This document shows, piece after piece, positions 1 through 4,701 of a stretch of 4,701 nucleotides of DNA. The notes below the pieces were generated by a model, which had not been told where the DNA came from, did no database searches, and saw nothing but the letters and a program-made list of their open reading frames with translations. Source of the stretch: a virus (Duplodnaviria; Heunggongvirae; Uroviricota; Caudoviricetes); the IMG/VR virus record IMGVR_UViG_3300023290_000109; one strand, given 5' to 3'. A program made the position numbers and the translations under genes. Numbering within the stretch: position 1 is the stretch's first letter; each line of letters starts with the position of its first letter.

Positions 1-217
1 CTAACTCCTTCGTGTATTTTGCATCGAGCGCAGCAACATCACGCTGACGCATCTGTATGTCAGTAATTACCGCGTTCGCCAGCGTCAGTTCTCTGGCATT
101 TTTGTCGCGCTGGGCTTTGTAGGTAATGGCGTTATCACGGTAATGATTAACAGCCCATGACAGGCAGACGATGATGCAGATAACCAGAGCGGAGATAATC
201 GCGGTTACTCTGTTCAT
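1..217 (-). CDS. Rz: Rz-type i-spanin (inner-membrane spanin), N-terminal 72 codons; gene continues beyond the window start
   Basis: Minus-strand translation from ATG at 217..215 gives [72 protein letters not shown]..., with an N-terminal hydrophobic TM segment then a charged coiled-coil-like region, closely resembling lambda Rz as I recall it. Its ATG overlaps the endolysin stop (ATGA). Not in the ORF track because it is cut by the window edge. Confidence 0.85.
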
Positions 218-711
218 TGCTGACCCCACAAACAGATTTCACGCTCAATCTCACGACGAGTCATGAGACCTTTCCATTGCTTACCGCCAGCATATGTCCA
301 GCGACGTAGCTGATCACATGCGCCTTTGATATCGCCCTGGTTTATTTTGCGAAGAAGCGTCGATGTTCTGAAATTGCCAGCACCCACGTTGTAAACGAAT
401 GAGTAAAGAGCGCCGCGCATTGTTTCCGGTATATCGACTTTGATGTACGGGTTAATTTGTCTGGCGACCGTGGCAAGGTCTTTATTCAGGAGGGCTTTGC
501 ATTCTGCTTTGGTATACGTTTTACCGAGCATGATGTCTTTTCCTGTATGCCCGTGACATACAGTCCATACACCAACAATATCTTTGTATGGTATGTAGCT
601 GACACCTTCCAGACCATCGTTACCACTTGGGCCAGTGATTAACACTGATGCTATAGCAATTGCTCCGCCACCAATAGCAGCAGCAACGGCTTTTCGTAAT
701 GATGGAGGCAT
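214..711 (-). CDS. rrrD: SAR (signal-anchor-release) endolysin, T4-lysozyme-like muramidase, phage 21 R-type
   Basis: 165-aa ORF. The Gly/Ala-rich weakly hydrophobic N-terminus ([20 protein letters not shown]) is typical of a SAR domain. It is followed by the lysozyme catalytic region (..[26 protein letters not shown]..) carrying Glu, Asp and Thr in the spacing expected for the E-D-T triad. Start ATG (711..709) overlaps the holin stop (TAATG). Gene order S-R-Rz. Confidence 0.93.
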
Positions 712-926
712 TATTCACCTCTCGCAGCCTTGCGCTTATCTTCTTTAATCTTGAAATAAAGGTTTGTCAGGTACGTCAGCAGGCCAAATACCAGGCTACC
801 CAGCACACCTATTGCCGCCCACTGTGAGGGCGTGACTTTATCGAGCAACTGTAAAAACCAGTACCCGGCACTACCTGCTGAGGTACCATAGGCGACACCC
901 GTTGTTAACTTATCCATGGATTTCAT
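711..926 (-). CDS. essD: Class II holin / pinholin (phage 21 S-type) with dual-start motif
   Basis: 71-aa [13 protein letters not shown]... with two predicted TM helices and a charged C-terminus ([13 protein letters not shown]). Met1-Lys2-Ser3-Met4 is the classic dual-start arrangement (antiholin from Met1, holin from Met4). GAGGTG Shine-Dalgarno lies upstream. It is immediately upstream of, and overlapping, the SAR endolysin. Confidence 0.9.
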
Positions 927-1052
927 AACCCCACCTCGCAGACAAAGCGGGTGTAAATTAAGGGGATACTACGTATCGCAATAAAGGCAGAAACGTAACA
1001 GATTCGGAGTCAGTGAATAACTCAGGTATTGGGTTATCAGCTAATATCGAGA

Positions 1053-1088
1053 CTCAAAAAATGGAAAAACCCGCTCGACGGCGGGTTT
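1053..1088 (-). terminator. Rho-independent terminator on the minus strand, about 130 nt upstream of the holin start; candidate tR'-like late terminator
   Basis: Perfect 8-bp stem AAACCCGC (1067-1074) / GCGGGTTT (1081-1088) with a 6-nt loop. Read on the minus strand it is followed by TTTTTCCATTTTTT. The plus strand has no U-tract after the stem. Confidence 0.55.
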
Positions 1089-1243
1089 AAGCTGTGTGAC
1101 GAAGTAACCACTCTTAACAGCATAACCAATTTTTTACGTACGTAAACTACTAAATGATATTTGTGAGAATGCCACCGAGTGTTCAAAACACCACCACAAA
1201 TGCATAAGAAAACTTCAACAAATAACCAGTTAATAATTTCCAA

Positions 1244-1514
1244 TGTTATTTTTAGTTTGTTTAAATTAAGCTAAAGAATTATAGAGCACTTATAAATAAG
1301 TGCCATTAATATAAATTAGCTAATAGATTTATTTTTGTTCAGACAAGAGCCATGAATAGGATTAGATAGAAAAGGTTCAGATAAAAATAGAGATCTACTT
1401 CACAAATTAAATGAGAAACTAAAACTTACATCTTGAAATAATCACATTGATTAGATGAATATTTATCGCGCAGTGACATCATTTTTTAATAATAGTTCAA
1501 AAAAAGGGCGTACA
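1244..1514 (+). promoter_or_regulatory. AT-rich upstream regulatory / promoter region and 5' UTR of the porin gene; exact -35/-10 not resolved
   Basis: Strongly AT-rich relative to the flanking genes. TTGAAA at 1433-1438 is a possible -35 but I could not pair it with a convincing -10. AAGGG Shine-Dalgarno at 1504-1508 lies about 6 nt before the porin ATG. Contains the dyad GCACTTAT-AA-ATAAGTGC at 1286-1303. Confidence 0.35.
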
Positions 1515-2597
1515 ATGAAAAAATTAACAGTGGCAATTTCTGCTGTAGCTGCATCAGTACTGATGGCGATGTCTGCTCAGGCAGCTGAAATTTATAATAA
1601 AGACAGTAACAAGCTGGATCTATACGGGAAAGTTAATGCCAAGCACTACTTCTCCTCTAATGATGCAGATGATGGTGATACTACTTATGCCCGTCTTGGC
1701 TTCAAAGGTGAAACCCAAATCAACGATCAACTGACTGGTTTCGGTCAGTGGGAATATGAATTCAAAGGCAACCGTGCTGAATCTCAAGGTTCTTCCAAAG
1801 ACAAAACCCGTCTTGCATTTGCAGGCCTGAAATTTGGTGATTACGGCTCAATCGATTACGGCCGTAACTACGGTGTAGCATACGACATCGGTGCGTGGAC
1901 TGACGTTCTGCCAGAATTCGGTGGTGATACCTGGACCCAAACAGATGTGTTCATGACTGGTCGCACTACTGGTGTTGCAACTTATCGTAACAACGACTTC
2001 TTTGGTCTGGTCGATGGCCTGAACTTTGCTGCTCAGTATCAGGGTAAAAATGACCGCACTGACGTAACTGAAGCCAATGGTGATGGTTTCGGTTTCTCCA
2101 CTACTTATGAGTATGAAGGATTCGGCGTGGGTGCAACCTATGCTAAATCAGATCGCACTGACGGTCAGGTCGCCTATGGTAAGAGCAAATTCAATGCCTC
2201 CGGCAAAAATGCGGAAGTATGGGCTGCAGGCCTGAAATATGATGCGAACAATATCTATCTGGCTACCACATATTCTGAAACTCAGAATATGACCGTTTTT
2301 GGTAATAACCATATTGCAAACAAAGCACAAAACTTTGAAGCAGTAGCACAATATCAGTTTGACTTCGGTCTGCGTCCATCTGTTGCTTACCTTCAGTCAA
2401 AAGGTAAAGACCTTGGTGTTCATGGTGACCGAGACTTAGTCAAGTATGTCGATGTCGGTGCTACTTACTACTTTAATAAAAACATGTCCACTTTTGTTGA
2501 TTACAAAATCAACTTAATTGACGATAGTAAGTTTACCAAAACAGCTGGTATTGATACCGACGACATCGTCGCTGTAGGTCTGGTTTATCAGTTCTAA
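1515..2597 (+). CDS. nmpC: OmpC-family general diffusion porin, prophage-encoded (NmpC / Lc / OmpD-like), intact
   Basis: The track ORF starts at 1455, but the real start is the ATG at 1515 preceded by an SD: [23 protein letters not shown] | AEIYNKD... This is a 23-aa signal peptide with an AQA cleavage site, then a mature N-terminus [16 protein letters not shown] and C-terminal ...VGLVYQF ending in Phe, the hallmark of 16-strand enterobacterial porins. Conserved blocks GFGQWEYEF and [23 protein letters not shown] are present. The location between Q and the lysis genes in opposite orientation is the known position of nmpC in DLP12 and lc in PA-2. Confidence 0.93.
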
Positions 2598-2608
2598 TCT
2601 GACTTACG

Positions 2609-2648
2609 AAAAAGATATGTTGCGGGAGGCTTTGCCTCCGCAACATAT
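2609..2648. terminator. Long near-perfect hairpin; intrinsic terminator for minus-strand transcripts leaving Q, also a stem-loop in the porin 3' UTR
   Basis: ATATGTTGCGGGAGGC (2615-2630) / loop TTT / GCCTCCGCAACATAT (2634-2648), with a one-base bulge. On the minus strand the stem is followed by CTTTTTCG (the A-run at 2609-2613 on plus). On the plus strand it is followed by AAGTGGAG with no U-tract, so it is weak as a plus-strand terminator. Confidence 0.5.
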
Positions 2649-2734
2649 AAGTGGAGCCCTCAAGCCACTTCCTTTAGAAGCACTACCTTGCTTCTTACTA
2701 TATAAACCTTCTGTTATATATTACCCTTTATTTT

Positions 2735-2762
2735 GGGGGCGTTTCCACGCCCCATTTTTAAT
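2735..2762 (+). terminator. Rho-independent terminator of the porin transcript
   Basis: GC stem GGGGCG (2736-2741) / CGCCCC (2748-2753) with loop TTTCCA, followed by ATTTTTAATAACTTTT. It ends about 25 nt before the convergent Q stop codon. Confidence 0.55.
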
Positions 2763-2785
2763 AACTTTTAGTAAACAATTGCATA

Positions 2786-3169
2786 TCAATTAGAATTATT
2801 AGCAACGATATCCATATCTAACCGGATATCTAATGCCATTAACATCCCTTCAATTATGCCCTCAGCCTTCTGTAACCTTTTCCCGATATAACCATCCGAG
2901 CAGCAATGCTTACTTGCCAGTGACATGAATGTCATACCACATACATAATAATCTACTAATAAATCGTGTAAATCGCTGTTGTTCTTTTTCAGACGGGCCA
3001 TGCACCCGCAAATGATCATCGCGTCATCGTCACAACATTGCGGGCGAGATTTTACTTTTGAAGGAATTAATCCCTTAAAACCGGCGGCAATGGACGACCA
3101 GGTCACATCTTCATGATTATTAGCCGCCCACGCACCCCAACGCTCAAGAACCATCTGAATATCACGCAT
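2786..3169 (-). CDS. quuD: Late-gene antiterminator Q (quuD-like, phage 21/82-type Q family)
   Basis: [34 protein letters not shown]...[19 protein letters not shown]...[13 protein letters not shown]... Cys-rich zinc-binding-like motifs; it matches DLP12 QuuD as I recall it, in the expected position downstream of rusA/ylcG. The track ORF (132 aa) starts at a TTG at 3184. I prefer the ATG at 3169..3167 (127 aa), which has GGAG 8-9 nt upstream. Confidence 0.88.
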
Positions 3170-3254
3170 CAACTTACTCCACAAAAATCAGACCAGAACG
3201 CCAATTACAAGCAAAAATCAACAAAACAGTATTAGTTGATTGTTATCTCTGACT

Positions 3255-3395
3255 TCATACTCCTGTTCCTGTCAGGGTTTTGGCGTAATTCTTCAGTATT
3301 CGGTAATCGGTCAAAACAGAACCGAGGAAACGATATAAGCGCAGACGCCCCCAGCGGTGGCGAAGAAGTTCTGCCATATTAAACTCAAACATCAT
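3255..3395 (-). CDS. ylcG: Small protein YlcG-like (46 aa), between rusA and Q
   Basis: Not in the ORF track (too short). Minus-strand translation from ATG 3395..3393: [46 protein letters not shown], stop TGA at 3257..3255. Its start overlaps the rusA stop (ATGA). Matches the DLP12 small ORF ylcG as I recall it, in gene order and sequence. Confidence 0.7.
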
Positions 3396-3754
3396 TCATT
3401 CCCCATTTCGGTGATGGTCAGTTCCAGCCTCCCACCTTTGGTAACAGGCATCTTCACAACGCGGTAATCAACGACCTGAGCATCATCCAGCCAGAAACCT
3501 GCTTTAGTGAGTGCGTCAAAAGCGGCTTTTTGCAGATTATCCAGGTCACGGCGACGGCGATCCGGCATGTGGCACTCAATGCGGATTTTCACAGGCATAG
3601 CCAGGCCGATATCCAGCATTGCGTTTTTAATGATTCGGGCGACGTTATCGCGGTATGCCTGCCCCTCTGCGCTGACGTGCGTGCGCCCGCGATTATGGCG
3701 GTAATAGCGATTATTGCTCGGAGGCCAGGGTAATGTGATGCTGTAGGTATTCAC
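3392..3754 (-). CDS. rusA: RusA Holliday junction resolvase (crossover junction endodeoxyribonuclease)
   Basis: 120-aa [123 protein letters not shown], which I recognise as RusA. The start codon is GTG (3754..3752), overlapping the stop of the upstream ybcO-like frame (GTGA). Confidence 0.93.
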
Positions 3755-3879
3755 GCCTTAATAACCCCCTCTTTCAGCCACATAACCTGTGTTCTCGCCA
3801 TACCTTCCAGCGCGCATTCTTTTGCATATGCAGCATCGACTTGCTTGGCATGCCCTTTACCGGCAATCTTCTGTATGCG
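3751..3879 (-). pseudogene. ybcO: 3' remnant of ybcO (DUF1364-type nin-region gene), truncated at its 5' end; no usable start codon
   Basis: The frame ending with TGA at 3753..3751 translates ...[42 protein letters not shown]. The last ~25 residues match the C-terminus of DLP12 YbcO as I recall it. The frame is closed upstream by two in-frame TAG codons (3880-3882, 3886-3888), and the sequence upstream shows no YbcO-like N-terminal region in any frame. Confidence 0.5.
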
Positions 3880-3960
3880 CTAAACCTAGATAGAATCCAC
3901 TCTGTGCACATTGAAGCCCGCTCTATGCTTTCTTTCAGGTATTGAAGGGATTGAGATGGG

Positions 3961-4308
3961 CTAAGCATTATTGGCCTCCTGCATCAGGAGAAAGACAATC
4001 ATGGCGGCGCGGAGAGGTCTGGTATCAAATATTGGGCTTACGCCTTTTGCATCCACACACCATTCAGTTAACTGGTCTAAGATAGAAATCCTGTATTTCT
4101 CAATAATCGGCCATGAAGCGCTCGGATCATTGCAGTAGTCAGGCAAATGATTTAATGGCTCAAAAGTTGTATCAGCATTTCCGTAATACCATTTGTTGGT
4201 GTTATTCCCTGATGTTTCCGGTTTACTTGCCCAAAGGCCTTTAAAAATTATGTCTCCTACCATTCTGTTAATTTCAAAATCACTTAACTGTGAATAATCC
4301 ATTGTCAT
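3961..4308 (-). CDS. Hypothetical small nin-region phage protein (about 113-115 aa), function unknown
   Basis: The track ORF (3961..4344) begins at a GTG. I prefer ATG 4308..4306 ([21 protein letters not shown]...), which overlaps the ninE stop (ATGA), or the next ATG at 4302..4300, which lies 8 nt after a GAGGAA SD. It is a non-hydrophobic, Trp/Tyr-rich protein. My recollection is that similar proteins are annotated NinX/DUF2591-like in lambdoid nin regions, but I cannot verify the family from sequence alone. Confidence 0.75.
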
Positions 4309-4481
4309 TTCCTCGCACGATATCTTAGCCACCGGATATCCCACAGGTGGGCTGTGTAATTGAAGGTTTTTACGTCAGATTCTTTTGGGATTAGCTTGCG
4401 TTTATTTCTGGAGCGTTTCGTTGGAAGGTATTTGCAGTTTTCGCAGATTATGTCGGTGATGCTTCGTCGCTGTCGTCTCAT
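4305..4481 (-). CDS. ninE: NinE-like protein (58 aa)
   Basis: [58 protein letters not shown] from ATG 4481..4479, preceded by AGGAGG with 5-nt spacing. Matches lambda/DLP12 NinE as I recall it. The track's 88-aa version adds a TTG-initiated N-terminal extension that overlaps the upstream gene and is not credible. Confidence 0.8.
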
Positions 4482-4701
4482 GCAGCCCTCCTGACGCCCT
4501 GCCCGATCGCCATCAATGCCGCTTTGGATACGGTAGTAAACATCCGTCGAGGACTGATGAACGGTCGCCAAATCAGCAGCATGGAGCCTTTGCTGTTTCC
4601 CTTCTTCTCCAGCCCTGTCGATGGTTCGATAAAATTAATCCGTCCATCTGAACCGCCCCGGGAATCCTGGAGACTAAACTTCCTGAGAAAGAGGTAAACA
4701 G
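4478..4701 (-). CDS. 3' end of an upstream nin-region gene (possibly ybcN / Orf-NinB family), partial; runs off the window
   Basis: Open frame across the whole window edge: ...[73 protein letters not shown]. Its stop TGA (4480..4478) overlaps the ninE start (ATGA), the same coupling pattern seen through the rest of the operon. The family name is inferred from DLP12 gene order only. Confidence 0.5.

What the first reader, a model, noticed from the sequence alone, without database searches (positions are those of the whole stretch)
1244..2770. Intact porin 'moron' in opposite orientation between Q and the lysis cassette
A complete OmpC-family porin gene with its own AT-rich upstream region and own terminator sits between the late antiterminator and the holin, on the opposite strand from every phage gene in the window. 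Its upstream region is visibly more AT-rich than the flanking phage genes, consistent with horizontal acquisition as a lysogenic-conversion module. In K-12 DLP12 the equivalent gene is known to be inactivated by IS5; here no insertion is present and the C-terminal barrel signature (terminal Phe) is intact, so the host probably expresses an extra porin that could alter permeability and phage-receptor profile.
Basis: partly seen in the sequence, partly recalled or inferred. Interest (0 to 1): 0.5.

Follow-up and report, generated by a model that had tools for sequence, protein, structure and literature searches.

The report
Known prophage porin cassette (NmpC/Lc type)
This is an intact copy of the long-known NmpC/Lc porin gene that lambda-like E. 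coli prophages carry together with a small regulatory RNA; it is real and probably expressed, but it is ordinary, occurring in nearly half of complete E. coli genomes.

Summary
Window 1515-2597 (+) encodes an intact 360-aa general porin, alone on its strand between antiterminator Q and a phage-21-type holin, with a 25.5% GC upstream region and its own terminator. It is the classical NmpC/Lc lysogenic-conversion porin: 91.9% identical to PA-2 Lc and to IS5-restored K-12 NmpC, with 91-95% conserved flanks. The cassette occurs in 2476 of 5426 complete E. coli genomes and in at least 36 phage records. Its lineage is OmpD (80% to chromosomal Salmonella OmpD), not OmpC (63%).

- The ~165-nt 3' UTR (2598-~2762) matches the published IpeX RNA, which lowers OmpC/OmpF.
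- The cassette (~1150-2809) lies between Q and the late promoter PR', not downstream of PR' as stx genes do. It replaced the last ~20 codons of a longer ancestral Q, and a vestigial Q stop codon remains beside PR'. The porin is therefore not under Q control.
- The 3' half of the gene is a recombinant allele.

A 99.4%-identical module in phage Perceval is transcribed about 10-fold above background in lysogens. Verdict: already known, low interest. One minor new point is that the Q|PR' junction recurs as a slot for opposite-strand cargo, some of it defence-like.

The parts
1515..2597 (+). Porin CDS (360 aa plus stop), NmpC/Lc/OmpD-type general porin. Signal peptide 1515-1583. PEFGGD eyelet motif and C-terminal Phe present.
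   Evidence: Pfam Porin_1 E 1.9e-151, full length. E 6e-137 to solved OmpC structures. 91.9% identical to Lc and to restored NmpC. RefSeq WP_000737271.1.
1150..1514 (+). AT-rich (about 26-29% GC) regulatory region and 5' UTR of the porin, specific to the cassette. Contains the conserved CRP-like site at 1387-1407 (PA-2 annotation) and an SD-like AAGGG 8 nt before the ATG.
   Evidence: GC. (95% conserved with PA-2 and K-12). (PA-2 CRP site 100% conserved). No DNA similarity to chromosomal ompD loci.
2598..2762 (+). Structured 3' UTR, homologous to IpeX (published as 167 nt, made as part of the porin transcript and then processed). Ends in the terminator hairpin 2736-2753 plus T-run 2755-2759.
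   Evidence: Fold -53.6 kcal/mol, z -5.8, 0 of 200 shuffles as good. 91% conserved with the K-12 and PA-2 3' UTRs. Terminator scan. IpeX description in PMC12197685. Not in Rfam.
2614..2648 (.). Long hairpin just 3' of the porin stop. On the - strand it is followed by CTTTTTCG, so it looks like a terminator for transcription coming out of Q. On the + strand it is the first IpeX hairpin.
   Evidence: folds. (pairing kept through a shifted bulge in PA-2/K-12). A terminator role is inference.
2786..3169 (-). Late antiterminator Q (QuuD type, 127 aa, Pfam PF06530). Codons 121-127 plus stop (2809-2786) are encoded by cassette DNA and replace a longer ancestral C-terminus.
   Evidence: E 3.9e-53. (96% to K-12 QuuD; 76% to Lahn2 Q, which is 144 aa). 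(similarity to VT2-Sakai Q stops after ...LDMD, about window 2810).
1057..1148 (-). Late promoter unit PR' with the terminator-like hairpin that lies between it and the holin. Vestigial Q 3' end AGT TTA CGT ACG TAA (1148-1134). -35 TTTACG (1146-1141), 16-nt spacer, -10 TATGCT (1124-1119), predicted start about 1112. Hairpin 1088-1067 plus T-run to about 1057.
   Evidence: Core conserved in 363 phage records, overlapping the Q 3' end in Stx phages. In VT2-Sakai the homologous promoter's predicted start lies 258 nt upstream of the tR' T-run, equal to the mapped PR'-tR' distance. Alignments. Terminator scan.
1466..1499 (-). Position of the published DLP12 'essDp' (sigma-E-type) promoter. TGAACT (1499-1494), 16 nt, GTCACT (1477-1472), start about 1466. 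Divergent from and overlapping the porin 5' UTR.
   Evidence: Primer Pdlp12Fw of PMC7918800 matches 1568-1587 (-) exactly, and the fragment is given as -121 to +650 relative to that start. Motifs read from the sequence. Function not tested here.
711..926 (-). Holin (phage 21 S type, EssD), first gene of the lysis cassette. Followed by lysozyme 214-711 and the start of Rz at 1-217.
   Evidence: PF04971 E 2e-35; PF00959 E 1.3e-45. (annotation in S88).
4649..4701 (+). Left end of an IS3-family insertion sequence interrupting the phage N6-adenine methyltransferase gene. Not part of the porin cassette, but bears on prophage integrity.
   Evidence: identical to the IS3 end in EC21GDE043; S88 continues with the methyltransferase gene..

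Best explanation
Window ~1150-2809 is the classical NmpC/Lc lysogenic-conversion cassette of lambdoid E. coli phages: a self-contained, opposite-strand transcription unit made of an AT-rich regulatory region, an intact OmpD-lineage general porin, and a structured 3' UTR (IpeX) ending in an intrinsic terminator.

Shown:
- The gene is intact and full length.
- It is nearly identical to copies in plaque-forming phages and in ~46% of complete E. coli genomes.
- It is inserted between the body of Q and the late promoter PR'. It replaced the last ~20 codons of a longer ancestral Q and left that gene's stop codon next to PR'.

Inferred from position: late, Q-antiterminated transcription starts downstream of the cassette and never crosses it. 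The porin is therefore not a late gene as stx is. It is expressed from its own promoter in the repressed prophage.

From the literature: near-identical copies are transcribed in lysogens, and the 3' UTR is processed into IpeX, which lowers OmpC and OmpF post-transcriptionally.

Inferred net effect: the lysogen swaps part of its OmpC/OmpF population for a phage-encoded porin with different surface loops. This changes permeability and removes or masks porin receptors used by other phages and colicins.

The allele here is a recombinant. Its N-terminal half is the Lc/NmpC sequence, and its C-terminal half comes from a diverged allele that differs in discrete blocks, which are probably external loops L4-L8.
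For: Identity and intactness: (91.9% to Lc and to restored NmpC).

Flanks: 95% and 91% conserved with PA-2 and K-12.

Distribution: 2476 of 5426 genomes at >=80% coverage, with quuD under nearly every full-length hit sampled; 36 phage records cover >=80% of the porin region (19 at >=99% identity), including ev017, 2G7b, 4A7, Perceval and the PhiR phages.

Not OmpC: 63% to K-12 OmpC; the 'OmpC' name comes from a subfamily model.

OmpD lineage: 80% to the porin in the Salmonella fdnG-yddG-porin-smvA locus.

PR' location: the conserved core overlaps the Q 3' end in ~280 Stx phages, and the VT2-Sakai promoter-to-tR' distance of 258 nt equals the mapped value.

Junctions. Vestigial SLRT* versus Sakai SLRS*.

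Expression: Perceval NmpC ~10x above background in the lysogen; CFT073 nmpC up at 37 C at RNA and protein level; nmpC mRNA is a RybB target.

IpeX: 167 nt, made from the porin promoter and processed, represses OmpC. The window's 3' UTR is ~165 nt with z -5.8.

Mosaic allele: (72 synonymous differences in codons 181-360 against 17 in codons 1-180).
Against: - No expression or outer-membrane data exist for this particular strain.
- The simple sigma-70 scan finds no strong + strand promoter upstream of the porin, so the promoter rests on the literature and on expression of near-identical copies.
- The AT-rich upstream region is the kind of DNA H-NS silences, and nmpC of E. coli B has been described as 'quiescent' (title of Prilipov et al. 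1998, cited).
- The IpeX mechanism is unresolved: no complementarity to ompC has been reported.
- The receptor-exclusion consequence rests on my memory of the PA-2 literature, not on a tool result.
- A published sigma-E promoter for the lysis genes (essDp, start ~1466) differs from the PR' inferred here. Both lie downstream of the porin CDS in the phage sense, so the main conclusion is unaffected.
- Assignment of the variable blocks to loops L4-L8 is by alignment to OmpC and general knowledge, not by a structure computed here.
Confidence: 0.85

Rival explanations
1. The cassette is intact but transcriptionally silent ('quiescent porin') in this host, for example through H-NS binding to the 25% GC upstream region. 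It would then have no effect on permeability or receptors under ordinary conditions and would be only a reservoir allele.
For: Very AT-rich upstream DNA. No consensus sigma-70 promoter found on the + strand. nmpC of E. coli B is called quiescent in the title of Prilipov et al. 1998 (reference list seen). Expression appears conditional, with a CRP-like site and temperature dependence.
Against: A 99.4%-identical module is ~10-fold above prophage background in LF82 grown in LB. The CFT073 nmpC copies are detected at RNA and protein level at 37 C. ipeX RNA is measurable in clinical isolates. Intact reading frames persist across thousands of genomes, with far more synonymous than non-synonymous change (89 against 29 codons versus lc), which indicates purifying selection on a functioning protein.
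Confidence: 0.12
2. The porin is a late-operon passenger like stx. On this view PR' lies immediately 3' of Q, late transcription crosses the cassette, and the porin or its antisense RNA matters mainly during lytic growth.
For: In lambda and Stx phages PR' directly follows Q. The Q-porin spacer is structured on the - strand too (z -3.8).
Against: The porin is on the opposite strand, so late transcription could only produce antisense RNA. No - strand promoter-like site lies between 2598 and 2785. The sequence homologous to the experimentally placed PR' of Stx phages is at 1146-1119, together with a vestigial Q stop codon. A strong - strand hairpin followed by a T-run at 2648-2606 would stop unmodified polymerase leaving Q.
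Confidence: 0.03
3. It is a chromosomal ompC/ompD paralogue that merely lies next to a prophage and is not phage cargo.
For: RefSeq names it 'porin OmpC'. Its closest non-Escherichia relatives are chromosomal ompD genes.
Against: It lies inside the phage genome, between Q and PR'/holin, in packaged phage genomes of 45-50 kb. Both junctions fall within phage sequence. Its flanks share no similarity with chromosomal ompD loci. Some genomes carry up to 4 copies.
Confidence: 0.01

Closest known systems
Lc porin (gene lc) of lambdoid phage PA-2, GenBank J02580.1
   Same: Same position and orientation between Q and the lysis genes. 88.8% DNA identity over the whole module and 91.9% protein identity. 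5' region 95% and 3' UTR 91% conserved, and both annotated CRP sites are identical. Same 23-aa signal peptide.
   Different: Lc is 365 aa and this protein is 360 aa. Codons ~171-360 are only 64-81% identical at DNA level with many synonymous changes, which points to a different allele acquired by recombination. There are indels of 3 and 2 residues in two variable blocks, where this allele resembles Salmonella/Citrobacter OmpD in length.
nmpC of the cryptic prophage DLP12 (qsr') in E. coli K-12, with its 3' UTR RNA IpeX
   Same: Same gene neighbourhood: ninE, rusA, ylcG, quuD | nmpC | essD, rrrD, rzpD. Q is 96% identical. The 3' UTR and terminator are conserved. The porin, once IS5 is removed in silico, is 91.9% identical.
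   Different: K-12 nmpC is interrupted by IS5B near its 3' end, and here the gene is intact. DLP12 is a short remnant. The 100%-identical copy in S88 lies in a near-complete lambda-like prophage next to icd.
OmpD, the chromosomal major porin of Salmonella (yddG-ompD-smvA locus)
   Same: Nearest non-phage relative at 80% protein identity. The N-terminal barrel and the L3 region are almost identical. The lengths of two variable blocks match this allele.
   Different: OmpD is chromosomal, in a conserved non-phage locus. The signal-peptide coding region and both non-coding flanks are unrelated. OmpD has no IpeX-like 3' UTR homologue detectable by blastn.
stx genes and other morons of Shiga-toxin phages (cargo downstream of PR'/tR')
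   Same: Cargo carried in the Q-to-S interval of phages with the same Q family and a homologous PR' core.
   Different: stx lies downstream of PR' and tR' on the phage strand and is Q-dependent (PMC7547250). The porin lies upstream of PR' on the opposite strand with its own promoter and terminator, so it is a prophage-state gene.

Membership tests
General bacterial porin (Pfam Porin_1; OmpC/OmpF/PhoE/OmpD group) | Full-length match to the family profile | tested here: met
   PF00267 E 1.9e-151, profile positions 1-337 of 337. NCBIfam OmpC subfamily model 521 bits against a cutoff of 484.
General bacterial porin (Pfam Porin_1; OmpC/OmpF/PhoE/OmpD group) | Sec signal peptide, L3 eyelet motif PEFGGD, C-terminal aromatic residue (Phe) for outer-membrane assembly | tested here: met
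   Read from the translation: [23 protein letters not shown]|AE......[10 protein letters not shown]......GLVYQF-stop.
General bacterial porin (Pfam Porin_1; OmpC/OmpF/PhoE/OmpD group) | 16-stranded trimeric beta-barrel | not tested
   Inferred from E ~1e-137 full-length alignment to solved OmpC, OmpK36 and OmpF chains. No model was built.
NmpC/Lc prophage porin cassette of lambdoid phages | Close sequence identity to Lc and NmpC | tested here: met
   91.9% protein identity to both. 88.8% DNA identity over the module to J02580.1.
NmpC/Lc prophage porin cassette of lambdoid phages | Located between Q (quuD type) and the phage-21-type lysis genes, transcribed opposite to them | tested here: met
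   quuD lies under nearly every full-length E. coli hit sampled.
NmpC/Lc prophage porin cassette of lambdoid phages | Conserved 3' UTR (IpeX) ending in an intrinsic terminator | tested here: met
   91% column identity with K-12 and PA-2. ~165 nt against the published 167 nt. z -5.8. Terminator found.
NmpC/Lc prophage porin cassette of lambdoid phages | Expressed in the lysogen and lowers OmpC/OmpF | not testable with these tools
   Literature only: Perceval NmpC ~10x above background; IpeX represses OmpC.
Moron (independent cargo transcription unit in a phage genome) | Inserted between elements that are adjacent in related phages | tested here: met
   Q and the PR' core are contiguous in Stx phages and in 23 of 62 IMG/VR loci, but 1.69 kb apart here.
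Moron (independent cargo transcription unit in a phage genome) | Own terminator and atypical base composition | tested here: met
   Terminator at 2736-2753 plus T-run. 25.5-28.6% GC upstream against 46-48% in the flanks.
Moron (independent cargo transcription unit in a phage genome) | Own promoter active in the prophage state | tested here: inconclusive
   No + strand sigma-70 consensus hit at the scan's threshold. The literature says transcription starts at the phage porin promoter, and near-identical copies are expressed in lysogens.
OmpC proper (chromosomal ompC, next to micF/rcsD) | Orthology: high identity and the ompC locus context | tested here: not met
   63% identity with 21 gap positions to K-12 OmpC. 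Located in a prophage, not beside micF.
OmpD proper (chromosomal, yddG-ompD-smvA locus) | Locus context between yddG and smvA | tested here: not met
   Salmonella and Citrobacter relatives are in that locus. The window's gene is flanked by phage genes and its flanks are unrelated. Protein identity 80%.

The most novel reading that the evidence does not exclude
The Q|PR' junction of phages with PF06530-type Q proteins (QuuD, 933W and H-19B types) may be a recurrent, so far little-remarked cargo slot, distinct from the classical PR'/tR'-to-S slot that holds stx.

Cargo placed there is almost always on the opposite strand and AT-rich, and it lies outside the Q-dependent late transcript, so it can be expressed in the prophage state. 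The porin/IpeX cassette is one occupant: it entered by replacing the last ~20 codons of Q and left a vestigial Q stop codon fused to PR'. Other occupants include candidate anti-phage genes (HNH effector PDC-M68A, an OLD/HEC-04-like ATPase with a C5 methylase, PDC-S42, an NYN nuclease).

A corollary is that the canonical late promoter of DLP12-type prophages would be the conserved PR' core ~190 nt upstream of the holin, not only the sigma-E 'essDp' ~540 nt upstream.
Probability: 0.5. Interest if true: 0.3.

Novelty: already known. Interest (0 to 1): 0.15.

Why it matters
As a discovery it matters little. nmpC/lc has been known since the 1970s-80s, is annotated in RefSeq, and is present in nearly half of complete E. 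coli genomes.

Its practical relevance is that ExPEC/APEC strains carrying this exact sequence (S88, APEC O1, the ATCC 11775 type strain) have an intact extra porin plus an RNA that can depress OmpC/OmpF. Both are relevant to antibiotic permeability, serum and host interactions, and the host range of porin-dependent phages, for example in phage therapy.

The precise anatomy worked out here (cassette upstream of PR', truncated Q, mosaic loop-encoding half) explains why this cargo behaves as a lysogenic-conversion gene and not as an induction-dependent one. It also points to a reusable cargo slot.

Tried and rejected
- Rfam scan of the whole window at E<=1: only a chance hit (sau-19, 23 bits against a gathering score of 80) on the 2615-2648 hairpin. 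IpeX is not in Rfam.

- StxS homology: I tested whether the leader upstream of the holin is a homologue of the Stx-phage sRNA StxS. Only the PR' core is shared. In Sakai phages the PR' transcript runs 258 nt to tR', whereas here the only terminator is ~55 nt from the predicted start. Stx phages show no similarity to window 937-1064 or 1150-1300. I therefore do not call it StxS.

- Candidate late promoter at 1306..1278 (-): the scan's ATGGCA-17-TATAAT. Rejected because the -35 is not conserved in PA-2 or K-12 and because the homologous PR' lies elsewhere.

- Late promoter just 3' of Q (2598-2785, - strand): none found.

- Capture of flanks from a chromosomal ompD locus: no similarity in 80 loci from species-representative genomes.

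- The '100% over 1-4701' matches to EC21GDE043 and APEC E12053: these are an artefact of joining a distant IS3 end. No listed genome has the window's exact IS junction.

- Primary papers not held: Castillo-Keller 2006 on IpeX and Prilipov 1998 on quiescent nmpC. Rueggeberg 2015 and Blasband 1986 were not looked up. Their content is used only through citing papers or is marked as memory.

- Reverse primer of PMC7918800: does not match the window within 3 mismatches because of K-12-specific differences. Only the forward primer anchors essDp.

- Spurious ORFs: 1037-1243 (-), 2617-2793 (+) and PA-2 'ORF1' have no family hits and lie in non-coding conserved elements, so I treat them as spurious.
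Full report
**1. What is in the window**

All phage genes are on the - strand:
- start of Rz (1-217)
- lysozyme (214-711)
- phage-21-type holin (711-926)
- antiterminator Q of the QuuD type (2786-3169)
- ylcG, rusA, a DUF1364 remnant, NinX, NinE
- the 3' part of an N6-adenine methyltransferase gene

The only + strand gene is a porin. The ORF runs 1455-2597 and the annotated start is ATG 1515, giving 360 aa. It matches Pfam Porin_1 over the whole profile (E 1.9e-151) and aligns end to end with solved OmpC, OmpK36 and OmpF structures at E ~1e-137. A standard signal peptide, the PEFGGD eyelet motif and the C-terminal Phe are all present, and there is no frameshift or insertion.

GC content is 25.5% in 1244-1514, against 47.9% and 46.1% in the phage genes on either side. 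A + strand terminator (hairpin 2736-2753 followed by ATTTTT) lies 140 nt after the stop codon.

**2. Identity**

- Window 1-4648 is 100% identical to the chromosomes of E. coli S88, APEC O1, the ATCC 11775 type strain and many other ExPEC/APEC isolates.
- The porin region (927-2785) is >=99% identical in 19 phage records and covered at >=80% in 36. These include ev017, 2G7b, 4A7, Perceval and the PhiR phages propagated on ECOR13, MG1655 or C. It is 88.8% identical to the classical PA-2 lc record J02580.1.
- The protein is 91.9% identical both to Lc and to K-12 NmpC reconstructed by removing IS5B in silico.
- The holin-porin intergenic region is 95% conserved with PA-2 and DLP12, and the porin-Q spacer is 91% conserved.
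- The cassette (1153-2809) is present at >=80% coverage in 2476 of 5426 complete E. coli genomes, with up to four copies per genome; quuD lies under nearly every full-length hit sampled.
- RefSeq calls it 'porin OmpC' because it passes a subfamily-level model (521 bits against a cutoff of 484). It is only 63% identical to K-12 OmpC.
- Its nearest non-phage relatives are 76-81% identical porins of Salmonella, Citrobacter and Enterobacter. The Salmonella one lies in the fdnG-yddG-porin-smvA-tetR locus, which is the ompD locus.

So this is the known NmpC/Lc prophage porin, of OmpD lineage.

**3. The 3' UTR is a functional part**

The 171 nt after the stop codon fold into a chain of hairpins ending in the terminator (-53.6 kcal/mol, z -5.8, none of 200 shuffles as stable). 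They are conserved with the K-12 and PA-2 3' UTRs. The long hairpin at 2614-2648 keeps its pairing through a shifted bulge.

This is the position and size of IpeX. A 2025 review describes IpeX as a 167-nt RNA of DLP12, transcribed from the phage porin promoter as part of the porin transcript and then processed, that controls OmpC production without obvious complementarity (PMC12197685). Rfam has no model for it. From memory, the original paper (Castillo-Keller et al. 2006) attributed the drop in OmpC in PA-2 lysogens to this 3' UTR. I could not open that paper.

**4. Where the cassette sits relative to the late promoter**

An ~80-bp core (window 1065-1149) is shared with otherwise unrelated phages: a Klebsiella phage, Shigella VIT_AJPSC/SfIV, Lahn2 and phiP27. 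It is found in 363 phage records, including about 280 Stx1/Stx2 phages, where it overlaps the 3' end of Q. All five phages compared encode Q proteins of the same family (48-96% identity).

In VT2-Sakai the core carries TTTACG-16-TATCAT with a predicted start at locus position 592. The terminator GCCAGCC...GGCTGGC-TTTTTT ends at 849. That is 258 nt, the PR'-to-tR' distance mapped experimentally by Sy et al. (PMC7547250). The core therefore contains PR'.

The window's copy has, on the - strand:
- -35 TTTACG (1146-1141)
- -10 TATGCT (1124-1119)
- a predicted start near 1112
- a hairpin plus T-run at 1088-1057
- the holin ATG at 926

Immediately upstream it retains AGT TTA CGT ACG TAA (1148-1134), encoding SLRT-stop. 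This is homologous to the SLRS-stop that ends the 144-aa Q of Stx phages. On the other side, similarity to those Q genes stops after codon 120 (...LDMD, about window 2810). The window's Q then ends with seven unrelated codons, IVANNSN-stop.

The cassette is thus a ~1.66-kb segment (about 1150-2809) that replaced the last ~20 codons of an ancestral Q. It lies upstream of PR'. Q-dependent late transcription starts beyond the cassette and does not cross it. This fits the porin being a prophage-state gene, unlike stx, which lies downstream of PR'/tR'.

A different, sigma-E-type promoter for the DLP12 lysis genes has been published (Rueggeberg et al. 2015). From the primer and coordinates given in PMC7918800, its start maps to about window 1466 (-), with TGAACT-16-GTCACT at 1499-1472, back to back with the porin 5' UTR. 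Both candidate promoters lie on the holin side of the porin CDS, so the conclusion holds either way. Which one responds to Q remains to be tested.

One of the two 'CRP sites' annotated in the 1986 PA-2 record (window 1092-1112) falls inside the conserved PR' transcribed core and is probably not a porin control site. The other (1387-1407) lies ~110 nt upstream of the porin ATG and is identical in the window.

**5. The allele is a mosaic**

Against PA-2:

| Segment | DNA identity |
|---|---|
| 5' flank and first ~510 nt of the CDS | 94-99% |
| 2027-2626 | 64-81% |
| 3' UTR | back to 94% |

There are 72 synonymous codon differences in codons 181-360 against 17 in codons 1-180. The amino-acid differences cluster in five blocks. 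By alignment to OmpC these correspond to the external loops of the C-terminal half (inference). In two of the blocks this allele has the length of Salmonella/Citrobacter OmpD and not that of Lc/NmpC. A third allele type is seen in another E. coli genome (L007). Synonymous changes outnumber non-synonymous ones overall (89 against 29 codons), consistent with a protein under purifying selection whose surface-exposed half is exchanged by recombination.

The cassette's non-coding flanks have no detectable similarity to any chromosomal ompD locus.

**6. Is it expressed, and what does it do**

Nothing can be measured here, but two papers give direct evidence for close relatives.
- In LF82 the NmpC gene of prophage Perceval (99.4% identical module) is about 10-fold above local prophage background in overnight LB culture, alongside the repressor (PMC9928086).
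- In CFT073 both nmpC copies are preferentially expressed at 37 C at RNA and protein level (PMC12890032).
- The nmpC mRNA is also reported as a RybB target.

The most likely function is the known one. The lysogen makes a phage-encoded general porin, and through IpeX it reduces OmpC/OmpF. This changes permeability and the set of porin receptors available to other phages and colicins. The last step is inference plus my memory of the PA-2 literature.

The main rival is that the gene is silent in this host. That is made less likely by the data above but is not excluded.

**7. State of the prophage**

In S88 the identical region belongs to a lambda-like prophage next to icd. It has integrase, recombination, immunity, replication, head and tail genes and the serum-survival gene iss. 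However, the replication O gene is frameshifted and there are two other pseudogenes.

In the window itself an IS3-family element begins at 4649, inside the methyltransferase gene. The host's copy is therefore probably somewhat decayed, while nearly identical cassettes ride in plaque-forming phages.

**8. A side result**

I scanned IMG/VR for the most conserved 16 nt of the PR' core. This gave 62 loci with a same-family Q upstream on the same strand:
- In 23, Q abuts the core (58-89 nt).
- In 14, the porin intervenes (1690-1708 nt).
- In 25, other inserts of 0.6-2.9 kb intervene, in about ten size classes.

The longest ORFs of these other inserts are mostly on the opposite strand and the inserts are AT-rich, 31-42% GC in most. 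Some ORFs match candidate defence families: PDC-M68A HNH, a HEC-04/OLD-like ATPase next to a C5 methylase, PDC-S42, and an NYN nuclease. The sample is the first 80 of more than 120 exact matches, so these are not frequencies. They do show that the Q|PR' junction is reused as a cargo slot.

**9. Verdict**

Novelty: already known. Interest: low (0.15).

The added value here is the exact anatomy: cassette boundaries, truncated Q with a vestigial stop codon beside PR', IpeX, and the mosaic allele. There is also the modest observation that the Q|PR' junction is a recurrent slot for opposite-strand cargo.

Noticed in passing
window 4649-4701: Left end of an IS3-family insertion sequence interrupts the phage N6-adenine methyltransferase gene. 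S88 and APEC O1 lack it, and the same IS end occurs elsewhere (near iss) in strain EC21GDE043. The apparent 100% full-window matches are a joining artefact.
   Followed up: yes
window 1065-1149 (- strand); L089 558-643: An ~80-bp core containing PR' of PF06530-type Q phages is conserved in 363 phage records. It includes a terminator-like hairpin plus U-run only ~25-55 nt after the predicted start, even in Stx phages, where the mapped PR' transcript runs 258 nt. Why that early hairpin does not terminate there, or whether it plays a part in Q loading, is unexplained.
   Followed up: partly
IMG/VR loci L092-L171; L088 3650-5042; L006 2593-3822: The gap between Q and the PR' core holds varied cargo of 0.6-2.9 kb, mostly on the opposite strand and AT-rich. 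It includes matches to candidate defence systems (PDC-M68A HNH, HEC-04/OLD-like ATPase plus C5 methylase, PDC-S42, NYN) and several proteins with no family hit.
   Followed up: partly
window 1092-1112: The first 'CRP binding site' annotated in the 1986 PA-2 GenBank record is identical in the window. It lies inside the conserved PR' initial-transcribed hairpin, so it is probably not a porin regulatory site.
   Followed up: partly
window 1466-1499 (- strand): The published sigma-E-type promoter of the DLP12 lysis operon maps ~50 bp upstream of the porin ATG and points away from it. It overlaps the porin 5' UTR and promoter region, so the two transcription units may interfere with each other.
   Followed up: partly
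L025 (E. albertii NBRC 107761) 1117-2667: An 89%-identical porin with its 3' UTR lies directly beside chromosomal ycgN/ycgM-like genes, without Q. The contig ends 1.4 kb upstream. This may be a prophage remnant that kept only the cassette.
   Followed up: no
L002 (E. coli S88) 19431-19724 and 26501-27333: The prophage carrying the identical cassette also carries iss (a serum-survival lipoprotein, homologous to bor) just beyond Rz, and it has a frameshifted replication O gene. It is therefore a virulence-associated and probably replication-defective prophage integrated next to icd.
   Followed up: no
window 3751-3840 (- strand): A remnant (the C-terminal 30 codons) of a DUF1364 gene lies between rusA and NinX and is annotated as a pseudogene in S88. 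It is a small deletion scar in the nin region.
   Followed up: no

What the first reader, a model, noticed from the sequence alone, without database searches (positions are those of the whole stretch)
2598..2785. Highly structured porin 3' UTR convergent with Q: candidate IpeX-type regulatory RNA
The 188-bp gap between the porin stop and the convergent Q stop holds four stem-loops, including a 15-16 bp near-perfect hairpin and a GC-stem/U-tract terminator. A 3' UTR immediately downstream of prophage porins nmpC/lc has been reported (ipeX) to inhibit OmpC/OmpF expression post-transcriptionally. Here the porin is intact, so the UTR would be made in the lysogen.
Basis: partly seen in the sequence, partly recalled or inferred. 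Interest (0 to 1): 0.55.

Follow-up and report, generated by a model that had tools for sequence, protein, structure and literature searches.

The report
Phage porin tail RNA IpeX
The structured stretch after this prophage porin gene is an allele of the known regulatory RNA IpeX, which turns down the host porins OmpC and OmpF, and its sequence suggests it works by direct base pairing with their ribosome-binding sites, which reviews of the original study say was not found.

Summary
The 188-bp gap (2598-2785) between the stop of an intact Lc/NmpC-type porin and the stop of a convergent Q gene folds into stable hairpins plus a G+C-stem/U-tract terminator (z = -5.4).

The gap is 93.7% identical to the lc downstream sequence of phage PA-2 and about 94% identical to the nmpC-quuD spacer of K-12 prophage DLP12, where ipeX was defined. 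It is 100% identical in 19 sequenced temperate phage records and occurs in about 2500 of 5426 complete E. coli genomes. The element is already known.

Three results are new.
- The porin, its promoter, the 3' UTR and the last Q codons form a cassette (about 1150-2810) inserted between Q and its late promoter/terminator (1146-1056, minus strand).
- P1/P7-like phage-plasmids carry a divergent homologue with the same hairpin order and compensatory changes.
- IpeX 2701-2733 is complementary to the ompC leader (-31..-3, covering the Shine-Dalgarno sequence and overlapping the MicC site) and to ompF (-13..0, the MicF site). The strength equals the MicC-ompC and MicF-ompF controls, and ompA and the phage porin itself show nothing.

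Secondary sources say the 2006 study found no complementarity. The pairing model (about 0.6) can be tested by compensatory mutation.

The parts
1515..2597 (+). Intact Lc/NmpC/OmpD-type porin gene (360 aa including signal peptide). Its mRNA carries the 3' UTR studied here.
   Evidence: Pfam Porin_1, E 1.9e-151, full length. 100% identical to porins of phages 2G7b, ev017, ev207 and Perceval, and 90.7% to PA-2 Lc.
2598..2762 (+). IpeX-type 3' UTR RNA: from the base after the porin stop codon to the end of the terminator U-tract.
   Evidence: 93.7% identical to PA-2 lc downstream sequence and about 94% to the K-12 DLP12 ipeX locus. Fold z -5.4. No plus-strand promoter-like site between the porin start and the gap. 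No Rfam family matches.
2615..2648 (+). HP1: 15-bp hairpin with one bulge. On the minus strand it is followed by CUUUUUCG, so it may also terminate Q-direction transcripts.
   Evidence: -22.5 kcal/mol, z -5.9; minus strand -21.9, z -5.9. The G/C polymorphism at 2640 only moves the bulge. P7-type homologues keep a hairpin here with a different sequence, and L122 has a G-C to A-U double change.
2649..2670 (+). HP2: hairpin whose loop core CCCUCA is invariant in all homologues. CCCUC is complementary to the GAGGG Shine-Dalgarno sequence of ompC and ompF.
   Evidence: Three of 8 pairs change on both sides between lineages (A-U to G-C, G-C to A-U, U-A to A-U), and 96% of cells are paired. The loop is conserved in alignment A2.
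2676..2695 (+). HP3: 7-bp hairpin, 10-11 bp in P7-type homologues.
   Evidence: -7.8 kcal/mol, z -4.1. Three pairs change on both sides, and 97% of cells are paired.
2701..2733 (+). Proposed target-pairing segment: A+U-rich, weakly structured, lying between HP3 and the terminator. 2705-2719 pairs with ompC -21..-7, 2725-2733 with ompC -31..-23, and 2714-2727 with ompF -13..0.
   Evidence: 15 contiguous pairs with ompC (5 of 1000 shuffles reach this). Local alignment of the reverse complement with the ompC leader scores 32, z 5.5, 2 of 3000 shuffles; no window among 5352 windows of real DNA reaches 32. Accessibility-corrected energy -15.5 kcal/mol. 2704-2727 is the longest invariant block among 23 alleles.
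2736..2759 (+). Intrinsic terminator of the porin/IpeX transcript: stem 2736-2753, U-tract 2755-2759.
   Evidence: Terminator scan hit. -13.8 kcal/mol. Allelic differences lie almost entirely in the loop. P7-type homologues have a different G+C stem followed by a U-tract at the same place.
2786..3169 (-). Convergent late-gene antiterminator Q (QuuD type, 127 aa). Its last 7-8 codons belong to the inserted cassette.
   Evidence: Pfam Phage_antitermQ, E 6.7e-54. Homology to Q genes of porin-less relatives stops at about window 2811.
1056..1146 (-). Late promoter, leader and terminator (pR'/qut/tR'-like) that belong to this Q type: TTTACG, 16 nt, TATGCT, then GTTAAGAGTGG, then hairpin 1088-1067 with a U-tract. 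This marks the left edge of the porin cassette.
   Evidence: In porin-less relatives from Shigella, Trabulsiella, Pantoea, Citrobacter, Xenorhabdus, Providencia and Morganella the same motif lies about 20-60 nt after the Q stop codon. The terminator is also found by the scan.

Best explanation
The gap is an allele of ipeX, the 3' untranslated tail of a phage-borne porin gene (type lc/nmpC).

The porin, its own promoter and this tail form a self-contained cassette (about 1150-2810) inserted between the phage's Q gene and Q's late promoter. The host RNA polymerase transcribes the porin from its own promoter in the lysogen and stops at the terminator at 2736-2759. Every porin transcript therefore ends with about 165 nt that contain three conserved hairpins, an open A+U-rich segment and the terminator hairpin. 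This tail lowers synthesis of the host porins OmpC and OmpF, either attached to the mRNA or after processing. The phage porin thus replaces the host porins.

Proposed mechanism (inferred): the open segment 2701-2733 pairs directly with the ompC leader from -31 to -3. That region includes the Shine-Dalgarno sequence and the known MicC site. The segment pairs more weakly with ompF from -13 to the start codon, which is the MicF site. Pairing would block ribosome binding.

My estimates: identity with ipeX about 0.97; repression of OmpC/OmpF by this allele about 0.8 (by homology); direct pairing as the mechanism about 0.6.
For: Identity with ipeX:
- End-to-end alignment with the PA-2 lc downstream sequence (93.7%) and with the K-12 DLP12 nmpC-quuD spacer.
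- 100% identity in 19 phage records.
- Present in about 2500 of 5426 E. coli genomes.

Function of ipeX, from the literature.

Cassette:
- Q relatives in other genera have no porin and no ipeX.
- They carry the conserved late promoter/terminator motif right after Q. In the window that motif lies at 1146-1056 on the minus strand.

Structure:
- z -5.4.
- P7-type homologues keep HP1, HP2, HP3 and the terminator despite diverged sequence.
- 96% of cells are paired, and 8 pairs change on both sides against 1-2 in slid controls.

Pairing:
- A run of 15 pairs with ompC -21..-7 (5 of 1000 shuffles).
- Antisense alignment score 32, z 5.5 (2 of 3000). ompF 23, z 2.6 (82 of 3000). ompA and the phage porin's own leader are not significant. 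The opposite strand is not significant.
- Controls on the same scale: MicF-ompF 29, z 4.0; MicC-ompC 32, z 5.3, at -30..-15.
- Energies after opening costs: IpeX-ompC -15.5, MicC-ompC -14.7, MicF-ompF -14.5, IpeX-ompF -5.7 kcal/mol.
- No score of 32 or more in 381 kb of real DNA.
- Six of seven divergent homologues keep significant complementarity to the ompC and ompF start regions. The P7 type shares the 12-nt MicF core.
- The segment is the longest invariant block among the alleles.
- The ompC leader is at least 99% identical in 5359 of 5371 genomes that have it.
- As I recall the original abstract, repression of ompC did not need Hfq and repression of ompF did. This fits a long ompC duplex and a short ompF duplex.
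Against: - Three reviews report that the original study found no complementarity between ipeX and ompC, or that pairing is not involved. I could not read the original paper, so I do not know whether this segment was examined or mutated.
- No expression data for this allele were available. NmpC-type porins are described as quiescent in some strains (reference title cited).
- Both partners are A+U-rich. Shuffles keep overall composition but not local composition. The real-DNA background partly answers this, but it is not a whole-genome target ranking.
- Energy-only duplex tests had no discriminating power, not even for the MicF control.
- One homologue (L123) has a 6-nt deletion in the segment and only weak complementarity.
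- The covariation rests mainly on two clades, so on few independent events.
Confidence: 0.7

Rival explanations
1. IpeX acts indirectly, as the original authors concluded. The structured RNA would titrate or recruit a protein or another RNA (for example through the invariant CCCUCA loop of HP2 or the long HP1), and the complementarity to ompC and ompF would be incidental.
For: Reviews state that no base pairing with ompC or ompF is involved. HP1-HP3 are conserved with compensatory changes, so the structure itself is under selection. The HP2 loop is invariant.
Against: The complementarity is as strong as that of the validated MicC-ompC and MicF-ompF pairs. It lies on the ribosome-binding sites and is absent for ompA. 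It persists in diverged homologues, although in a shifted register.
Confidence: 0.3
2. The gap is only a pair of terminators for two convergent transcription units. 2736-2759 would stop the porin transcript, and HP1 read on the minus strand (followed by CUUUUUCG) would stop transcripts leaving Q. There would be no trans-acting role in this allele.
For: The terminator scan hits 2736-2753. HP1 on the minus strand is stable and followed by 5 U. The U-tract is kept as 4-5 U in the lambdoid alleles.
Against: Two terminators do not explain HP2, HP3 or the invariant A+U-rich segment. The P7-type homologues keep HP1 but have UCUUACC after it on the minus strand, so there is no U-tract. The same UTR follows porins that are not convergent with any gene. 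The homologous K-12 and PA-2 sequence has a published trans effect. A terminator role for HP1 may still exist in addition to the regulatory role.
Confidence: 0.1
3. The gap holds the Q-utilisation site and late promoter, as does the region just downstream of Q in lambda. Late transcription would then run antisense through the porin gene.
For: Position only: in lambda the late promoter lies directly after Q (established knowledge).
Against: In porin-less relatives from at least seven genera, the motif that follows Q (TTTACGTACGTAAAAA..TAnnnT..GTTAAGAGTGG..hairpin-U run) corresponds to window 1146-1056 on the minus strand, not to the gap. No minus-strand promoter-like site lies in the gap.
Confidence: 0.02
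4. The gap encodes a small protein: the 58-aa ORF at 2617-2793 on the plus strand, or the 'ORF1' annotated on the minus strand in the PA-2 record.
For: The ORFs exist.
Against: Single-base indels that differ between common alleles (an extra T near 2731 in 15 of 23 alleles, an extra G near 2782) shift the frame of 2617-2793. The start codon lies inside the HP1 stem. The variation pattern follows RNA stems, not codons.
Confidence: 0.02

Closest known systems
IpeX (ipeX) of E. coli K-12 cryptic prophage DLP12 (qsr') and phage PA-2; Castillo-Keller, Vuong and Misra 2006, J Bacteriol 188:576
   Same: Same locus (directly after the nmpC/lc-type porin stop codon and before the convergent Q/quuD gene), same strand, same length, 93.7-94% identity, same hairpins and terminator.
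   Different: About 11-12 substitutions or indels. Nearly all are in loops or linkers, or only shift a bulge. Here the porin is intact, whereas K-12 nmpC is cut by IS5. The 2701-2733 segment is identical in both alleles.
MicC, a trans-encoded antisense sRNA next to ompN that represses ompC
   Same: The predicted IpeX site on ompC (-31..-3) overlaps the MicC site (-30..-15). Both RNAs contain the blocks GUUAUAU and CCUUUAUU. The alignment score (32) and the corrected energy (about -15 kcal/mol) are the same.
   Different: MicC has its own promoter, and its seed is at the 5' end. IpeX is the tail of an mRNA, its two blocks are split by 5 nt, and its pairing extends over the Shine-Dalgarno sequence. 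Direct IpeX-MicC similarity is not significant.
MicF, a trans-encoded antisense sRNA next to ompC that represses ompF
   Same: IpeX 2714-2727 targets the same ompF sequence (AGGGUAAUAAAUAA) as MicF. The P7-type homologue shares the exact 12-nt MicF core UUAUUUAUUACC.
   Different: In the window allele the ompF duplex is short (13 of 14 positions, -5.7 kcal/mol after opening costs). There is no independent promoter.
3'-UTR-derived regulatory RNAs that share the terminator of their parent mRNA (established class, for example CpxQ and SdhX; named from my own knowledge)
   Same: Lies between the stop codon and the mRNA's own terminator. No internal promoter was detected. A review describes processing from a longer precursor.
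   Different: The parent gene is a phage cargo gene, and the targets are host competitors of its own product. Processing has not been shown for this allele.

Membership tests
IpeX | Lies directly downstream of the stop codon of an nmpC/lc-type prophage porin, on the same strand | tested here: met
   Porin 1515-2597 (+), Porin_1 E 1.9e-151, 90.7% identical to PA-2 Lc. The UTR starts at 2598.
IpeX | Sequence similarity to the published ipeX loci (K-12 DLP12, PA-2) | tested here: met
   93.7% over all 188 nt to J02580.1 2590-2778. Colinear alignment with NC_000913 574340-574528.
IpeX | Ends at a Rho-independent terminator shared with the porin mRNA, giving an RNA of about 167 nt | tested here: met
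   Predicted terminator 2736-2759 gives about 162-165 nt from the stop codon. The 167-nt figure is from a review. The 3' end was not mapped experimentally.
IpeX | Lowers OmpC and OmpF, but not OmpA, after transcription | not testable with these tools
   Indirect support only: complementarity to the ompC and ompF start regions and none to ompA.
IpeX | A stable RNA accumulates in cells | not testable with these tools
   The literature reports ipeX signal in clinical isolates and in K-12 RNA-seq. There is nothing for this allele.
Base-pairing antisense sRNA of the MicC/MicF kind | Extended complementarity to the translation initiation region of the target mRNA, beyond chance | tested here: met
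   ompC: score 32, z 5.5, 2 of 3000 shuffles, and 0 of 5352 real-DNA windows reach it. ompF: z 2.6, 82 of 3000. Equal to the MicC and MicF controls.
Base-pairing antisense sRNA of the MicC/MicF kind | The pairing segment is accessible and conserved | tested here: met
   Opening cost 4.6 kcal/mol, and loop residues 2706-2713 are mostly unpaired. 2704-2727 is invariant in 23 alleles. The segment lies in an unstructured stretch in all homologues.
Base-pairing antisense sRNA of the MicC/MicF kind | Own promoter, that is, an independent transcription unit | tested here: not met
   No plus-strand sigma-70-like site near 2450-2600. A review says it is made from the porin promoter. It may therefore work like MicC/MicF, but it is a 3'-UTR element and not a member of that gene class.
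Base-pairing antisense sRNA of the MicC/MicF kind | Regulation lost by seed mutation and restored by a compensatory target mutation | not testable with these tools
   This is the decisive experiment. See the next steps.
Lambdoid moron (cargo cassette with its own promoter and terminator inside the late region) | Absent from otherwise colinear relatives, with definable junctions, its own promoter and its own terminator | tested here: met
   Relatives go from Q straight to the late promoter motif. Junctions lie near 1150 and 2810. The promoter region is conserved with PA-2 lc and P7 nmpC. The terminator is at 2736-2759.

The most novel reading that the evidence does not exclude
IpeX is not an exception to antisense regulation. 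It would be a MicC/MicF mimic built into the 3' UTR of mobile porin genes. Two lineages carry it: the lambdoid lc/nmpC cassettes and the nmpC of P1/P7-like phage-plasmids. Both hold, between conserved hairpins, an open segment that reads as the reverse complement of a host porin start region. The lambdoid type matches ompC -31..-3. The P7 type matches ompF -13..+8 and ompC -6..+11, including the AUG. The element would then silence the host porins by occluding their ribosome-binding sites at the same places as MicC and MicF. It may have arisen from an inverted copy of a porin 5' end. This would overturn the 'no complementarity' view repeated in reviews since 2006.
Probability: 0.55. Interest if true: 0.55.

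Novelty: already known. Interest (0 to 1): 0.42.

Why it matters
Nearly half of complete E. coli genomes carry an ipeX copy, and 678 carry this exact allele. OmpC and OmpF are the main entry routes for beta-lactams and the receptors of many phages. As I recall, OmpC is the receptor of PA-2.

A phage cassette that installs its own porin and silences the host's would change both antibiotic permeability and superinfection immunity.

The mechanism of IpeX has been regarded as unexplained. A defined duplex of about 27 bp on the ompC ribosome-binding site turns that question into a simple mutational experiment. It would also let the effect of natural alleles be predicted from sequence, including the P7-type variants on 116 plasmids.

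Neither Rfam nor the current K-12 RefSeq record annotates the element, so it goes unseen in genome annotation.

Tried and rejected
- Rfam scan of the whole window at E up to 10: only chance hairpin hits, none at gathering score. There is no IpeX family.
- The original 2006 paper could not be retrieved by PMC id or by DOI. Its claims are taken from reviews and from my memory of the abstract.
- Global RNAduplex energies, and RNAduplex in 28-nt windows, against shuffles: no power. Even the MicF-ompF control gave z -1.2 and -2.1. I replaced them with run-length and local-alignment statistics plus opening energies. One search timed out.
- Covariation among the lambdoid alleles alone: 23 alleles but only about 6% divergence. 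Variation avoids stems (5 of 22 recurrent sites fall in stems, where about 10 are expected), which is weak evidence. Useful covariation came only with the P7-type homologues.
- Search for ipeX next to Q relatives in other genera: none has a porin or ipeX.
- HP1 as a terminator for Q-direction transcripts: plausible in the lambdoid context, but the U-tract is absent in the P7 type. It is at most an added role.
- Late promoter or qut site inside the gap: rejected.
- Small ORF 2617-2793: rejected because of frame-shifting indels among alleles.
- 'Salmonella phage SPF_0923' porin hit: it is the chromosomal ydbK-ompN-uspF region, so it is not informative.
- Direct IpeX-MicC similarity: not significant.

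Full report
**What the window is.** The window is the late-region junction of a lambdoid prophage.
- On the minus strand lie a lysozyme (214-711), a P21-type holin (711-926), a Q antiterminator of the QuuD type (2786-3169), RusA (3392-3754) and a NinX-like gene.
- On the plus strand, pointing against them, lies a complete porin gene (1515-2597).
- The whole window is colinear with K-12 prophage DLP12 (about 91-97% identity) and with the 2.8-kb PA-2 lc record (90.8%).

**Check of the observation.** The gap between the porin stop and the Q stop is 188 bp (2598-2785).
- Its plus strand folds at -56.6 kcal/mol, against -33.95 +/- 4.2 for dinucleotide shuffles (z -5.4).
- Folded one at a time, HP1 (2615-2648, 15 bp plus a bulge), HP3 (2676-2695) and the terminator (2736-2753 plus a U-tract, also found) are each well above chance.
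- HP2 (2649-2670) is marginal in this allele. HP4 (2699-2720, A-U pairs only, -2.1 kcal/mol) is barely a structure.
- The description is therefore correct.

**Identity.**
- The gap aligns end to end with the K-12 spacer between nmpC and quuD. It also aligns with the sequence after lc in the original PA-2 record (93.7%).
- Reviews place ipeX in these two places and describe it as a 167-nt RNA made from the porin promoter as part of the porin transcript. It lowers OmpC and OmpF.
- The exact sequence of the window occurs in 19 phage records, including Lambda_4C10, 4A7, ev017, ev207, 2G7b, D2 and Perceval. It also occurs in 678 complete E. coli genomes. The roughly 94% allele occurs in about 1750-1820 more.
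- Rfam has no family for it, and the current K-12 RefSeq record does not annotate it.

**Context: a cargo cassette.**
- Relatives of this Q protein were found in Shigella, Trabulsiella, Citrobacter, Pantoea, Xenorhabdus, Providencia and Morganella. None has a porin or any ipeX-like sequence.
- In most of them, about 20-60 nt after the Q stop codon, comes a conserved motif: TTTACGTACGTAAAAA, then a TAnnnT hexamer 16 nt after the TTTACG, then GTTAAGAGTGG, then a hairpin with a U run.
- In the window this motif lies 1.6 kb away, at 1146-1056 on the minus strand, just before the holin. Homology to the porin-less Q genes stops near 2811, inside the last codons of Q.
- So about 1150-2810 (porin promoter, porin, 3' UTR and a new Q C-terminus) is an insertion between Q and its late promoter.
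- This excludes the idea that the gap holds the Q-utilisation site.
- Convergence with Q is an accident of where the cassette landed.

**A second lineage and the structure.**
- A protein search with the porin found nmpC of phage P7 and of P1-like phages (81% identity).
- Its 233-nt 3' UTR, here convergent with ssb, is a diverged homologue of ipeX. It occurs in 116 plasmid records, with variants down to 81% identity.
- Every variant folds into the same order of elements: HP1, HP2, HP3, an unstructured A+U-rich stretch, then the terminator.
- On the joint alignment, 96% of cells are paired in the consensus helices, against 40-60% when partners are slid. Eight pairs change on both sides, against 1-2 in slid controls.
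- These changes reflect mainly two clades, so they are few independent events. They are consistent in HP2, HP3 and the terminator. HP1 is kept as a hairpin with a different sequence.
- HP4 is not conserved.
- The HP2 loop core CCCUCA is invariant.
- Within the lambdoid alleles, recurrent substitutions fall mostly in loops and linkers.

**Mechanism.** A scan for pairing with the two published targets gave an unexpected result.
- IpeX 2705-2719 (AACCUUCUGUUAUAU) forms 15 consecutive pairs (14 Watson-Crick, one G-U) with ompC -21..-7 (AUAUAACAGAGGGUU). This includes the Shine-Dalgarno GAGGG. Five of 1000 dinucleotide shuffles reach this length.
- Next to it, 2725-2733 pairs with ompC -31..-23.
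- The reverse complement of IpeX aligns with the ompC leader at score 32 (z 5.5, 2 of 3000 shuffles). It aligns with ompF -13..0 at score 23 (z 2.6, 82 of 3000).
- It does not align with ompA, which is reported as unaffected, or with the phage porin's own leader. The opposite strand gives nothing.
- On the same scale the validated pairs score 29 (MicF-ompF, z 4.0) and 32 (MicC-ompC, z 5.3). The MicC site (-30..-15) lies inside the predicted IpeX site.
- After subtracting opening energies, the duplexes are -15.5 (IpeX-ompC), -14.7 (MicC-ompC), -14.5 (MicF-ompF) and -5.7 kcal/mol (IpeX-ompF).
- None of 5352 windows from 381 kb of real enterobacterial DNA reaches 32.
- Six of the seven UTR variants tested (two lambdoid alleles and five P7-type sequences) have significant complementarity to the ompC and ompF start regions. 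In the P7 type the register moves to ompC -6..+11 and ompF -13..+8, and the segment contains the exact 12-nt core of MicF.
- The segment is the longest invariant block among 23 lambdoid alleles. The ompC leader is nearly invariant in E. coli.

**How this sits with the literature.**
- Three reviews say the original work found no complementarity, or that base pairing is not involved. I could not obtain the paper itself.
- The longest exact match is 10 nt, which default word-based comparison would miss. That may explain the discrepancy, but this is my conjecture.
- As I recall the abstract, repression of ompC did not need Hfq while repression of ompF did. That fits a long duplex on ompC and a short one on ompF.
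- I rate direct pairing at about 0.6. The published indirect model is the main rival.

**Other readings.**
- HP1 on the minus strand is followed by CUUUUUCG and could stop transcripts leaving Q before they run antisense into the porin. The P7-type UTRs lack that U-tract, so this is at most an extra local role.
- The 58-codon ORF at 2617-2793 is broken by indels among the alleles.

**Verdict.** The element is the known ipeX in an allele attached to an intact porin. The added value is the cassette anatomy, a second lineage with covariation, and a concrete, testable pairing model for a regulator whose mechanism has been regarded as unexplained.

Noticed in passing
window 1056-1146, minus strand: Likely late promoter, leader and terminator of the QuuD-type Q. 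It includes a perfect 14-bp palindrome TTTACGTACGTAAA (1133-1146), which contains a TTTACG -35-like hexamer. A TATGCT -10-like hexamer follows 16 nt later (1124-1119), then GTTAAGAGTGG, then hairpin 1088-1067 with a U run. The motif is conserved directly after Q in at least seven genera. The old PA-2 record annotates part of it (TGTGACGAAGTAACCA) as a CRP site.
   Followed up: partly
window about 1150 and about 2810: Junctions of the porin cassette. The right junction lies inside Q, so the cassette supplies the last 7-8 codons of Q (...[10 protein letters not shown], against ...EMDKYIEHP in porin-less relatives).
   Followed up: partly
L119 2017-2199 (phage P7); L121-L124 (plasmids): A divergent ipeX homologue lies after nmpC of P1/P7-like phage-plasmids (116 plasmid records). 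Its reverse complement reads GGTAATAAATAACATGAAGTTAAA, which looks like a porin start region with an ATG. It also shares the 12-nt core of MicF.
   Followed up: yes
window 2657-2662 (loop of HP2): The loop core CCCUCA is invariant in all homologues although the stem covaries. CCCUC is complementary to the GAGGG Shine-Dalgarno sequence of ompC and ompF. It could be a second contact site or a protein-binding site.
   Followed up: no
L073 about 3061-3764: One viral contig has an insertion of about 700 bp in the 5' part of ipeX, at about window 2609-2618 and just before HP1. It carries a 169-aa ORF that looks like an IS200-type TnpA (recognised from memory, not tested).
   Followed up: partly
L001 (NC_000913.3 574340-574528): The current K-12 RefSeq record lists no ipeX feature between nmpC and quuD, although it lists micF and micC as ncRNA elsewhere. 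Rfam 15 has no IpeX family.
   Followed up: yes
window 1386-1406 and alignment A3: The porin promoter region is conserved between the lambdoid cassettes and P7 nmpC. P7 has a perfect CRP-type palindrome TGTGATTTTGATCACA where the window has AGAGATCTACTTCACA. This matches the second CRP site annotated in PA-2.
   Followed up: no
L003 (phage 434 isolate 434B): This 434 stock carries the DLP12 version of the region, including nmpC cut by IS5. The depositors annotate it as a region of non-homology, so it was presumably picked up from K-12 by recombination.
   Followed up: no

What the first reader, a model, noticed from the sequence alone, without database searches (positions are those of the whole stretch)
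3751..3970. Mosaic junction: ybcO 5' part replaced by an unrelated small gene, with the ybcO 3' end and its overlap with rusA retained
The frame feeding into rusA encodes only the C-terminal ~25 residues of a YbcO-like protein. Upstream of that are two in-frame TAG stops and about 110 bp with no YbcO similarity in any frame, then the stop of an unrelated ~115-aa gene. This looks like a recombination breakpoint typical of lambdoid mosaicism, placed so that the rusA translation-initiation region (GTG start, SD and coupling embedded in ybcO) survives. rusA expression in K-12 is known to depend on the upstream context (activating IS insertions upstream), so this arrangement may change rusA expression.
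Basis: partly seen in the sequence, partly recalled or inferred. Interest (0 to 1): 0.55.

Follow-up and report, generated by a model that had tools for sequence, protein, structure and literature searches.

The report
Deletion scar upstream of prophage rusA
The 220 bases are a common, already annotated deletion scar in a lambda-like E. coli prophage (a stump of ninF, 63 bases of foreign DNA and the last 29 codons of the ybcO nuclease gene in front of an intact rusA), ordinary except that one T|A step inside it has been reused as the endpoint of at least nine separate prophage deletions.

Summary
On the minus strand, rusA (3392-3754, GTG start) is preceded by only the last 29 codons of ybcO/DUF1364 (3751-3840). 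Two in-frame TAGs lie upstream (3886-3888, 3880-3882), and the next gene ends at 3961.

The ~115-aa gene is NinX in its normal nin-region position, not a replacement for ybcO. The "empty" ~120 bp holds the first 21-22 codons of ninF (3904-3968) plus 63 bp of other origin ("X", 3841-3903). X is otherwise seen only in a decayed nin remnant of Stx1 phages and O145/O157 strains.

The pieces form a chimeric 64-codon ORF (3774-3968). It keeps ninF's start, coupled to ninX, and stops 19 nt before the rusA GTG.

RefSeq already annotates the ybcO stump as a pseudogene. The arrangement occurs in about 560-584 of 5,426 complete E. coli genomes and in 27 phage records. No promoter, terminator or RNA family lies at the junction. 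An effect on rusA expression is untested.

One thing was unexpected. The T|A step at 3859|3858 is the shared endpoint of eight leftward deletions and one rightward deletion, on different haplotypes. I could not establish the mechanism.

The parts
3392..3754 (-). rusA, intact 120-codon Holliday-junction resolvase gene with a GTG start
   Evidence: Pfam RusA PF05866, E 6.9e-23. PGAP annotates it as rusA in CFT073. The identical protein also occurs behind intact ybcO.
3765..3770 (-). rusA ribosome-binding site (AGGGGG, 10 nt before the GTG), lying inside the ybcO remnant
   Evidence: Position corresponds to the ribosome_binding_site annotated at 1121-1126 before rus (1137) in phage 82 record X92588. 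The sequence is the same in most of the window-type loci where it could be read.
3751..3840 (-). ybcO' pseudogene: last 29 codons plus stop of a DUF1364/YbcO His-Me-finger nuclease gene. Its TGA overlaps the rusA GTG.
   Evidence: Pfam YbcO matches profile positions 62-92 only, 17.7 bits against a cutoff of 29.9. PGAP pseudogene.
3880..3888 (-). two TAG stops in the ybcO reading frame (3888-3886 and 3882-3880)
3841..3903 (-). segment X, 63 nt, neither ninF nor ybcO. It is contiguous at 88-90% identity in a decayed nin remnant of Stx1 phages AU6Stx1/SH2026Stx1 and O145/O157 strains.
   Evidence: No other homologue in phages, E. coli genomes or the protein database. No polymorphism across 99 loci.
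3858..3859 (-). J1: the T|A step (minus strand ...GATTGCCGGT|AAAGGGCATGCC...) reused as a deletion endpoint in other prophage remnants
3904..3968 (-). ninF' remnant: first 21-22 codons of ninF. Its ATG overlaps the ninX stop (ATGCTTAG).
   Evidence: 96.8% identity to the ninX-ninF junction of S163-2 up to window 3906. PHROG 672 (the NinF family) matches residues 1-22 only. The Pfam NinF zinc-ribbon part (residues 20-44 of NinF) is absent.
3774..3968 (-). ORF64, a chimeric 64-codon frame made of ninF(1-21), X and out-of-frame ybcO'. It stops at TGA 3776-3774, 19 nt before the rusA GTG.
   Evidence: Some phage records annotate it as 'protein ninF' or 'hypothetical protein'. Open in 99 of 99 loci, but with no sign of purifying selection.
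3961..4302 (-). ninX (113 aa), intact
   Evidence: Pfam Phage_P22_NinX PF10765, E 7.7e-17. PHROG 444, E 3e-44. PGAP 'NinX family protein'.
4305..4481 (-). ninE, intact
   Evidence: PGAP annotation in CFT073. NCBIfam NinE family, partial hit.

Best explanation
Window 3751-3970 is a fixed, vertically and horizontally spread deletion scar in the nin region of a lambda-like prophage/phage family.

Shown anatomy (minus strand): ninE and ninX are intact. ninF is cut after codon 21-22. Then come 63 nt of foreign DNA (X), the last 29 codons of ybcO, and an intact rusA-ylcG-quuD-porin-lysis module.

Inferred history, in at least two steps: (1) an ancestor of ninE-ninX-ninF type acquired foreign DNA inside ninF, a state still partly visible in the Stx1-phage and O145 remnants; (2) an illegitimate deletion joined 63 nt of that DNA to ybcO codon ~68. 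The deletion removed the rest of the insert, any intervening genes and the catalytic two-thirds of ybcO.

Functional consequences:
- YbcO and NinF are lost (shown).
- rusA keeps its own ribosome-binding site and GTG (shown).
- A fortuitous 64-codon ORF arises. It inherits ninF's start, which is coupled to ninX, and ends 3 nt before the rusA ribosome-binding site. Ribosomes coming from ninX would therefore still be delivered next to the rusA start, replacing the native overlapping stop/start coupling (inferred, untested).
- Transcription still depends on read-through from the early rightward operon. No new promoter is created.

Separately, the T|A at 3859|3858 inside X behaves as a recurrent breakpoint for later prophage-decay deletions.
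For: - Breakpoints: window 4496-3906 is 96.8% identical to ninE-ninX-ninF5' of S163-2. Window 3840-3392 is 94.7% identical to ybcO3'-rusA of phage 4A7. Window 3934-3834 is 88% identical to the O145/Stx1-phage remnant.
- An intact order ninX-ninF-KilAC-DUF1364-rusA exists. The intact order ninE-ybcO-rusA exists with the identical RusA protein.
- Family assignments.
- PGAP pseudogene call.
- Prevalence: 560 of 5,426 genomes for the 1.18-kb stretch, 584 for the 126-nt junction, and 27 phage records of 44-50 kb.
- ORF64 geometry and the RBS position.
- ORF64 is open in 99 of 99 loci, but polymorphisms are 13 nonsynonymous to 5 synonymous in its frame and 8 to 3 in the ybcO frame.
- No promoter, terminator or Rfam hit at the junction.
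- Recurrent breakpoint: the same right side AAAGGGCATGCC... abuts eight other left partners. These are lambda P codon 33, P codon 47, two sites in a cro-like HTH gene, two sites near ead/xis, a site upstream of exo, and a site in the ral-sieB spacer. The left side is also joined once to ylcG.
- Five of the variants share their 600-nt right-hand haplotype with a different window-type haplotype each.
Against: - The order of events is inferred from two diverged relatives, and no intact source of X was found.
- The X-bearing Stx1/O145 remnant is itself decayed, so X could instead be the remnant of an unknown nin gene.
- Translation of ORF64 and any coupling to rusA are unmeasured.
- ORF64 is never interrupted in 99 loci. 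That is compatible with chance (about 20 polymorphisms) but does not exclude a function.
- For the recurrent breakpoint no mechanism was demonstrated. There is no hairpin (z about 0). No IS sits at the site in 5,426 genomes or in IMG/VR.
Confidence: 0.85

Rival explanations
1. One-step mosaic. A single illegitimate or short-homology crossover between a P22-like ninX-ninF phage and an 82/DLP12-like ybcO-rusA phage produced the junction, and X is filler created at the crossover.
For: Both parental module types exist. Lambdoid mosaicism is the established background (my knowledge of the field).
Against: X (63 nt) is not filler. It recurs, contiguous with ninF nucleotides 32-63, at 88-90% identity in Stx1 phages and O145/O157 strains, where it continues into different DNA. 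The ninF'|X junction therefore predates the X|ybcO' junction.
Confidence: 0.1
2. ORF64 is a genuine new small protein gene (a NinF N-terminus with a novel C-terminus) maintained by selection.
For: It is open and exactly 64 codons in 99 of 99 loci and 13 protein variants. It has a native, coupled start. Some phage annotations call it a gene.
Against: No Pfam or NCBIfam family matches it. It lacks the NinF zinc-ribbon part. Its last 21 residues are out-of-frame ybcO. Polymorphisms are 13 nonsynonymous to 5 synonymous. All homologues in 5.8 billion proteins are the same young chimera or further fusions of it.
Confidence: 0.08
3. The rearrangement was selected because it changes rusA expression.
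For: The break spares the rusA RBS, GTG and upstream translation exactly. Every J1 deletion variant also keeps this 105-nt leader.
Against: No promoter-like site is created. The identical RusA and leader occur behind intact ybcO. Deletions that remove rusA itself also occur from the same region (L095 and protein P0002). The K-12 activation works through IS-borne transcription.
Confidence: 0.15
4. The recurrent J1 endpoint is the footprint of an insertion sequence that repeatedly landed at GCCGGT^AAAG and was lost together with flanking DNA. This would resemble the IS629 excision with adjacent deletions that the excision enhancer IEE promotes.
For: - Nested deletions with one fixed end are the classic IS signature.
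- A 1,310-bp IS3-family element is very active in these prophages: it sits in the window at 4649-4701 and at 12 or more sites in the fetched loci, twice without target duplications.
- Its CFT073 target GCAGGT^AATCG closely resembles J1.
- An IS21-like element sits 2 nt from J1 in one assembly.
- The literature reports deletions of a few nt to more than 40 kb adjacent to an excising IS, joined by microhomology (PMC9943667; bioRxiv 10.1101/2023.06.07.543989).
Against: None of the 5,426 complete genomes and no IMG/VR contig has that IS end next to J1. No complete genome has the IS21-like insertion. The model needs repeated insertion and complete loss on at least five haplotypes. It does not obviously explain why 6 of 7 partner sites read TAC.
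Confidence: 0.3

Closest known systems
ybcO(orf96)-rusA(rus) module of prophage DLP12 and phage 82 (GenBank X92588)
   Same: The last 90 nt of ybcO, the RBS, the overlapping TGA/GTG, and rusA, ylcG and Q are colinear at 93-100% identity.
   Different: The first ~67 codons of ybcO are absent, including the His-Me-finger catalytic part (fold assignment from PMC5714182). Upstream is ninX-ninF' instead of ninE.
P22-type nin order ninE-ninX-ninF (for example E. coli S163-2)
   Same: ninE, ninX and the ninX-stop/ninF-start overlap are kept at 96.8% identity.
   Different: ninF stops being ninF after codon 21-22. Its zinc-ribbon domain (Pfam PF05810) is gone.
Decayed nin remnant of Stx1 phages AU6Stx1/SH2026Stx1 and O145:H28 RM12581
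   Same: It shares ninF nucleotides 32-63 plus the whole of X at 88-90% identity, including an intact J1 sequence.
   Different: It lacks ninX and the ninF start. It continues into unrelated DNA with a 590-aa ORF of no Pfam family on the other strand. It has no ybcO'-rusA.
IS629 excision with adjacent deletions promoted by IEE (Kusumoto et al. 2011, as described in PMC9943667)
   Same: One fixed and one variable endpoint, 1-4 nt microhomology, and deletion sizes from tens of nt to more than 15 kb.
   Different: No IS is present at, or documented at, the fixed endpoint.

Membership tests
YbcO / DUF1364 (Pfam PF07102) His-Me-finger nuclease | Whole-domain match (about 92 positions) above the Pfam gathering score | tested here: not met
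   Only profile positions 62-92 match, at 17.7 bits against a cutoff of 29.9. Intact relatives score 139-145 bits.
YbcO / DUF1364 (Pfam PF07102) His-Me-finger nuclease | Uninterrupted reading frame of about 96 codons with its own start | tested here: not met
   Two in-frame TAGs lie upstream of the homologous 29 codons, and there is no plausible start codon. PGAP marks it as a pseudogene.
NinF (Pfam PF05810; PHROG 672) | C-terminal cysteine-rich (zinc-ribbon-like) segment, residues 20-44 of the 58-aa protein | tested here: not met
   ORF64 has no Pfam hit. PHROG 672 aligns to residues 1-22 only.
NinX (Pfam PF10765, formerly DUF2591) | Full-length domain match above the gathering score | tested here: met
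   62.1 bits against a cutoff of 22.6, profile positions 1-114. PHROG 444, E 3e-44.
RusA Holliday-junction resolvase (Pfam PF05866) | Full-length domain match and an intact frame | tested here: met
   82 bits, profile positions 1-123 of 124. Identical to RefSeq WP_001099712.1.
RusA Holliday-junction resolvase (Pfam PF05866) | Junction-cleaving activity and expression from this context | not testable with these tools
   Needs biochemistry or reporter assays.
Lambdoid mosaic module boundary | Abrupt switch of best-matching relatives at a point shared by many genomes | tested here: met
   Switches at 3904/3903 and 3841/3840, shared by 560-584 genomes and 27 phage records.
Lambdoid mosaic module boundary | Boundary lies at a gene border, so that both neighbouring genes stay functional | tested here: not met
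   Both breaks lie inside genes and inactivate ninF and ybcO.
IS-anchored (IEE-type) adjacent deletions, considered for J1 | An insertion sequence at the fixed endpoint in at least some relatives | tested here: not met
   0 of 5,426 complete genomes and 0 IMG/VR contigs for the IS3-family end. 0 genomes for the IS21-like junction.
IS-anchored (IEE-type) adjacent deletions, considered for J1 | Nested deletions sharing one endpoint, joined at short microhomology | tested here: met
   Eight leftward partners share ...|AAAGGGCATGCC. Microhomology is 1-4 nt.

The most novel reading that the evidence does not exclude
The T|A at 3859|3858 is the target of a sequence-directed DNA breakage or excision activity acting on lambda-like prophages. 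Candidates are a TA-specific transposase-like or nuclease activity, or cleavage of ybcO-less alleles by a YbcO-type His-Me-finger nuclease from a co-resident prophage. On this reading it is not an ordinary microhomology accident. The facts that fit:
- At least nine independent deletions, on different haplotypes, use this exact step.
- Two other T|A steps, at P codon 33 and in ylcG, are each reused.
- Six of seven partner sites read TAC (P about 4e-4), so the deleted segments start AC(C) and end (G)GT, flanked by T...A.
Probability: 0.25. Interest if true: 0.6.

Novelty: already known. Interest (0 to 1): 0.27.

Why it matters
The reported feature itself matters little. It is a widespread, annotated pseudogene junction. 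It shows that YbcO and NinF are dispensable for this phage family, since the arrangement occurs in genomes deposited as complete 44-50 kb phages. It also warns that 'protein ninF' annotations on the 64-codon ORF are misleading.

The practical value is in annotation: ORF64 should be flagged as a ninF'/ybcO' chimera. It also offers a natural construct for testing how rusA translation depends on upstream ribosome traffic.

The reused T|A breakpoint would matter more if it proves mechanistic. It would give a defined, PCR-sized assay site for studying how cryptic prophages decay in E. coli, and which enzyme (IS transposase with IEE, another nuclease, or end-joining) sets deletion endpoints.

Tried and rejected
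- Promoter and terminator scan of 3300-4701: nothing at the junction, and counts were at shuffle level.
- Rfam at E up to 1: only a chance hit elsewhere in the window.
- Hairpin or cruciform at J1: DNA folds of both strands have z-scores of -0.1 and +0.3. Only an 8-bp palindrome, GGCATGCC, lies nearby.
- Source of X: distant blastn against phages and E. coli genomes and a protein search with ORF64 found only the same chimera, its derivatives and the Stx1/O145 remnant. The 590-aa ORF next to X in the Stx1 phage has no Pfam family.
- X as a divergent ybcO allele: rejected. tblastn and Pfam similarity start only at residues 11-14 of the fragment.
- IS at J1: chimeric junction queries for the IS3-family end and the IS21-like end found no complete genome. 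A gapped pattern for the IS3-family end found no IMG/VR contig.
- Selection for an in-frame fusion at J1: rejected. Two of the variants (L024, L076) have no upstream ORF entering the junction.
- Shared descent of the J1 variants: unlikely, because their right-hand haplotypes match different window-type haplotypes.
- Restriction-and-ligation, tyrosine-recombinase, IS200/IS605 (TTAC) and RusA (cut 5' of CC) readings of the TA/TAC pattern were considered from memory only. None fitted all junctions and none was testable.
- A metagenome scan for non-window-type left flanks found nothing at first. The second scan added two variants.
- A literature search for 'YbcO' returned superconductor papers.

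Full report
**What the window is**

The relevant genes lie on the minus strand. The window is the nin-to-lysis part of a lambda-like prophage:
- lysozyme rrrD (214-711) and holin essD (711-926);
- a porin gene on the plus strand (1515-2597);
- antiterminator quuD (2786-3169) and ylcG (3255-3395);
- rusA (3392-3754);
- the region in question;
- ninX (3961-4302) and ninE (4305-4481);
- the 3' part of a phage adenine methyltransferase gene, cut at 4649 by the end of an IS3-family element.

The 1,180 nt from 3392 to 4571 are 100% identical in CFT073, Nissle 1917, UTI89, ATCC 25922 and many other strains. At least 80% of that stretch is covered in 560 of 5,426 complete E. coli genomes.

**Checking the observation**

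The frame that ends on the rusA start reads ...[47 protein letters not shown].
- DNA identity to intact ybcO-rusA modules begins at window 3840 and runs through rusA. This holds for phage 4A7 (94.7%), phage 82 orf96-rus, and a native locus encoding the identical RusA.
- At protein level, YbcO similarity begins at V14 of that fragment in E. coli phages and at residues 11-12 in Klebsiella/Enterobacter phages.
- Pfam YbcO matches only profile positions 62-92, at 17.7 bits against a cutoff of 29.9. Intact 96-aa relatives score 139-145 bits.
- The remnant is therefore 29 codons plus stop (3751-3840). Two in-frame TAGs lie at 3888-3886 and 3882-3880.

RefSeq already records the remnant as a 'DUF1364 domain-containing protein, incomplete, missing N-terminus' pseudogene.

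**What lies upstream**

The ~115-aa gene is NinX (Pfam PF10765, E 7.7e-17; PHROG 444, E 3e-44). It follows ninE exactly as in intact nin regions. Strain S163-2, for example, has ninE-ninX-ninF-KilAC-DUF1364-rusA. NinX is therefore not a replacement for ybcO.

The 120 nt between the ninX stop and the ybcO homology are not anonymous.
- Window 4496-3906 is 96.8% identical to ninE-ninX plus the first 63 nt of ninF, including the native ATGCTTAG overlap of the ninF start with the ninX stop.
- PHROG 672, which the intact NinF matches end to end (E 1e-37), aligns to residues 1-22 only.
- The Pfam NinF part, residues 20-44, is missing.
- The remaining 63 nt (X, 3841-3903) match neither parent.
- X recurs only in a decayed nin remnant of Stx1 phages AU6Stx1/SH2026Stx1 and of O145/O157 strains. 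There it is contiguous with ninF nucleotides 32-63 at 88-90% identity and continues into unrelated DNA.
- The ninF'|X junction is therefore older than the X|ybcO' junction. The scar records at least two events. This last step is inference.

**The chimeric ORF**

The three pieces happen to form a 64-codon frame (3774-3968): NinF residues 1-21, 22 X-encoded residues, and 21 residues of out-of-frame ybcO.
- It keeps ninF's coupled start.
- It stops at TGA 3776-3774. That is 19 nt before the rusA GTG and 3 nt before the AGGGGG that corresponds to the ribosome-binding site annotated in the phage 82 record.
- Some phage records label it 'protein ninF'.
- It is open in all 99 window-type loci I collected, with 13 protein variants.
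- Polymorphisms are 13 nonsynonymous to 5 synonymous in its frame and 8 to 3 in the ybcO frame.
- It has no family match.
- Every relative among 5.8 billion proteins is the same chimera or a further fusion of it.

I read it as a by-product that is probably translated. Its only plausible role is to deliver ribosomes next to the rusA start in place of the native overlapping stop/start. That role is inferred, not shown.

**rusA expression**

- The rusA leader from 3840 to the GTG matches that of loci with an intact ybcO. The native locus carrying the identical RusA differs from it at a single base.
- No sigma-70-like promoter, terminator or Rfam family is predicted at the junction.
- In K-12, rusA is woken by transcription from IS2 or IS10 inserted upstream (PMC1636454). 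Nothing comparable is present here.

**How common it is**

The 126-nt junction segment is present in 584 of 5,426 complete genomes. It is also in 27 phage records of 44-50 kb, including ev207, ev017, 2G7b, mEp332, PhiR11_1 and the Lambda_2E9 group. It is a successful allele in apparently complete phages. YbcO, a His-Me-finger nuclease fold (PDB 3g27; PMC5714182), and NinF are therefore dispensable for this family.

**The unexpected part: a reused breakpoint**

The protein search turned up fusions that share ...KGMPSKSMLHMQKNARWKVWREHRLCG but have other N-termini. I followed these and scanned IMG/VR, metagenomes and complete genomes for the right-hand sequence.

The minus-strand sequence AAAGGGCATGCC... 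(from window 3858) abuts eight other left partners, all at the same phosphodiester step:
- lambda P codon 33;
- lambda P codon 47;
- two sites 19 nt apart in a cro-like HTH gene (one of them in strain HKUOPY1);
- two sites 26 nt apart near ead/xis (one of them in strain AST198);
- a site upstream of exo;
- a site in the ral-sieB spacer.

In the other direction...GCCGGT is joined once to the 3' part of ylcG, which deletes ybcO'-rusA.

Further properties of the site:
- Across the 32 nt to the left and about 27 nt to the right of this point, only one other junction was seen: a 9-nt-homology deletion ending at 3882.
- Five variants carry a 600-nt right-hand haplotype identical to a different window-type haplotype each. 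This argues for independent events.
- The native partner sequences read TA followed by C in 6 of 7 cases, against a 20% background (P about 4e-4).
- The partner left sides resemble GATTGCCGG slightly more than chance (P about 0.014).
- Two other T|A steps are reused. P codon 33 is joined to J1, to cro and to ninX. The ylcG step is joined to J1 and to the end of ORF64.

**Possible mechanisms for the breakpoint**

A fixed end with nested variable ends is the classic signature of IS-associated deletions.
- In favour: a 1,310-bp IS3-family element is very active in these prophages. It sits in the window at 4649-4701 and at 12 or more sites among about 220 loci, twice without target duplications. 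Its CFT073 target GCAGGT^AATCG resembles J1. The literature describes IS629 excision with adjacent deletions of a few nt to more than 40 kb, joined by microhomology.
- Against: no complete genome or IMG/VR contig has that IS end next to J1. The only IS near it is a single IS21-like insertion 2 nt away, which is absent from complete genomes.
- There is no hairpin at J1.

I leave the mechanism open. I put the IS-anchored model at about 0.3 and a distinct site-directed break at about 0.25. The remainder is an unexplained microhomology hot spot.

**Verdict**

The finding is real but ordinary. It is an annotated, widespread pseudogene scar of lambdoid mosaic evolution. Its novelty is low. The reused T|A breakpoint is the only element worth following up.

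Noticed in passing
window 4649-4701 (+ strand): The terminal 53 nt (TGAACCGCCCCGGGAATCCTGGAGAC...) of a 1,310-bp IS3-family element interrupt the phage adenine-methyltransferase gene at ...ACTGAT|GGACGG. CFT073 carries the same element elsewhere: in the hairpin downstream of ren, with target duplication GGT. The window therefore comes from a related but different strain.
   Followed up: partly
loci L001, L002, L031, L034, L074, L078, L079, L105, L122, L165, L202 and the window: The same IS occupies at least 12 different sites in the early and nin regions of related prophages. The copies in L002 (next to a truncated ypjA) and L078 have no target duplication, which indicates IS-adjacent rearrangements.
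   Followed up: partly
L096 3590-3724 and protein P0008: An IS21/IS100-like end (TGTCACGAACGGTGCAATAG...) is inserted 2 nt to the right of J1 in one assembly. In another it is inserted about 37 nt further right, inside ybcO'. Neither insertion occurs in complete genomes.
   Followed up: partly
L095 about 1434 and L010 about 3060: Other deletions in the same remnants also join at T|A steps: ral GGCTT|AACC with P GGTT|ACCAAC, and cro GCGGT|AGC with P codon 33 GGT|ACAG. P codon 33 is also joined to ninX in L023 and in strain TUM9812.
   Followed up: partly
L217 2341-2610 (E. coli HKUOPY1): Here the J1 deletion fuses a cro-like HTH gene in frame to the YbcO C-terminus (...[41 protein letters not shown]). 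This restores an overlapping stop/start with rusA. PGAP annotates it as an ordinary HTH protein.
   Followed up: no
L001 5567-6094 versus L047, L062 and L064: The methyltransferase gene between ninB and ninE is a 525-bp cassette bounded by a 12-nt direct repeat, AGGGCGGCATGA. It is absent from some relatives.
   Followed up: no
L005 3456-5228 (Stx1 phage AU6Stx1) and L002 2980-4752: A 590-aa ORF with no Pfam family lies on the opposite strand about 390 nt beyond segment X. It may belong to the inserted DNA that X came from.
   Followed up: partly
window 1455-2597: The porin gene sits between Q and the lysis genes, as nmpC does in DLP12. PGAP names it ompC in CFT073. It is intact here, whereas some relatives carry an IS in it (L212).
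   Followed up: no
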